A stretch of DNA of 64,000 nucleotides from NCBI GenBank assembly GCA_965219995.1, contig CBDCOX010000002.1, positions 1,696,001 through 1,760,000 on the forward strand. The letters are read 5' to 3'. Source of the stretch: Candidatus Latescibacterota bacterium. Its GTDB lineage: Bacteria > Latescibacterota > UBA2968 > GCA-2709665. The notes under the pieces were generated by a model. It was given only the letters and a program-made list of their open reading frames with translations, was not told the DNA's origin and made no database searches. Below, piece by piece: positions 1-64,000 of this stretch (positions are counted from its first letter, which is position 1; every line of letters begins with the position of its first letter). Made by a program: the position numbers and the translations under genes.

Positions 1-115
1 CGGGCGCGTCCGTGGCGGGCAGTGCGAGTGACTTTCGCGCCCGCCGGAACGTCGTCAACTCCTCGCAAAGAGACGGCATGACCCGTCCGTCTTCGCTGTA
101 ATACAATCGGCTCAT
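1..115 (-). CDS. N-terminal part of a hypothetical protein running off the window edge
   Basis: ATG at 115 preceded by purine-rich AGAGAGAGG; open to base 1 (MSRLYYSEDGRVMPSLCEE...); same strand as the upstream operon. Confidence 0.55.
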   Translation of the reverse strand, partial: MSRLYYSEDGRVMPSLCEELTTFRRARKSLALPATDAP

Positions 116-226
116 CGGGGCCTCTCTCTTTGTACCTGCCGCATGGGGCCGCAGGAAACTGCGCGCAGACCCAAAACCTGACGTCTCTCTCCATCGAACG
201 CAGTGACAGTTGCCGGATCCCCGCGT

Positions 227-1129
227 CTATTTTCCAATGTATTCCGGAAAAGCAGGTTTCCAGTTTTCGTAGATGATGTTGTGGATCACTTCATCCGGAA
301 CCTTTGGAAAATTCGTCCCTTCCACCACGTCGTTTATCTTCCACTGGCCGGCAATCACCTGCGCCGCCGTGGCCGATGGAAAATCGGACCCGAAAATCAG
401 TTTGTGTTCCACGCCGTATTCGATGGCCGACATGAAGGCCTGGTAGTGCCGCCGGGGCCGGTAGTGAAGCGCCGACACGTTGGTGTAGAGATTGGGGTGC
501 TTTCGAATCAGCACCACGCACTCATCCTCCCAGGGATGCCCCATGTGGGAAATGACGATGCGAAGATCCGGACACGCGATTGCAATGTCTTCGAGTTGAA
601 TCGGATTCGCGTACTTCAACGGACCGGTCCGGACGAACGAGGTGCCCTGATGGATGTTCAGCGGAATGCCGAGCGATTCCGCCTTTTTGAAGAACGGCAG
701 GTGCCGGGGATCCCGGGGGTCCCAGTTCTGGTAGATCGGCGCCACCTTCAACCCCCGCAGCCCGAGGTTCTCTACACAATGCACCAGCTGATCGATGCAA
801 TCCGCATCGTTCGGATTGACCGAACCCCATCCGTAAAACCGGTCCGGATGGTCATTCACGAATGCGGCCACCAGGTCCTGGGGTACGTCGATTCCCACGT
901 GCGGCGCCCGCAGACCGAACACGATCACCCGGTCGCAATCCTCGGTGGCCGCCAGCAGCTGCTCGGGCCTGGCGTCGAATGCATTGCGTTCGTCGCGGGC
1001 GTCGTCGGCGAAATACACGTCGGGCGACAACCGCATCTTTGCCTTCTTGGCGGCAAGCGCGGACTCGACAAACTCATCCGACAGGTGGTCCGGATACCAC
1101 AGTAAATTGGTATGGGTGTCGAAAAGCAT
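227..1129 (-). CDS. Amidohydrolase family protein (Amidohydro_2 TIM barrel)
   Basis: N-terminal DTHTN, GLRGLK, IHQG, ISHMGHPW, LIFGSDFP motifs. Confidence 0.85.
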   Translation of the reverse strand: MLFDTHTNLLWYPDHLSDEFVESALAAKKAKMRLSPDVYFADDARDERNAFDARPEQLLAATEDCDRVIVFGLRAPHVGIDVPQDLVAAFVNDHPDRFYGWGSVNPNDADCIDQLVHCVENLGLRGLKVAPIYQNWDPRDPRHLPFFKKAESLGIPLNIHQGTSFVRTGPLKYANPIQLEDIAIACPDLRIVISHMGHPWEDECVVLIRKHPNLYTNVSALHYRPRRHYQAFMSAIEYGVEHKLIFGSDFPSATAAQVIAGQWKINDVVEGTNFPKVPDEVIHNIIYENWKPAFPEYIGK

Positions 1130-1163
1130 GACCTGCCCCCATTGGCCGCACGGATGGAGAATT

Positions 1164-2750
1164 CTACTCCAGGAACCGCCTCAGCACGTTGCCGGTGATC
1201 CTGGACAGTGCATCGCTGACCAGAAGCGAGCTGATATATGTGATCGACCCCGTCGAAAAGACGGCGCCGCCACCGTCCGGCTCGTGAATGACCATGTGGG
1301 CGCCTCCGTCGTTGTCGTTCATCCCTTTGGCAAGCAGCTCGACGTTTTCCGGCGAAAATCTGGATGAGATCTTGTCGGTTTCGTGCCCGGACGCTCCGCC
1401 CGGAATTCGCATGTGCAGGTACTCCCTGCCGAAGAGTTCCCCGTCGCCGAGGCCCGTGCCCTCGTATGCCCAGTGGCCGGAGTCGACGACCCTGTATGGC
1501 GCGGCGGTCATGATGCCGGCATCGGTAAACACCACCCCGAGCAGGTTGGCCTCGGACTCCTGGCGCATATGCATGCGGCTTTCAAATCCACCGTCCCGCT
1601 GCTGGCGCCGGTTGCCGTTCCGGACGATCATCGACTCCTCGTCCACGAATTCCACCTCACAGTTCAACCCGTTTCCGCCCAGATACATCAGCCTGCCGCC
1701 ACGGTTGAATACCCAGTCCTTCACCTCGTAATACATCTTGCTGGACCAGTATTCGGGATGGGGTCCCAGGATCAATACCGCGTAGTCGTCCAGGTTCAGC
1801 GCGTCGAAATGCAACTGGGTTTCCGAATAAAGGTCGTATTCGAACCCCTCGCGTTCCAGCCACCCCAGCAACCGCCATTCCGCCGGCGCGACGTGATTGG
1901 CTGCCCGGCCCTCGATCGGATCGGTTACCTGCTCGTCCTCCGGTACGACATTGATCGGCTCCGGACGTTCGAAGGACAGCGGCAGGTATTCCTCCGCATC
2001 GTAATTGATATGCTCCGGGTCGGTGTAGCGCTTCAACTCCAGCCGGGCATTGATGGTGGGTGTGGGAGGCATCCTGTCCGGATGAATATAGTTGCTGCGA
2101 CCTCCGAAGTTGTTATAGCAGTTCCAGTTGATGTCTGACGCCAGCACGGCCACCTTCGCCCCCGGCTTTGCGGGCGCCACAACCCACGGAAACGAGAAAA
2201 ACAGTCCGGACTCCGATCTTGCGTGAAAGTAGTAAAGGCCGGACCGCCCGGGCGCTGCGACAAGCTGTTTGTGACCGGGGCTGGTATATCCGAACCTGTT
2301 CCACTGCGCGCCTGCCTGCGTATAGTCGCCGTCGGGAGTCAGCTGGACGGTGGCCCTGGGCCCGTGCTCGTCGTACCACCCGATCGGGCGAATGAGCTCC
2401 TTCTTCCATCCGTAGCGCCACAACTCCAATTTATACGGTTCGTGTGAATGCACGCGAAACTCGGACCGGTCGCCCGACTTGACGCACTTGGGCCAGACGT
2501 AGCCCATCAGACAGTCCTTCAGCAGACGAAACTGATGGGGTTCATCCGGCTTGACTTCCACGTCGACGATTTTCGACCCGTACCCGTCGCGAGCCAGAAT
2601 CACCCGATGCCGCCCCGGCGTCACGTCCGCATAGACCGCACCCGATGCCGCCGAACGGGCCGACACCGCGTTGCCCGACGGGTCCCGGAACTCCAGAGCC
2701 ACGTCGGAAAGGGCGATATAGCGCTCGTCACTCACGTAACCCACCAGCAT
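1164..2750 (-). CDS. N,N-dimethylformamidase large-subunit-like protein with N-terminal carboxypeptidase-regulatory-like beta domain
   Basis: SGLYY, NCYNNFGG, LSFERP, WLEREG, GPHPEYWS, YLGGN, GHETD motifs of the DMFase beta-subunit family. Confidence 0.8.
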   Translation of the reverse strand: MLVGYVSDERYIALSDVALEFRDPSGNAVSARSAASGAVYADVTPGRHRVILARDGYGSKIVDVEVKPDEPHQFRLLKDCLMGYVWPKCVKSGDRSEFRVHSHEPYKLELWRYGWKKELIRPIGWYDEHGPRATVQLTPDGDYTQAGAQWNRFGYTSPGHKQLVAAPGRSGLYYFHARSESGLFFSFPWVVAPAKPGAKVAVLASDINWNCYNNFGGRSNYIHPDRMPPTPTINARLELKRYTDPEHINYDAEEYLPLSFERPEPINVVPEDEQVTDPIEGRAANHVAPAEWRLLGWLEREGFEYDLYSETQLHFDALNLDDYAVLILGPHPEYWSSKMYYEVKDWVFNRGGRLMYLGGNGLNCEVEFVDEESMIVRNGNRRQQRDGGFESRMHMRQESEANLLGVVFTDAGIMTAAPYRVVDSGHWAYEGTGLGDGELFGREYLHMRIPGGASGHETDKISSRFSPENVELLAKGMNDNDGGAHMVIHEPDGGGAVFSTGSITYISSLLVSDALSRITGNVLRRFLE

Positions 2751-2824
2751 ATCTCACTCCCCCTTGATGGTTCTCCGCCGCGAGTTCTTTCTGTCCAGCC
2801 GTGACCCGCGGACGGTCTCAACGC

Positions 2825-4225
2825 TCAGTCACGGTACCCCGGCGGATGCGATGCATGCCAGTCCGTCGCCTGTTCATACGCATAGGCCAGCCGGAGAATC
2901 GTCGCTTCGTCGTAAGGCTTGCCCGTCAGCTGCAGTCCCACCGGAAGCCCGTTCGAAGTAAACCCGCAGGGTACGGATACCGCGCACAGGCCCAGCCAGT
3001 TGACCAGCCGCGTAAGCAGACGCGTCGGCTCCCCGCGGTCCAGATCGCGCAGGCGCGGCGCGGAACTCAACATCGTGGGACCGGCGACGGCCTCGACGTC
3101 GGCCAGACGTGCCGCCGACGTGCGCATCATCCCGGCGCGTTTGCGCTGAATCCCGGCCAGATCGACCGCAAGCAGTCCCGGCTCGACCTCGAGACGCGCG
3201 CGGACCACGGGCCCGAACGAATCCGGCGCGTCTCTCAACGCCTCGCGGTGGACAGAGACCGCCTCGGTCCTAAGAAGCCTGAGGTTGTCTTCCTCTCTTT
3301 CGGCCTGCACCGCCTCGGGAAACGGCATTTCCCTGACGTCAACGCCCAGACCGGCCAGGACTCGGATGGCGTCCTCCACAAGGGAGACGACCTCCGGGTC
3401 CGCGCCGCTGAAGAAGGGCTCTCGGACCACCGCCATACGAAGGCCACCGACGTCCTTCTTCAGCATGCCCACGACGTCGCCTACCGGCAGATCGAGGGCC
3501 GTGGAGTCTTCGACGTCGGCACCCGCGATCGCCGTATACATCATCGCGGCGTCCTCGACGCATCTGGCCATCGGGCCGATCGTGTCCAGCGTCCAGGAAA
3601 GCGGCATCACGCCTGCGGTACCGATACGGCCCGTTGTGGTCTTGAGGCCGACGACGCCGCAGTACGCCGCGGGAATCCGTACCGAGCCCCCGGTATCCGT
3701 TCCGATGGCCGCTGCGGCCAGACCGGCAGCGACGGCCACGCCGGACCCGCTGCTGGATCCGCCCGGAACCCTCTCGGGATCCCACGGATTCGGAGGCGTT
3801 CCAAAATGCAGATTGATGCCGAAAGGACCGAACGCGTATTCGACGAGATTCGTCTTGCCCAGCAACACCGCGCCTGCACGCGAAAGCCGCTTCGCTACCG
3901 TAGAGGTTCGCGCCGGCACATAGTCCTTACGCGCCCGGGCTCCCGACGTCGTTCGAATGCCCGCGGTATCGCAAAGGTCCTTCAACGCAATCGGAACGCC
4001 GTGCATCGGTCCGAAGTCGTTCCCCGACCGGAGGGCCAGTTCCGCCGCCTTCGCGTCCGCCCGCGCGCGGTCCGCCGTTACGGTAATGAACGCGTTCGTC
4101 CCTGGCTGATAGCGATGGATTCGCTCCAGGTACGCTTCCGTTACCGCTACGGGCGAGAGGTGTCCGCCGCGGTACAGCGCGGCGAGTTCCGTCGCCGTCA
4201 GAAAATGAAGCGCTTGTTCCGCCAT
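2825..4225 (-). CDS. Amidase-signature family protein
   Basis: GVPIALKD, GGSSSGS, GTDTGGSVRIPAA (Lys-cisSer-Ser triad); no gatB/gatC nearby so probably catabolic. Confidence 0.9.
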   Translation of the reverse strand: MAEQALHFLTATELAALYRGGHLSPVAVTEAYLERIHRYQPGTNAFITVTADRARADAKAAELALRSGNDFGPMHGVPIALKDLCDTAGIRTTSGARARKDYVPARTSTVAKRLSRAGAVLLGKTNLVEYAFGPFGINLHFGTPPNPWDPERVPGGSSSGSGVAVAAGLAAAAIGTDTGGSVRIPAAYCGVVGLKTTTGRIGTAGVMPLSWTLDTIGPMARCVEDAAMMYTAIAGADVEDSTALDLPVGDVVGMLKKDVGGLRMAVVREPFFSGADPEVVSLVEDAIRVLAGLGVDVREMPFPEAVQAEREEDNLRLLRTEAVSVHREALRDAPDSFGPVVRARLEVEPGLLAVDLAGIQRKRAGMMRTSAARLADVEAVAGPTMLSSAPRLRDLDRGEPTRLLTRLVNWLGLCAVSVPCGFTSNGLPVGLQLTGKPYDEATILRLAYAYEQATDWHASHPPGYRD

Positions 4226-4273
4226 AGCCGAGGGTTCATCGATCGGGTAATCCGCATGGGTCGCATCTCGTCG

Positions 4274-4609
4274 TTAACAGCCCGGTCCCCTGATCTCATG
4301 TCGAGCAACCTTCTCCGGTAGCAGACCGCGTGCGAATCCGTCGGGATCGGCCCGATGGCCCTCGACGAGTTTCCGGATCTCTTCCAGCACCCGTTCCCGG
4401 TCGTACAGTCCGTAACGGTAGATGTCGATGGGGCCGATCAGCTTCAGATAGAAATGGTTTCCCGCGTCGTGTTCTTCTGCGCATGCGCTTGGTTTTTGCG
4501 CAGTCTCCAGTTGTTCTTCAAACGCGTCCGCGAACGCCGCCAGCAGGGGCTCACCGTGCAGATCGGCCGGGACCTCCGGGAACCGGGCCACCAGCTCCTG
4601 AACCGTCAT
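4274..4609 (-). CDS. Hypothetical protein
   Basis: MTVQELVARF start with AGGAGG RBS; protein-like composition; same strand as neighbours. Confidence 0.65.
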   Translation of the reverse strand: MTVQELVARFPEVPADLHGEPLLAAFADAFEEQLETAQKPSACAEEHDAGNHFYLKLIGPIDIYRYGLYDRERVLEEIRKLVEGHRADPDGFARGLLPEKVARHEIRGPGC

Positions 4610-5015
4610 CCGTTGCCTCCTTTCCTGTCTCCCGCAGTAATTCATCGGGAATCCGCTTGCGTCCCTGATAGCCTTCCATGGGACCGTGATAATGCGTTAC
4701 CCGCTCCTCATCGCTCCGCCAGCAGAGCAACACTTCCTCGCCGTTGATCACGGCGGGAAAATCCACCAGGCCGAGGTTGAAATTCGGGTCCTTATAGGAA
4801 CACCCGATGGCCTCCAGTTCCTCGAAGAATTCATTCAATGACGCAATCAGTTTCCTGATCTCCGCATCGTCGGCCGCGGCCGGCCCCAGTTCCCCGGCAA
4901 GCTGACGCAAACGGCGCCCCGAAACCTGGATATCGGCGACAATCCTCTTCACCAGCGGCAACGTCCGGTTGGCCTCCACAGGCGTGAAAACCCTGATCTC
5001 TTTCATCGGCGCCAT
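4551..5015 (-). CDS. DUF2203 family protein
   Basis: FTxxEANxxLP, GLVDFPA, LCWR, G-Y-x-GR motifs. Confidence 0.85.
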   Translation of the reverse strand: MAPMKEIRVFTPVEANRTLPLVKRIVADIQVSGRRLRQLAGELGPAAADDAEIRKLIASLNEFFEELEAIGCSYKDPNFNLGLVDFPAVINGEEVLLCWRSDEERVTHYHGPMEGYQGRKRIPDELLRETGKEATDDGSGAGGPVPGGPGRSAR

Positions 5016-5019
5016 CCCC

Positions 5020-6087
5020 TCACGACGCTTCGCGCTGCGCGCCGGTATCCGCCGGTTGACCGTCAGGGCCGGCCACGGCGCCGGCCACGAAATCGTCCAG
5101 GCGTATCAAAGCGCCGCCGGCGGAGGCGGACGCATTGGCTCCCAAGACCGCGGCCAGACTGTTCAGCGCCTGCCCGTACCCGTTCCGCAGTCCGGACGCG
5201 TCGCCAGAACGGATCGCGTCCACGAATGCCCTCGCCTGGCCGGCGAACGGATTGTCCCTGTCCGGGAGTTCGAAAATCGTCTCTCCGTTCTCCACGACCC
5301 TTTCGGCGGACCATTCCAGCAGCGAATCGTCGCACACCACCAGCACTTCCCTCCGGGACGCATTGACGTTCGTCAGCACGCGCGAGGTCGTTACGCTGGC
5401 GACGACGCCGCTTTCGAAGCGGTAATTCACATCGTACACGTGGGGCAGGTTGATAGGCTCCGGCCCTTCTCCGGGCTTGCGATAATGATAAAACGCAGAA
5501 ACCTCCGTGACGTCACCGAGGAAAAACCGGAGCAGATCCACCATGTGGATCGTATTCTCGACGAACGATCCGCCGCACAGCTCGAAACGGCTCGTCCAGT
5601 AGCGGATATGCGCGCCGCTGTATAGCAGTTGAACCAGCGCATGTCTCGGAGTCCGGTCCGATATCCGATCCCGGATGAACGCTGCGGTCGCGTAATAGCG
5701 GCTCATGAAGCCGACCTGAGACGGAACCCCCGACCTGCGGATCGCCTCGCTGAACCGGACGGCCTGCGCGATATCCAGGGTTTGGGGTTTCTCCACCAGG
5801 ACAGGGATCCCTTTTTCCGCGGCAATCAGCTCGGCATCCGTATGCAGGGTAGGTGGAATGCATATATAGACGCCGTCCAGGTCCTCTTTCTCGAACATTT
5901 CACGATGGTCCGAATATACGGCATTCGCCCCGAAGGCCCGCGCCTGACCGGCGGCCGTTTCCTCGTCCGCGTCGCAGAACGCCTGAAACACCACCAGACC
6001 CTTACCCGCCAGTTCGGCCAGGGGCGGGAGATGGGCATTGACCGTAATGTAACCCAGACCGATAAAGCCGAGTCGCGCGGCTTCCAT
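5020..6087 (-). CDS. Gfo/Idh/MocA family oxidoreductase
   Basis: GFIGLG Rossmann start, VLVEKP, ENTIHMVD; start moved to MEAARL behind GGAGG. Confidence 0.9.
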   Translation of the reverse strand: MEAARLGFIGLGYITVNAHLPPLAELAGKGLVVFQAFCDADEETAAGQARAFGANAVYSDHREMFEKEDLDGVYICIPPTLHTDAELIAAEKGIPVLVEKPQTLDIAQAVRFSEAIRRSGVPSQVGFMSRYYATAAFIRDRISDRTPRHALVQLLYSGAHIRYWTSRFELCGGSFVENTIHMVDLLRFFLGDVTEVSAFYHYRKPGEGPEPINLPHVYDVNYRFESGVVASVTTSRVLTNVNASRREVLVVCDDSLLEWSAERVVENGETIFELPDRDNPFAGQARAFVDAIRSGDASGLRNGYGQALNSLAAVLGANASASAGGALIRLDDFVAGAVAGPDGQPADTGAQREAS

Positions 6088-6088
6088 G

Positions 6089-6985
6089 CTAAGCCTCCTC
6101 GATCTTCCGGACGAGGTCCGGCGGGAGGTACTCGCCGTCCGAAACCGATGCGCACATTTCCAGCTCATCCGGATCGGATGCCCCGCAAAGCAGCAACGAC
6201 ACCCGCGGGTCCGAAAGCAGATAACGAAGCGCCAGGCTCACGATACCCGCCGGTTCGTCCGCGAGCAATGCCTCCACGCGGCGCAGCCTGGCGTGCAACT
6301 CGCGGAAACGTCCATTTTCAACGAACCGGTCGCGCCTGGAACCCAGGAGACCGCCGTGCAGGGGGGAAGCGGCGATGACGGCCACGTCCTCCGCCGCCGC
6401 GACAGGAACGAGAACATCCCTGGCTTCCTGCGTCAGCAAGTCGTATTTGCAGAACGTGATCACAGAGACGAATTCGTCCGTCTCCTGGAGGATTTCACTC
6501 ATCAATGACAGGTCGGACCCGGTCAATCCGATATGTTCCGCAAGCCCCTGAGAACGGATATCCAACAGCGTCTCCAGGGTGCGTTCGGTTCCGAAAATGC
6601 CGTCCCAGCCGGCCTGCTCCGCTTCATGTACCTGCAGCAGATCCACACGATCCCGCCGCAGACGCTTCAGACTGCCTTCGAATCCGCGCCAGATCACGTC
6701 CCGGGTATAGTCGAACGGCTCAGGATAATAACCCACCTTTGTCGCCAGATAGTGCGGTTCCGTCACGCCCTCCAGGGCAAGCCCCAGAACCTCCTCGCTT
6801 CGTCCCTTTCCGTATAGAGGCGCCGTATCGAAATAACTCACGCCCAGCTCGAGCGCGCGTTCAACCATCTTGACCCCGTGCGCGTCGGGCAGCAGGCCCT
6901 CCTCGGGCCGGCCGTAAAACCACGAACCGCCCAACCCCACCTCGCTCACGTGCCATCCGGTTCTGCCAAAACGCCGGTACCGCAT
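6089..6985 (-). CDS. Aldo/keto reductase
   Basis: FDTAPLYG, SEEVLG, LATK, SLKRL, DLLQVH, SPLHGGLL. Confidence 0.9.
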   Translation of the reverse strand: MRYRRFGRTGWHVSEVGLGGSWFYGRPEEGLLPDAHGVKMVERALELGVSYFDTAPLYGKGRSEEVLGLALEGVTEPHYLATKVGYYPEPFDYTRDVIWRGFEGSLKRLRRDRVDLLQVHEAEQAGWDGIFGTERTLETLLDIRSQGLAEHIGLTGSDLSLMSEILQETDEFVSVITFCKYDLLTQEARDVLVPVAAAEDVAVIAASPLHGGLLGSRRDRFVENGRFRELHARLRRVEALLADEPAGIVSLALRYLLSDPRVSLLLCGASDPDELEMCASVSDGEYLPPDLVRKIEEA

Positions 6986-7070
6986 CCAGATTCCGTCCTG
7001 TCCGGATTCTTCGAACCCGCATTGGTTCGCAACCGCGGAAATTCATGCGGAGAAACCGTACCCTGTGTTC

Positions 7071-7778
7071 TCATCGAACGTCTCGATAGAGACGGCTGAG
7101 CCATTTGTCCGAAACCGAACAAAGGTAAAGGATTCGAATCGTCCACATCCATATGACCGACGTGACGACACCCCATCGACGCCATCGGCGAGTGGACGTG
7201 AGGACGCTGCCGTCAAGCAGGACGAATCGACCCAGTTTGCTGACCGCGGCGCAGAACTCCGAATCCTCGAACAGCGCCACCTCGGGAAAACCGGCCACCC
7301 GGTTGAAAACGGAACGCCGGACGTAGATTCCCTGGTCTCCGTACGTCACCCCCAGAACCCTTGACCGCATCGTGGAAAGCAAGGCGATCGTGCGGAACAT
7401 CCAGGTATCCTCGGAGAGCCCCAACCGGAACCGGCCGCCCACCACATCCGTTTTCTCAAGCGACTCAAGGATCATCCGGATGCCGCCGGCGGGCAGAAAC
7501 GTATCGGCGTGCAGGAACAGCAGTACGTCCCCCGAGGACGACCTCGCCCCGCGGTTCATCTGTACGGATCGACACGACATCGGCGACGTTACCAGCCGGA
7601 CTGTCCCGGTTGCCCGGACTCGCTCCCGCGTTCCGTCGCAACTGCCCCCGTCGACCACGATCACTTCAACATTCCGTTGTCCGCGGAACTGAGCCAGGCA
7701 CCTGTCTATCGCGTCCGCTTCATTGACAACGGGAATAATGACACTTACCTGCAACGGACTCTCGCGAGAAGAACTCAA
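7071..7778 (-). CDS. Glycosyltransferase family 2, TIGR04283-like
   Basis: SVIIPVVNE, VVDGGS, QMNRGA, LFLHADT, YGDQGI, FEDSE, STRRW; probable TTG start overlapping the upstream TGA. Confidence 0.85.
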   Translation of the reverse strand: MSSSRESPLQVSVIIPVVNEADAIDRCLAQFRGQRNVEVIVVDGGSCDGTRERVRATGTVRLVTSPMSCRSVQMNRGARSSSGDVLLFLHADTFLPAGGIRMILESLEKTDVVGGRFRLGLSEDTWMFRTIALLSTMRSRVLGVTYGDQGIYVRRSVFNRVAGFPEVALFEDSEFCAAVSKLGRFVLLDGSVLTSTRRWRRWGVVTSVIWMWTIRILYLCSVSDKWLSRLYRDVR

Positions 7779-8356
7779 CCTGCGGCGCCATGCCTTTGCA
7801 TCAGAAACCTGCGCGCGTAGCTTACGGTCGAAACCAGCAGAAGCACGCCCGACAGGTAGAGAAACGGAACCTTCAGCAACTGCGTATCCATCGCGTAGGC
7901 AATCAGAAGCACACTCATCGCACAGGTGGTCAGCTTGCCCCAGATATTGGAAGAGAGCACGACGCGTTCCCGTGCGATCAGGAACACCCCGGCCAGCACG
8001 ATCGAGATATCGCGTCCCACGATTACTACAACCACCCAGAGGGGCAGCCCCTTGACCAGCGCCAGCATGATGGCGATCGCATCGATCGCCACCTTGTCGG
8101 CCAGCGGATCCAGGATCGTCCCCCAGCGCGTCACGGTTCTCAGGCGCCTTGCGAGGTATCCGTCCAGAATATCGGTGATAATCATCACCATGACAACCGA
8201 GAACAGGATCCACTTAACCGACGGCCCCATCCAGATCAACCAGAGTACGGGCCCCGTCAACGCAGCCCGGAGCAGGCTGAGGCTGTTTGAAATCGTCCAG
8301 AACGGATTGACCGAACGATCCTCGAAGGACCTGGATGAGCGAGCGTCTTCACTCAT
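7775..8356 (-). CDS. CDP-alcohol phosphatidyltransferase (PgsA-like)
   Basis: NSLSLLR, TDILDGYLAR...G..LDPLADK signature; hydrophobic helices. Confidence 0.9.
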   Translation of the reverse strand: MSEDARSSRSFEDRSVNPFWTISNSLSLLRAALTGPVLWLIWMGPSVKWILFSVVMVMIITDILDGYLARRLRTVTRWGTILDPLADKVAIDAIAIMLALVKGLPLWVVVVIVGRDISIVLAGVFLIARERVVLSSNIWGKLTTCAMSVLLIAYAMDTQLLKVPFLYLSGVLLLVSTVSYARRFLMQRHGAAG

Positions 8357-9012
8357 CGTTCCGCTTGTTCGCCCGGTGAGAGCACCACACCACCCATATT
8401 GGCCAATTCACAGAACGCGTCCTGCGCGGGCCCCCACGTGGTCAGATGATAGCTCCCGTCCGGCGTTTTCTGGCTTCGGGTGAAGTTCGCGAAGATGCAC
8501 GACATTCCGTCGTGCTCCCTCCGGCTTACACGCGGTACTCCCGCCCAGGGGATGGCCAACCGCGCGCACCACCGCCCGCTCGCATCGATTTCCTCAACCG
8601 ACCACTCCAGCCCGGGTACGTCGAATTTCGACATCGCCCGCCAGTCTGTCTCCTTCTCGTCCGGGAAGTACAGATCCAGAACCGCACCGAGGGGGTTTAC
8701 CTCAATTTCGTAGTATCCTCCGCCCGCTCGGAGGAAGACCTCCACCGCGCATTCGTTGAAGAGATCCTGGTCCCGCGCCCTCATTGTCACGGGAACCGGA
8801 GACGGATCGGAGACGAGGCACACGTAAAGGGCCTGCTCGTCCCAGAGCGCCGATGCTTCGAGGAAGAAACCGGGCGGGTCGTCGTCCGTACCGAGCAGAT
8901 GGAATGCCCGGTTGATCCTGCCTGCAAGCTCCCACGCTGTCCCGGTGGTCGTCCCGTCCAGTGGCGGCGGGGCGGAAACGTATCTGCAGCAGTAAACGGG
9001 TCGCTCTCTCAT
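8353..9012 (-). CDS. Carbohydrate-binding family 9-like (DOMON-like) protein
   Basis: PxLDG, LWDEQALYV, VEVFL, YYEIEVNPLG, IPW motifs; start chosen at MRERPV. Confidence 0.75.
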   Translation of the reverse strand: MRERPVYCCRYVSAPPPLDGTTTGTAWELAGRINRAFHLLGTDDDPPGFFLEASALWDEQALYVCLVSDPSPVPVTMRARDQDLFNECAVEVFLRAGGGYYEIEVNPLGAVLDLYFPDEKETDWRAMSKFDVPGLEWSVEEIDASGRWCARLAIPWAGVPRVSRREHDGMSCIFANFTRSQKTPDGSYHLTTWGPAQDAFCELANMGGVVLSPGEQAER

Positions 9013-9097
9013 TGCGGATCCCTTCGCTGATACAAGGCTACATTCCACAGCTCGTTCAGGCCGCATGACACGGCCGCCGCCACCTGCCGCGGGACCG

Positions 9098-9853
9098 TCA
9101 CGGGGCTTGATTCGATGCCGGTCGGCGGGTCCCCCGGTCACCACGGGAATGCGATATTGCAACCAGGTGTGCGAACACGCGGTCCCACACCGTGCCGGGC
9201 AGCGCTTCGGGGTGAAACTGAACGCCGATGATGCGTCCATCTTCCGTCTCGACCCCTTCGATGACTCCATCCTCGCTTACCGCATTCACGCGGAGTCCGG
9301 CCCCGGGCCCCTCGATGGCCTGGATATGCGAGCTGTTCACCTCCAGCGCATCGCCCCGCCGGCCCGTCAGCCGTGCGAGCCAGGTATCTTCCATCGTCAT
9401 CACATCGTGCCGTACGGGACGCCCTCCCGTGCGCCTGGCGGAGTGGGCGCGTTTGCCGAGCTGGACCTGCAGGTCCGCGTATATCGCGCCGTCGAACCGG
9501 GCATTGATGAACTGCATGCCGTAGCAGATTCCCAGGATGGGCAGATCCCGTTCCCGGGCGTAGCGGTAGGACCAGGCATCCGTCCGGGCACGGATCGGGT
9601 CGACGGGCGGCAGGTCGTCGGGAAGCGCGCCGATCAACCCGTCCGTTACGCCGGGACCGCCCGTAATGATCAGTCCGTCGATCAGACCCAGCACCGGCGC
9701 AAGCGCTTCCCGGCTCTCGACCATGGGCAGTATCACCGGACAACCCCCGGCCCGCTCCACCGCGCTCACGTATGCGCGCCCGACCTCCTGGCGGGATCCG
9801 CCGCCGTCCGACGTCCTGACGCTCGTGGTAATGCCGATTACCGGCCGTGACAC
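9098..9853 (-). CDS. Peptidase C26 / gamma-glutamyl-GABA hydrolase (PuuD-like) glutamine amidotransferase
   Basis: PVIGIT, GLIITGG, PILGICYGMQ, VNSSHIQA, GVQFHPE; GTG start at 9853. Confidence 0.88.
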   Translation of the reverse strand: MSRPVIGITTSVRTSDGGGSRQEVGRAYVSAVERAGGCPVILPMVESREALAPVLGLIDGLIITGGPGVTDGLIGALPDDLPPVDPIRARTDAWSYRYARERDLPILGICYGMQFINARFDGAIYADLQVQLGKRAHSARRTGGRPVRHDVMTMEDTWLARLTGRRGDALEVNSSHIQAIEGPGAGLRVNAVSEDGVIEGVETEDGRIIGVQFHPEALPGTVWDRVFAHLVAISHSRGDRGTRRPASNQAP

Positions 9854-9879
9854 GCGATTCTCCAGTCGTTTCGTCGGCC

Positions 9880-10596
9880 TCAGGATATCATCAACCGGAA
9901 GCCGATCACCAGCACGAGGGCGAGGATTGCCCTGTTGAACCACACAGCGGACAAACGGGTGTTCAATAGGATCCCGATCCCCACGCCCGCGGCAAGCGTT
10001 GGCAGCATAAAGAGATCCATCCGCCATACTTCCAGGCCCAGGAGGCCCAGTTTCGCGTAAGCCAGCGCCTTCATGGTGTTCAGGGCCAGCCCGACCAGCA
10101 CCGCTGTCGACACAAACACCCGTCCGCTCAGTCCCTGAGGGATCAGATACAACATCAGAATGATGCCGCCGGAATGGGTAAGTACCGAAACGACACCCAG
10201 CGCCACCCCGGCGACCAGGCCCGAGACGGGCGGCGCAGGCGGGAGGCGGTCTCTGAAGGCCTGCAGCAACCCGAATAAACACGCCAGCCCACCCAGCATC
10301 CGCCGGAACCAGAGTTCCGGGATCACGTCCAGCAACACCCAGCCAACCACCACCCCGATCGCCATTCCCGGCAGCAGGATGATTGCGAACCTGGCAACCC
10401 GGTACTTCCAGTAAAACCTGATGGCAATCAGGTCCGCCGCCAGCGAAAGCGGAAGCATGACACCCAGCGCCAGCTTGGCCGGGATCACGAGCGCCAGCAG
10501 CGGCGTCACCACAACGCCCACGCCGCCGCCGAACCCGGCTTTCATGATGCCGATCAGCAGGCCCGCCAGGGCCAGAACCAGATGCGTGACGTCCAA
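9880..10596 (-). CDS. TauE/SafE (TSUP) family transporter
   Basis: KAGFGGGVG, MLP...D, HSGG, multiple TM helices. Confidence 0.85.
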   Translation of the reverse strand: MDVTHLVLALAGLLIGIMKAGFGGGVGVVVTPLLALVIPAKLALGVMLPLSLAADLIAIRFYWKYRVARFAIILLPGMAIGVVVGWVLLDVIPELWFRRMLGGLACLFGLLQAFRDRLPPAPPVSGLVAGVALGVVSVLTHSGGIILMLYLIPQGLSGRVFVSTAVLVGLALNTMKALAYAKLGLLGLEVWRMDLFMLPTLAAGVGIGILLNTRLSAVWFNRAILALVLVIGFRLMIS

Positions 10597-10789
10597 ATGG
10601 CCCCCTGTCTCTGGCGACTACCGGGCTCCGGACCCTCTGTGGCAGACGACAACTGCAATCCGACTGCATGCACCGGACGATGTGGTGAAAAGGACCTTCA
10701 AACGCCCGGACGACAGAGTTGCAAAGTATAACATACGCGGAAACCGGTGAAAAGACAAAACCGAGCCTCTTTCGCCGGTGGCGTTAAGC

Positions 10790-10818
10790 TTGACAGCCTC
10801 CATACTTCTGAATATGTT
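10790..10818 (+). promoter_or_regulatory. Sigma70-type promoter for the YkgJ gene
   Basis: TTGACA-17 bp-TATGTT. Confidence 0.55.
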
Positions 10819-10943
10819 TGGCCCGATTTACGCGATTCAACCGCTTGGGAATACGGGTGCCAACGCACAGGCGACATTGCCCGCGCGCCTCCCGTCGCAA
10901 AGCGCTCCCCGCAGCATCGCACCCGGAATCCGGGAGTCACGTT

Positions 10944-11492
10944 ATGGCGAAGACCTGGAAACGCCTCCTCAAATTCAGATGCACCGGCTGCGGAAACTGC
11001 TGCAGGGAACCCATCGCTCTGGTGACGGACGAGGATATCCGGCGAATCGCGGTCAATACGGGTCAGACTGCCGGGGAGATCGTCGATTTCTACGCACCGG
11101 ATGAGATCGACTGGAGTCTCTCGAATCCGGGATGGATCAGACTCGAGGGCGAACACCGCATCCTTGGCTTGCGCCGGAATGAAGGCGGCTGCAGATTCCT
11201 GGGGAAAGACGACCTCTGTACCATCTATGAATACCGTCCGGTAACCTGCCGCCGGTATCCGTTCAACGTGGAATTCGACGCCCGCGGCGGAATCGCATGC
11301 CTGGACATCAGCGACACGGTCGAATGTCCGTATGAGCTGGACGGCCGCAACTCGCCTGATCAGATCCGAGCCGTGTGCGATTGGGAAGAAACAGAGGAAC
11401 AACCCTACTTCGAGCGGGTCGAATCCTGGAACAGGAAAGGAAGGACAGGGGGGCAAACCGAGTTCTTGAGGTACCTGGGGTTCGACGGGTGA
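10944..11492 (+). CDS. YkgJ family cysteine-cluster (CxxCxxCC) protein
   Basis: FRCTGCGNCC, CRFL, CTIYEYRPVTCRRYPF. Confidence 0.9.
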   Translation: MAKTWKRLLKFRCTGCGNCCREPIALVTDEDIRRIAVNTGQTAGEIVDFYAPDEIDWSLSNPGWIRLEGEHRILGLRRNEGGCRFLGKDDLCTIYEYRPVTCRRYPFNVEFDARGGIACLDISDTVECPYELDGRNSPDQIRAVCDWEETEEQPYFERVESWNRKGRTGGQTEFLRYLGFDG

Positions 11493-11521
11493 GCGCGATG
11501 GTCCGGCGGTCTTGCCCGCGT

Positions 11522-12295
11522 CTATCGGCTGATGCCGGATACCGATCTCTTCAGTTTCCTCAACGCGCAAAACAGCCAGCGTACGTCTTTGATGACCGGC
11601 AAGCGAAAGTAGAGCCCGAGTCCGTATTTGCGCCGCACGGACCAGATCGCCCGGTCGTCGGATTCCTTGCGGCTGATGCTGGCGTCATGGATCCGGTAAG
11701 AGTAGAGGGGCCGCGGCACGTAATGTCCGCGTCCGCGGCGCCTCAGGACGACGTTCAACCAGAGGTCCCAATCCTGATAACGCCGAAGGGACTCGTCGAA
11801 CCCGGGAAAGCTGCTTGCCCGCAGCAACGCGGCGAGATCGACGTAATTGCCTTCCCGCAACCTTGCCGGCTGGAAGGGTCCGGATTTCCAGACCCCCTCC
11901 GGCTCCGGATGCCAGGCGCCATCCCCTTCCTTGAAGTTGAAGCGATCGCAATACACGAAATCCAGACCCGGCCGCGCCGCCCCGTGGAGCGCATCCAGAA
12001 ATGCGGGCGCCATGTAGTTGTCCGCGTCGAAGAAGACCACCCATTCGGCAGAGACCTGAGCGAATCCGAAATTTCGGGATCGGTTCGCGTTCTGAAACCC
12101 GACACGGTGGTATTCCACGTCCGGAAACTGCCGGACGACGGCCTCGGTCTCGTCGGTGCTGGCATCGTCCACGACCAGAACGGTCGCCGGTTTCAATGCC
12201 TGCGCCTCAATCGAACGCAGGCATTGCCGAAGGTAACGGCCGTAGTTGTGACAGGTGACAATAACGGCAATATCCGCCTTGCGCTCCGGTCTCAT
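11522..12295 (-). CDS. Glycosyltransferase family 2
   Basis: VVDDASTD, SRNFG, FFDAD (DxD), QDWDLW; the 17 extra N-terminal codons in the ORF track come from the adjacent repeat. Confidence 0.88.
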   Translation of the reverse strand: MRPERKADIAVIVTCHNYGRYLRQCLRSIEAQALKPATVLVVDDASTDETEAVVRQFPDVEYHRVGFQNANRSRNFGFAQVSAEWVVFFDADNYMAPAFLDALHGAARPGLDFVYCDRFNFKEGDGAWHPEPEGVWKSGPFQPARLREGNYVDLAALLRASSFPGFDESLRRYQDWDLWLNVVLRRRGRGHYVPRPLYSYRIHDASISRKESDDRAIWSVRRKYGLGLYFRLPVIKDVRWLFCALRKLKRSVSGISR

Positions 12296-12301
12296 CCTTA
12301 C

Positions 12302-12492
12302 CCTTGATTCGTCATTATTCGGGGACGTTAATTCGAAGTTGTGCAAGTGAATAAAGGCGATTTAACTGCTGATTTCTATGATGCTTCCGGTCACTGGACG
12401 TGAACGAAAAAAATGTCCTTCCGGACGACCTATTCTGCCCAATTCGGAAGGTCTTGTTGCGGTGGAGCGTTGCTGCTTTTGTTGAATTCAGA
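12302..12492 (-). mobile_element. MITE-like element, family A, copy 1 (IS1380-like ends)
   Basis: 12302-12431 matches 60152-60281 inverted (6 mismatches in 130 bp by eye); ends CCTTGATTCG...TGAATTCAGA; flanks CTTAC/CTAAC. Confidence 0.75.
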
Positions 12493-12510
12493 CTAACCGT
12501 CCGTTGATCG

Positions 12511-13500
12511 TCATCGCACGGAGGCCTGCCCTCTCGCCTTGCGCAGCAGTTCGACCTGGTATTCCAGACCGAGCAACCCTTCTTCTCCTGTTACGACGGC
12601 CCGACGGCCCGTGCCGCGCACGGCGGAAACGAAGGCCTCGACCAGAATGTGGAGAAAATCGTCACACTCAAACGATTCACTCCCGTGAAGAAGCCGCGCG
12701 CGGTAGATCCCGCCCGTATCCGCATACCCTTCCCAATCCACCATAAAGCCGTTGACGCCGAACCGCCGGGCCGGAACGCCCTCGTCGATATCCCGCAATA
12801 CCAGCTCTACAGCGCAGTTGCCGCGGGCGCCGACGTAGTCGAAACTCGCCCGATTCTCACGCGCTTCGATTTCGCAGACGGCCGACGCAGCGTCCATTCT
12901 GCCGTCCGGAAGAAAGCCGATTACCAGACTCAAGGCGTGCGGGGCAACGTCGGCCCAGATTTCCTCGAAGTATTTCGGACCTTTTCGGCCCTTCACCTCC
13001 ATCTCCATCGAAATACGGGTCACGTCGTCCCACGACCCGCGGACCCGCTCGTAGAGCGCCCTGTAGTGCGGAATGCCCGCCGGATACTGTGCGGACACCC
13101 CAAGCAGACGTCCGGCGTCCCGTGCTCGCGCCACGATCGCCCGGCCGTCTTCGAGAATCTCGTCCAGCTCTTTTTCTTTGTCCCAGCAGAACGGTTTCTC
13201 ACAGAGCACGTGGGCCCCGGCCTCGAGGGCCGCGAGCGCGTGATCCCTGTGGGTCGGGTACGGGCTCGTTACCGCGACAATGTCAGGGGCTTCCGCCCGA
13301 AGCATCTCCTCCACGTCCAGGTACGCCCGGCCGCTGAATCCGAAATACGACGCCAGCCGTGCGCGGGTGCGATCGCACGACTCGCGCGACGTACCGGCAA
13401 ACGCAACCACCTCGCACCCCGAGAGATCGTACCACCGGGCGTGATGCTGGCCGATGCCGCTGGCGCCGATGACGGCGACTCTGAGAGGTCTGTTGATCAT
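12511..13500 (-). CDS. Gfo/Idh/MocA family oxidoreductase
   Basis: VAVIGASGIG, HVLCEKP, DVAPH. Confidence 0.88.
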   Translation of the reverse strand: MINRPLRVAVIGASGIGQHHARWYDLSGCEVVAFAGTSRESCDRTRARLASYFGFSGRAYLDVEEMLRAEAPDIVAVTSPYPTHRDHALAALEAGAHVLCEKPFCWDKEKELDEILEDGRAIVARARDAGRLLGVSAQYPAGIPHYRALYERVRGSWDDVTRISMEMEVKGRKGPKYFEEIWADVAPHALSLVIGFLPDGRMDAASAVCEIEARENRASFDYVGARGNCAVELVLRDIDEGVPARRFGVNGFMVDWEGYADTGGIYRARLLHGSESFECDDFLHILVEAFVSAVRGTGRRAVVTGEEGLLGLEYQVELLRKARGQASVR

Positions 13501-13893
13501 GGATTCACCCCGATAGCGAGTTCGAAGCCGGTTTCACGTAAAATAGAAATCCTCGATATCGTATCCAATTATTTTTTCCCTCGCTGTGCGCGAGTCCGTC
13601 CGCATCCGTCGCGCGGGGTGATCGGTGGCGTGAAGACCGAATTTTGACGCGGTCGTTTTTCGCGACATCCTGTCCGCAAAGGAGACCGCACTGTGAACGC
13701 GCAGGAAAGTCTTCCTGTTTTTGGCCCGTAAAGGAAACCCTTGTTTTTTTTCTGCTTTTTGATATTTTTAGACTCCCTCGTCTGTCGATTCATCGCTGAA
13801 TGGATCCGCTGAGCCATCGTGTACCAACGTCGCGCGGGCCTGGAGTATCGCGCTCATGCCTGCTATGCTCTTCCGTCCGCAAGGAGGACGTGG

Positions 13894-14403
13894 ATGATTA
13901 AAGAAAGTGTCCAGGCCGCCTTGAACGAACAATTGAACTCCGAGCTGTACGCCTCTTATTATTATCTTTCGATGTCCGCCTACTTTCATGCCACCAACCT
14001 GACGGGATTCGCATCCTGGATGCGCGCGCAGGCCCAGGAGGAATTGATGCACGCGATGAAGGTCTACGACTTTATCAACGACCGCGAGGGCGAGGTGGCA
14101 CTCACCACGGTCGCGGCGCCCAAACGGCAATGGGATGATTCCCTGGCGGCATTCGAAGATGCCTATCAGCACGAGAAGGCGGTAACCGCCCAGATATACG
14201 ACCTGGTGGACCTCAGCGTCAAGGAAAGAGACCACGCCACCAATACTTTCCTGCAGTGGTTCGTCACCGAACAGGTTGAAGAAGAGGCCACCGCAAGCGA
14301 TATCGTCAACAAGCTGAAACTGGTCGGCAACGACGGCAACGGCCTGTTCATTCTGGATCGTGATCTGGGTGCTCGAGGCCCGGATACCGAAGAAGAGGAT
14401 TGA
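13894..14403 (+). CDS. ftnA: Non-heme ferritin
   Basis: ALNEQLNSE, YLSMS, QAQEELMHA, HE, FLQWFVTEQVEEE; AAGGAGG RBS. Confidence 0.95.
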   Translation: MIKESVQAALNEQLNSELYASYYYLSMSAYFHATNLTGFASWMRAQAQEELMHAMKVYDFINDREGEVALTTVAAPKRQWDDSLAAFEDAYQHEKAVTAQIYDLVDLSVKERDHATNTFLQWFVTEQVEEEATASDIVNKLKLVGNDGNGLFILDRDLGARGPDTEEED

Positions 14404-14482
14404 ACAGCAAGGCCGTCCGGCCGGCCCGCCGGCGAGAAGCCTCATTACGAATTCTTCGCAGAAAAAAATCCTAATTCCTGTA

Positions 14483-14511
14483 TTGACAAATCGTTAATCG
14501 TATGTTATCTT
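14483..14511 (+). promoter_or_regulatory. Strong sigma70-type promoter with extended -10
   Basis: TTGACA(14483)-17 bp-TATCTT with TG at 14503-14504, AT-rich upstream. Confidence 0.75.
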
Positions 14512-14517
14512 GCTATT

Positions 14518-14810
14518 TCACAGGGCTTTCTGTACATAGAAAGTCCCTGAAGCAAGTTCGGAAGTCGGAGTCGAACGCGGTTTCACCCGCCACCCCTCGG
14601 CATTGAAACGTTGATTCCGGCGAACAACAACTCTCCGGCCGGGTACGCACCGGGGCGGAGAACCTGGAATTCCGTACCAGGAAGTCGTATCGGGAAACGT
14701 CACCCCTGAATGGTTCCCGGTTGAATCTTCAGCTTTCCCCGCGGGTTCAACGCCTCGCCCCGAGAGGGGTTGAACTTTCCGAAGTTTCCTTCTCCCTTTT
14801 TCGCTTCCTC
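14518..14810 (+). ncRNA. Candidate structured RNA (sRNA or sigma-factor leader), family unassigned
   Basis: Six consecutive hairpins directly after the promoter, ending in a long stem and pyrimidine run; no convincing ORF. Confidence 0.55.
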
Positions 14811-14989
14811 CCCTTTCCAGATTGTGCTGTTCACGTTCACGGTCGGCGCTTTCGAGCCTGTGTGTCGCGGGCAGTGTGTTTTGCCCGACCAGGATCTGTC
14901 CGCGCGCGAGTCCCGGTCGTTTCCGGATGGATCGACGTGACGCCGGGTACCGGCACGCAGCCGACCGCACCATTGTCTGGGGGAAAGAA

Positions 14990-15871
14990 ATGCCTGCAAC
15001 AGCAGCGAGCCAGCAGAATGGAATCTCGTCACGGGGAAAAAAGCGGTCAGCACTCGAGCTCTATCTCAAGGACATCGCCTATAACGACTTGCTGACGCCA
15101 CAACAGGAAGTGGCGCTGGCCAAGCGTATCCGGGCCGGAGACCGCAAGAGCCTGGAACAGATGGTCGAGTCCAACCTCCGGTTCGTCATCACCATCGCCA
15201 AGGAATATCAGGGACGCGGCTTGCCCCTTGAAGACCTGATTGCCGAGGGTAATCTGGGGCTGGTTCGCGCGGCGACGCGGTACGATGAAACAGTTGGTGT
15301 CAAGTTTACTACCTATGCTGTCTGGTGGATCCGGCAGGGCATTCTCTCATCGCTTGCGGAAAAGGCCCGTATGGTCCGCCTGCCGGTGAACAAGATCAAA
15401 CATCTGTGCCGGATGGAACGGATCGCCTCGAACCTCAAACAGAAACTTGGCAGAGAACCGAGCATCGACGAGATCGCGGTGGGGGCGGACATGCAGCCCA
15501 AACAGGCGCAGGACCTGCTGAACGCTTCGCGTTGGCACGTGTCCCTGGATATGCCGCTGGAAGAGGGCCCGGATTCGTCTCTGCTCGAAGTGCTCGAAGA
15601 CAAGGACCAGGTATCGCCAGAAAACGAAGTGATGGAACAGGCGATGGCCGAAGAAATCCGAGCCGCGCTGGATTCCCTGTCTTCCCGCGAAGCGCGTATC
15701 TTGCGGCTCTACTTCGGCATCAATGGCCAGGACACCATGACGCTGGAACAGATCGGCAATCAACTCAGCCTCACCAAGGAACGCGTCCGGCAGATTCGGG
15801 ACAAAGCCCTTGCCGCGCTTAAACATCCGTCGCGAATGCGGAAGATCCGCGCATACCTTACGGAGAACTGA
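14990..15871 (+). CDS. RpoD/SigA-family sigma-70 factor lacking region 1.1
   Basis: YLKDI, NLRFVITIAK, DLIAEGNLGL, KFTTYAVWWIRQ, SLD, TLEQIG...ERVRQI. Confidence 0.93.
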   Translation: MPATAASQQNGISSRGKKRSALELYLKDIAYNDLLTPQQEVALAKRIRAGDRKSLEQMVESNLRFVITIAKEYQGRGLPLEDLIAEGNLGLVRAATRYDETVGVKFTTYAVWWIRQGILSSLAEKARMVRLPVNKIKHLCRMERIASNLKQKLGREPSIDEIAVGADMQPKQAQDLLNASRWHVSLDMPLEEGPDSSLLEVLEDKDQVSPENEVMEQAMAEEIRAALDSLSSREARILRLYFGINGQDTMTLEQIGNQLSLTKERVRQIRDKALAALKHPSRMRKIRAYLTEN

Positions 15872-15876
15872 GCATC

Positions 15877-16311
15877 GTGGCAGACGATACGGCCAACAGT
15901 CCGGAAGCTCCTTTAAGGGGCGCCGTGTCCCCCGTTCTGGACATCGTGGGGGTGCATCACATCACCCTCGTCGTTCGTAACGTGAATCGATCCAGGTCCT
16001 TTTATGAGAAATTTCTGGGCCTGGACCCCATTCCGCGGCCCGATTACGATTTCGAAGGCGCCTGGTTTCAGTGCGGGAGTGTCGAAATACACCTCCTTGT
16101 TGCGGAAGAACACCCGGATCCGTCGAGGCGCCACATCGCGCTCGAAGTCACCGACTTTGCGCGCGTGATCAAATCTCTCGATGGCGAGTGGGTGCACGTC
16201 GTGGGCGGTCCGGGCGTCAGACCGCACGACGGAAGCCGGTTCGTGTTTCTCCAGGACCCCGATGGGAATCTGATAGAAATCACCTGCCGGAGTTTAAAAG
16301 AAAAAGATTGA
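15877..16311 (+). CDS. VOC/glyoxalase family protein
   Basis: HHITL, FYEKFLGL, EIHL, HIAL, DPDGNLIE. Confidence 0.88.
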   Translation: MADDTANSPEAPLRGAVSPVLDIVGVHHITLVVRNVNRSRSFYEKFLGLDPIPRPDYDFEGAWFQCGSVEIHLLVAEEHPDPSRRHIALEVTDFARVIKSLDGEWVHVVGGPGVRPHDGSRFVFLQDPDGNLIEITCRSLKEKD

Positions 16312-16395
16312 ACGGCCGGTGGATGCAGAATGGGCAACGGGCCGCGACAGCTGTCGCGGCCCGTTGCCTATTTGGTGCGGTCGACAGATAAGGAG

Positions 16396-17847
16396 CTACA
16401 CGCCCTTCCTCGCACGCAGCACGGGCTTTCGAGCGGCCGTTGCTTCGTCCAGCCGCCGAACGGGCGTGTGGTGCGGGGCATTGTGCAACAGTTCGGGGTT
16501 TTTCTCCGCTTCGTCCGCAATACGGATCATCGCCTCGACAAATTCGTCAATCTGCTCCAGGCTCTCTGTCTCCGTGGGTTCAATCAGCATGGCTTCCGGC
16601 GCTACCCTCGGCAGCGGAAAATAAATCGTGGGCGGATGATGGCCATAGTCGATCAGTCTCTTGGCGATATCCAGGGCGTTTACGCCACTGGCCTTCTTCT
16701 GCCGCGACGCCGAGAACACCATTTCGTGCATGGGCTGCGCCGATTTGGGACGATCGAAGGTTCCGTCCAGGCGGCTGGCGATATAATTCGCGTTCAGAAC
16801 GGCCATTTCGCTTGTACGCCGCATGCCTTCCGCGCCGAGCATTCTGGCGTAGACATAGGCGCGGATCACCATCCCGAAATTTCCGAAGAACGTACTGACC
16901 TTGCCGATCGACCGCGGGCGATCGTAATCCAGTCCGAAGAGATCGCCTTTTCTCGTGACGACGGGGACGGGCAGAAAGGGCATTAGCGCTTCCTTTACAC
17001 CGACCGGCCCGGACCCCGGCCCGCCGCCCCCATGCGGGGTGGTGAAGGTCTTGTGCAAGTTGATGTGGACGACGTCGAAACCCATATCTCCGGGCCGGCA
17101 TTGTCCCAGGAATGCGTTTAAATTTGCGCCGTCGTAATAGAGCAACCCGCCGCCGTCGTGGACGACCTGTTGGATTTCCAGGATTTCATCCTCGAACACG
17201 CCGAAAGTATTGGGATTGGTCAGCATCAGTCCCGCGACCCGATCGTTCATCTTTGCCTTCAGATCCGCGACGTCGACGGTTCCGCGGTCCGTAGACTTCA
17301 ATGTCTCCACCCGAAAGCCGCACATCGCCGCGGTCGCGGGGTTTGTTCCGTGAGCGGAATCGGGAATCAGCACGATTTGCCTGCGATCCTGCCTCTCGCG
17401 GTGGTACGCCGCGATGAGGGAGATGCCGACGAATTCACCCTGCGCTCCGGCGGCCGGCTGAAACGTAAAGCCGTCCATTCCCGTTACGGCCGCCAGTATC
17501 CCGTCCATTTCCCACAGGACGCGTAACGCCGCCTGGGAGGAAGCTGCGTCCGCGAGGGGATGCAATTCCGCGAAATCGGGCAGACGTGCGGCGCGTTCGT
17601 GTATTTTGGGATTGTACTTCATCGTGCACGAACCCAGCGGGTAGAATGCGGTATCGATGCTGAAGTTCATGGACGAGAGATTCACGTAATGCCGTACCAG
17701 TTCCAGTTCGCTGACTTCCGGCAGCGCGGGCGCTTCATTCCGATGCATTTCATCCGGTATGGGTACAATCGGATCACCCGCATCCGGGTATGTCGTACAA
17801 CGCCGCCCCGTTTCACCGCGTTCAAATATCAGCAGATCCCGATCCAT
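16396..17847 (-). CDS. gcvPB: Glycine dehydrogenase (decarboxylating) subunit 2
   Basis: PLGSCTMKYNP, SAHGTNPA, NLHKTF (PLP Lys), PHGGGGPG, EPTETES. Confidence 0.96.
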   Translation of the reverse strand: MDRDLLIFERGETGRRCTTYPDAGDPIVPIPDEMHRNEAPALPEVSELELVRHYVNLSSMNFSIDTAFYPLGSCTMKYNPKIHERAARLPDFAELHPLADAASSQAALRVLWEMDGILAAVTGMDGFTFQPAAGAQGEFVGISLIAAYHRERQDRRQIVLIPDSAHGTNPATAAMCGFRVETLKSTDRGTVDVADLKAKMNDRVAGLMLTNPNTFGVFEDEILEIQQVVHDGGGLLYYDGANLNAFLGQCRPGDMGFDVVHINLHKTFTTPHGGGGPGSGPVGVKEALMPFLPVPVVTRKGDLFGLDYDRPRSIGKVSTFFGNFGMVIRAYVYARMLGAEGMRRTSEMAVLNANYIASRLDGTFDRPKSAQPMHEMVFSASRQKKASGVNALDIAKRLIDYGHHPPTIYFPLPRVAPEAMLIEPTETESLEQIDEFVEAMIRIADEAEKNPELLHNAPHHTPVRRLDEATAARKPVLRARKGV

Positions 17848-19184
17848 CAGAGTTCTCTCCAGGCCTCAACCAGTCGCGCCACGTCCGCTCCTGTCTTCGT
17901 TTCGGTCACACATGTCAGAACGCACCGCTCCAATTCGGGGAAGAACCGTCCCAGATCGATGCCGCCGGCGATGCCCTTTTCCCGCAGCGACTGGAGCGCT
18001 TCACGCGCAGGACCGGGCGTTTCGATCACGAACTCGTTGAACGACGCGCCGGAGAACTTGAGGGAGAGCCCGTCGACGTCACTCAGCGCGGAGGCCGCTT
18101 CGTGACTGCGGTTCCAGTTCAGGGTTCCCACCTCCCGCAGGCCATCCGGACCCAGCGATGCAAGATAGACGGTCGCGGCTGTCGCGCACAGCGTCTGATT
18201 CGTGCAGATATTCGAGGTCGCCCGTTCCCGGCGAATATGCTGTTCGCGCGTCTGCAGCGTCATCACGAACCCGCGCTTCCCATCCGCGTCGGTCGTCTGG
18301 CCGACCACCCGTCCGGGCATCCGTCGAATATGCTGTTCGCGCGTGGCGAACATTCCCACGTAGGGCCCGCCGTAGGACAATGGCAGACCCAGAGGCTGAC
18401 CGTCGCCCACGACAATGTCCGCGCCGAAGTCTCCCGGCGGCCGGATCACACCCAGAGAAATCGGATTCACCGCCGCGACATACGCGGTTTTGCGATTCTG
18501 CAACAGGCTTCCCAATGCGTCCAGCGGTTCCAGCACACCTAAAAAATTCGGATTCTGCACAACGACCGCGGCGGTGTCGTCGTTCAACTCCGACTCGACC
18601 CGTTCCAGGTCGATCGTTCCCGCATCCGTCCAGGGGATTTCCGCCAATTCCAATCCGATGCCGTGCACATATGTCTCGACGACGCGCCGGTAGAAGGGGT
18701 GCAGGCTGCGCGGCACCAGCACCCGGCCGCCGTCGTTAATCCTCACAGCCATCATCACCGCCTCGGCAAGGGCGGACGCACCGTCGTACATGGAGGCATT
18801 GGCCGCCTCCATGCCGGTCAGTTCGCAGACCATCGTCTGGAATTCGAAAATCGCACGCAGCGTACCCTGGCTCACCTCCGCCTGATAAGGCGTATATGCC
18901 GTGTAGAACTCGCTGCGCGAAATCATCGCATCGACGACGCTGGGCGTAAAATGCTCGTAGGCCCCACCGCCCACGAACGAAAGCGCGGGCGCCTGCTCCC
19001 GCGCCGATCGCGCGAGATCCTGTACCAGGCCCAACGCCTCCATTTCGCTGATCCCTGCGGGCAGGTCCAGGGATGCCAGCCGAAGGGTTTCCGGAACGGG
19101 ATCGAACAGCGCCGCTGTCGAATCGATCCCGATCGCTTCCAGCATCTTCTGTATATCTTGATCCGTATGCGGAGTATAATTCAC
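17847..19184 (-). CDS. gcvPA: Glycine dehydrogenase (decarboxylating) subunit 1
   Basis: YTAYTPYQAEVSQG, NASMYDG, GGPY, REQHIRRERATSNICTN. Confidence 0.96.
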   Translation of the reverse strand: MNYTPHTDQDIQKMLEAIGIDSTAALFDPVPETLRLASLDLPAGISEMEALGLVQDLARSAREQAPALSFVGGGAYEHFTPSVVDAMISRSEFYTAYTPYQAEVSQGTLRAIFEFQTMVCELTGMEAANASMYDGASALAEAVMMAVRINDGGRVLVPRSLHPFYRRVVETYVHGIGLELAEIPWTDAGTIDLERVESELNDDTAAVVVQNPNFLGVLEPLDALGSLLQNRKTAYVAAVNPISLGVIRPPGDFGADIVVGDGQPLGLPLSYGGPYVGMFATREQHIRRMPGRVVGQTTDADGKRGFVMTLQTREQHIRRERATSNICTNQTLCATAATVYLASLGPDGLREVGTLNWNRSHEAASALSDVDGLSLKFSGASFNEFVIETPGPAREALQSLREKGIAGGIDLGRFFPELERCVLTCVTETKTGADVARLVEAWREL

Positions 19185-19221
19185 TGGCAGAACCTCGAAT
19201 ATTGAAACGGTTCAGCGGTTT

Positions 19222-19950
19222 CTATCTCTTCCGATAGGTATAATCCAAAGCATCTCCGGGTTGCCACCCCAGAATCCGCTTCGCTTTCTCGTTTGAAAAC
19301 TGCCCGTGCGGGCGATCACTGAAAATATTGAACGCCTCGCAACGCGACGGCAATTCGTCCAGTTCGATGGTCAACCCGGGCACGAACGCCGCGGCCGCGT
19401 CGCGCCAGGATACCAGAAACGACCGGTCCCGGGCCGGCTCCGTCGACACGTCGTGATCCCGGAAGATGTAGAACAGATAACACAACACGTAGACGTCGCA
19501 ATGCAACGTAAAGATCCGGCAGATTTCCTGGCCCAGCCCCTTGGACAGCGCATACAGATTCGTACCTGGCTTCGGCGGCACGTCCGGGCCGATTCCATGG
19601 TCCCACGCCTCATAGGGTGCGCCCTGTACTGTAAAATGCGGACCCGTGTTGATGACTCGCCGGATCCCGTTCCTGACCGCCGCGCGCATGATGTTGTAAC
19701 ACCCGAGCGTGTTGACGTCGAATGCGACCTTTCGATGCGGCCGTAAGACGGACAGGTTGATGATCGCATCCATTCCCTCGGCCGCGCGCATCACCGCATC
19801 CGGGTCCGCCACGTCCACGGGCATCATCTCGTGCGGGGTGTCTAACGGGTCCAGATCCGTTATGCGCAGCGAAACCTGCTCCTCCAGGGCCTTCACGACA
19901 TGAGGCCCCAGCATGCCGTTGCCGCCATAAATCACAACCTTCATTTCCAT
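19222..19950 (-). CDS. NAD(P)-dependent epimerase/dehydratase (SDR), paralog 1
   Basis: GGNGMLG, YALSK; near copy of 20031-20771. Confidence 0.85.
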   Translation of the reverse strand: MEMKVVIYGGNGMLGPHVVKALEEQVSLRITDLDPLDTPHEMMPVDVADPDAVMRAAEGMDAIINLSVLRPHRKVAFDVNTLGCYNIMRAAVRNGIRRVINTGPHFTVQGAPYEAWDHGIGPDVPPKPGTNLYALSKGLGQEICRIFTLHCDVYVLCYLFYIFRDHDVSTEPARDRSFLVSWRDAAAAFVPGLTIELDELPSRCEAFNIFSDRPHGQFSNEKAKRILGWQPGDALDYTYRKR

Positions 19951-20030
19951 CTCCAATCGCGCCCGGACATCCGTGACGTTTGCGGCGCGCCGTATGATGT
20001 ACCGGCGCCGGCCCGCGGATTCCCGGTTGT

Positions 20031-20771
20031 TTATTTTTTCATATACGTGTATTCGAGCCCGTCTCTCGGCTGCCACCCCAGGACCCGTCTGGCCTTCGCG
20101 TTCGTAAAATGCCCGTGCGGCCGGTCGCCGAGAATATTGAATACCTCGCATCTTGACGACAGACGCTCCAGTGGAATTTTCAATCCGGGGAGGAACGCGT
20201 CGGCGGCATCCCGCCACGTCACAATGAATGACCGGTCCTGAACCGGTTTCGAGGACGGGTCGTGACCGCGAAAACTCCAGAACAGGTAACACAGCACGTA
20301 CACGTCGAAGTTCGAGGTGAAGATCCGGCAGATTTCCTGGCCCAATCCCTTGGACAGCACATACAGACCCGTTCCGGGCCTGGGGGGCACGTCCGGACCG
20401 ATGTGATAGTCCCAGTGCATGTAGGGGTCGCCCTGTACGGTAAAGTACGGCCCCGTATTGATGACCCGCCGGATCCCGTTCCTCACGGCCGCGCGCATCA
20501 CGTTGTAGCATCCCAGGGTATTCACGTCGAACGCGATTTTTCGATGCGGCCGCAGAACGGACAGGTTGATGATCACGTCCATCCCTTCCGCCGCGCGCAA
20601 GACGGCCTCCGGGTCCGCCACGTCCACGGGCATCATCTCGTGGGACGTCTCGAACGGCTCCAGGTCCGTGATCCGCAGGGACACGCGCCCTTCCAGCGCC
20701 TTTACGACGTGCGGCCCCAGCATCCCGTTACCGCCGTAGATCACGACTTTCATATTCGTCTCCATCGTCAC
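20031..20771 (-). CDS. NAD(P)-dependent epimerase/dehydratase (SDR), paralog 2
   Basis: GGNGMLG, YVLSK. Confidence 0.85.
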   Translation of the reverse strand: MTMETNMKVVIYGGNGMLGPHVVKALEGRVSLRITDLEPFETSHEMMPVDVADPEAVLRAAEGMDVIINLSVLRPHRKIAFDVNTLGCYNVMRAAVRNGIRRVINTGPYFTVQGDPYMHWDYHIGPDVPPRPGTGLYVLSKGLGQEICRIFTSNFDVYVLCYLFWSFRGHDPSSKPVQDRSFIVTWRDAADAFLPGLKIPLERLSSRCEVFNILGDRPHGHFTNAKARRVLGWQPRDGLEYTYMKK

Positions 20772-20785
20772 GCGGTGCTGACGAT

Positions 20786-21430
20786 TCAGATACCGAGGGC
20801 TTCTTTGGCCTGGTCGATGGGAAACCTTGCGTTTTCAACCTCGGACTGCACGTGCAGCACCCGCCACAGCGGCCCTTCTTTCGTCAGCGCCGATGCGATA
20901 GCCCTGACCGCGTCCTTTACCGACAACGCGGCGTCGCCGTCGCCGCCAACTTCCCCGAGTCGCAAACACGTCACGCGCACCGAGTGTTCCCTCGCGAATT
21001 CCCTGCACGTGAATTCACCCAGGTACTTCCCCAAAGGCGCCGCGTCCGTCGACGGCCTCGGCGCCCACTGCTCCGTCACGTTCCAGTTCGGATCGCACGT
21101 CTCGAAAAGGCTCAGCGAACTGAGGTAGACCACGTGGCCGACCTTTTTCTCCCGGGCGGCAACCATCAGATTGTAGGTGCAACGCGTCTGGAAATCGACC
21201 TCGCGCTCGTCACTCCTCCGATCATCGGGCAGCTCCGCGACATGCACGATCGCATCCATCCCGTCCACCAGGGACTCCGCCTCGCCGTCGTGGCCCAACT
21301 CACAACGGACAAAGGCGACATCCTTCTCCACGTCCTCGAGGTCCGTCAACGTCACCTCGTGTTGCGGCGAGAGGTCCCTTGCCAATGCCTGAGCCAGCGA
21401 TGTCGCTCCTGAGGTAATCAGCACTCTCAT
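20786..21430 (-). CDS. Divergent NAD(P)-dependent epimerase/dehydratase-like protein
   Basis: MRVLIT start, DAIVH, VYLSS, CLRLG; glycine motif and YxxxK degenerate. Confidence 0.75.
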   Translation of the reverse strand: MRVLITSGATSLAQALARDLSPQHEVTLTDLEDVEKDVAFVRCELGHDGEAESLVDGMDAIVHVAELPDDRRSDEREVDFQTRCTYNLMVAAREKKVGHVVYLSSLSLFETCDPNWNVTEQWAPRPSTDAAPLGKYLGEFTCREFAREHSVRVTCLRLGEVGGDGDAALSVKDAVRAIASALTKEGPLWRVLHVQSEVENARFPIDQAKEALGI

Positions 21431-21548
21431 AAATCACGCTCCTGTATCTGGAAATTCAATCTTTCCGTGTGCGGGGATACCTATTTCGCCAATTAAGGCG
21501 GGCAGTTCGGCCGTAACGGCCGCATTCCACTCCCATGCAAATCGCGAG

Positions 21549-21872
21549 CTACACGGCAACCACGCGTCTTTGTCCCTCGCCGCTATCTGACGGAATGATA
21601 CGGATCTCGATATCGCGATTCAGGCGAGTTAGAAATGTCATTAACCGCTCAACGCTGTAATGATTGAACTTTCCCCTCTTCAGCCGGGATATTTCAGGCT
21701 GTTTCACCCGAAGGATTTCCGCCGCCTCAGCCTGGGTCAGATTCCGTTTTCCGATTATCTGAAAGACCTCAAAACCGAGTGTTGCCTTGAGAAACAACTC
21801 CTCCGCGTCTGGTAAGTCCAAATCCTGAAACACGTTTCCTGAACTTTTCTCGATCTTGATCCTATCGCTCAT
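21549..21872 (-). CDS. XRE-family HTH antitoxin (HigA-like)
   Basis: SSGNVFQDL, LTQAEAAEIL..QPEISRL, SVERL; downstream of and overlapping the toxin. Confidence 0.9.
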   Translation of the reverse strand: MSDRIKIEKSSGNVFQDLDLPDAEELFLKATLGFEVFQIIGKRNLTQAEAAEILRVKQPEISRLKRGKFNHYSVERLMTFLTRLNRDIEIRIIPSDSGEGQRRVVAV

Positions 21873-22230
21873 AGTCCGCCTCCAGCTCCAGCGCCTTTCT
21901 CAGGCGTCGCCTGATCAGATCGACCTCTCTCAAGGGAGTCCTGGCTCCACGTGTTGATTTTTTCTGAAAACAATGCAATACATAAACCCTCGCGCCAATC
22001 TTTACTGCGTAGACGGCGCGAAAAGCGTCCGTTTTATGATCCGCCCGAATCTCAAAGACGCCTGAGCCGACGCCCTTAAATGGTTTGGCCGCGGGAGACA
22101 TGCTGCCCGCCTGCGCGATAAACAGAGCGTCACCGATATCTTTCTGAACCTGCGCCGGAAACTCCTTCAGCCTGGTTCTGGAGTCTCCAATCCAAAAGAC
22201 CGTCCTCAAATTTTCTCGAGCACGAGACAT
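21862..22230 (-). CDS. RelE/ParE-superfamily toxin (HigB/Gp49-like)
   Basis: KPFKG.GSGVFEIR, FRAVY, YVLHCFQKKS, TP. Confidence 0.9.
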   Translation of the reverse strand: MSRARENLRTVFWIGDSRTRLKEFPAQVQKDIGDALFIAQAGSMSPAAKPFKGVGSGVFEIRADHKTDAFRAVYAVKIGARVYVLHCFQKKSTRGARTPLREVDLIRRRLRKALELEADYER

Positions 22231-22235
22231 TAAAT

Positions 22236-22264
22236 ATTATAACCAAATGGATATAAATTGTCAA
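22236..22264 (-). promoter_or_regulatory. Consensus sigma70 promoter with overlapping palindromic operator for the TA operon
   Basis: TTGACA-17 bp-TATAAT, 5 nt before ATG; near-palindrome TATAACCAAATGGATATA at 22238-22255. Confidence 0.85.
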
Positions 22265-22364
22265 GCGATGCGTCAATTGCACGGTCCGGGCGGCCGGTGT
22301 ATCAGAGACGAGAGGTGTCCGGCCGAACAAACAGAATCCGGACGTTCGATCGGGCATCGCGGGT

Positions 22365-22883
22365 TCAAAGGTACTGATAGTATGTTACCTGGGGCTGCGC
22401 AATGTTGAATCCCACTTTCTCGTAGGCGCGGCGGGCGGGCGCGTGGCCCTCGTCCTGCCCCGTCCCCACGGCGGCGAACCGAAGGCCTTCAGATCGGAAA
22501 AGGTCCAATACGTACCGATACATCGCCGTACCGATCCCCTTTCCCTGTATTTCGGGGGCCACCGCGTTGTTCGTGATTCTGCCCAGGGACTTCCCCCGAT
22601 CGATCGAAAATGTCAGAAACGCGACCACCCTCGCCGTCTCCACCCTCTCAATAACCCGGAACCAGTCGGGATGTCGATTCCAGTGCCCGTGCACCGCAGC
22701 CGTCTTCTCCGCCTCCCAGTTCTCACACAACACGGCGTGCATCTCCCGGCCCATGATCCCGGCGGTACTTTCGTGGATCCGCTGCCACGCCTGCCTGGCG
22801 ATCTCGCCCACCCGATCCAGGTCTGCCGGGCCTGCGTGTCGGATTTGAAACCCCGGGGCGAGTTCGGCGTTCGGACGGCTCAT
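22365..22883 (-). CDS. GNAT family N-acetyltransferase
   Basis: NAVAPEIQGKGIG, HAPARRAYEKVGF; GAGGAGG RBS before MSRPNA. Confidence 0.88.
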   Translation of the reverse strand: MSRPNAELAPGFQIRHAGPADLDRVGEIARQAWQRIHESTAGIMGREMHAVLCENWEAEKTAAVHGHWNRHPDWFRVIERVETARVVAFLTFSIDRGKSLGRITNNAVAPEIQGKGIGTAMYRYVLDLFRSEGLRFAAVGTGQDEGHAPARRAYEKVGFNIAQPQVTYYQYL

Positions 22884-23065
22884 CAGACCTCCTCGCGGAC
22901 CTTGATTTCCTTGCGGAACATTCCGCTCGTCTCCACTGGACAAATACACGGCATTCCGGAGCCGACCTCGCCGTTCCTCAAATACAAAGGCGTTGACTTT
23001 CACCGGCGAGGCGATATCTTGAAATCGATTCCAATATCCCGTAACGTACGAAAGGAGCGCTTCAC

Positions 23066-23830
23066 ATGAAACTGGGAATTGTCACGTATCAGATCGCGAA
23101 AGACTGGGATGTACCAACATTGATCGATATGTGCCGAACAACGGGCATGCAGGGTGTTGAACTGCGCACCACCCACGCCCACGGCGTCGAAATCGACCTG
23201 TCGCCGGGCGAGCGACGCGATATCAGACGCAGGTTTGAGGACGCCGGAATTGATATCGTCGGCCTCGGAAGCGTCTACGAATACCATGCCCCGGATCCCG
23301 ATACCGTGCGACAGAACATCGACGGTACCATCGAATATGCGAGACTCGCCGCCGACCTGGGTTGCCCGGGCGTTAAGGTGCGTCCAAACGGATTGCAGAC
23401 GGACAGCGGCATTCCGGAAGAGCAGACACTCGAGCAGATCGGGGTTGCCTTAAGGGAATGCGGAGAGGCCGCCGCGGGTCTGGGCGTTCAGATCCGGGTT
23501 GAAGTGCACGGCCGGGACACCTGCGAACCCAGGCGCATGCGCGCCATTATCGACCATGCCGACCACGAGAACGTCTACATATGCTGGAACTCGAACCCCC
23601 AGGACGTCGTCGACGGCTCCGTCAAAACGGGATTCAATCTGCTGAAACACAGGCTCGGGCTTGTTCACATCAATGAACTGCATAAGGCTGAATACCCGTG
23701 GCGGGAGCTCTTCGGGCTCCTTAAGGACGAGGGCTACGACGGATACATGCTCGCCGAAATCCCCGACAGCCCGGAGCCGGAACGCCTTCTTCGCTATTAT
23801 CGCGCACTCTGGCAGGCGCTGATGGTCTGA
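23066..23830 (+). CDS. Sugar phosphate isomerase/epimerase (xylose-isomerase-like TIM barrel)
   Basis: GVELR, HAHGVE, RVEVHG, VHINEL, LAE. Confidence 0.85.
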   Translation: MKLGIVTYQIAKDWDVPTLIDMCRTTGMQGVELRTTHAHGVEIDLSPGERRDIRRRFEDAGIDIVGLGSVYEYHAPDPDTVRQNIDGTIEYARLAADLGCPGVKVRPNGLQTDSGIPEEQTLEQIGVALRECGEAAAGLGVQIRVEVHGRDTCEPRRMRAIIDHADHENVYICWNSNPQDVVDGSVKTGFNLLKHRLGLVHINELHKAEYPWRELFGLLKDEGYDGYMLAEIPDSPEPERLLRYYRALWQALMV

Positions 23831-23874
23831 TCCGGCGGGCGGCGCGTGCTTCTGACCCGGCAATCGCAGTTGCC

Positions 23875-25779
23875 TTACAGGCCGGGAATCCGAAAGCTCC
23901 AGACCTCGGAACTGTGGGTGAAAAAGAGTCGGCCGTTGTGGATCACGATCCCCGCGTTCGCGTTCACGGGAGGTCTTCCCAGCAGTTTGTGTTCGAATGA
24001 GCCCGGCTCTATACGAACAATCGCGTTGCGGAACAGCGCGTAGATCCTGTCGTCAGGTCCCATGGCCAGGATCCTCGGGGCCTGCTGTCCCGCCAGAGCG
24101 CCATAGGGCAGTTTTTTCTCGAAGTGGACGATCTCCCGCGATTCGGGATCGAACACGAAAAAAGCGGACCCCGAGGCCAATCCGTAGATCAGGCTGTCCG
24201 GCCCCAGGATCACGTCGGTGATCTGCGCGGCGCCAGGCACAACCGCTTCGCGATACAGTACTCGGCTTTCTTCCAGATCCAGAACATAGAGTTCCGCCTG
24301 CTTCGCGTGCGCCTCCCCTCCCGTGCCGGGGCTGATCGTGGTGCCCGCGAGGATTTTCCCGTCGGGCAACGCCGCGAGGGATACCGTGCTGTGTTCGGGA
24401 AGCAGATCCTCGTGTGTCAGCAGTTCGTGGTTCTCCGTTTCAGTGTCCCAGATCAGCATCCCCCCGCCCGTCAGTCCGTACCCGGGCGTTCCCGTCATGA
24501 CAAGCCGCCGTCCGTCCGGATGGGCCAGCAACGCGTGCGGCCGGATAATCGTGGGACTTACTGATATCAGATCCCGGGGATTCGGATCCACCGTTCCCCG
24601 ATCGTCCCACGGCCGGGACGGATCGTATTCCCAGAGCCTGCCGCCCGCATACTCCCCGCAATAGACCTTATCACCCTGAACGGCCAGCGCATTCAGGTGT
24701 CCGACAAGGTCCCATAGACCGCGGTGGACGAACGTGTCCGCCTGCGTATCGTATGTATAGAACCGGAGCGGATGTCCGGTGGATCCGTGGATCCTGCCGT
24801 CCGGACCTTCCGCGATCGAGAGGATGGGGGATCCGGCCGATTCATAATCGATTTCCAGACGTCTTACTGTTCCCGCCTCGTTGATTTCGACGTACTTCTC
24901 CGGAAGGTTGATTTCATCCAGCGACCAGCCATCCGGGAAATTGTCCAGGACCGCCTCCTGTTCGCCGGCCAGAATCGGTCTCTCCGGCGCGGGAGCGTCC
25001 ACCGGCGTCACCGCGCCTTCGAGCATCGCCCACCACGGACCGGTGTCGAACGTCCTCCCGTACACCTTGCCGTCCACGCCCCGGTAAACGGTCGAAGCGC
25101 CGTGCCGACGGTCGGAATCGGGAATCAGCGCGGCACGTTCGCCTGTTGCCGGATTGAATGAAACGATCTGCCCGCGCGTGGAACCTATGCCCGCGTATAC
25201 CCATCCCGAACGGTCCGCCGCGATCGTTCGGGGATACTGGGGCCAGTTTTCATGGTTAAGGGGGCCGAAATTCGTCAATTCCCGCGTGTCCGGATCGAAG
25301 CTCAGCAATTCGCAGTTGGGATACGCGCCGGTCCAGACCACGCCGTGATCGTCTTCCGTAAACGACATCGCGAAGTTCGGCGGCGCATCCGACCAGAAAG
25401 TGAAACGACGGGTGTTCGCATCGAACTCCACGAATTTGTCGAAATAGGAATAGAACCGGTTCCTCGTGGACAGCAGCACGGCGAAAGGCGTGGAGGCCAT
25501 CCCGAACGGAGTCGGAACCTGATCCGTCCGTCCTGATGTGACGTCGATCACGAGAATCGAACCGCAGCCACGATGGTCCATCGGCCAGGCCAGAACGATC
25601 GGCCGACCGTCGCCGTCCACGGTTGCCGCCACCCCTCTCGCGCGGGATACGGGCGCCGCCACGCCATGCCGTGCAAACCCGTCGCCGAAATCGCGGGTCC
25701 CCGCGCCTGCCGGTCGCCTGAATGCCATCAAGAGGGCCGTCAACAACGTCGCAATTGCCAGCAATGGAGCGAGGCTCAT
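23875..25779 (-). CDS. Exported multi-bladed beta-propeller protein of unknown function
   Basis: Hydrophobic N-terminus; recurring GPDGRIYG/DGKVYG and F/YDP motifs. Confidence 0.7.
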   Translation of the reverse strand: MSLAPLLAIATLLTALLMAFRRPAGAGTRDFGDGFARHGVAAPVSRARGVAATVDGDGRPIVLAWPMDHRGCGSILVIDVTSGRTDQVPTPFGMASTPFAVLLSTRNRFYSYFDKFVEFDANTRRFTFWSDAPPNFAMSFTEDDHGVVWTGAYPNCELLSFDPDTRELTNFGPLNHENWPQYPRTIAADRSGWVYAGIGSTRGQIVSFNPATGERAALIPDSDRRHGASTVYRGVDGKVYGRTFDTGPWWAMLEGAVTPVDAPAPERPILAGEQEAVLDNFPDGWSLDEINLPEKYVEINEAGTVRRLEIDYESAGSPILSIAEGPDGRIHGSTGHPLRFYTYDTQADTFVHRGLWDLVGHLNALAVQGDKVYCGEYAGGRLWEYDPSRPWDDRGTVDPNPRDLISVSPTIIRPHALLAHPDGRRLVMTGTPGYGLTGGGMLIWDTETENHELLTHEDLLPEHSTVSLAALPDGKILAGTTISPGTGGEAHAKQAELYVLDLEESRVLYREAVVPGAAQITDVILGPDSLIYGLASGSAFFVFDPESREIVHFEKKLPYGALAGQQAPRILAMGPDDRIYALFRNAIVRIEPGSFEHKLLGRPPVNANAGIVIHNGRLFFTHSSEVWSFRIPGL

Positions 25780-25920
25780 GTCTGAGATTCCTCCTGGATC
25801 AATGTACTGCAAACCGCCGGATTCACGGCTGCCAATATGCCGGGCCGGGCCGTGAAAGTCAAGCGGATGCGTTCTACGCCAGCAATCTCTTCCGCCTGCC
25901 GACCCGGTGTCGACAATAAC

Positions 25921-25950
25921 GAAAAAAGCCGGTCTGCAATCAGACCGGCT
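25921..25950 (-). terminator. Intrinsic terminator after the acidic repeat gene
   Basis: AGCCGGTCTG-ATTG-CAGACCGGCT stem followed by a T run on the minus strand. Confidence 0.8.
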
Positions 25951-26020
25951 GATGGAAGTCGGCAGGACGATCAATTGGCCGTTTTCGGTACGTCATTCGC
26001 GCCTGTGACGGATTTGCCGG

Positions 26021-26980
26021 CTAACGTTCGTTGAACGCCGCCACGAAAATCAAGAAGTCCTGGAAGTCGACAGTACCGTCACCATTAAGGTCAAATTGGG
26101 CATCATTCGTGCCGAAGGCACGTGCGAAACTCACAAAGTCGCTGAAATCGACCGTGCCGTCCCCATTAAAGTCTGACCGTTTACCCGTGTCACCCTCGTC
26201 GCCCTCATCACCCTCGTCATTCTCATCGCCCTCATTTTCCTCATCGCCCTCGTCACCCTCGTCACCTTCGTCGCCGTCGTCCTCATCGCCCTCGTCGCCC
26301 TCATCGTCCTCGTTACCCTCGTCACCCTCGTCGTTCTCGTCGCCCTCATCACCCTCATCGCCTTCGTCCCCCTCGTCGCCGTCGTTCTCGTCTCCCTCAT
26401 CGCCCTCGTCGTTCTCATCGCCTTCGTCCCCCTCGTCGTCCTCGTCGCCTTCGTCTCCCTCGTCGTCCTCGTCTTCGTCACCCTCATCACCCTCGTCGTT
26501 CTCGTCGCCCTCATCACCTTCATCACCCTCGTCGTTCTCATCGCCTTCGTCGCCGTTGTCCTCATCGCCCTCGTCGCCCTCATCGTCCTCGTCACCCTCA
26601 TCGCCCTCGTCACCCTCATCGTTCTCGTCGCCCTCATCACCCTCATCGTTTTCGTCACCCTCATTACCCTCGTCGTTCTCATCCCCCTCATCACCCTCAT
26701 CGTTCTCGTCACCCTCGTCGCCCTCGTCGTCCTCATCCCCCTCATCGTTCTCGTCGCCCTCATCATCGTCGTCGTCATCGTCGTCATCGTCACTGGATGC
26801 GCTGATGCTGGAGCTAATGCGTGTGTCTATGCTCCTTTCGCTTCCGAGGAAGGGCGAGGTCCAGTCGTCCATCGGCGTGTCTTGTTCGCTCTGCCCGTAG
26901 GGAGAGGATGGCCGACCCAGTGTCAGTATGATCAGTATGCCCACGAGGGAAATAAACCGCCGCAGATGTCTCATGTCCAT
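26021..26980 (-). CDS. Secreted hyper-acidic repeat protein with C-terminal EF-hand/dockerin-like pair
   Basis: Signal peptide, poly-D, (G/N/D)DE repeats, DFNGDGTVDFSDF and DLNGDGTVDFQDF. Confidence 0.85.
   Translation of the reverse strand: MDMRHLRRFISLVGILIILTLGRPSSPYGQSEQDTPMDDWTSPFLGSERSIDTRISSSISASSDDDDDDDDDDEGDENDEGDEDDEGDEGDENDEGDEGDENDEGNEGDENDEGDEGDENDEGDEGDEGDEDDEGDEGDEDNGDEGDENDEGDEGDEGDENDEGDEGDEDEDDEGDEGDEDDEGDEGDENDEGDEGDENDGDEGDEGDEGDEGDENDEGDEGNEDDEGDEGDEDDGDEGDEGDEGDEENEGDENDEGDEGDEGDTGKRSDFNGDGTVDFSDFVSFARAFGTNDAQFDLNGDGTVDFQDFLIFVAAFNER
26189..26791 (-). repeat. Imperfect 9-bp tandem repeat encoding GDE/NDE/DDE
   Basis: About 600 bp of ctcRtcRcc / ctcRtcgtt / ctcRtcgtc units on the plus strand. 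Confidence 0.95.
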
Positions 26981-27013
26981 TTCCGTTCCTGTGAATGCAA
27001 ATAAGCAGGAAAG

Positions 27014-27709
27014 CTACTTCCGCCTCTTCTGAGACAGGTTGAAGCTCACGATAATCCGATCGGCGTTCTTCCCTTTGGCCCTGGATCGATTGGGCGCCAC
27101 GCTATGGTACAGCCAGCTCGGAAAGATCAACATTCTACCGGCCACGGGTTTGTATCGGACTTTCGTCCAGCAGATTCGTGGACGCCTGGTGTCGGGGATG
27201 TATTTGACGGGACTCATCAGGTTCTGGGTGCGCGGGTCGATGAACTCGATTCGACCGGAATTCCTGGGCGCCTGGACGTAGTAGACGCCGCTCCAGATGC
27301 AGCCGGGATGGATGTGAGCCCGGTTCACGCCGCCAGGCGGATTGATGATCGACCACATGGTGCCGATGCTCAGACGATAGGACCTGTGATATCCAAGCTC
27401 GCGGCACATCATGTCCGAGGCCGCGTCGACACATTGAACCAACTCCGTAAACGTAACGTCCTTGTGCAGATTGACGTGGCTGTGCCAGCTCCCCAACTCC
27501 GGGAAGTTCGACTTGGGCACGCCCTTTCCGTCACGTTCCCGTTCAGCGTAGATCGCCTCGGTCAGGCGGGCGTTGAGAATCTCGCTGCCCGGAACTTCCA
27601 GAGAAAAAACGAGCGTAGGAAAATAGCGCTGCACCTTGAGCGCGTCTTCGGAAAGACGAGCCTCCGGGCCGCAGTCTGCGGCCCCATGATTCGGCGTGTC
27701 GCGCGTCAT
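27014..27709 (-). CDS. TIGR02466-like 2OG-Fe(II) oxygenase
   Basis: FPT, W.S, HIHP, SGVYY, F.DPR, FPSWLYHSV, RIIVSFN. Confidence 0.88.
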   Translation of the reverse strand: MTRDTPNHGAADCGPEARLSEDALKVQRYFPTLVFSLEVPGSEILNARLTEAIYAERERDGKGVPKSNFPELGSWHSHVNLHKDVTFTELVQCVDAASDMMCRELGYHRSYRLSIGTMWSIINPPGGVNRAHIHPGCIWSGVYYVQAPRNSGRIEFIDPRTQNLMSPVKYIPDTRRPRICWTKVRYKPVAGRMLIFPSWLYHSVAPNRSRAKGKNADRIIVSFNLSQKRRK

Positions 27710-28069
27710 TTTATTTCACCAATGTCACGTACATGATCGTTAGCTGGCTGACATCGCGGTTGCAGGTCAACTCAGACTGTTATCGGCTCGGAAATCAGTA
27801 GCAGCATGAATATAATAATGTTGGCATTTGAATTCAACACACAGAAACCGGCGCCAACCCGGCGTTGCCGCCAATACGAAAAAGACCGGGCAATTCAGGT
27901 CTGGTCTGTAGCGAACGAAGCGAGTGGGCGACTGGAACCCGACATTCCCCTGCTGTTGGAAGTCGATGTGATCCGGTCGGCGCAAAGAAGTGTTTTCCCA
28001 ATGAAGGAGTCGGTGTGTTCTATCGTCAGCAAACCGTGGCCCGGGCTTGTATTCCCGTTGTATCAATGA

Positions 28070-28660
28070 TCAGCGCCCGCGCGTTCGGATGTCCTTGTAC
28101 CACGTCAGTTCCACTTCGTCGAGACCCTCGGTTCGGTAGGCGTAGAGATGGACCTTGCCAAGGCTGGCGCCCATGCGTTCGTAGAAGCGGCAGGCGGCGA
28201 CGTTTATATTCTGGGTTTCGATCTTGAGTTGGGTGCATCCACGATTCCTGGCACAGATTTCCGCTTGTTGGAATAGCGCCTTACCTACACCCCGTCCCCG
28301 GTATTCCGGACTGATGCGAATGTCCCAAAGGCCCGCCAGCTCTTTCCGCCCATCGCAGTAGTCCAACCCGTCAACGTGAAACGCGACGATCGCCCCGCCG
28401 ATTCGCTTTTCCTCCCGGAATGCACCCAGAAAGACCCATTTCGACAGGTCCCACGATCTGCGAGCCCATCGTTCGGGGCCTTCCAGCCCGTCGTAGTCCT
28501 TGACGTACGGCGGATCCACCTTCTCTTCAATGAGCCGTAGGCCGCCCAGCCCGTTCGAGACGACTTCGACACGAAAGCGGCTCTTCACTTCAAAGTCAAT
28601 GGGAACGTAGCCGTATTCGGGAAGAACGTCGGCGGTTTCTTCTTGAATGTGGAATTCCAT
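28070..28660 (-). CDS. GNAT acetyltransferase, streptothricin acetyltransferase (SatA)-like
   Basis: PYVKDY, DIRISPEYRGRGVG, IETQNINVAACRFY, C-terminal WY. Confidence 0.8.
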   Translation of the reverse strand: MEFHIQEETADVLPEYGYVPIDFEVKSRFRVEVVSNGLGGLRLIEEKVDPPYVKDYDGLEGPERWARRSWDLSKWVFLGAFREEKRIGGAIVAFHVDGLDYCDGRKELAGLWDIRISPEYRGRGVGKALFQQAEICARNRGCTQLKIETQNINVAACRFYERMGASLGKVHLYAYRTEGLDEVELTWYKDIRTRGR

Positions 28661-28920
28661 TGCTGTTTCGGCCTCCTGGATCCCCCGCCTTCAACCGCCT
28701 CCTGGTAGCGTGCGGTCAACACGCTGCCATTCAATCCATCCCATGTAGAAAATCGATCAAGGGGAGAGTTGATCGGAATGCAGTTGGGTCAGTTACCATG
28801 CGTGGGCACTGTGTTCGAACTCGCGGTATCACGTGTCGGCGAGTTGAATCACACATAACCTGTTAATTTCATTGCATTTTTCGGGTACAATGTCTATCTT
28901 CCGTCGTTCGTCTCGTACCC

Positions 28921-30318
28921 ATGATCTCCCGCATTGGTGATATGACCCGAAAAACCGCCGCCGGGCTGATTCTGGCCGTCCTTCTGCCGCTGATCGTCGT
29001 GTTGTATCCGGCCGACATCGGCGCCGTGCCCCGCCTGGCCCTGGCCCTCTCCCTCGCCACGGTCGTACTGTGGACCTTCGAGCCGGTCCCCCTCGAATAC
29101 AGTTCATTGCTGATGATCGTCCTCTTCCCCGTCCTCGGCGTCCTCACGTTCGAAACCGCCTTCGGGCCCTTCTCGAGCAAGACCGTCTGGCTCATCTTCG
29201 CGGGAATGGCCCTCAGCCTGGGCATCACCGAAACCCCCCTGGGAACCCGGCTCTCCCGGCTGGTGCTGGGACATATCCGGAGCCTGAGGGGACTCATCCT
29301 GGCGCTCCATGTCCTGGGCATGCTCTCCGCATTGCTGATACCGTCGGGTGTCGTGCGGATCCTGATCCTCATGCCCCTCATCATCACCCTGCTCCGGACG
29401 CTGGGCGAACCGCCCGGATCTCGAGTGAGTGTCGCGCTGATCCTCTCCCTGGTCTGTTCCACGTACTACGGCGGCACCGGCGTGCTTACGGCCTCCGTGC
29501 CGAGCCTGGTTGTTTTCGGCGTTCTGGAATCCCGGGACATCTCCGTTTACTGGGGTCAGTGGGCGCTGTATCTCTTTCCCGTCTTCTCCCTCTGCCGGGT
29601 CGCGTGCTGTTACGGGCTGATCCGTCTGTTATTGCCGCTTGGACGCGAGTCGGATTTCCAGACTGCACTCGACAACGCCGGCGATATCCCCGATCGCTTC
29701 ACGCCTGCAGAGAAGAAGACCCTTTGCATCCTGCTGGCGGGCGTACTGCTCTGGGCGACCGATGCGCTTCATGGCATCCATCCCGCCTATGTGGGCCTGG
29801 GACTGGTTCTGCTCTGTTATCTTCCCGGATTGGGTCCCCTGCATCCGGACCTGCTGAAAAAGATCAACTTTCCCCTCCTCATCTACATCGCCGCCGCGTT
29901 CTCCGTCGGCCACGCGCTCGAGACCACCGGTTTCAGCCCCCTGCTTGCCAATCTGTTTACAGAATGGCTGAGTCGGGTCGACGGGGGTCTGATCCTCCAA
30001 CTCGGTATGCTCTCAGCCTTCATCCTGCCGTTCAACTTTCTGGCGGACACCGCCGCGGTTGCCGCCATCCTCACCCCGGTGCTCCTGGACGTCGCCGCCC
30101 AGACCGGCATGGCGCCGCTTCCCGCCGCACTCTGCATGGCCATTGTCGCCAGTTGCGGCTTCTTTCCCTACCAGGCGGCGCCTTTCATCCTGGCCTACAG
30201 CTTTCGCTACGTACATATGGGCCAGTTTATCCGGCTCATGGTTCTCCTCGCGCTGGTCTCCCTCCTGCTTCTAATCCCGCTCAACTTCCTCTATTGGCGG
30301 CTCATCGGGCTGATCTGA
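28921..30318 (+). CDS. SLC13/DASS family anion transporter
   Basis: Many TM helices; WLIFAG, TPLGTRL, IPSG..R, GVLTASVP, PYQAAP. Confidence 0.85.
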   Translation: MISRIGDMTRKTAAGLILAVLLPLIVVLYPADIGAVPRLALALSLATVVLWTFEPVPLEYSSLLMIVLFPVLGVLTFETAFGPFSSKTVWLIFAGMALSLGITETPLGTRLSRLVLGHIRSLRGLILALHVLGMLSALLIPSGVVRILILMPLIITLLRTLGEPPGSRVSVALILSLVCSTYYGGTGVLTASVPSLVVFGVLESRDISVYWGQWALYLFPVFSLCRVACCYGLIRLLLPLGRESDFQTALDNAGDIPDRFTPAEKKTLCILLAGVLLWATDALHGIHPAYVGLGLVLLCYLPGLGPLHPDLLKKINFPLLIYIAAAFSVGHALETTGFSPLLANLFTEWLSRVDGGLILQLGMLSAFILPFNFLADTAAVAAILTPVLLDVAAQTGMAPLPAALCMAIVASCGFFPYQAAPFILAYSFRYVHMGQFIRLMVLLALVSLLLLIPLNFLYWRLIGLI

Positions 30319-30388
30319 AAGCCAGCTCGAAAAACGCCGGTTCCCTCGGCCCCGAAACTGCCAAAACCGGCCAAATTTCCTTTACCGC

Positions 30389-30417
30389 TTGACAAGCCCG
30401 GGATCTTCGGGTACTAT
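30389..30417 (+). promoter_or_regulatory. Sigma70-type promoter for iorA
   Basis: TTGACA-17 bp-TACTAT. Confidence 0.75.
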
Positions 30418-30460
30418 CGGTGTTCCGTCTGCAGTCACGTCAATTTCCAATGGAGAAGCC

Positions 30461-32080
30461 ATGATGAATGCATTGCGAATCAATGGCGACACGGCACTGG
30501 CCTGGGGCGCGATCGAGGCAGGCGTCAGTTGCGTAACCGGATATCCCGGATCGCCGGGTACCGGCACCTTTACCGCGCTCGCCGACACCGCGGGCGAATA
30601 CGGTCACGATGCCGAGTGGTGTCTGAACGAACGCATCGCACTCGACGTCGCGGCGGGCGTCTCCCAGGGAGGCCGCCGCGTGCTCGTATGCATGAAGAGC
30701 GTGGGTATGAACGTGGCGCTGGATACCCTCATGGTTCTGAATATGACCGGCGTACACGCCGGACTGGTCATCCTGATGGGCGACGACCCCGGGGCATGGG
30801 GGTCACAGAACGAGCAGGACGGCCGTTTCTTCGCCCCCCTCGCCGAAGTCCCGATGCTCGAACCCGCGACACCGGCGGAGGGCCGGCACATGATGCGCTG
30901 GGCCTTCGACTTCTCGGAATCGTTCCGGACGGTCGTCATCCTTCGCATCACACGGAGCTTCAGCGTGTGCGAGGACGAACAGACGCCCGTCCGCAGGCCC
31001 GCGGCCAGACGGCCGCTGGCGCCCGACAGGGAACCGATGCGCTGGATTTCGTCACTGTCCAACTGCATTCCCAATCACGGCAGGCTCCATCGTAAACTGC
31101 AGGACATCTCGCAGTCGTTCGAGCGTGTGCCCTTCAACCGAATCGAGGGCGCCGGAGATCTGGGCGTCATCGCGTCCGGATTCGTCCACAGCAAACTTCA
31201 GGACGCGCTGGAAGGCGCGGACGCATCGAGACTCGCGTGCCTGAAACTCGGCTCTCTCTACCCGCTGCCGGGGGGCCTGATTTCGGATTTTCTCAAACAG
31301 TGCAGTCAGGTGCTGGTGCTCGAGGAAGTGGACCCGTATCTCGAAGACAGCGTCAAGACCATTGGATACGACGCGGGCGTCACCCCGAAAGTTATCGGCA
31401 AACGCAGCGGCCTTGTCCCCGGAGAAGGTGAACTCTTCCGCTGGCAGATGCAGAACGCGCTGAAGGCGCATCTGCCGGACCTGGCGCCATCGCGCGTTTA
31501 CACCGAGGCAGGCTGGCAGGAGGAAAAGCCGTACCGGAAGTCACACTGCGCCGGCTGCCCCTACAATGACATCCTCGCCGCATTGCGCGAAGAGGCGGCC
31601 GCGCTGGGCCAGAATCCATTCCTCACCGCCGATCCGGGTTGCGTCGTCATCGCCGCCCGGTATCTCGACACCAAGCTGTGTATGGGATCCGCCATCGGCG
31701 CAGCCGTGGGTCTCAGGAAAGCCGGCGTGCGGGAACGCGTTGTCGCCATCACCGGGGACTCGGCTTTCTACCATAGCAGCGTCAACGCATTGATCCACGC
31801 CAGATCAGTCGGCGCCGACGTGCTCCTGGTGGTGCTCGACAACGCGGGCTCGCTCACGACCGGCGGCCAACCCACGCCCGATCGAGGCGTCCCGGTCGCC
31901 GGAAACCCCGGGCCGGTTGTCGGCATCAACGACCTGGCGGCGGCCTGCGGGGTCGGCTCGGTCTGGACGGTCGAAGAATCGGATCCCGAACCTCGGATGC
32001 GCAGTATCTTCCGCAAAGCCCTGCAGACCGGGGGTCTCGGCCTGGTGACCATACGAAAGCGTTGCGAAGCGGTGGATTAG
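30461..32080 (+). CDS. iorA: Indolepyruvate:ferredoxin oxidoreductase alpha subunit-like TPP enzyme
   Basis: GYPGSP, NE, MKSVGMNVA, DDPG...SQNEQD, CAGCP, DPGC, GDSAF...LDN...TGGQP. Confidence 0.85.
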   Translation: MMNALRINGDTALAWGAIEAGVSCVTGYPGSPGTGTFTALADTAGEYGHDAEWCLNERIALDVAAGVSQGGRRVLVCMKSVGMNVALDTLMVLNMTGVHAGLVILMGDDPGAWGSQNEQDGRFFAPLAEVPMLEPATPAEGRHMMRWAFDFSESFRTVVILRITRSFSVCEDEQTPVRRPAARRPLAPDREPMRWISSLSNCIPNHGRLHRKLQDISQSFERVPFNRIEGAGDLGVIASGFVHSKLQDALEGADASRLACLKLGSLYPLPGGLISDFLKQCSQVLVLEEVDPYLEDSVKTIGYDAGVTPKVIGKRSGLVPGEGELFRWQMQNALKAHLPDLAPSRVYTEAGWQEEKPYRKSHCAGCPYNDILAALREEAAALGQNPFLTADPGCVVIAARYLDTKLCMGSAIGAAVGLRKAGVRERVVAITGDSAFYHSSVNALIHARSVGADVLLVVLDNAGSLTTGGQPTPDRGVPVAGNPGPVVGINDLAAACGVGSVWTVEESDPEPRMRSIFRKALQTGGLGLVTIRKRCEAVD

Positions 32081-32163
32081 AGGGTCGGTCTGCTACAACG
32101 CAAAAAGGGTTCGCCCGGGATTTTTCGAATCCCGAAGGAACCCTATCGGCCCGTGGAAAGAGC

Positions 32164-32252
32164 CCATCCGGGCTGCGGCCGGCCCTTGTGACCGAATGAC
32201 GGCGTTGCGCTCCCTCCCCGAATCCAGGGACTCGCGCCGGTCGTGCGCCTGT
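32164..32252 (+). mobile_element. Internal fragment of MITE family B
   Basis: Matches 55384-55472 (CCGGCCCTTGTGACCGAA...GCGTTGCGCTCCCTCCCCGAATCCAGGGA). Confidence 0.8.
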
Positions 32253-32274
32253 CCTGACCTCCAGTGTCGTCGTT

Positions 32275-32856
32275 TTACCGGAATTCCAGAGATTTCGCGA
32301 TTGAACGGTATTCGTCGACGGGAAAGGCGGCAGACGTCCCGTTGCCCATCATCAGGTAAGCCTTCCGCCCGTCCAGCACCACCGTAACGAAGAACCGGTC
32401 CCCACGCCGGCGAAGAAACACGGTCCGGAAGACCCACTCGATGCCGTCGCGCCCCGATATCTGAAACGTGCGTTTCTCCTGTCCCGTGTACCCCAGAAAC
32501 GTGGCCTTGAATTCCTCTTCCAGTTCGGCGGTAACCGTCTGTAGCGTCGAATTTTCCGAAAGCGCGCGGGGCCGTAACGTCAACACCGCCTCAAATCCGC
32601 CAATCGCCTCGCGGTTCATAACCACTTCGACTCTGGGCAATCCGTTCGGCTCCCGGGTCTGGAAGGACGTTTGCGCCGTCCAGCCCCACACATCCGGGAC
32701 CGTAATCCGGAATCCCCATTCATCGTTGGAGTACACTCGGCCGCCGTCGGAATCGGTCGTCGGATTATTGGCGGTGTCCTCCGGGATAGGACCGCAACCG
32801 AATATCGCGGCAACGGATATGTAGCAGAACCAGCCAATGGAACGGTGTTGGAACAT
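32275..32856 (-). CDS. Putative lipoprotein, PsbP/DcrB-like fold
   Basis: Lipobox-like AAIFGC, Y.NDEWGF.I.VP..W motif; start may lie as far up as 32910. Confidence 0.65.
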   Translation of the reverse strand: MFQHRSIGWFCYISVAAIFGCGPIPEDTANNPTTDSDGGRVYSNDEWGFRITVPDVWGWTAQTSFQTREPNGLPRVEVVMNREAIGGFEAVLTLRPRALSENSTLQTVTAELEEEFKATFLGYTGQEKRTFQISGRDGIEWVFRTVFLRRRGDRFFVTVVLDGRKAYLMMGNGTSAAFPVDEYRSIAKSLEFR

Positions 32857-32958
32857 GCCGCCCGCCTTCCTCTCCGCGAAACGCATGGCTACCGCAGGTT
32901 TTTCTGTCATTTGATTCGATGTCCCGCCCGGCGGAATCCCGAACCCGTTCGGAATCTG

Positions 32959-33633
32959 TCAGTGCACGATGCCCAGCCGTCTCCATCGAATTTTTCCGAA
33001 CGGGTTCCAGAGGGGGGCGCTGGAGTTCCAGGAAAAATAGATAAGAAGCGGATGGGCCTTCACCTTGTCGAGGGATACCGTCCCCCAGAACCTGCTGTCG
33101 TCGCTGTTGTCCCGGTTGTCCCCCATCACGAACAAATGTCCGGGCGGCACCAAATAAGGCCCGTAGTTGTCACGGGTACTGTACCGTTTGAGCTCCGTCC
33201 GCCGGTCCATGAACTTCACCCCGTCGGGATTCGCAAACGGTTTGCCGTCGACGTAAACCACCTTGTTTCTGATCTCTATCGTCTGCCCACCTACGGCGAT
33301 ACACCGCTTGATGAAGTCCCTTGACTGATCCTTCGGATATTCGAAAATCACCATATCCCCGGGTTTTGGAGAACGAAATCCCGGCAGCCGAAAGGAAGGT
33401 AGCTTGTAATTCAGAACTGGCAGACGATCCGGAATCTGCGTTCCGAACGTCAGCTTGTCTCCGAGAACGTAGTCGCCCTCCATCAGCGTGTTTTCCATGG
33501 ATCCTGACGGGATGTGATAGGCCTGCACCAGCGTTGCCCGGATCAATACAGCCAGAAAGACGGCAAAAAAGATCGACTTCAGATAATCGACCAGAATTCG
33601 TCCGGGACGCGGCCGGCGGCGCAGTGACTTCAT
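32959..33633 (-). CDS. lepB: Signal peptidase I
   Basis: IPSGSMENTL, FIKRC, FVMGDNRDNSDDSRFWG. Confidence 0.95.
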   Translation of the reverse strand: MKSLRRRPRPGRILVDYLKSIFFAVFLAVLIRATLVQAYHIPSGSMENTLMEGDYVLGDKLTFGTQIPDRLPVLNYKLPSFRLPGFRSPKPGDMVIFEYPKDQSRDFIKRCIAVGGQTIEIRNKVVYVDGKPFANPDGVKFMDRRTELKRYSTRDNYGPYLVPPGHLFVMGDNRDNSDDSRFWGTVSLDKVKAHPLLIYFSWNSSAPLWNPFGKIRWRRLGIVH

Positions 33634-33740
33634 GGGTCAACCTCCAGATCGTTCCAATGGGGAAAACACAGGCGGGCAACGTCTGCGGATTCGCATGTTT
33701 ACACGCGGAAACGTGCGGCAGGTTCCGGCCTGCCTCAGTG

Positions 33741-34715
33741 TCAAGCCGAGAAATACGGGACTTCGGGCCGTCCGCTTTCGGCGGATCGGTTCGCCGCAAG
33801 CGTCACGTCGAGCGAACGGACGCCGTCCTCGTAATCCGAAAGAACGGCCGACCCGTCGCCCGTACGAACGGCATCGATGAAAACCTCGTCGATATCACCC
33901 AGATCACGCTGTACCGGGCCCGGATCTGCCGCGGACTCCGGATGCACGACCAGGCCATCGGGCCCGAACTCCGCCCGCATGTCATTCAATATAAATGACA
34001 TGAGCCCGGTCCCGCCTCCCTGCCGAAACGTGCACGTGGACGTCAGCGAACCGATCGCGCCCGTCTCGAATTTCAGATTGATCACGTGCACGTCAGGAAT
34101 ATCCAGGTTATCCTCATCGTCCATGGTACGCAATGCGTAATAGGCGTGCACTTCCGCCACTTCACCCACAAGATAGCGAAGCAGATCCACCTGGTGCGTG
34201 GTCTGCTCAACGATCTGTCCGCCCGATTGTGACATCACGCGCCACCACGGCGTACCTGGCAGCCCGCCCCATCTGTGGACAGCGGTCATCCCGATCGTCC
34301 GACCTTTAAGGAACGCCTTCGCCTGCTGTGCGATGCCGGAATAGCGCAACTGATACCCCACGCAGGTCAGAACGCCCGCCTCCCGCACGGCCGCCAGTAT
34401 TTCGAGGGCCTTCTCCATTGTCGCCGCTACGGGTTTCTCCACGAAGAGATGCACACCGCGCTGCGCCGCCAGAATCTCCGCGTCGGTATGCGCAAACGTG
34501 GGAACGCTCACGTACAAAGCGCACAGCGATTCGGCGTCCAGCATCTTCCGATGGTCGGTATACGCCCTCGCGCCGAATTCCCCGGCCACACGCTCCGCGG
34601 TTTCCTCCACCACGTCGCAGATCGCCGCGATATTCACATCCTCCATCATCTGCAACACCCGCATGTGGGATCTCGCACGACCGCCTGCGCCTATAAACCC
34701 TACCTGAATAGCCAA
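33741..34715 (-). CDS. Gfo/Idh/MocA family oxidoreductase
   Basis: GFIGAGG, LFVEKP, EQTTHQVD; TTG start behind GGAGG. Confidence 0.9.
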   Translation of the reverse strand: MAIQVGFIGAGGRARSHMRVLQMMEDVNIAAICDVVEETAERVAGEFGARAYTDHRKMLDAESLCALYVSVPTFAHTDAEILAAQRGVHLFVEKPVAATMEKALEILAAVREAGVLTCVGYQLRYSGIAQQAKAFLKGRTIGMTAVHRWGGLPGTPWWRVMSQSGGQIVEQTTHQVDLLRYLVGEVAEVHAYYALRTMDDEDNLDIPDVHVINLKFETGAIGSLTSTCTFRQGGGTGLMSFILNDMRAEFGPDGLVVHPESAADPGPVQRDLGDIDEVFIDAVRTGDGSAVLSDYEDGVRSLDVTLAANRSAESGRPEVPYFSA

Positions 34716-34897
34716 AACACCTCCCGGAAACCTTGTGGTTAAAATACACAGCCTCAAAATTACCCTGCCGGGACATGGGCTGTCAAGCGAATTCATCATG
34801 CCCGGGAAGTTCACGCACCTGCTTTTGTCTTTGAATAATTCCGTCCGGACAACTAACTTACCCGTACCAAACCCACGCCCACCCCTGACGGAAGAGG

Positions 34898-35947
34898 ATG
34901 TACCCCATGCGAGTCGAGGACCTGGACACACCTGCACTGACCATCGATCTCGACATCCTTCTCAAGAATATCCGAGACCTCGCGGAATCCTGCAGCAAAC
35001 ATGAAATCGCGTTGCGGGTGCACACCAAGACCCACAAGATTCCCGAAATCGCCCGCCTGCAGCTTGAAGCCGGCGCCATCGGCATTGTCTGTCAGAAGCT
35101 GGGTGAAGCGGAAGTCATGGTCCACGCGGGTATAACCGATATCCTCATTCCCTACAACATCGTCGGCGCCCGCAAGGTGAAACGCCTTGTGCGACTCCGC
35201 GAACGGGCAACCATAACGGTAGCCCTGGACTCCGAAACGACGGCTCGCGGCATCTCCGAACAGGCGGGCAGACCGGAAATACCCATTCTGATCGAACTGG
35301 ATACCGGCGGGCGCCGATGCGGCGTCCAGTCGCCCGAAGCCGCACTGGACCTGGCGCGCAAAGTCGTTGCGCTGCCCGGCCTCCGCTTCCAGGGCATCAT
35401 GACCTATCCCAGCCGGCGGGAGGCGGAACCCTTTCTGTCGCGCACGCGGACACTGCTGGAGGGCGACGGTATTCCGGTAGCCACGGTAAGCGGAGGCGGA
35501 ACCGGAAGCGAAGCCGTCTCAAAGCAGATCGGTTGCACCGAAACCCGGATCGGCTCCTACGTTTTCGAAGGCATGCGCCGCATCAACCACACGGACAATC
35601 CCCCGAACCCGACCACCTGTGCCGAACGCGTGATCGTGACCGTGGTCAGCACGCCCACCCCTGAACGCGTTATCGTGGACGGCGGCCAGAAATCCTTTAC
35701 GAGCTATCCGCCCACTCCGTACGGATACATCGTGGAACACCCCAACGCCAGGATATACGGCATGTCGGTGGAACATGGTCATATCGACGCCAGTGCGTGC
35801 GACCATACGTTTCAGGTTGGGGAACGCCTTTCGGTTGTTCCCCAGCACCAGGGCATGACGACCAACCTGCACGACGTCGCCTATGCCGTGCGGAACGGCG
35901 CCGTGGAGGCCGTCTGGACCGTTGCCGGACGCGGCAGGGCGCAATAG
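34898..35947 (+). CDS. Fold-type III PLP enzyme, D-threonine aldolase/DSD1 family
   Basis: TPAL, RVHTKTHK, EAEVM, DTGGRRCG, SGGGTG, R.GSYVF, D.G.K, S.EHG. Confidence 0.88.
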   Translation: MYPMRVEDLDTPALTIDLDILLKNIRDLAESCSKHEIALRVHTKTHKIPEIARLQLEAGAIGIVCQKLGEAEVMVHAGITDILIPYNIVGARKVKRLVRLRERATITVALDSETTARGISEQAGRPEIPILIELDTGGRRCGVQSPEAALDLARKVVALPGLRFQGIMTYPSRREAEPFLSRTRTLLEGDGIPVATVSGGGTGSEAVSKQIGCTETRIGSYVFEGMRRINHTDNPPNPTTCAERVIVTVVSTPTPERVIVDGGQKSFTSYPPTPYGYIVEHPNARIYGMSVEHGHIDASACDHTFQVGERLSVVPQHQGMTTNLHDVAYAVRNGAVEAVWTVAGRGRAQ

Positions 35948-36048
35948 ATGGCCAAATCGAGACCGCGGCCCCTTTCATCCCCCGGGCCGGGACCGGATCA
36001 CCCGAAACGGCCCGTTCCGGCAGACGACTTGATATAAGGAGTTCTGAA

Positions 36049-36942
36049 ATGCGCCAAGTACAGTGGGAACGCATGTTCCCGGACCAACTGGAAGCCGCCT
36101 TCAATGACTGCCCGCTCGTCTACTTCCCGTACGGCCTTTGCGAACCTCATGGTCCGCACGACGCGGTCGGCCTGGATGGCCTGAAGGCGCACGGCATTGC
36201 CTGCGAGTCCGCGCGCGCGCACGGGGGTATTGTGGCGCCGCCGGATTACTGGCATATCCACGAAATTGGCGGGTATGCGCTGTGGCTCGAGCGTACCGTT
36301 GGACCGGTCAGACGTTCCTGGATGACCTGCATGCCGCCCTGGCAGCACTTCAAGAACATCTGCTACCACATCCGCATGGCGGACCACCTTGGCTTCCACG
36401 CCGCGATTTTTCTAACGGGACATTACGGCCCCAACTGGAAGGATCTCAAAACGCTCATCGGCCTGGTGCAGCCCCACGTGGGCACCAGGCTCTGCGGCCT
36501 GCCGGACCACGAAGCCAATCAGCCGGGTTTCGACAACGACGGACGAAGCGGCGGCGACCACGCAGGAAAGGTCGAAACGTCGCTTCTGTGGGCGCTCCAC
36601 CCCGACTGTGTGGACCTTTCGCGGCTGCCGCCCGAAGACGCTCCCGGACCCCATTTCGCGATGGGACCCACGGTCAGGCAGTCGGACCGCCGCGTTGGCG
36701 AGCGCATGGTTGCCGACGAAGTCCGATGGCTGGGCGAAAAGGCGAAGGAACTGCTGGGCGAATACGAGGAGAAGGACCCGCCCCACATGCTGCAGACCTA
36801 CGAAGACGTGGAAGTCCTCTGGGAGACCGTGATTCGCCCCTCTCTCTCGGGATTCGAGACCATGCAGAACAGCTGGACTGAGGAATCCCTTCCCGAGACC
36901 TCCACCTGGTATCCCAACTGGCGGGTGCCGCGGCGCGGATAG
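36049..36942 (+). CDS. Creatininase family protein
   Basis: G.CEPHGPH...G.D, TGHY, DHAGKVETS; AAGGAG RBS. Confidence 0.88.
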   Translation: MRQVQWERMFPDQLEAAFNDCPLVYFPYGLCEPHGPHDAVGLDGLKAHGIACESARAHGGIVAPPDYWHIHEIGGYALWLERTVGPVRRSWMTCMPPWQHFKNICYHIRMADHLGFHAAIFLTGHYGPNWKDLKTLIGLVQPHVGTRLCGLPDHEANQPGFDNDGRSGGDHAGKVETSLLWALHPDCVDLSRLPPEDAPGPHFAMGPTVRQSDRRVGERMVADEVRWLGEKAKELLGEYEEKDPPHMLQTYEDVEVLWETVIRPSLSGFETMQNSWTEESLPETSTWYPNWRVPRRG

Positions 36943-36954
36943 GCGCGCAGGCAT

Positions 36955-37028
36955 CGCGTCGGTCGCGCGCCTTGTATTCGGCCACAATGACTCGGCCTCG
37001 CCTGCAGAGCGACTTCTTCAACGGACTG
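36955..37028 (+). mobile_element. Right half of MITE family B
   Basis: Near-identical to about 55453-55526 including the TIR TTCAACGGACTG; abuts CTA, the stop codon of the VOC gene. Confidence 0.85.
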
Positions 37029-37406
37029 CTACCGTTCCAGCAGTTCGATCTCGTATCCGTCCGGGTCGTCCACAAAGGCCATTTTCCGTCCGGTCGGAAA
37101 TGTCTCACGCCAATCGCCGGGCCAGATTTCAATGCCTTTGTTCTCGAGCCCGTCGCAAAACGCGATGAGGTCCGGCACGCCGATTGCAAGATGCATCAGA
37201 TCCTCGGGCACGTTCAGTTCGTAGTCTTCCGACCAGGTCAGTTCGAGCGTATGGGCGTTGCCAGGCAACTCCAGATGCATAATCTGGTTTCCCGCCGGGG
37301 ACTTCTCCGATCTGCTCTTCACCACGAATCCGAAATGGTCGCAGTAGAACGCCGCCGACCGGTCCAGGTCGTTTACCCGAATCCTGGTATGGAGAAATAC
37401 CGCCAT
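37029..37406 (-). CDS. VOC family protein (lactoylglutathione lyase-like)
   Basis: FLHTRIRV, LELT, HLAI, FVDDPDGYEIEL. Confidence 0.88.
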   Translation of the reverse strand: MAVFLHTRIRVNDLDRSAAFYCDHFGFVVKSRSEKSPAGNQIMHLELPGNAHTLELTWSEDYELNVPEDLMHLAIGVPDLIAFCDGLENKGIEIWPGDWRETFPTGRKMAFVDDPDGYEIELLER

Positions 37407-37450
37407 CGAAGGCTCCTTTCTTCAAATCATCGTCCGCCTGACCCGGAGAA

Positions 37451-37478
37451 CAAAAAAAAAGACAGCCAGTAGCTGCCC
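37451..37478 (-). terminator. Intrinsic terminator
   Basis: GGCAGCTACTGGCTGTC hairpin followed by T9 on the minus strand. Confidence 0.7.
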
Positions 37479-37506
37479 CCGTACCCGCACCTTCGGTCCC
37501 GTCCTT

Positions 37507-37887
37507 CTACGCGGTTAGCGATGAAACTGCCTTACTCCCTTTCTCACCGGCCGACGGGCCGGCCGGTTCCGTTTCGAGCCCCAGCGCCTGGCGCACCTGT
37601 CGTATCGCCTGAAGGTAATAATTCCTCACCGTACTCTTGGATACCGACAGCAGCAGCGCGATTTCGGCCATGGACTTTCCCTGGGAACGCAGCAGCAATA
37701 CCTCGTACTTCCGACCTGTGAGTGTCGGTTCGATCACGTTTCTGACCGCATCCAGTTTCTCCTCGTCCAAATCCAATTTCGCATACGGGTCGGGATCGAG
37801 CGAATGCCGAATGATGAAAGACAGGGGTACGGTCTCCGTTCTGGGATGACACCGTTCCATCACCGTGTTGTATCGGGGCCCTCGCAT
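37507..37887 (-). CDS. Stand-alone sigma-70 region 4 / LuxR-type HTH protein
   Basis: LTGRKYEVLLLRSQGKSMAEIALLLSVSKSTVRNY...AIRQVR; start uncertain. Confidence 0.7.
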   Translation of the reverse strand: MRGPRYNTVMERCHPRTETVPLSFIIRHSLDPDPYAKLDLDEEKLDAVRNVIEPTLTGRKYEVLLLRSQGKSMAEIALLLSVSKSTVRNYYLQAIRQVRQALGLETEPAGPSAGEKGSKAVSSLTA

Positions 37888-38006
37888 ATGGGTTCCACGC
37901 TCCCGACAGGACTGTTGGAGGCTCTCAACACTTTTCAGACGACGCTCGCACATCGTCAATTTAGCCTGTTCTTCTCAATCAGGCAAGTGAAAACTCGCCC
38001 CTTGCG

Positions 38007-38939
38007 CTATACGAGCGGACGCCTTGTGAAGCCCAACTCTTCCACAAGCTGCAATACCCGTTCATTCAAACGGTCCGCATGGCGCACGGTTTCCCGATCG
38101 GGCGTGAACGCCAGGCTGCGTACCTGTGACTGCCGAATGATCCCCCGCGCGGCCAGCAGGCGTTTCTCTACAACCAGGTACAACTCCATGTCCTGCAGCG
38201 AAAACACAATCTGCGCCAGAATGCCGTCGAACACGTCCATCGCGCCGTCCAGGTCGCCCGATGACCCGAGTTCCCAGATCCTGTTCATCACATCCGCGTG
38301 TCCGAGCCCTGGCATGACGCCGGCGACGCCCCACTCGAAGAGTTCCGGAAGATACATCCCGCCCCAACCCTCCAGCACGGCTACCTCCCCGTCGGTCGCC
38401 TCTCGAATCCCTCGCAGCTCGCGACCCAGAAGCGGCTCCTCCAGCTTGATATACCTGAAATTATCGCAGGCTTCGCGAAGTCGACGGCAGAACGTCCCGT
38501 CAACCGTGGGGCCGCCAGGATTGAAATCCTGAATCAGAATCGGCGCCTGCACCGCGTCGCAGATGGTCCGGCAATACGCAATAAGGTCCGCTTCCGTCGT
38601 TCGGAACTGCCTTGGGATTGCAAAACTGATGACGTCGGCGCCGGCGTCCTCGTTCGCGCGGGCAAGATTCGCCGCCTGTCGGGCTGACGGGTGGTTCGAC
38701 TGACCCACCACAGGTATCCTCCCCGCGGCCGACGCTACCGCGGCCCGGACGACCGCGAGCCGTTCTTTTCCTGATTGCTTGTAAAACTCGCTCGCATATG
38801 CCGGCAGACACACCGCCCCGATATCGAATGCGACCGCCGTCTCCACCTGTCGGCGGATGTCTTCGAATACAATCTCTTCACGGTCATCGAACGGTGTTAC
38901 CAGTACCGCCACGACACCACGTATGGCTTCCACGCCCAT
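38007..38939 (-). CDS. DHDPS/DapA-family protein, 2-keto-3-deoxy-arabinonate dehydratase-like
   Basis: TPF, AYASE, ILIQD, YIKLE, GWGG, G.MPG. Confidence 0.8.
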   Translation of the reverse strand: MGVEAIRGVVAVLVTPFDDREEIVFEDIRRQVETAVAFDIGAVCLPAYASEFYKQSGKERLAVVRAAVASAAGRIPVVGQSNHPSARQAANLARANEDAGADVISFAIPRQFRTTEADLIAYCRTICDAVQAPILIQDFNPGGPTVDGTFCRRLREACDNFRYIKLEEPLLGRELRGIREATDGEVAVLEGWGGMYLPELFEWGVAGVMPGLGHADVMNRIWELGSSGDLDGAMDVFDGILAQIVFSLQDMELYLVVEKRLLAARGIIRQSQVRSLAFTPDRETVRHADRLNERVLQLVEELGFTRRPLV

Positions 38940-39095
38940 GTCGATCCTCCCAGGAGCAGATCTGTCTGAGGCCAGGTCCGTCCGCATGGCCCCTGTCAAG
39001 GCGCCAGACGATCCTCCGAAGAGTGGATCGTTGGAACCACTCGGCGGACATTGCATGTCGGCAACCGGGACGCTTCTCAGCCGACCTGGTGGCTG

Positions 39096-39124
39096 TTGAC
39101 ACCGAAACGGGGATATGTTAAATT
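39096..39124 (+). promoter_or_regulatory. Sigma70-type promoter upstream of rel
   Basis: TTGACA-17 bp-TAAATT with TG extension. Confidence 0.7.
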
Positions 39125-39294
39125 GTAACTTCCGAGAAATATTCGCGAAAGGACTTTCCGGGATCGTCAAGATCTGACCGGAAGGCCGCCAATCTGCGGC
39201 GCCAGATTCGATGCCGGTCGCTCGGAAAGCCCGAGGTACGGTATCTGCGGGACCCGCCGGCAGCGCGGGCCGCTCAGATCCGATGGAGGTCTCC

Positions 39295-41499
39295 GTGAGG
39301 TTACAAACGGCTGGCTCCAGAACCCTCCCGGCCATCGAAGCCGTCGTCGAACGTGAGTCCGGTTTTCCCGATCTTCAGAACCTGCTCCGGTCGGCGATCG
39401 ACGTTCGTCCGAACCAGAATCTTCCGCTCATCTCCAAAGCCTACCACTTCGCCGAACTGGCTCATCGAAACCTGCGCCGAAAGTCCGGCGATCCCGCAAT
39501 ATCCCACGCTGTGGCCGTGTGCCGCATCCTGATCGACCTGGGTCTCGACTCCGCGACTGCGGCCGCCGGCCTGCTGCACGACGTGGTGGACGAGACCGAT
39601 GTTCCTCTTGCCCAGATCGAATCTCATTTCGGTGCTGAGATTGCCGGCCTGGTTGACGGCGTGTCCAAAATAAAGGACTTTTCCTTCCAGAGCCCGGAAG
39701 CGGAACAGGCCGAGAATTTCCGCAAAATGCTGCTCTCGATGGCACGGGACCTCCGCGTCGTTCTCATCAAGCTGGCGGACCGCCTTCACAATATGCGTAC
39801 CCTGAAATTCATGCGACCGGAAAGCCAGGAGCGCATGGTATACGAGAGTCGCGATATCTATGCACCGCTTGCCCACCGGCTGGGCATGTCCCGCATCCGG
39901 GCGGAACTGGAAGACCTCAGTCTCAAGTGGCTGGATCCGAAAGCGTACCGTTATATCCAGGAAAAGATCAACCTGACCCGGGAGGAACGAGAGGCCTGCA
40001 TCGAAGCGGTGCGGAAGCCACTATCGGAGGCGCTCGAGAACGCGGGGATTCAGGCGGACATGACGGGCCGTTCCAAAAATTTCAGCAGCATCTACAAGAA
40101 AATGAACGGGCGTGAAAGAGCCTTCGATGAAATCTACGACCTTCTTGCGCTTCGCGTTCTGGTTGATACCGTTCCCGAATGCTACAACGTTCTGGGCCTG
40201 GTGCACACCATGTATCCGCCGGTCACCGCCCGCTTCAAGGACTTTATCGCCACACCCAAGAGCAACATGTACCAGTCACTCCACACGACGATCATTGGTC
40301 CGTCGGGTATGATGCTCGAGGTGCAGATCCGAACCAGGAAGATGCATCAGACGGCAGAGGTCGGCATTGCAGCTCACTGGCTCTACAAAGAGGGCAAGCG
40401 CGGCCCTTCCGAAATGGACCGCCACATGGCCTGGTTGCGAAGCCTGTTGGAGTGGCAGCGGGAAACCACGAGTCCGCAGGAATTCATGGACGAGCTCAAG
40501 GTCGATCTCTTCCCGAACGAGATCTTCGTGTTTACCCCTAAGGGTGACCTCATTCAGCTTCCGGAGGGCGCCACACCCCTGGACTTTGCGTTTGCAGTTC
40601 ACACCGACGTCGGCCTGCGTTGTATCGGCAGCAGGGTGGACGATCAGATGGTATCCCTCTCTACACCGCTGCGAACGGGCAGTACTGTCGAGGTAATCAC
40701 CTCACCCCACCAGAGGCCCAATCGCGACTGGCTCGATCTTGTCAAGAGCGCCCGGGCACGCAGCCGCATCAGGCGCTGGTTACGCGAGGAAGAGTTTTCT
40801 CAAAGCGTCCGGATCGGCAAGGACATCCTGGATCGGGAACTCAAAAGACGTCGAAAACGTACGGCCGAAGAAAAACTGGAGGCGGCTGCCGCTCACTTCA
40901 GCCTGCAGGACGTAGAGCACCTCTACGCCAGCCTGGGCAACGGTACGCTGTCCCTGGAACGGGTTGTGCATCAGATCTTTCCAGCGGCCCGCCCGATTCC
41001 AAGACGACAGCGGCCGGAAATCAAGAAAAGGGGCCGCAAGAACCCGATCGTGATCCACAGCCTGAACCACCTGATGATCCAGTTCGCCCGCTGCTGCCAG
41101 CCCATTTACGGCGATTCGGTGTTGGGCGTAATCACCCGGGGCAAAGGGATTTCCGTTCACCGGAGGGACTGTGTTAACATTTCAAACCTTCCGGAAGGAC
41201 GCGACCGCCTGGTAGACGTCGATTGGAATTCGGAAGAGGAGACGGCCTTCACCGTACAGATCCGCGTCAATGGCGAGGATCGCCCCAATTTCCTTCGCGA
41301 CATCAGTGAGGCCATATCGGGGGAGGGCGTGCCCGTTGTCGAGGGAGAGCTGAACACTTCCAGCGGTCAGGTGGGCAACCGATTCACCGTTGAGGTCAGG
41401 AACGTCAGCCAACTCCAAGACCTGAGAAAGAAGATCCTATCCGTACCGGGCGTCTCGTCGGTTCAGCGCATAAACGCAAGTTACGACAACGTCTTATAA
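39295..41499 (+). CDS. rel: Long RelA/SpoT homologue (HD, SYNTH, TGS, ZFD, ACT)
   Basis: LLHD, KLADRLHNMRTL, YQSLHT, EVQIRT, AAHW, VFTPKG, DFAFAVHT, ARCC.P; GTG start behind GGAGG. Confidence 0.93.
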   Translation: MRLQTAGSRTLPAIEAVVERESGFPDLQNLLRSAIDVRPNQNLPLISKAYHFAELAHRNLRRKSGDPAISHAVAVCRILIDLGLDSATAAAGLLHDVVDETDVPLAQIESHFGAEIAGLVDGVSKIKDFSFQSPEAEQAENFRKMLLSMARDLRVVLIKLADRLHNMRTLKFMRPESQERMVYESRDIYAPLAHRLGMSRIRAELEDLSLKWLDPKAYRYIQEKINLTREEREACIEAVRKPLSEALENAGIQADMTGRSKNFSSIYKKMNGRERAFDEIYDLLALRVLVDTVPECYNVLGLVHTMYPPVTARFKDFIATPKSNMYQSLHTTIIGPSGMMLEVQIRTRKMHQTAEVGIAAHWLYKEGKRGPSEMDRHMAWLRSLLEWQRETTSPQEFMDELKVDLFPNEIFVFTPKGDLIQLPEGATPLDFAFAVHTDVGLRCIGSRVDDQMVSLSTPLRTGSTVEVITSPHQRPNRDWLDLVKSARARSRIRRWLREEEFSQSVRIGKDILDRELKRRRKRTAEEKLEAAAAHFSLQDVEHLYASLGNGTLSLERVVHQIFPAARPIPRRQRPEIKKRGRKNPIVIHSLNHLMIQFARCCQPIYGDSVLGVITRGKGISVHRRDCVNISNLPEGRDRLVDVDWNSEEETAFTVQIRVNGEDRPNFLRDISEAISGEGVPVVEGELNTSSGQVGNRFTVEVRNVSQLQDLRKKILSVPGVSSVQRINASYDNVL

Positions 41500-41640
41500 G
41501 AAGCTGTTTTAAAATTACTGGTAAGTTCCCGAGCGTCTCTTCTCGGGAATCCCTCACCATTCTTCCGCCGATTCGTCCCGTCTCGCTACGAAGCGATCGT
41601 CTCACGTCTTCCCGCCTCGTGAAGAAACGCGCGTACGTCG

Positions 41641-44280
41641 TCAGGTTGATTCTCTTCCGTCCAGTTCCCGCTTCCACCGATCCAGAGCAGCCAGAGCCTG
41701 GAGCGGTGTGGTATTGCCCACGTCCAGATCGCGCAATTCGGTGAGGACCGGATCTTCAGGGGCACGGGCGAACAGATTCATCTGCCCGTTCGCGGCGGCG
41801 GATTCACGAACCGTCGACGGGGTCGTTTCTTTCGTGGCCGGCGTCAAATCGTTCTCCTCCAGCCTGCGCAGCACGTCTCGGGCCCGCAAGACCAGTTCGC
41901 GGGGCATTCCGGCAAGCCGCGCCACCTCGATGCCATAGCTGTGGTCACACCCACCCGGCACCAGCCGGTGCAGAAACGTCACGTTGTCGCCCTCCTTCCT
42001 CACCGCGACGCTGTAATTCTTCACCCTCGGCAGTAACTCCTCGAGTTCCGTCAATTCGTGATAGTGCGTTGCGAACAACGTGCGAGGTTGCAGTGCCGCG
42101 GTGTTGTGCAGATATTCCGTCATCGCCCAGGCGATGCTCAGCCCGTCAAACGTACTGGTACCGCGCCCGATTTCATCCAGAAGCACCAGGCTCCTGGGGG
42201 TGGCGTTGTTCAGGATATTGGCCGCTTCGTTCATCTCCACAAGAAACGTGGATTCGCCCCGGGCAAGGTTGTCAGACGCGCCGACCCGTGTGAAAATCCG
42301 GTCCACCACACCCACACGCGCGGCCCTCGCGGGAACGAAACTGCCCAGTTGCGAAAGCAGAACGATCAACCCGATCTGACGCAGCATCGTGGATTTACCG
42401 GCCATATTGGGGCCGGTAATAATCAGCACCTGGTCGTGTTCGCCATCCACGTGGAAGTCGTTGGGTACAAACTTGCCGGTAGGCAGCAACCCTTCGACAA
42501 CCGGATGGCGACCCTCCCGAATTTCGATTCCGGTAGAATCGTCCACCTTTGGCCGGACGTAGTCGTTGGACACGGCCACTTCTCCCAGACAGGCCAGCAC
42601 GTCTACGACGGCCACCGCACGCGCCGTGCGCTGTACCTCGTTCACCCAGGCCTCCACCTCGCCCCTGAGCTGCTGAAACAGCTCTTTCTCCAGTTCCTTC
42701 GCCCGTTCGTCGGCCCCCAGGATCTTCGCTTCCCACTCTTTCAGCTCAGGCGTAATAAAGCGCTCCGCGTTCACCAGGGTCTGCTTGCGCAGGTAGTCTT
42801 CCGGAGCCCTGTCCATATTCGCCTTTGTGATCTCGATATAATACCCGAATGCCTTGTTATACCCGACCTTGAGCGACGGAATACCGGTACGCTCTCTCTC
42901 TTTGGCCTGAAGTTCAGCCACCCACCGGCGGCCTCCGGAGGCTGCGTCGCGGAGCTCGTCCAGTTCCCGGCTATAGCCCTCCCTGATAACGCCCCCTTCG
43001 CTGAGCTGAAACGGCGGATCGTCCACCACCGTGCGCCCGATCAGGTCGATCAGGTCGATCAGGTCAAGCATCCCCTGACACCGCGCCTTTACCAGCAGAT
43101 CGACCGTGGACTCCTTCAGCGCGTCTCGAAGGCCGGGTATGGCCTGCAGCGACGCCTTGAGAGACACGAGATCCCTTGGACTGCAGCGTCCACAGCAGAT
43201 CCGGGACATCAGGCGCTCGAGGTCTCCCACCTGCTTCAGGCCTGAACGAAGCGACTCCCGACGCGCGGCTTGCGCTGCCAGGTCTTCAACGGCGTCCAGT
43301 CTCGCTTCGATCCTCGAAATATCGAGCAGCGGCCGAGACAGCCATGACCTCAGCGTTCGCGCGCCCATCGCGGTGCACGTGCGGTCCAGCAGGGACAGCA
43401 GGGTCCCTTCCCGCCGCCCCTCCTGTATTGACGTAATCAGCTCCAGGTTCCGCTGGGTCACGAGGTCGAGACCCATGTGCGCCCCGTCACGCTCCCGGGA
43501 GAGGCGGGTGACGTGAGAGACCGCCCCCTTCTGATTCTGTTTGAGATACCCCAGCACCGCCCCCGCCGCGCCGATGCCCACCGTCATCCGGTCGCAGCCG
43601 AATCCCTTCAACGAATTGACCCGGAAATGTTCCAGCAACAGATCGTGCGCATAGGCGAATCCGAAGTGCCAGTCTTCGGTTCGCACGAGCAACGTGCCCG
43701 GCAATCGATGCGCCATCGCAGCCTCATTCGCTTCGGCCCACGACTCGGGCGCGAGCACCTCCGCGGGACTGATTCCCTCAAGCACATCCCACAATTCGTC
43801 CGCATCCCGTTCGAGAGCGCGGAAATCACCGGTTGACAGATCCGTCACCGCGATGCCCAGCCGGTTTGACTCGACCCGGAGACCCGCGAGATAGTTGTTG
43901 CGTTTCTGGTCCAGCAGGTTGTCCGAGAGCGCCGTGCCCGGGGAGACCACCTGGACGACCTCGCGCCGCACGACCGGCTTGCCTTTCTGCGGCGCCTCCA
44001 TCTGTTCGCAGATGGCCACTTTGCGACCCGCCTTGATCAAGCGGGCAAGGTAGGTATCCAGTGCATGATGCGGCACGCCGGCCATCGGCACGCTTTTCCC
44101 GCCTCGGCCGTTGTTGCGGGAGGTCAGCGTCAGCCCGAGAAGGCCGGAAACCTCTTTCGCATCGTCGTAAAACGTCTCATAGAAGTCACCCATTCTGAAC
44201 AGCAGCACGGCATCTCTGTATTCGTCCTTGAAATGCAGATACTGTTCCATTGCCGGAGTGACATCTCTCGGGCGTGCCAT
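41641..44280 (-). CDS. mutS: DNA mismatch repair protein MutS
   Basis: FRMGDFYE, TGPNMAGKST, STFLVEM, DEIGRGT, FATHYHEL, SYGIEVA. Confidence 0.97.
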   Translation of the reverse strand: MARPRDVTPAMEQYLHFKDEYRDAVLLFRMGDFYETFYDDAKEVSGLLGLTLTSRNNGRGGKSVPMAGVPHHALDTYLARLIKAGRKVAICEQMEAPQKGKPVVRREVVQVVSPGTALSDNLLDQKRNNYLAGLRVESNRLGIAVTDLSTGDFRALERDADELWDVLEGISPAEVLAPESWAEANEAAMAHRLPGTLLVRTEDWHFGFAYAHDLLLEHFRVNSLKGFGCDRMTVGIGAAGAVLGYLKQNQKGAVSHVTRLSRERDGAHMGLDLVTQRNLELITSIQEGRREGTLLSLLDRTCTAMGARTLRSWLSRPLLDISRIEARLDAVEDLAAQAARRESLRSGLKQVGDLERLMSRICCGRCSPRDLVSLKASLQAIPGLRDALKESTVDLLVKARCQGMLDLIDLIDLIGRTVVDDPPFQLSEGGVIREGYSRELDELRDAASGGRRWVAELQAKERERTGIPSLKVGYNKAFGYYIEITKANMDRAPEDYLRKQTLVNAERFITPELKEWEAKILGADERAKELEKELFQQLRGEVEAWVNEVQRTARAVAVVDVLACLGEVAVSNDYVRPKVDDSTGIEIREGRHPVVEGLLPTGKFVPNDFHVDGEHDQVLIITGPNMAGKSTMLRQIGLIVLLSQLGSFVPARAARVGVVDRIFTRVGASDNLARGESTFLVEMNEAANILNNATPRSLVLLDEIGRGTSTFDGLSIAWAMTEYLHNTAALQPRTLFATHYHELTELEELLPRVKNYSVAVRKEGDNVTFLHRLVPGGCDHSYGIEVARLAGMPRELVLRARDVLRRLEENDLTPATKETTPSTVRESAAANGQMNLFARAPEDPVLTELRDLDVGNTTPLQALAALDRWKRELDGREST

Positions 44281-44292
44281 AAAGACGCTTCC

Positions 44293-45636
44293 TTAATCCT
44301 GCGCTTCGTGCCGCCGTTCTCCCTTGCCGATGTCCGTCAGACGGCCGATAACCCGGTCCGGACGCACGTCGGTCAGCCGCACGGGCGCGATGGAATTCTT
44401 CGCGCTATCGGGCCCCGGAGCGAATACACGGATGTAATTGTCGGTAACGCCCTGCAGATACCCTGTGCCCGGCTCGCGCCTGTCTTCGAAGAGCACGTGC
44501 ATCGTTCGCCCCGCAAAACGACGCCAGAAGGCTTCGGTTTTCCGCGCGCCCAGTGTCCTGAGCAGCGCGCCACGACGCTTCTTCACGGCAGCGTCCACCT
44601 CGCCGCCCATTCGCGCGGCAGCGGTGCCGCTGCGCGGCGAAAAGGGAAACACGTGCAGGAACGCCAGGGGACCCTTGTCGATCAGGTCGAACGTGTTGGA
44701 GAATGCCTCATCGGTCTCGCCCGGAAACCCGACCATCACGTCCGCGCCGATGCCTATCCCCGGCACGCTTTCCGCCAGTGTCTCGATCAACGAGAGATAA
44801 CGCGACCGCGTATAAGGCCTGCGCATCGATCTCAGAATCCCGTCGTCTCCACTCTGGAGCGGAATATGCAGGTGTCTGCAGAACCTGGACGAGGCGGAAA
44901 AGAAATCGACCATCGCATCGGTAATGAACGACGCTTCGATCGAACTCACCCTGAACCGCTGAAGGCCCTCTATCCGCTCGATGGCTTCAAACAGATCCAG
45001 CAGTACGGGACCGTCCAGGTCCGCGCCATAGTCCCCAATGTGTACGCCTGCGAGGACGACCTCCTTGTAACCGGCATCAACAAGCCGTTTCACCTGATCG
45101 AGACAGCTCTGCAGACTGCGGCTTCGGCTCCTGCCCCTGGCAAACGGTATAATGCAAAATGAGCAGAACTCGTTGCAGCCTTCCTGCACCTTCACGAACG
45201 CACGCGCCCGGCCGCCGAAGTTGAAGATATCCATTTCCTGAAACTCGGCGGTTCGACGCCGCGTGACGTAACTTCGACCGATGGAGCACGCATCGTTGAT
45301 CAGGTCCAACAGATGTGTCTTTTCCGCAGTGCCCACGACCAGATCGACTTCCGGCATATCGATCAGCACGTCGGGATCGGTCTGCGCGTAACACCCCATG
45401 GCCACGACCGTGCCTTCGGGCGAAATGCGATGCGCCCGGCGCAGCATCTGCCTTGATTGTGCGGCGCCCGTACCGGTCACCGCGCAGGTATTCACCACCG
45501 TCACATCCGCCGAGCGCCCAAACACCACTTCCCGGTACCCTTCGTGCATGAACTGCTCACGGTACCATTCCGTATCGTAGGTATTCAACTTGCAGCCCAG
45601 GGTATAGAACGATACGGTCTTGCCGCTTTTGTTCAT
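44293..45636 (-). CDS. mtaB: tRNA t6A37 methylthiotransferase
   Basis: TLGCKLN, NTCAVT, GCYAQ, KVQEGCNEFCSFC.IP..RG, LQSG, HVFPFS.R.GT. Confidence 0.92.
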   Translation of the reverse strand: MNKSGKTVSFYTLGCKLNTYDTEWYREQFMHEGYREVVFGRSADVTVVNTCAVTGTGAAQSRQMLRRAHRISPEGTVVAMGCYAQTDPDVLIDMPEVDLVVGTAEKTHLLDLINDACSIGRSYVTRRRTAEFQEMDIFNFGGRARAFVKVQEGCNEFCSFCIIPFARGRSRSRSLQSCLDQVKRLVDAGYKEVVLAGVHIGDYGADLDGPVLLDLFEAIERIEGLQRFRVSSIEASFITDAMVDFFSASSRFCRHLHIPLQSGDDGILRSMRRPYTRSRYLSLIETLAESVPGIGIGADVMVGFPGETDEAFSNTFDLIDKGPLAFLHVFPFSPRSGTAAARMGGEVDAAVKKRRGALLRTLGARKTEAFWRRFAGRTMHVLFEDRREPGTGYLQGVTDNYIRVFAPGPDSAKNSIAPVRLTDVRPDRVIGRLTDIGKGERRHEAQD

Positions 45637-45799
45637 CTCACCCGTTCCTTGTATTCGCCGCACGGCTCCGGCCGGCCTGCCGCGCCACCCTTACCGGCCG
45701 TGTACGGCAAACGCCGGAAACCCATTCTCATCCATACAACAAAGAGTTGAGGACAACTCCCCAACTCTCTGTCTGCAGCGTACAGGCTGTCCCAGAATC

Positions 45800-47746
<1,947 letters not shown>

Positions 47747-47850
47747 GATACAGCGACCTCCTTGGCCGATTCGCAATAGACTGGTGTCCCGGATATGCAG
47801 CTCGGCGAAAAAATACGGGAAAATGCGGAGACCCGGGCTCCGCAGGAATC

Positions 47851-48552
47851 TTACCGGCGTTCAAACATGGATTCCGTCGCGGGCGGACCGGTAATCCGCC
47901 TGCGCGGCCTGAGGTTGCCTATACTGAGCATCACCTCGCTACTGATGGCGTGGTAGGCGGACCGCCGCCTGGCGGGCAATTCGGAAGGAATCACATATAT
48001 AGGTTTACCGAACCGCACTGTCACGTGGTCCAGACCGAACAGACTCGCCCAGATGTTGACCGTACCCGAAACAAAAACGGGAACCACCGGAACCCGCGCA
48101 CGGTAAGCCAACATGCCGACCCCGTCTTTGGGCGGCCTCAGCGTGGAAGTCTTGTTACGGGTCCCCTCCGGCGAAAGAAACATCGCGCCGCCGGCTTTCA
48201 GACACCCTTCGATACTCCGCAACGCACCACGGTCTCCACGAGACCGGTCGATTGGCAGTGCATTCAGCTTCCGAATCAGCCACCCGAGAATCGGAACGTG
48301 AAATGCTTCCTGCTTGGTAACATACGAAAGTTCCCGGCACGCCGCAACCCCGATAAATACGGGATCTGCGAAGGAGGCGTGGTTGCTGGCCAGGATGACG
48401 CCGCCACTGCGTGGTACGAAATGACGTCCGGCGACGCGCAGCCGGAACATGCAACTGCATGCTCCGGCGCCCAGCGTCCATATGAATCGATAGAGGTTAT
48501 TGCCCCGACGGCCGGTGTAGATGTCTGTCCGCATTGTAGACCCGTGGATCAT
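47851..48552 (-). CDS. plsC: 1-acyl-sn-glycerol-3-phosphate acyltransferase
   Basis: NHASFAD, PEGTR, VPVVP; cmk-plsC-rpsA context. Confidence 0.85.
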   Translation of the reverse strand: MIHGSTMRTDIYTGRRGNNLYRFIWTLGAGACSCMFRLRVAGRHFVPRSGGVILASNHASFADPVFIGVAACRELSYVTKQEAFHVPILGWLIRKLNALPIDRSRGDRGALRSIEGCLKAGGAMFLSPEGTRNKTSTLRPPKDGVGMLAYRARVPVVPVFVSGTVNIWASLFGLDHVTVRFGKPIYVIPSELPARRRSAYHAISSEVMLSIGNLRPRRRITGPPATESMFERR

Positions 48553-49238
48553 TCTTCCTGTATTCCGCGCTCGCGGGCAAGTTCCACCACACGGGTTGCC
48601 TGCGCTTCGATACTCATGCCGGTGGTATCCACCGTGATTGCATCCGTCGCCGGCCAGGGTCCCGATCGCCTCTGGGTGGCCCGGTCGCGCGTGTCTCGTT
48701 CGCGGATCCGTCCCTTCAGTTCGTCCAGGTCTGTTGTGACGCCGCCATCGAGCAACTCACGTTGTCGGCGCCGCGCCCGCTCGGCGACGTCGGCCACAAG
48801 GAATATCTTCAGTTCGGCCTGCGGAAAAACTGCGGTGCCCGTATCCCGGCCCTCCAGTACGATACCGCCCTCGAGCCCCAACTCCTGCTGGCGCGCAACG
48901 AGTATCTTCCGAACCTCGGGGTGCACGGCCACCCGGGAGGCGGCGTCAGAAACATCCGCCGAACGGATCTCTCCGGTCACGTCCTCGCCGTCGATCAGAA
49001 CCCTCTGGCCGCCGTCCTCCAGGCGAAAATCAAAATCCACCGCGGCGGCGGTCCCGGCGGCCGCGGCTGCATCGTCAGGGCTGAGGCCCATACGAATCAG
49101 GGTCCAACCCAGAGCGCGGTACATGGCGCCGGTATCCAGATAGAGATATCCCAGCCTGTTGGCGACACACCGAGCCGTGGTACTCTTGCCCGACCCCGCG
49201 GGACCGTCGATAGCGATCACGATACCCCTGTTGCCCAT
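48549..49238 (-). CDS. cmk: Cytidylate kinase
   Basis: IDGPAGSGKST, LDTGAMYR, EGRD.GT..FP. Confidence 0.95.
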   Translation of the reverse strand: MGNRGIVIAIDGPAGSGKSTTARCVANRLGYLYLDTGAMYRALGWTLIRMGLSPDDAAAAAGTAAAVDFDFRLEDGGQRVLIDGEDVTGEIRSADVSDAASRVAVHPEVRKILVARQQELGLEGGIVLEGRDTGTAVFPQAELKIFLVADVAERARRRQRELLDGGVTTDLDELKGRIRERDTRDRATQRRSGPWPATDAITVDTTGMSIEAQATRVVELARERGIQEE

Positions 49239-49247
49239 AGCAACCCT

Positions 49248-49922
49248 TCACCCCGATTGCGGATCGCCGGAGCTCTCATCCGGATTCCCCGCCTCGCCCT
49301 CGGGCCGGCCCATCGCCTGCAGGAACCCGCCCGGCGACGACACCGCCGCCGCCCTCTCGTCCAGCAGTTCATCCAACTCCCGGACCTTCGGCAGATCCGA
49401 CAGCGTCTTCAATCCGAAGTGCTTCAGAAAGTCCCGTGTCGTACCGTAAAGCAGCGGACGCCCGGGGGCGTCCGAACGACCGGCGATGCGGATCAATCCC
49501 TTCTCGAGCAGATGCCGCACCACCCCGTCCACCGACACCCCCCGAATGTGTTCCACCTCGGCCTTCATGACCGGTTGTTTGAACACGATGATGGCGAGCG
49601 TCTCCAGGGCTGCCGACGAAAGCCGGACCGGCGCCTTGTCCTTCAGGAGCCGTCGGATCCAGACGCCGTATTCCGAATGCACCGTGAACAGGAATCCACC
49701 GGCGATTTCGGCGATTTTGAAACTGCGGCCTGTCCGGCCGTACTGCTCATTCAATTCCTCAACGTACGCGCGCACGTCTCCCGTACGGGCCCCGTCAAGC
49801 AACGATGCGATCTGGCTGGCGCCGAGCGGTCTGTCAGACGCCATCAACAGGGCCTCCACGACGCCCTGATTCCGTGCATCTTGGTCCGAGGAAACCGGAT
49901 CCATGCCGTACGACTCGCCCAT
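49248..49922 (-). CDS. scpB: SMC-Scp complex subunit ScpB
   Basis: LSSAALETLA, QP, IRGV, GRPLLYGTT..FL..FGL. Confidence 0.95.
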   Translation of the reverse strand: MGESYGMDPVSSDQDARNQGVVEALLMASDRPLGASQIASLLDGARTGDVRAYVEELNEQYGRTGRSFKIAEIAGGFLFTVHSEYGVWIRRLLKDKAPVRLSSAALETLAIIVFKQPVMKAEVEHIRGVSVDGVVRHLLEKGLIRIAGRSDAPGRPLLYGTTRDFLKHFGLKTLSDLPKVRELDELLDERAAAVSSPGGFLQAMGRPEGEAGNPDESSGDPQSG

Positions 49923-50002
49923 CCCTTACTCGATTCGATCGAATTACGGGCGGACTGAATCCGCCCGGTACCCAATCCGCGCCGCCAATGACGGATACAC
50001 GG

Positions 50003-50806
50003 TTAACGACCGGACGCCGGTTCTGTACCAGGCTCCACTTCCTCTTCATCCCGCCTGTAAACCCAGATTTCACCGTCCGATCCGCTTTGCCTGGCAAGCG
50101 CCCGCCCGGTCTTGATCAGCTCGAGCAGGGCGATGAACGTGACAATGAGGACAATCCGCGGAAGACCGGCAACCAGATCCGAGAACGGTACCCGATGCCT
50201 CTTCTGCAGAATGTCCTCGACGACCTCCATTCGTTCTCCGGTCGTGACTTCCAGTTGATGTACCGCGTGGTAGTCCTCTTTGGGCGCGGCGATGAGCGCC
50301 GTTCGAAACGCCGACATCAGATCGAACAGACTCACCGAACCATAGGCTGCGAACGGGGCCTGATCGGGCTCGTCGATTTCACCGGTGTCCAGCGCGGCCC
50401 CCCGATAAAAGCTGTCCCGATGCAAATCCTGTTTGTCTTCGAGCCAGTTGGCCACTTCCTTGAACTGCTGGTATTCCAGCAGGCGCCGCACCAGCTCTTC
50501 CCTCGGATCCTCTTCCTCCTCATCCGAGTCGGGATCCGCCGGCAGCAACATACGTGACTTGATCTTCATCAGTGTGGCCGCCATAACCAGGAAATCACCG
50601 GCAGGTTCCAGATTGAGCGTCTGCATCATTTCCACAAACTCCAGAAACTGTCGTGTGACGTCTGCGATAGGAATGTCGTAGATGTCGACTTCGTCCTTGC
50701 GAATCAGAAACAGAAGCAGGTCCAGCGGCCCTTCGAAGACGTCCAGCTTCACGCCGTACGCATCGTCGCCGGCACTCCCCTGTACTGCCGCGGATTCGGC
50801 ATTCAT
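50003..50806 (-). CDS. scpA: Segregation and condensation protein A
   Basis: FEGPLDLLL, FLVMAA, KSRMLLP, DPREELV.RLLEY, F.ALLEL. Confidence 0.95.
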   Translation of the reverse strand: MNAESAAVQGSAGDDAYGVKLDVFEGPLDLLLFLIRKDEVDIYDIPIADVTRQFLEFVEMMQTLNLEPAGDFLVMAATLMKIKSRMLLPADPDSDEEEEDPREELVRRLLEYQQFKEVANWLEDKQDLHRDSFYRGAALDTGEIDEPDQAPFAAYGSVSLFDLMSAFRTALIAAPKEDYHAVHQLEVTTGERMEVVEDILQKRHRVPFSDLVAGLPRIVLIVTFIALLELIKTGRALARQSGSDGEIWVYRRDEEEVEPGTEPASGR

Positions 50807-50810
50807 TTCA

Positions 50811-51314
50811 TCAATCCATAAAAAGATAAGGCCGCCAGCGCCTGTCGGGCACGCCTATCAACTGGCTGATGGACGTAACGGTACTGGGCCGGCGAGGTCG
50901 GCGCAGAAGATTGATGCCCGCCTGTTCCGGCGTCTGATTACCTTTGAGATTATTGCAGTGCAGACATGCGCAAACCAGATTCTCCCACGTGTCCCGTCCG
51001 TTTCCGGTACGCGGTACCACGTGATCGACGGTCATCGGACCCTTTCGGGTACCGCAATACTGGCACCGGTGACCGTCCCGCTTCAAGACGTTTTTCTTGG
51101 ACAATGCAAGTTGCTTGGGAGCAACACGGACGTAGAGCCCGAGTCGTACGACGCTGGGCACAGGAAACCGTTCGGAAACCGTCCGGACATACAGGTCCAG
51201 CGCTTCGATGACCTCTGCCCGCCCGCGAAATACGAGAACGATCGCCCGCCGTGCGCTGCACACCTGGATGGGTTCGTAACTCTGGTTCAATACCAGAACC
51301 GGCCGGTTCAGCAA
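50811..51314 (-). CDS. HNH endonuclease (McrA-like)
   Basis: VLVLN.SYEP, PSVVRL, RD...CQYCG, TVDHVVP, WENLV.AC..CN..KG; probable TTG start. Confidence 0.9.
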   Translation of the reverse strand: MLNRPVLVLNQSYEPIQVCSARRAIVLVFRGRAEVIEALDLYVRTVSERFPVPSVVRLGLYVRVAPKQLALSKKNVLKRDGHRCQYCGTRKGPMTVDHVVPRTGNGRDTWENLVCACLHCNNLKGNQTPEQAGINLLRRPRRPSTVTSISQLIGVPDRRWRPYLFMD

Positions 51315-51446
51315 AGGTACACACCCCCTTTGTCTACTGCCCGGGGCAAAGAAGATCGAACGCCGTTGAAGTGGTCGGACGCATTGCGGTCGACCCGGCC
51401 CGCATGGTGTCGTCGGCAGACCGGACATGCGTTTTGGAACCGGGCA

Positions 51447-51833
51447 CTAAAACTCGTCGATAAGCTCGCCATAGGCCTGAGGACTCAGTAGCGTTTCGAG
51501 TTCGTCGTCACGGGTCATCCGAACCACGATCATCCAGCCCTCGCCATAGGGATCCGAGTTGATCGGAGCCGCGTCTTCGCCAAGTTCCTCGTGGACCTCG
51601 AGTACGACGCCGGTCACCGGCGCGTAAAGATCCTCCACGGTCTTCACCGCCTCGATCGTCCCGAAGGGCTCTCCCTGCTCGATCTCATCACCGGCTTCCG
51701 GCAATTCGGCAAAGACAATGTCTCCCAGTTCACCCTGCGCATAGTCGGTAATGCCTATCGTACCCCGTTCACCCTCGATACGAATCCACTCGTGCTCTTG
51801 CGTGTACAGGAGGCCTTCCGGAATCTCCGACAT
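51447..51833 (-). CDS. gcvH: Glycine cleavage system H protein
   Basis: HEW, GITDYAQ..LGD, EAVK (lipoyl Lys), N.DPY.EGW. Confidence 0.96.
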   Translation of the reverse strand: MSEIPEGLLYTQEHEWIRIEGERGTIGITDYAQGELGDIVFAELPEAGDEIEQGEPFGTIEAVKTVEDLYAPVTGVVLEVHEELGEDAAPINSDPYGEGWMIVVRMTRDDELETLLSPQAYGELIDEF

Positions 51834-51927
51834 GATTGATGACTCCCGAAAGAAAGGTTGGTATCCCGGTCGGGTCGCCAGCCGACCGGTCAGTCATAAT
51901 CGAATGGAAACGGGCGGCGGCCGAGGC

Positions 51928-53286
51928 TCAGACCCCATACCCCAACCTGGCCACGAACTCCGTGTCGATCCGGCCCGTGCGGAAATCCGCGTGCCGCATC
52001 GCTTTGAGATGAAATGGAATGGTTGTCGGGATCCCCTCGATCACGAACTCCTCGAGCGCGCGGACCATACGTGCCGTTGCTTCCTCCCGTGTGTCTCCGT
52101 ACGCAAGCAACTTGGCGAGGAGCGAATCGTAGTGGGACGGCACACGATAGCCGGCATACGCATGCGAATCGATACGGATGCCCGGTCCGCCTGGCGCATG
52201 GAACGTGCTGATTTCCCCCGCGGACGGTCGGAAGTTGTGATCGGGATCCTCCGCGTTGATGCGGCATTCGATGGCGTGTCCAAATGGCTGGATGTCTTCC
52301 TGGGCAAACGGAAGCGACTCTCCCGCGGCGACCCGGACCTGAGTTTTTACCAGATCAATACCCGTCACCAACTCGGTAACGGGGTGCTCGACCTGAATGC
52401 GGGTGTTCATTTCAAGGAAATAAAACGCGCCGGACGCGTCCAGAAGGAATTCCACGGTTCCTGCGCCCGTATAACCGACCGCCCTTGCCCCCGCAACGGC
52501 TTCTTTGCCCATCCGCCGGCGCAGTTCCTCGTCGACCACGGGTGAAGGCGACTCCTCGATCAGCTTCTGATGACGCCTCTGGATGGAACACTCACGCTCA
52601 CCGAGATGCACGATATTCCCGGCCTGATCGCCCATCACCTGGATTTCCACGTGTCTGGGCGCCACAACTTCCTTTTCCAGATAGAGCGTGCCCGATGTGA
52701 ACGCCGCGGACGCCTCGGCCTGTGCCGCATTCCAGGCCCGTTCGAGGCCGTCCTCCGAATCCACGGTGCGCATGCCCCTGCCGCCGCCGCCGGCCACCGC
52801 TTTCAAGCGAATCGGGTATCCGATCTCTTCGGCGGCAAGCTCCGCCTCGTCAAGGGTTTGCAACACCCCCGTACCCGGGGCTACCGGCACGTCCGCGGCC
52901 AGCATCGTTTCCCGCGCAACGGCTTTGTCGCCCATTCGGCGAATGGCCTCCGGAGACGGTCCGATGAACACGATGCCGCATGATGCGCACATCTCGGCGA
53001 AATCCGCGTTCTCCGCCAATGGACCGTACCCCGGATGGATCGCATCGGCGTTGGTCACCTCGGCGGCGCTTAGAATTCGCGGAATGTTCCGGTAGCTCTG
53101 GTCTCCCGGAGGCGGCCCGATGCAGACGTCCTCGTCGGCAACCCCGATATGCAGCGAATTGGCATCGGCTTCCGAATGGATGGCAATTGTGCGGATGCCG
53201 AGTTCCTTGCATGCCCGGATGACACGCACGGCGATTTCGCCCCGGTCGGCAATTAGAATCTTATTGAATAAGTGAGTGGATGACAC
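51928..53286 (-). CDS. accC: Biotin carboxylase
   Basis: [45 protein letters not shown]. Confidence 0.95.
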
Positions 53287-53344
53287 GACTGATTCGGTGG
53301 GACGGCGGCGGAGCCGCCGCAGAGGTGAAAGAAGCGCCCTGGAA

Positions 53345-53818
53345 TTACAGCGGTTCGATGAGGAAAAGAGGCGTATTGTATTCGACCGGATTGCCGTTCT
53401 CGACAAGGATCCGGACCACCCGACCCTTTGCATCCGCTTCGATTTCATTCATAATCTTCATGGCTTCGATGATGCAGATCGTCTGTCCGACCGACACGAC
53501 GTCGCCCTCCTCCACAAAGGGCGGCGAATCCGGGTTGGGCGCACGATAAAACATGCCTACCATCGGCGAACTTATGCTGTGCAACCCTTCTGTCTCGTCC
53601 GGCTCGGCGGCAGCAGAACTCTCGCCGGCGTCGGCAGGCTGGGAAGCACCGGGCGCCTGCGCAACCGGCTGGACCGCGGCAGCACTGATTCCCGCGGCGA
53701 CACGAATTTTTCGAAGCCCCAGCACACCACGCTCGATTTCAATCTCCCGGACCTGGTCTTCTCCAACCAGTTCGATCAACCGCTGCAGGGTGTCCATCGA
53801 CGCTTTCGAGAGTTTCAC
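53345..53818 (-). CDS. accB: Biotin carboxyl carrier protein
   Basis: [16 protein letters not shown]. Confidence 0.95.
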
Positions 53819-53966
53819 GCGCGCTCCTTCGAAAAAACGACGGCGGGCAACGAACGTCCGGTTTCAGAAATGTGTACCAACTCGGCAATCCGTTTCCGGT
53901 TCAGTACACCATGGATCAGGACACATCGGCCGCGATGCCCCGATTCCGGGTTCCGACGTTTCAGGT

Positions 53967-54524
53967 TCAAACTCGCTCGACGTACGTCTCTGTTCGGGTA
54001 TCGATTTTCAAAACGTCGCCCCTCTCCACAAACAGAGGCACCTGGACCGAAGCTCCCGTTTCCAGCACGGCCGGTTTGCTTCCACCGCTGGCGGTATCTC
54101 CGCGCAGTCCGGGGTCCGTTTCCGTTACTGCAAGTTCGACAAAAATCGGCAGCGCGACGCTCACGGCGTTTTGCTCGGCGACCAGAATTTCGAGAATCTC
54201 GTTCTCTTTCAGATATTTGACCGCGTTTCCCATCACCTCCGGAGACAGTTCGTGCTGATCGTAGGTCTCGTTATCCATAAAACAGTAGAGATCTCCGGAC
54301 TGGTAGAGGAACTGCATCTTTCGCCGTTCCAGCCGAACATCGTCCACCTTGTCTCCTGAACGGAACGTCCTGTCTATCATTGCGCCCGTTTTCACACGCT
54401 TGAGACGTGTTCGCACGACGGCTGCGCCTTTGCCCGGTTTGAAATGTTCGAATTCGACCATATAATAGAGTTCGCCGTCCAGACGCAAGACCATGCCGTT
54501 TCTGAATTCAGACGTTGAAACCAT
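53967..54524 (-). CDS. efp: Elongation factor P
   Basis: KPGKG, PGLRGDT, KPAVLETG, VPLF. Confidence 0.97.
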   Translation of the reverse strand: MVSTSEFRNGMVLRLDGELYYMVEFEHFKPGKGAAVVRTRLKRVKTGAMIDRTFRSGDKVDDVRLERRKMQFLYQSGDLYCFMDNETYDQHELSPEVMGNAVKYLKENEILEILVAEQNAVSVALPIFVELAVTETDPGLRGDTASGGSKPAVLETGASVQVPLFVERGDVLKIDTRTETYVERV

Positions 54525-54533
54525 CGTTCCGAA

Positions 54534-55280
54534 TTATCCTCCCGCCCACGTTTCATCCAATTTCTGAAGTTCCTTCAGCCGCATCTTTATTGTCCTGTTG
54601 TCCGGCTCCCGCTCACGGACCTGCTTCAGGACAGCCACTGCTTCTTCAATCAACCCCTGAGCCACGTACAGTTCGGCAAGGGTCGAGGTTGCAATCGGTA
54701 CGGTTCCGTCGCCGGTTCCGGATATCGCGGCCCGGTCCCCGGCAGAACCACGCCTGGCCGGGAGGTCCCGCAACAGACGGGAAAAATCCTCACGTTGGCC
54801 CGAATTCCGCTCTGTCGCGCCGCTGTCCGCGGACGCTTCGCGCTCGGGTCCGCTGCCGGATCCGGAGGCGGTTTGGTCTCCCCCCCGTTCGCCGGTTTCC
54901 ATTTCGGCAGCCAGCAGCCGGCTCATCGGATCGACCGCGAGGGCGCACCTGAAATACTGCAGCGCCCGTTCCTCGAAGCCCAGTCTTCTTTCGACCAGGC
55001 CCAGCAGCCAGCAGGCTGCCGGATTGTCGTGATCCAGCGAGAGCGTTTCCTGAAATTCCCGCCGGGCCTCATCCAAACGCCCCGCCGCCATGTGACACCT
55101 GCCCATCACGAGATGACCGGTAGGGTAAAACGGGCGGTATCTGAGGCCCTTCCGGCAGATCTCCGTTGCACGTTCCACGTTGCCCGATCGCAGCATCCCG
55201 TCGGCGAGGCGGGCAAACAGGATCGACGCGGGATTCCTGCTGAATATTCGTTCAAGCTGTGCAATAGATGTGGCCGTCAT
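54534..55280 (-). CDS. Tetratricopeptide repeat protein
   Basis: Several TPR helices; C-terminal T.TLAELY..QG motif. Confidence 0.8.
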   Translation of the reverse strand: MTATSIAQLERIFSRNPASILFARLADGMLRSGNVERATEICRKGLRYRPFYPTGHLVMGRCHMAAGRLDEARREFQETLSLDHDNPAACWLLGLVERRLGFEERALQYFRCALAVDPMSRLLAAEMETGERGGDQTASGSGSGPEREASADSGATERNSGQREDFSRLLRDLPARRGSAGDRAAISGTGDGTVPIATSTLAELYVAQGLIEEAVAVLKQVREREPDNRTIKMRLKELQKLDETWAGG

Positions 55281-55310
55281 CGTCTCACCACCCGGTCTCA
55301 ACCGGAGGGA

Positions 55311-55339
55311 ATTATAGGCAAAAGCCCGATGCTTGTCAA
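55311..55339 (-). promoter_or_regulatory. Consensus sigma70 promoter for the TPR-efp-accBC-gcvH run
   Basis: TTGACA-17 bp-TATAAT on the minus strand. Confidence 0.85.
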
Positions 55340-55366
55340 GGCCGCGACAATGCGACCGTCGCCTAA

Positions 55367-55526
55367 CAGTCCGTTGATAAAATCCATCCGGTCTGCGTCC
55401 GGCCCTTGTGACCGAAATACAGCGTTGCGCTCCCTCCCCGAATCCAGGGATGCGCGTCGGTCGCGCGCCTTGTCTTCGGCCACAATGACTCGGCCTCGCC
55501 TGCAGAGCGACTTTTTCAACGGACTG
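55367..55526. mobile_element. MITE family B, full-length 160-bp copy
   Basis: TIRs CAGTCCGTTGATAAA / TTTTTCAACGGACTG; CTAA direct repeats at 55363-55366 and 55527-55530; partial copies at 32164 and 36955. Confidence 0.88.
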
Positions 55527-55740
55527 CTAAACTTCCGCGCCGAGCGAACAGGCGTGTTTCAAACCGGGGGCACGCCGTCCCGAGAATGCGGAACGATGCC
55601 GCAGTTCGATTTCTACCGGCGCCCGGCCGCCGGGCCGGTCTCGTCCTTGAATTGGCTTGTGTGAATATGGGCGATGTGCTATATTCAAAGCTGTTTATGG
55701 CGCTTTTTCGCACCTGCTTTGTCCGCTCCGGGAGGCGGCT

Positions 55741-56262
55741 ATGGAACTCGTCAAGTTGTTTGTTTCATTCACGAAGGTCGGTATTTTTGCGTACGGGGGC
55801 GGACCGTCGATGATTCCGCTGGTCCAGGAGGAAGTCGTCGACGTGCACGGCTGGATGACCATCGAAGAGTTCACCGACGCGCTTGCGATGGGCTACGCCC
55901 TTCCGGGCCCGATCGCGACGAAAATGGCCGCGTACATCGGTTACCAGGTCGCACAGACACCAGGCCTGATCGTCGCCCTTTTCGGTACGGTCTTTCCCTC
56001 CCTCATCCTGATGATGATTCTGGGGCTGTTCTTCATGGCCTATAAGGGCGCGCCCGCAGTCCAGGCAATGCTCAAGGCAGTCCGGCCGGCTGTCGTCGGC
56101 CTTCTTCTCGTCGTGGTCTGGCAGATGGCGCCCAAGTCCGTGAATTCATGGCACACGGGCCTGATCGCCATAGCGGCCTTTGTCGCGATCCATTTCCTGA
56201 ACCTGCATCCGGCGGTCGCGATTGTCAGCACCGCGGTTCTGGGCCTGGCTGTTTACCGGTAA
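55741..56262 (+). CDS. Short-chain chromate ion transporter (CHR) family protein
   Basis: F.KVG.FAYGGG, W....F, LPGP. Confidence 0.88.
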   Translation: MELVKLFVSFTKVGIFAYGGGPSMIPLVQEEVVDVHGWMTIEEFTDALAMGYALPGPIATKMAAYIGYQVAQTPGLIVALFGTVFPSLILMMILGLFFMAYKGAPAVQAMLKAVRPAVVGLLLVVVWQMAPKSVNSWHTGLIAIAAFVAIHFLNLHPAVAIVSTAVLGLAVYR

Positions 56263-56304
56263 AAATACGACACCCGTACCGCCTTCGGAGGAGCTCGTCT
56301 TCGA

Positions 56305-57333
56305 ATGAAGGACTTCTCGATTATTGAGCACAAAGCACTTAAAAACAAATGTTTATCTAATCAGGAGATGCTGGCGGTGCTTGATACGCCAAACGAAGAC
56401 CTGCTCCTCCTGATCCACGCGGCCTACCGCGTTCGCCACCGGTATTTCGGAAACAGAGTCCGGCTTCACGTGCTGCAGAACGCCAAGAGTGGACTGTGTC
56501 CGGAAGATTGCGCCTACTGTTCCCAATCTGCGGTATCCACGGCGGGCATCAGCAAATATCCGCTGTTGCCGCGAGAGCAGATCATAGACGGCGCCAGAAA
56601 GGCCAAGGCCGGCAGGGCATTGCGCTATTGCATCGTCACCAGCGGAAGAGGCCCGACCGACAGAGAGGTGGAAACCATTGCGGACATTGTGCGCGAAGTC
56701 AAACGAACCGTCGACATCGACATCTGCTGCTGTATGGGGCTGCTGGACGAAGCGCAGGCCAGGACGTTGAAAGCAGCCGGTGTGGATCGGATCAATCACA
56801 ACCTCAACACCAGCGCCGAACACCACGGCAGTATCGTGACCACGCACACCTACTCGGACCGTCTGAATACCATTAAGGCCGTCAGGGCCGCCGGCCTCGA
56901 AACCTGCTGCGGCGGAATCATCGGGATGGGAGAGTCCAGGCAGGACATCGTCGACCTGGCCGTGGCCTTACGGGAACTCGACATCGATTCGATCCCCGTC
57001 AATTTTCTGCATCCTATCGAAGGCACCCCACTGGCCGGGCGGAAACCGACGTCGCCGCAGGATGGCCTGAGGGCCCTGTGCCTGTTCCGTTTTGTCAATC
57101 CGAACAAGGAAATCCGCATCGCAGGCGGACGCGAACTCACGCTCCGCTCTCTCCAGGCCCTTGCTCTGTATCCCGCGAACTCCGTCTTTATGGAAGGTTA
57201 TCTGACCACCGGAGGACAATCCACGTCGGAGACCCATCGTCTCATCGAGGATATGGGATTCGAAGTTGAAGAAATGCGGCATCCTGAAAGCGGATCGGAA
57301 GCGCCCTTATCAACCCATGTGGACCTACGATAA
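56305..57333 (+). CDS. bioB: Biotin synthase
   Basis: [51 protein letters not shown]. Confidence 0.96.
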
Positions 57334-59197
57334 ACACTACGACGTCATCGTTGTCGGCGCGGGACACGCCGGGGCCGAGGCCGCACTGGCAGGCGCGCGC
57401 ATGGGGTGCAGCACGCTGCTGCTGACGATGAATCTGGATACGGTCGCCCAGATGTCCTGCAATCCGGCGGTTGGAGGTATCGCAAAGGGCCATATGGTGC
57501 GCGAGATCGATGCTTTGGGCGGTGAAATGGCGCAGAACATCGACGCAACGGGTCTGCAATTCCGTCTGCTGAACCGGAGCAAGGGGCCGGCGGTGCAGGC
57601 CCCCCGCGCGCAGGCCGACAAGAAAGCGTATCAGTTCCGCATGAAATACGTCGTGGAAAGTCAGCCGAACCTGGACCTCAAGCAGGGCCTTATCGAAGAC
57701 CTGCTGGTCGACGACGGCCGCATAAGGGGCATCCTCACCAGGTCCCGCACGATATTTCTGGGTCGGACGGTCATCCTCACTACAGGCACGTTCCTGCGGG
57801 GACTGATCCATGTCGGAGACCGGTCGCACAGCGCGGGGCGCGCCGGGGAGCAATCCGCGGAACGGGCATCGGGCGGCCTTCGGCGCCTGGGGTTCGAGCT
57901 GGGCAGATTGAAGACAGGGACGCCGCCCCGGATCAATTCCCGCAGCGTCGATTACGCCGCTATGGACATCCAGCCCGGAGACGAGCAACCGTGCCCCTTC
58001 TCCTACCGGACCAGGGCCATCAAGCAGGAACAGCTCAATTGCCACATAACCTGCACCACGCCGGCTACCCACGAAATCATCCGCCGGAACCTGGATCGCT
58101 CGGCAATGTACAGCGGACGTATCCAGTCCGTGGGTCCGCGGTACTGTCCTTCGATCGAAGACAAAGTCGTCAGGTTCGCCGACAGGCGGAAACACCAGCT
58201 CTTTGTGGAGCCGGAAGGTTACGACACCCGGGAAGTTTACCTCAACGGGCTGTCAATGAGTCTGCCCGAAGACGTTCAGGTCGAGGTTGTCCGCAGCGTT
58301 CCCGGCCTGGAAAAAGCGGAAATCATGCGGCCGGGCTATGCCGTCGAATACGACTATGTCCCGCCTACGCAGATCCTCCCCACCCTGGAAACCAAACCGG
58401 TCAGGGGTTTGTATTTCGCGGGGCAAATCAATGGCACCACGGGCTACGAGGAAGCGGCCGGACAGGGTCTGATGGCGGGTGTCAATGCCGCATTGCGCGT
58501 CCGGAACGACGACGCGCTCGTTCTGGACCGCGCCCAGGCCTATATAGGCGTACTGATCGACGATCTCACGACCAAGGGTACCGATGAGCCGTACCGGATG
58601 TTCACGTCACTGGCGGAATACCGACTGCTGCTGAGGCACGACAACGCCGACCTTCGTCTGACCGAGATCGGCCGCAAGATCGGGCTGATCACCGACTGTG
58701 CGTACAGGTCCTTCAGACATCGCGCGGAAGCGATCGCCGCCGAGCAGCGCCGTTTGAGAGGGGTAAAGGTTACGCCATCGAGCCGGGTTCAGCGGTACCT
58801 TCGGGAAGCGGGCACAACCCCTCTCGCCCAGGCCGCGCCGCTGATCGACCTGCTGCGCCGGCCCCAGCTCGACTTTCGGTTCGTGCAGGAAGTGGCGCCG
58901 CCTCCCGCGCCGCTGCCTCCCGACGTTTGCCAATCCGTTGAGGTGGAGCTCAAGTACGAAGGGTACATCCGACGCCAGGAAACGCAGGTGGCCAGGTTTC
59001 AGGATCTGGAGGCAAGGCGTCTTCCCGATAACATCAATTACCTGGACCTTCCCGCCATCTCCCGTGAGGCCGCAGAAAAGCTCTCGCGGGTGCGCCCCCG
59101 CTCCCTGGGTCAGGCGTCCCGGATTCCTGGCGTTTCACCCGCGGACATCTCCGCCCTGCTGGTCATCCTGAGAGCCCGTGCCCGAGGTGCGGCATGA
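57317..59197 (+). CDS. mnmG: tRNA uridine-5-carboxymethylaminomethyl synthesis enzyme MnmG (GidA)
   Basis: [41 protein letters not shown]. Confidence 0.97.
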
Positions 59198-60054
59198 CGA
59201 TTGGCGCGACACAGGTGCAGGCCATTCTCTCGCTGCTGGCCGACCGTGACGCCGAGATCGTTGACATCGTCCGGAACAAACTGTTCACCATGGGCGAGCC
59301 GTTTGTCCGAATGATTCTGGATGCGGCGCCGAAAGGGTCGCCTGCACAACGGGAAGCGGGCAGGATTCTGTTGTGCCTCAAGGATCCTCCGCTGGAAACA
59401 CAGATCCGGAATCTGCAGGAGAACCCGGCCGGCGACATCGACCTGGAATCGGCGTCTTTCACCCTGGCCAGGCTCGCGTATCCCGCCCTCGACGTCCAGC
59501 ATTACCGAAGTCGCCTCAACAAAATGGCGGACGATCTGGCGCTCTCGATCGCCCCCGACGACCATCCGCTCCGGGTCATTCAGACCCTGAACCAATACAT
59601 CTTCGAGTCACAGGGCTTCCGAGGCCGGAAAAATGAACCCGTCGGTCCCGACGCCAGTTACATGAACCGTGTTCTGGATCGCAAGACCGGGCTCCCCATC
59701 TCAATATCGGCGCTATACATTTTCCTGGGCCGCCGGCTTGATCTTCCAATCTTCGGTGTCGGAATGCCCATACACTTTGTCGCAAAGTACAAGTCGACCG
59801 ACGGCATGGAGTACCTGTTCGATCCCTGCAACAAGGGACAGCTCCTGACGGCGAATGAATGCGCGGAATTCCTCTCGCGGTTCGACGTGGCATTCGAGCC
59901 AACCATGCTGCGCCAGTCATCCGACCGGCAGATACTCACGCGTATGATGCTCAACCTTTGCGCCGCCTACAGGAATCAAGAGGACACGCGAAAGGTCGAC
60001 TCGCTCCAGCGTCTGGTTCGGATCCTCCTCAAGCGTTCTCCATTCCAGGAATAG
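59194..60054 (+). CDS. SirB1 / transglutaminase-like family protein
   Basis: [19 protein letters not shown]...G, RM..NL. Confidence 0.85.
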
Positions 60055-60066
60055 ACGACATCTTCA

Positions 60067-60281
60067 CCTCAATTCGAAAAAAGACAACCGTTAAATTGGC
60101 CACAAAAAGCACAAAAAGGCACAAAGGGTATCGCTGCAAAACGCGCCGACAAGGTCGTCCGGAAGGACATTTTTTTCGTTCACGTCCAGTGACCTGAAGG
60201 ATCATAGAAATCAGCAGTTAAATCGCCTTTTTTCACTTGCACATATTCGAATTAACGTCGCCGAATAATGACGAATCAAGG
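60067..60281 (+). mobile_element. MITE-like element, family A, copy 2
   Basis: Imperfect TIRs CCTCAATTCG / CGAATCAAGG; TTCA direct repeats at 60063-60066 and 60282-60285; 130 bp shared with 12302-12431. Confidence 0.78.
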
Positions 60282-60329
60282 TTCAATTCCGAATTGTTGG
60301 AAACCCGCGTCCGTCGCAGCGCTCGTCTC

Positions 60330-60803
60330 ATGTCCGAAAATATCAAAGTTGTCGCGAAGAACCGCAAAGCAGGACGAGACTACTTTTTCGTCGACGGCTA
60401 CGAAGCCGGCATCGAGCTCAAAGGCACCGAGGTGAAGTCGCTGCGCCTCGGCAATGCAAATATGGCCGACTGCTATGCTCGCGTGGAAAACGGCGAGGTC
60501 TACCTGCACAACCTCCACATCGGCGAATACACCGAGGCCAACCGCTTCAATCACGATCCTGTCCGCAAACGCCGGCTGTTGCTTCACAGATACGAAATCG
60601 ACCGGCTGAGGGTCCGTACCGAAGAAAAGGGGCTGACACTGGTCGCCGTGAAGCTTTACTTCAAACGCGGCAGAGCCAAGGTCGAACTTGCGCTCGCCAA
60701 GGGCAAACGCGAATACGACAGGCGCCGCGAGATTGCCAAACGCGACGCGCAACGTGAGATGCGGCGAGAGCTCAAGGCGCGGCAAGCCGGATCCGGAGGC
60801 TAG
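60330..60803 (+). CDS. smpB: SsrA-binding protein
   Basis: NRKA, EAGI.L.GTEVKSLR, H...R.R.LLL, AKGK..YD.R. Confidence 0.97.
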   Translation: MSENIKVVAKNRKAGRDYFFVDGYEAGIELKGTEVKSLRLGNANMADCYARVENGEVYLHNLHIGEYTEANRFNHDPVRKRRLLLHRYEIDRLRVRTEEKGLTLVAVKLYFKRGRAKVELALAKGKREYDRRREIAKRDAQREMRRELKARQAGSGG

Positions 60804-60824
60804 CCTGCTCTGTCGTGGACGTCC

Positions 60825-60974
60825 ATGAAAGATGTGGCGTTGGGTTTAATCTCCAGTCCCGGGGAAGAGAATCTGATGCGGAAACGGGCGTTTCAGCATG
60901 ACATGGCCGAAGCGATCTTCTGGGGCATACGAAACTTCAACCACCGATATGAGCGACAACTCACCCGGAACTGA
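60825..60974 (+). pseudogene. Probable C-terminal remnant of an N-acetylmuramoyl-L-alanine amidase (Amidase_3)
   Basis: 49 codons: ...LGLISSPGEENLMRKRAFQHDMAEAIFWGIRNF..., resembling E.GFISN..EE..L.....Q..A.AI..GI; below the ORF-track cutoff. Confidence 0.6.
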
Positions 60975-60981
60975 TCCGTCG

Positions 60982-61842
60982 ATGCGAATCGAGCTTCCGC
61001 GCAGCGACCCGGGATACTACTACGATCCCAGGGTCACGGCCGGTCTTCACGGAGAAATCAGACTCTCTCCCAGGGTCGAAAGACATTGCCGGTGTGGCGG
61101 CAAGCCTCCGTATCAGACGTTTCAACGGCCGGACGCCAGGCCGGCATGGTGTCCATGTCGGCGATTCCGGATGAAAACACACGAGATCAACCGGCTGATT
61201 CGGATCTCCGGCATTCCCGGGCCGTTTCGATATAAATTCCTGGACGATTTCTACGAGAGTTACGATGGAAAACCGATTGGCGGCGCGAAACAACTCAAAC
61301 GCCAGTTACGCAGCCTGATCGAAAAAGCCCGCAATTCGATCACATCGCCCGGCAGGGACGCACAGGCCGTTGCCGTCCAACCGATACGGGGATACTTTCT
61401 CACGGGCAGACCCGGTGTCGGAAAGACCTATTTCTCATACGTCGCGCTCAACGAGCTCATCTTTCACTCGGGGCGCCCGGGTAAATTCATCAGCCTGTCG
61501 AAAGCATTCTTCCAGACGCTGCGTTTCGCGTTTGACGAAAACAGTCCCATGCACGGTAAGTCCGAGACGTTTCTGCGTACCCTCGGCAACATTCCATTTC
61601 TGGTCATCGACGACTTCGGCGTCCAGCGGAATACGGAGTGGGAGCTGGAAATGCTCTACAACCTGGTGGATACCCGATATGCCAACCGGCGATTCACAGT
61701 TGTAACCACCAACCAGGACATCGAGAACGTGAAAGACCTGGCTGAAGGCAGGCTCTATTCGAGATTTATCGAAATGTGTTACGTCATCCGCATCAAGGCG
61801 TCGGACTTCCGGGAACACGCCCGGAAGGAATACGAAATATAA
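60982..61842 (+). CDS. DnaC/IstB-like AAA+ ATPase with N-terminal CxC...CxC motif
   Basis: CRC...WCPC, G.P..F, GRPGVGKT, LVIDDFG, RY, TTN, RLYSR..EM; start may be as early as 60898. Confidence 0.85.
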   Translation: MRIELPRSDPGYYYDPRVTAGLHGEIRLSPRVERHCRCGGKPPYQTFQRPDARPAWCPCRRFRMKTHEINRLIRISGIPGPFRYKFLDDFYESYDGKPIGGAKQLKRQLRSLIEKARNSITSPGRDAQAVAVQPIRGYFLTGRPGVGKTYFSYVALNELIFHSGRPGKFISLSKAFFQTLRFAFDENSPMHGKSETFLRTLGNIPFLVIDDFGVQRNTEWELEMLYNLVDTRYANRRFTVVTTNQDIENVKDLAEGRLYSRFIEMCYVIRIKASDFREHARKEYEI

Positions 61843-61908
61843 GATCCGGATTCGGGTGTGGTCGGGTCGTCAGGCCACGGAACCGTTCCGCAGGAACTAA
61901 CGTCAGAG

Positions 61909-62499
61909 ATGTCGCACCTGGTGGTCGCCACGAAAAATCCCGGCAAACTCAGAGAGATCCGGGAAATACTGGGTTCGGAAGTCCGGCTTCTTTCTCTGGC
62001 CGACTTTCCTGACGTCGGGGATATTGTGGAGGACGGCAGGACTTTCGAGGCCAACGCGATCAAGAAAGCGTTATCGGTCGCCTTGCATACGGGCAGGGCG
62101 TCTCTCGCCGACGACTCGGGCCTGGAGGTGGATGCGCTCGATGGGGCTCCGGGCGTATTCTCCGCGCGATTCGCGGGCGTAAAAGCCACCGACGAGCAGA
62201 ACAACGGCAAGCTTCTCAGGCTTCTCGAAGACACCCCGGACGCGAAACGTACGGCCCGTTTCCGCTGCGTTATCGCCGTCGGCCGTCCGGACGGCACCGT
62301 CCGCACGGCCGGGGGCACGGCCGAAGGGAGGATTCTCAGGAGCCCGAGGGGAACAGGCGGATTCGGATACGATCCTCTGTTCCTGGCTACCTCCGTCGGG
62401 CGGACGTTTGCGGAATTGACGCCGGAAGAAAAAAACAGGCTCAGTCATCGGGGAAGCGCATTGAAGTCGGCGATCCCTCTCCTGCGGAAGATCCTCTGA
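61909..62499 (+). CDS. rdgB: dITP/XTP pyrophosphatase
   Basis: AT.NPGK..E, ADDSGL, PGVFSAR, GFGYDP, KN..SHR. Confidence 0.95.
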   Translation: MSHLVVATKNPGKLREIREILGSEVRLLSLADFPDVGDIVEDGRTFEANAIKKALSVALHTGRASLADDSGLEVDALDGAPGVFSARFAGVKATDEQNNGKLLRLLEDTPDAKRTARFRCVIAVGRPDGTVRTAGGTAEGRILRSPRGTGGFGYDPLFLATSVGRTFAELTPEEKNRLSHRGSALKSAIPLLRKIL

Positions 62500-62544
62500 A
62501 TCGGAAGTATGGGAGACCGGGCAGCGCGGCGCACGTCCCGCCGC

Positions 62545-62763
62545 TCAACGGTCCGTTCCGGAGTCGTCGACGTTGGAGCGGCGTTGATACCGCCGCACCC
62601 GCCGTGCGAAGATCCAGACCAGTCCCACCACCGCCAGGTATTTCAAACCTTCCCACACCCACCCCTCCCATCCAAGAATCACCGGCCAGAGCGCGAATAT
62701 CGACAGCAGGATGAACAGGTCCTCCAGCGCCACCCAGATGCGGCGTTCGTTGCCGTTTGACAT
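62545..62763 (-). CDS. Small two-helix membrane protein
   Basis: GGAGG RBS overlapping the end of the transglycosylase gene; two hydrophobic segments then an Arg-rich tail. Confidence 0.7.
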   Translation of the reverse strand: MSNGNERRIWVALEDLFILLSIFALWPVILGWEGWVWEGLKYLAVVGLVWIFARRVRRYQRRSNVDDSGTDR

Positions 62764-62767
62764 GGGT

Positions 62768-64000
62768 CTAACCTCCCGCGTCGGTTACCTGCTGCAGGTA
62801 AGAATACACCTGATAATTGCGATACACCAGCTTCACGTAATTGCGCGTCTCCCGGTACGGAATGCTCTCAACGAACTCATCCACGTCGTGCTCCGGGAGC
62901 CGGACCGACCATTTCCGCGCCACTTTCAATCCGGCGTTGTACGCCGATAAGGCCAGGCCCAACTGCCTGTCTTCACTGCGCCTGAAATGTCGGAAGTGAT
63001 CGGCCAGATGTCTGGCGCCCAGCAGAATGGAGGTGTGGGGATCCCACAGATCTTCCGTAGTGAAACCCTTGAGACGCAGCTTGCGCGCCACCTGGCGTCC
63101 CGTGGCCGGCATGACCTGCATCAACCCGCGCGCGCCAGCCCGCGACAATGCCATTTCATCAAACGCGCTTTCCTGTCGGATAAGTGCAATGACCAGATTC
63201 GGATCGAGCCCGAGATCCTGAGCGGCCCGGGTGATCTCGCCCCAGTAGTAGGTCGGATACAGCCTGCGAAATGACGTCAACGATATCGGCACCCCCTGTT
63301 CGCGTTCCAGATTGAGGATCCGGCCGGATACCCGAAACGCCTGGTTCATGGCACCGATGCGTTCATATCGCCGCTGCAATTCACTCAGCGCGAAAATTTC
63401 CCGTCTGTGCGCCCATCCCGCGTGTCTGTATTCCCGTTCTGCTTCATCATAGAGGCCCAGGTCGGCCAACCTGTCTCCCTTGAGCAGGTACGGTGACGGT
63501 TCGTAGGGTTGCTGCAACCCGTCGTCTCCCGGCGACGCCGGCGCCCGAGGGTGTGCCCTGTCTTTCAGAGCCAGCATCGCCCGCGCGCGAGATCCGTAAT
63601 ACGAGGTTGGGAAGCCGGCTGCGGCCCGCCGTATCCAATCCGCGCCCAACGCCTTCCGTCCTGCCCGTTGATAGGACTTGCCGGCCCAGTAGTAGCCCTG
63701 GTCGCGCATGTAATGTTCCGGCGTCTGGTCCGCCAGCTTCAAAAAGACGCGGGCCGCGTTTTCGAATCGTCCCAGACCGTAGAGCGCATAGCCCGCGCGC
63801 CATCTGGCACGATCGGCAAGATGGCTGCGGGGATACCGGCCGGCCAGACTCAGGAATACCTCACGCGCCTTTGTACGCCTGCCCCTTCGCTCATAGGCCA
63901 TCGCGGCCTGCCAGAGCGCCTCGGCGGCCCCGGGCGTTGCGGGATACTGGCGCGCGAACGACTGAAAGCGGCCGGCCGCTTTCAAATCGAGCCCCCGCTT
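62768..64000 (-). CDS. Soluble lytic transglycosylase (Slt70-like) with TPRs, N-terminus beyond the window
   Basis: IRQES.F, GA.GLMQ, AYNAG, E.IPY.ETR.YV. Confidence 0.92.
   Translation of the reverse strand, partial: KRGLDLKAAGRFQSFARQYPATPGAAEALWQAAMAYERRGRRTKAREVFLSLAGRYPRSHLADRARWRAGYALYGLGRFENAARVFLKLADQTPEHYMRDQGYYWAGKSYQRAGRKALGADWIRRAAAGFPTSYYGSRARAMLALKDRAHPRAPASPGDDGLQQPYEPSPYLLKGDRLADLGLYDEAEREYRHAGWAHRREIFALSELQRRYERIGAMNQAFRVSGRILNLEREQGVPISLTSFRRLYPTYYWGEITRAAQDLGLDPNLVIALIRQESAFDEMALSRAGARGLMQVMPATGRQVARKLRLKGFTTEDLWDPHTSILLGARHLADHFRHFRRSEDRQLGLALSAYNAGLKVARKWSVRLPEHDVDEFVESIPYRETRNYVKLVYRNYQVYSYLQQVTDAGG

Follow-up and report, generated by a model that had tools for sequence, protein, structure and literature searches.

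In Escherichia coli the ribosome-binding site of rpoS is hidden by pairing with upstream sequence, and the small RNAs that act on it depend on Hfq. RNA thermometers of the ROSE and fourU types similarly mask the ribosome-binding site with a pyrimidine stretch that lies 5′ of it, in structures that are short and local (tens of nt). The rpoS leader is 567 nt long, governs translation, is activated by the sRNAs RprA, DsrA and ArcZ, and is subject to premature Rho termination in the account given in PMC6582626. A further relevant group is the UCCC-motif RNAs of Staphylococcus and Bacillus (RsaE, RNAIII and other Rsa RNAs), described in PMC2790875 as carrying unpaired C-rich motifs, often in multiple copies and in hairpin loops, which pair with Shine-Dalgarno (SD) sequences and block initiation independently of Hfq. 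The leader described here resembles that of rpoS in that both are several hundred nt long and precede an RpoD-family alternative sigma gene, but neither sequence nor Rfam links the two, the phylum differs, Hfq was not found in this genome, and the masking candidate is a short multi-copy C-rich motif with several copies in hairpin loops. Conserved unpaired C-rich motifs are shared with the UCCC-motif RNAs, although these are separate trans-acting sRNAs of Firmicutes with their own terminators, whereas here the motifs and the complementary site lie in one mRNA leader that has no match to their Rfam models. Intramolecular anti-SD pyrimidine pairing is likewise a feature of the thermometers, but the candidate partners here are 170–390 nt upstream in a 470-nt multi-domain fold.

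The window, a stretch of 64,000 nucleotides, is from a Candidatus Latescibacterota metagenome-assembled genome that is 98.6% complete. The uncultured phylum Latescibacterota is represented here in sponge and marine metagenomes, and to our knowledge nothing is known of its gene regulation. The leader is the ~470 nt between a conserved promoter (14483–14511) and the ATG of a sigma-factor gene (14990), and the features of the locus are as follows.

13894..14403, + strand: non-heme ferritin gene (Pfam Ferritin, E 1.3e-44); left neighbor, outside the element
14462..14468, + strand: A-run upstream of the -35, the sole block conserved 5′ of the promoter in the genus alignment
14483..14511, + strand: sigma-70-type promoter, TTGACA-17-TATCTT, with TG upstream of the -10; 10/12 matches
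14515..14522, + strand: presumed transcription start region, from promoter geometry; opens the near-invariant AUUUCACAG
14523..14546, + strand: P1 hairpin; 10 pairs, 87.7% of cells paired, 2 pairs changed on both sides
14565..14620, + strand: P2, a long interrupted hairpin; outer helix 95.6% paired, inner helices 92.2%
14590..14597, + strand: P2 apical loop CCACCCCU, with an invariant CCCC at 14593–14596
14621..14690, + strand: variable middle region, with stems 14632–14661 and 14663–14681 in this genome; contains a conserved AGAACC
14691..14719, + strand: P5 hairpin; 12 pairs, 87.7% paired (unfitted alignment), 3 pairs changed on both sides
14733..14740, + strand: anti-SD candidate CUUUCCCC in the single-stranded P5–P6 linker; 8-nt exact complement of 14980–14987
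14744..14776, + strand: P6 hairpin, loop GCCCCGA, with CCCC at 14758–14761; 12 pairs, 97.2% paired
14777..14819, + strand: pyrimidine-rich linker between the domains; contains CCUUCUCCCUU and the block CUCCCCUUUCC (14808–14818)
14809..14984, + strand: domain II, nested helices from the RNAalifold consensus of the 3′ half; 43 pairs
14979..14987, + strand: ribosome-binding site GGGGGAAAG, 2 nt before the ATG at 14990; invariant in the genus
14990..15871, + strand: sigma-factor gene, the putative regulated gene; 293 aa, RpoD-family, with regions 1.2, 2, 3 and 4 (Pfam, NCBIfam)

The reading that we favor, with roughly even confidence, is that 14515–14989 is a long structured 5′ untranslated leader giving translational control of the sigma factor in cis. 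The sigma mRNA leader would be transcribed from the promoter at 14483–14511. Domain I (~14515–14800) would form a row of hairpins, three with an invariant apical CCCC, together with the single-stranded CUUUCCCC, and the nested fold of domain II (~14809–14984) could be closed by a helix between an invariant UCCCCU and GGGGGA in the ribosome-binding site. The unusual G-rich SD would then be sequestered in a duplex with one of several redundant (U)UCCCC elements of the leader itself, and the sigma factor would be made only once some factor or condition opened that duplex.

The element is well conserved within the genus. A 318-nt query was found in all 14 genomes at 69–92% identity, a covariance model finds one copy in the present genome (E 4e-23), and the whole intergenic region is kept down to the ATG, always between the ferritin and sigma genes, with ferritin upstream in 15/15 loci. 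Conservation of the sequence starts at the promoter. The sigma proteins are 93–100% identical within the genus, and the gene is one of seven paralogues in the genome; the other six have ordinary ribosome-binding sites and lack a comparable leader. The strict synteny, conservation that is continuous to the ATG, and an RNA contig that runs from the leader into the gene (see below) favor a leader over a separate sRNA. The original prediction had left these two alternatives open, as an unannotated sRNA and/or a leader switch; what stands of it is a conserved, structured and promoter-driven non-coding RNA attached to a sigma gene, and the element at 14733–14740 to which it pointed is one of at least three anti-SD candidates.

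The proposal that the region holds no credible ORF over ~470 nt held up, in that reading frames of neither strand are kept. Coding on the plus strand was rejected on these grounds, as was an antisense ORF of 151 aa (14518–14973), which also has no Pfam match; an antisense frame of at least 160 codons is open in only 4/14 genomes, the present genome among them. Indels of 1, 5, 9, 10 and 12 nt are spread throughout the leader. No known RNA family was matched either: there are no Rfam matches at gathering score in the whole window, none in 14300–15100 even at E ≤ 10 (6S models included), and no tRNA or tmRNA was found by ARAGORN in 14000–15400. The open-access literature searched (Latescibacteria with sigma factor; C-rich sigma-gene leaders) yielded no description of the element, and we regard the leader as a candidate new RNA family, absent from Rfam. 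A ligand-binding riboswitch was considered and is thought unlikely because sequence conservation at the junctions fades outside the genus.

The near-consensus promoter reported earlier is the best of three sites in 13500–16500 (1.0 expected from shuffles), and in the alignment of relatives the -35 is identical in 15/15 sequences and the -10 in 14/15. The A-run at 14462–14468 resembles an UP element and may act as one. Similar promoters are present ~390–560 nt 5′ of the ATG in other genera and in a second family. The leader is transcribed: metatranscriptome contigs of a relative that is ~92% identical cover it, and one contig of 1365 nt extends from 14429 into the sigma coding region. Parts of the stretch that are uncovered in RNA runs X18–X20 are no proof of absence. 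An abundant contig in run X19 begins at ~14536 and covers 14536–14810 at a depth of 29.5 vs 11 for the contig downstream, and a contig of run X20, which belongs to a different study, starts at ~14803 immediately after adapter sequence. Contig ends from two studies thus fall at ~14802–14810, which is a hint of an RNA end near 14803, although contigs are an unreliable guide to RNA ends or levels.

Such an end would be expected if domain I (~14518–14803) were released by processing or termination as an sRNA of ~285 nt, with its CCCC loops acting in trans on G-rich ribosome-binding sites of other mRNAs, in the manner of the UCCC-motif sRNAs, and perhaps also in cis. We consider this unlikely. The depth difference in X19 and the X20 contig start fit it, subject to the caution on contigs just given, as do the display of CCCC in three conserved apical loops, the presence of a GGGGGA site at dozens of potential gene starts genome-wide, and a 190-nt repeat element inserted at 14799/14800 in 5/14 relatives, which indicates that domains I and II are separable since the insertion is tolerated. 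The element, however, always adjoins the sigma gene, with a single copy in the present genome and strict synteny in the relatives, and P6 has no U-run directly behind it. The original prediction had regarded the stem at 14743–14777 as terminator-like, but it was not called by a terminator scan, and only UUU directly follows the stem, with a U5 run ~20 nt further on. That Hfq was not found counts little against an sRNA, the UCCC-motif sRNAs being Hfq-independent.

The minimum-energy fold of 14515–14800 (-111.9 kcal/mol, z = -3.94) is more stable than that of any of 200 shuffles, and contains all six of the serial stems proposed originally. Four of these (P1, P2, P5 and P6) recur in relatives, whereas the two middle stems (14632–14661 and 14663–14681) are clade-specific, the middle region folding differently in each other clade of the genus. 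There are departures within the recurring stems as well. P1 is weaker or shifted in register in 8/15 relatives (L004–L007 and L012–L015), and in three relatives 12 nt of the 5′ strand of P2 are missing with the apical part kept. A P5-type hairpin with CCCC (14703–14706) in its apical loop is predicted in 15/15, and the pairs of P6 are mostly invariant, with one changed on both sides. The earlier observation of CCCC in three loops is confirmed and extended, with all three runs (14593–14596, 14703–14706 and 14758–14761) being invariant alignment columns that are in or at an apical loop in 15/15; in L012 the P2 run is partly predicted to be paired. The conserved unpaired C-rich motifs are these three apical runs plus one linker. 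Simple masking does not account for the retention of so many C-rich copies in loops. The density of CCCC is not itself extreme (about the top 1% of 320-nt windows), and as a genome-wide statistic it is unremarkable in a G+C-rich genome.

In both single-sequence and module folds the structure is a series of separate hairpins, and this bears on the resemblance to 6S RNA that had been raised from short stretches of sequence. 6S RNA is also a non-coding RNA functionally tied to the sigma-70 holoenzyme, and a divergent 6S-like RNA that binds the RNA polymerase holoenzyme might be sought next to a sigma gene in a genome where no 6S RNA was detected (no matches genome-wide to RF00013 and related models at E ≤ 0.001). 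We consider it extremely improbable that this is such an RNA: 6S is a rod with a closing stem and a large central bubble as opposed to a hairpin row, no Rfam 6S model matches the region even at the permissive threshold given above, and the element is continuous with an mRNA.

Pairing is well maintained in the relatives for each of three sets of helices. P5+P6 are paired in 92.5% of cells, P1+P2 in 91.5% and domain II in 92.3%, compared with 28–58% for slid controls across the three sets (30–47% for domain II). The covariation score exceeds all 500 shuffles in two of the three sets (for domain II, 0.202 vs 0.152, 0/500), and that of P1+P2 was reached by 18/500. Four pairs are changed on both sides in P5+P6, three in P1+P2 and eight in domain II, counts that are not above shuffles for P1+P2 (97/500) or domain II (125/500). 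Compensatory changes are thus modest, and within a single genus. The two closing helices of domain II (UCCCCU 14809–14814 with GGGGGA 14979–14984, and 14820–14827 with 14967–14974, both from RNAalifold on the 3′ half) never covary, the two-sided changes being confined to inner helices. RNAalifold on the whole 5′ alignment gives an incomplete structure, owing to shifts of register from clade to clade. Realignment with a covariance model (R1) left the register unchanged, hence there is no fitted count, and a search of all column pairs was swamped by G-U noise and dropped.

The long untranslated leader also raises transcription attenuation, in which Rho would load on a C-rich, G-poor leader and stop before the gene unless blocked, as in the rpoS leader. 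Rho is encoded in the genome (701.8 bits), C/G in 78-nt windows is 2.5–5.8 in 11 of 13 orthologous leaders sampled, and the fall in X19 depth near 14800 would be in keeping with it. In the present genome, however, C/G peaks at only 1.8, short of the 1.93 that marks the 95th percentile of the 64-kb window; short C-rich motifs sit mostly in hairpin loops between stable stems, leaving no open tract; and the 190-nt insertion lies in the best pyrimidine tract and is tolerated. An attenuator of this kind is improbable.

The favored leader reading turns on the ribosome-binding site. The 16S tail carries the canonical CCUCC, and most sites in the genome are AGGAG/GGAGG (AGGAG 317 vs a background of 50; GGGGG 63 vs 34), so that GGGGGAAAG is an unusual site. 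The reported complementarity is exact, with CTTTCCCC at 14733–14740 complementary over its full length to GGGGAAAG at 14980–14987, and the CCC core of the upstream segment is invariant with variable flanks. Every fold predicts that the SD pairs with an upstream segment, but the folds differ as to which one, and the pairing shows no covariation. UCCCCU at 14809–14814 is chosen by the 3′-half consensus fold, and roughly 14733–14740 by the full-length one; in single-sequence folds the partner with the top share is 14809–14814 in 6/14 genomes, 14733–14740 in 2/14 and other segments in 6/14. In one relative, L006, the main candidate, the CCUCCCCUUUCC block, has been deleted, although a UCCCC of the inserted element takes its place. 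The high predicted pairing probabilities carry little weight because a G5 run pairs almost automatically in a C-rich RNA, and since neither the SD nor any C-rich candidate varies, covariation can provide no test and the data are no more than compatible with SD pairing. We infer from these folds that the SD may be paired in the cell, that its partner may be 14809–14814, 14733–14740 or another segment, and that the pairing would be relieved.

Beyond the genus the sequence is quickly lost. DNA searches gave no match in seven genomes of other genera of the family or in 19 of a second family, nhmmer outside the genus found only the promoter and SD/ATG ends, and none of 34 orthologous loci outside the genus gave a significant match to R1 (best E 0.24, with one of the three hits falling in coding sequence). 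The P5–P6 module is therefore genus-level and only the motif theme is wider. One exception to the loss is the block at 14808–14818, which is identical in all aligned genera of the family (9 sequences). Where the leaders of other genera and the second family can no longer be aligned, the GGGGGA site and several copies of TTCCCC are retained, with a run of at least five Gs just before the ATG in 32/34 orthologues from beyond the genus, at least six CCCC runs per 450 nt in 28/35 and a single GGGG run in 26/35. Orthologous leaders contain 74 copies of TTCCCC, which is complementary to GGGGAA, vs 14.9 expected, with the motif present in 36/37, and CCCC runs are in predicted hairpin loops in 42/131 instances vs 37/319 in shuffles. 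The consensus fold of the second family (13/15 sequences), like that of the genus, pairs UCCCC with the G-run. These observations support C-rich motifs complementary to the ribosome-binding site as the most conserved theme of the leader.

The same pattern could arise if the repeated (U)UCCCC(U) motifs were bound by a protein or by a G-rich RNA, with the leader either regulated by that factor or titrating it. The C-rich copies far outnumber what the masking of one site would need, loops display them, and the motif is kept across families where the surrounding sequence is not. Nonetheless, no candidate partner was found: neither CsrA nor Hfq was found in the genome, no RNA-binding gene is among the conserved neighbors of the locus, and a G-rich counterpart RNA was looked for by density scan only. 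We think this reading distinctly unlikely. A more speculative suggestion, to which we attach little probability, combines several of these features in an RNA of dual function across Latescibacterota, in which UUCCCC would gate sigma translation in cis and, following cleavage at ~14803, the 5′ domain would persist as a multi-seed sRNA or decoy acting on the minority of mRNAs with GGGGGA sites or on a G-rich partner.

As a cis-acting leader, the element would be a first candidate post-transcriptional control element for a Latescibacterota sigma factor. Its signature, one GGGGGA site and several copies of the complement, survives across families beyond the point where the sequences can be aligned, and provides a clean case for the evolution of redundant anti-SD elements. 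If the dual-function reading were true, production of the sigma factor would be tied to a post-transcriptional regulon, and this in a phylum in which Hfq, CsrA and a recognizable 6S RNA were not found.

The untranslated leader of the sigma factor gene is presumed to begin just downstream of a promoter and is organized in two domains.

13894-14403, non-heme ferritin gene, left neighbour of the leader
14483-14511, promoter
14515-14989, leader
14515-14800 (approximate), domain I, with hairpins P1 (14523-14546), P2 (14565-14620), P5 (14691-14719) and P6 (14744-14776)
14809-14984 (approximate), domain II, a nested 3' fold
14979-14987, G-rich ribosome-binding site
14990 (ATG) to 15871 (stop), sigma factor gene, 293 aa, RpoD family with regions 1.2, 2, 3 and 4
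15877-16311, glyoxalase-family gene, same strand as the sigma factor gene

The predicted promoter (TTGACA-17-TATCTT with an upstream TG) is the top site of a 3-kb scan. Across the 15 aligned sequences the -35 never varies and the -10 is the same in 14, and a conserved A-run lies upstream. The conserved stretch begins here and is unbroken as far as the ATG. A DNA search of 41 genomes with a 318-nt query matched all 14 other genomes of the genus (69-92% identity), with no match in seven genomes from other genera within the family or in 19 genomes of a second family. The element lies between the ferritin and sigma factor genes at every locus, although one locus stops short of the gene. Near-invariant TTCAC repeats on the same strand, ATTTCACAG at the presumed start (14515-14523) and GTTCACGTTCACGG in domain II (14830-14843), may be bound by a protein, either as DNA or as RNA.

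The leader holds no credible ORF, as had been noted from the sequence, and frames of both strands are not kept among the relatives. A coding reading is rejected, as plus-strand frames are lost in relatives and indels of 1-12 nt are dispersed over the alignment as far as the ATG. An antisense ORF of 151 aa spans the entire leader (14518-14973); it has no match in a Pfam search, and an open antisense frame of at least 160 codons is present in only four of 14 genomes, this one among them.

All six stems originally drawn by eye are found in the minimum-energy fold of 14515-14800 (z = -3.94; stabler than 200 of 200 shuffles), and the three CCCC loops are exactly as described. For both P5 and P6 a hairpin with CCCC in its apical loop is predicted in all 15 sequences; the same holds for the P2 apex, except that one of its Cs is paired in a single sequence. 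The central part of domain I (14621-14690) has a different fold in every clade. Structures were named on unfitted MAFFT alignments and pairs were then counted.

Pairing and covariation in the leader alignment
P5 + P6: 92.5% of cells paired (slid controls 28-58%); 4 pairs changed on both sides; covariation score 0.155 (shuffled mean 0.099), reached by 0/500 shuffles
P1 + P2: 91.5% of cells paired (slid controls 33-53%); 3 pairs changed on both sides; score 0.149 (shuffled mean 0.130), reached by 18/500
3' half (RNAalifold, 43 pairs): 92.3% of cells paired (slid controls 30-47%); 8 pairs changed on both sides, a count equalled by 125/500 shuffles; score 0.202 (shuffled mean 0.152), reached by 0/500

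The support is genuine but modest, as expected for one genus, with the pair-count controls partly unexceeded. Searched with a P5-P6 covariance model, the genome yields a single copy (E 4e-23, with 150 of 2677 first-look candidates scored), and 34 orthologous loci from beyond the genus yield no significant match. We note by eye in the alignment that UCGGAG in the P2 5' strand (14565-14570) complements both its P2 partner GAUUCCGG (14613-14620) and CUUUCCGA (14776-14783) immediately after P6, which could permit alternative leader folds. There are no Rfam matches in the whole window at gathering scores, or in 14300-15100 at E ≤ 10, and the resemblance to 6S RNA raised in the original prediction finds no support. 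A 6S-like role for the leader is highly improbable, its sole support being that no 6S RNA (RF00013) was detected elsewhere in this 98.6%-complete genome.

The ribosome-binding site of the sigma factor gene, GGGGGAAAG, is unusual because the genome favours AGGAG and GGAGG. The 16S rRNA 3' end has a canonical CCUCC tail, and 5' of 4003 long ORFs AGGAG (317 versus 50) and GGAGG (314 versus 78) are enriched, with GGGGG scarcely so (63 versus 34). The site is nonetheless invariant throughout the genus, and of 34 orthologues from other genera and families (65-85% protein identity), 32 have a run of at least five Gs directly before their ATG. The genome encodes seven RpoD-family paralogues of similar length (~265-293 aa; C2 positions 148038, 202304, 494949, 1009470, 1710990, 2402451 and 2941271), and the six others have ordinary GGAGG-type sites and zero to three CCCC runs upstream. 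The paralogue at 2402451 is the top scorer against RpoD models, and because another paralogue outscores the leader-bearing sigma on NF004208 (308 versus 275.5 bits), the latter may be an alternative rather than a housekeeping sigma factor. The glyoxalase-family gene has the same orientation as the sigma factor gene and begins 6 nt past the stop codon of the latter; it is therefore probably co-transcribed. Public runs containing the stretch are labelled sponge or marine metagenome.

Orthologues outside the genus also have long upstream regions, many with a TTGACA-like promoter ~390-560 nt upstream; these leaders do not align to this one, yet are similar in composition. Of 35 orthologous leaders, 28 contain at least six CCCC runs per 450 nt and 26 contain a single GGGG run. 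TTCCCC, which is complementary to GGGGAA, occurs 74 times versus 14.9 expected from dinucleotide shuffles and in 36 of 37 leaders, although the leaders are related and this is not a probability. Predicted hairpin loops contain 42 of the 131 CCCC instances, compared to 37 of 319 after shuffling. Nine sequences representing five of the family's genera were aligned, and the block CUCCCCUUUCC (14808-14818) is identical in all of them. Leaders L029-L034, which belong to other genera within the family, conserve a perfect Shine-Dalgarno-like AAGGAGGTG at a long distance 5' of the sigma ATG; no convincing ORF follows this motif, which could pair with the invariant CCUCC in CUCCCCUUUCC. The C-richness could also reflect a platform for a C-rich-binding partner, which is improbable: there is no candidate partner, as Hfq and CsrA were not detected in the genome and the genes around the locus are metabolic. 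Rho attenuation within the leader is quite improbable; Rho is encoded and the C/G peak is 2.5-5.8 in 11 of 13 orthologous leaders sampled, but it is 1.8 here, under the window's 95th percentile.

The best-supported reading, with roughly even prospects of being correct, is a cis-acting leader in which one of several redundant C-rich elements would pair with the G-rich site and hide it from ribosomes. Segments 14733-14740 and 14980-14987 are exactly complementary over 8 nt, and the full-length genus consensus fold pairs the G-run with approximately 14736-14741 and the conserved 5' end with both GAAAG and the AUG region. However, the 3'-half consensus fold departs from 14733-14740 as the masking element, pairing UCCCCU (14809-14814) with GGGGGA (14979-14984) and 14820-14827 with 14967-14974; the inner helices of the domain so closed hold the compensatory changes. 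An independent consensus fold for the second family (13 of 15 sequences; the other two, which carry a large deletion, were excluded) likewise pairs UCCCC with the G-run and extends across the AUG and first codons. In single-sequence partition functions the largest share goes to 14809-14814 in six of 14 genomes, to 14733-14740 in two, and to other segments in six, and outside the genus the predicted partner is a varying CCCC motif. Covariation cannot choose among these because the site and all candidates are invariant, and predicted pairing probabilities are weak evidence since folding will show a G5 run as paired in any C-rich RNA.

Metatranscriptome contigs from a relative ~92% identical were found in three runs from two studies. 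In one (X18) a single 1365-nt contig starts at 14429, crosses the leader and enters the coding region; it includes ~55 nt upstream of the promoter, for which ferritin read-through or library DNA are possible sources. In another (X19) a contig of ~14536-14810 (depth 29.5) overlaps one running from 14781 (depth 11), and in the third (X20) a contig starts at ~14803, immediately after adapter letters. As contigs establish neither ends nor levels, these weakly suggest that an RNA ends close to 14803. Of the leader switch and/or small RNA in the original prediction, the leader is favoured; a leader-derived small RNA with CCCC loops as seeds is possible if unlikely, and is compatible with a masking leader. 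At the same place, the equivalent of 14799/14800, five of 14 relatives (L004, L005, L007, L010 and L011) have a 190-nt repeat insertion, and a sixth (L006) has a remnant and also lacks block CCUCCCCUUUCC. With terminal inverted repeats, and with 14 scored copies here and at least 40 in each of four related genomes, the ~190-nt repeat looks like a MITE. As it is inserted between the domains, these are separable without loss of the locus.

In its inferred way of working the leader most resembles that of rpoS, described as 567 nt and controlled by sRNAs and Rho (PMC6582626), and its motifs are closest to those in UCCC-motif RNAs from Staphylococcus and Bacillus, in which unpaired C-rich motifs are described as pairing with Shine-Dalgarno sequences (PMC2790875). 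It belongs to neither, having no model match, coming from another phylum, and carrying its C-rich motifs and the complementary site in one molecule. We found no account of the element in searches of open-access literature, and it is absent from Rfam. Conservation and complementarity are what suggest its function; the leader RNA itself is real, conserved and structured, and is a candidate new RNA family.
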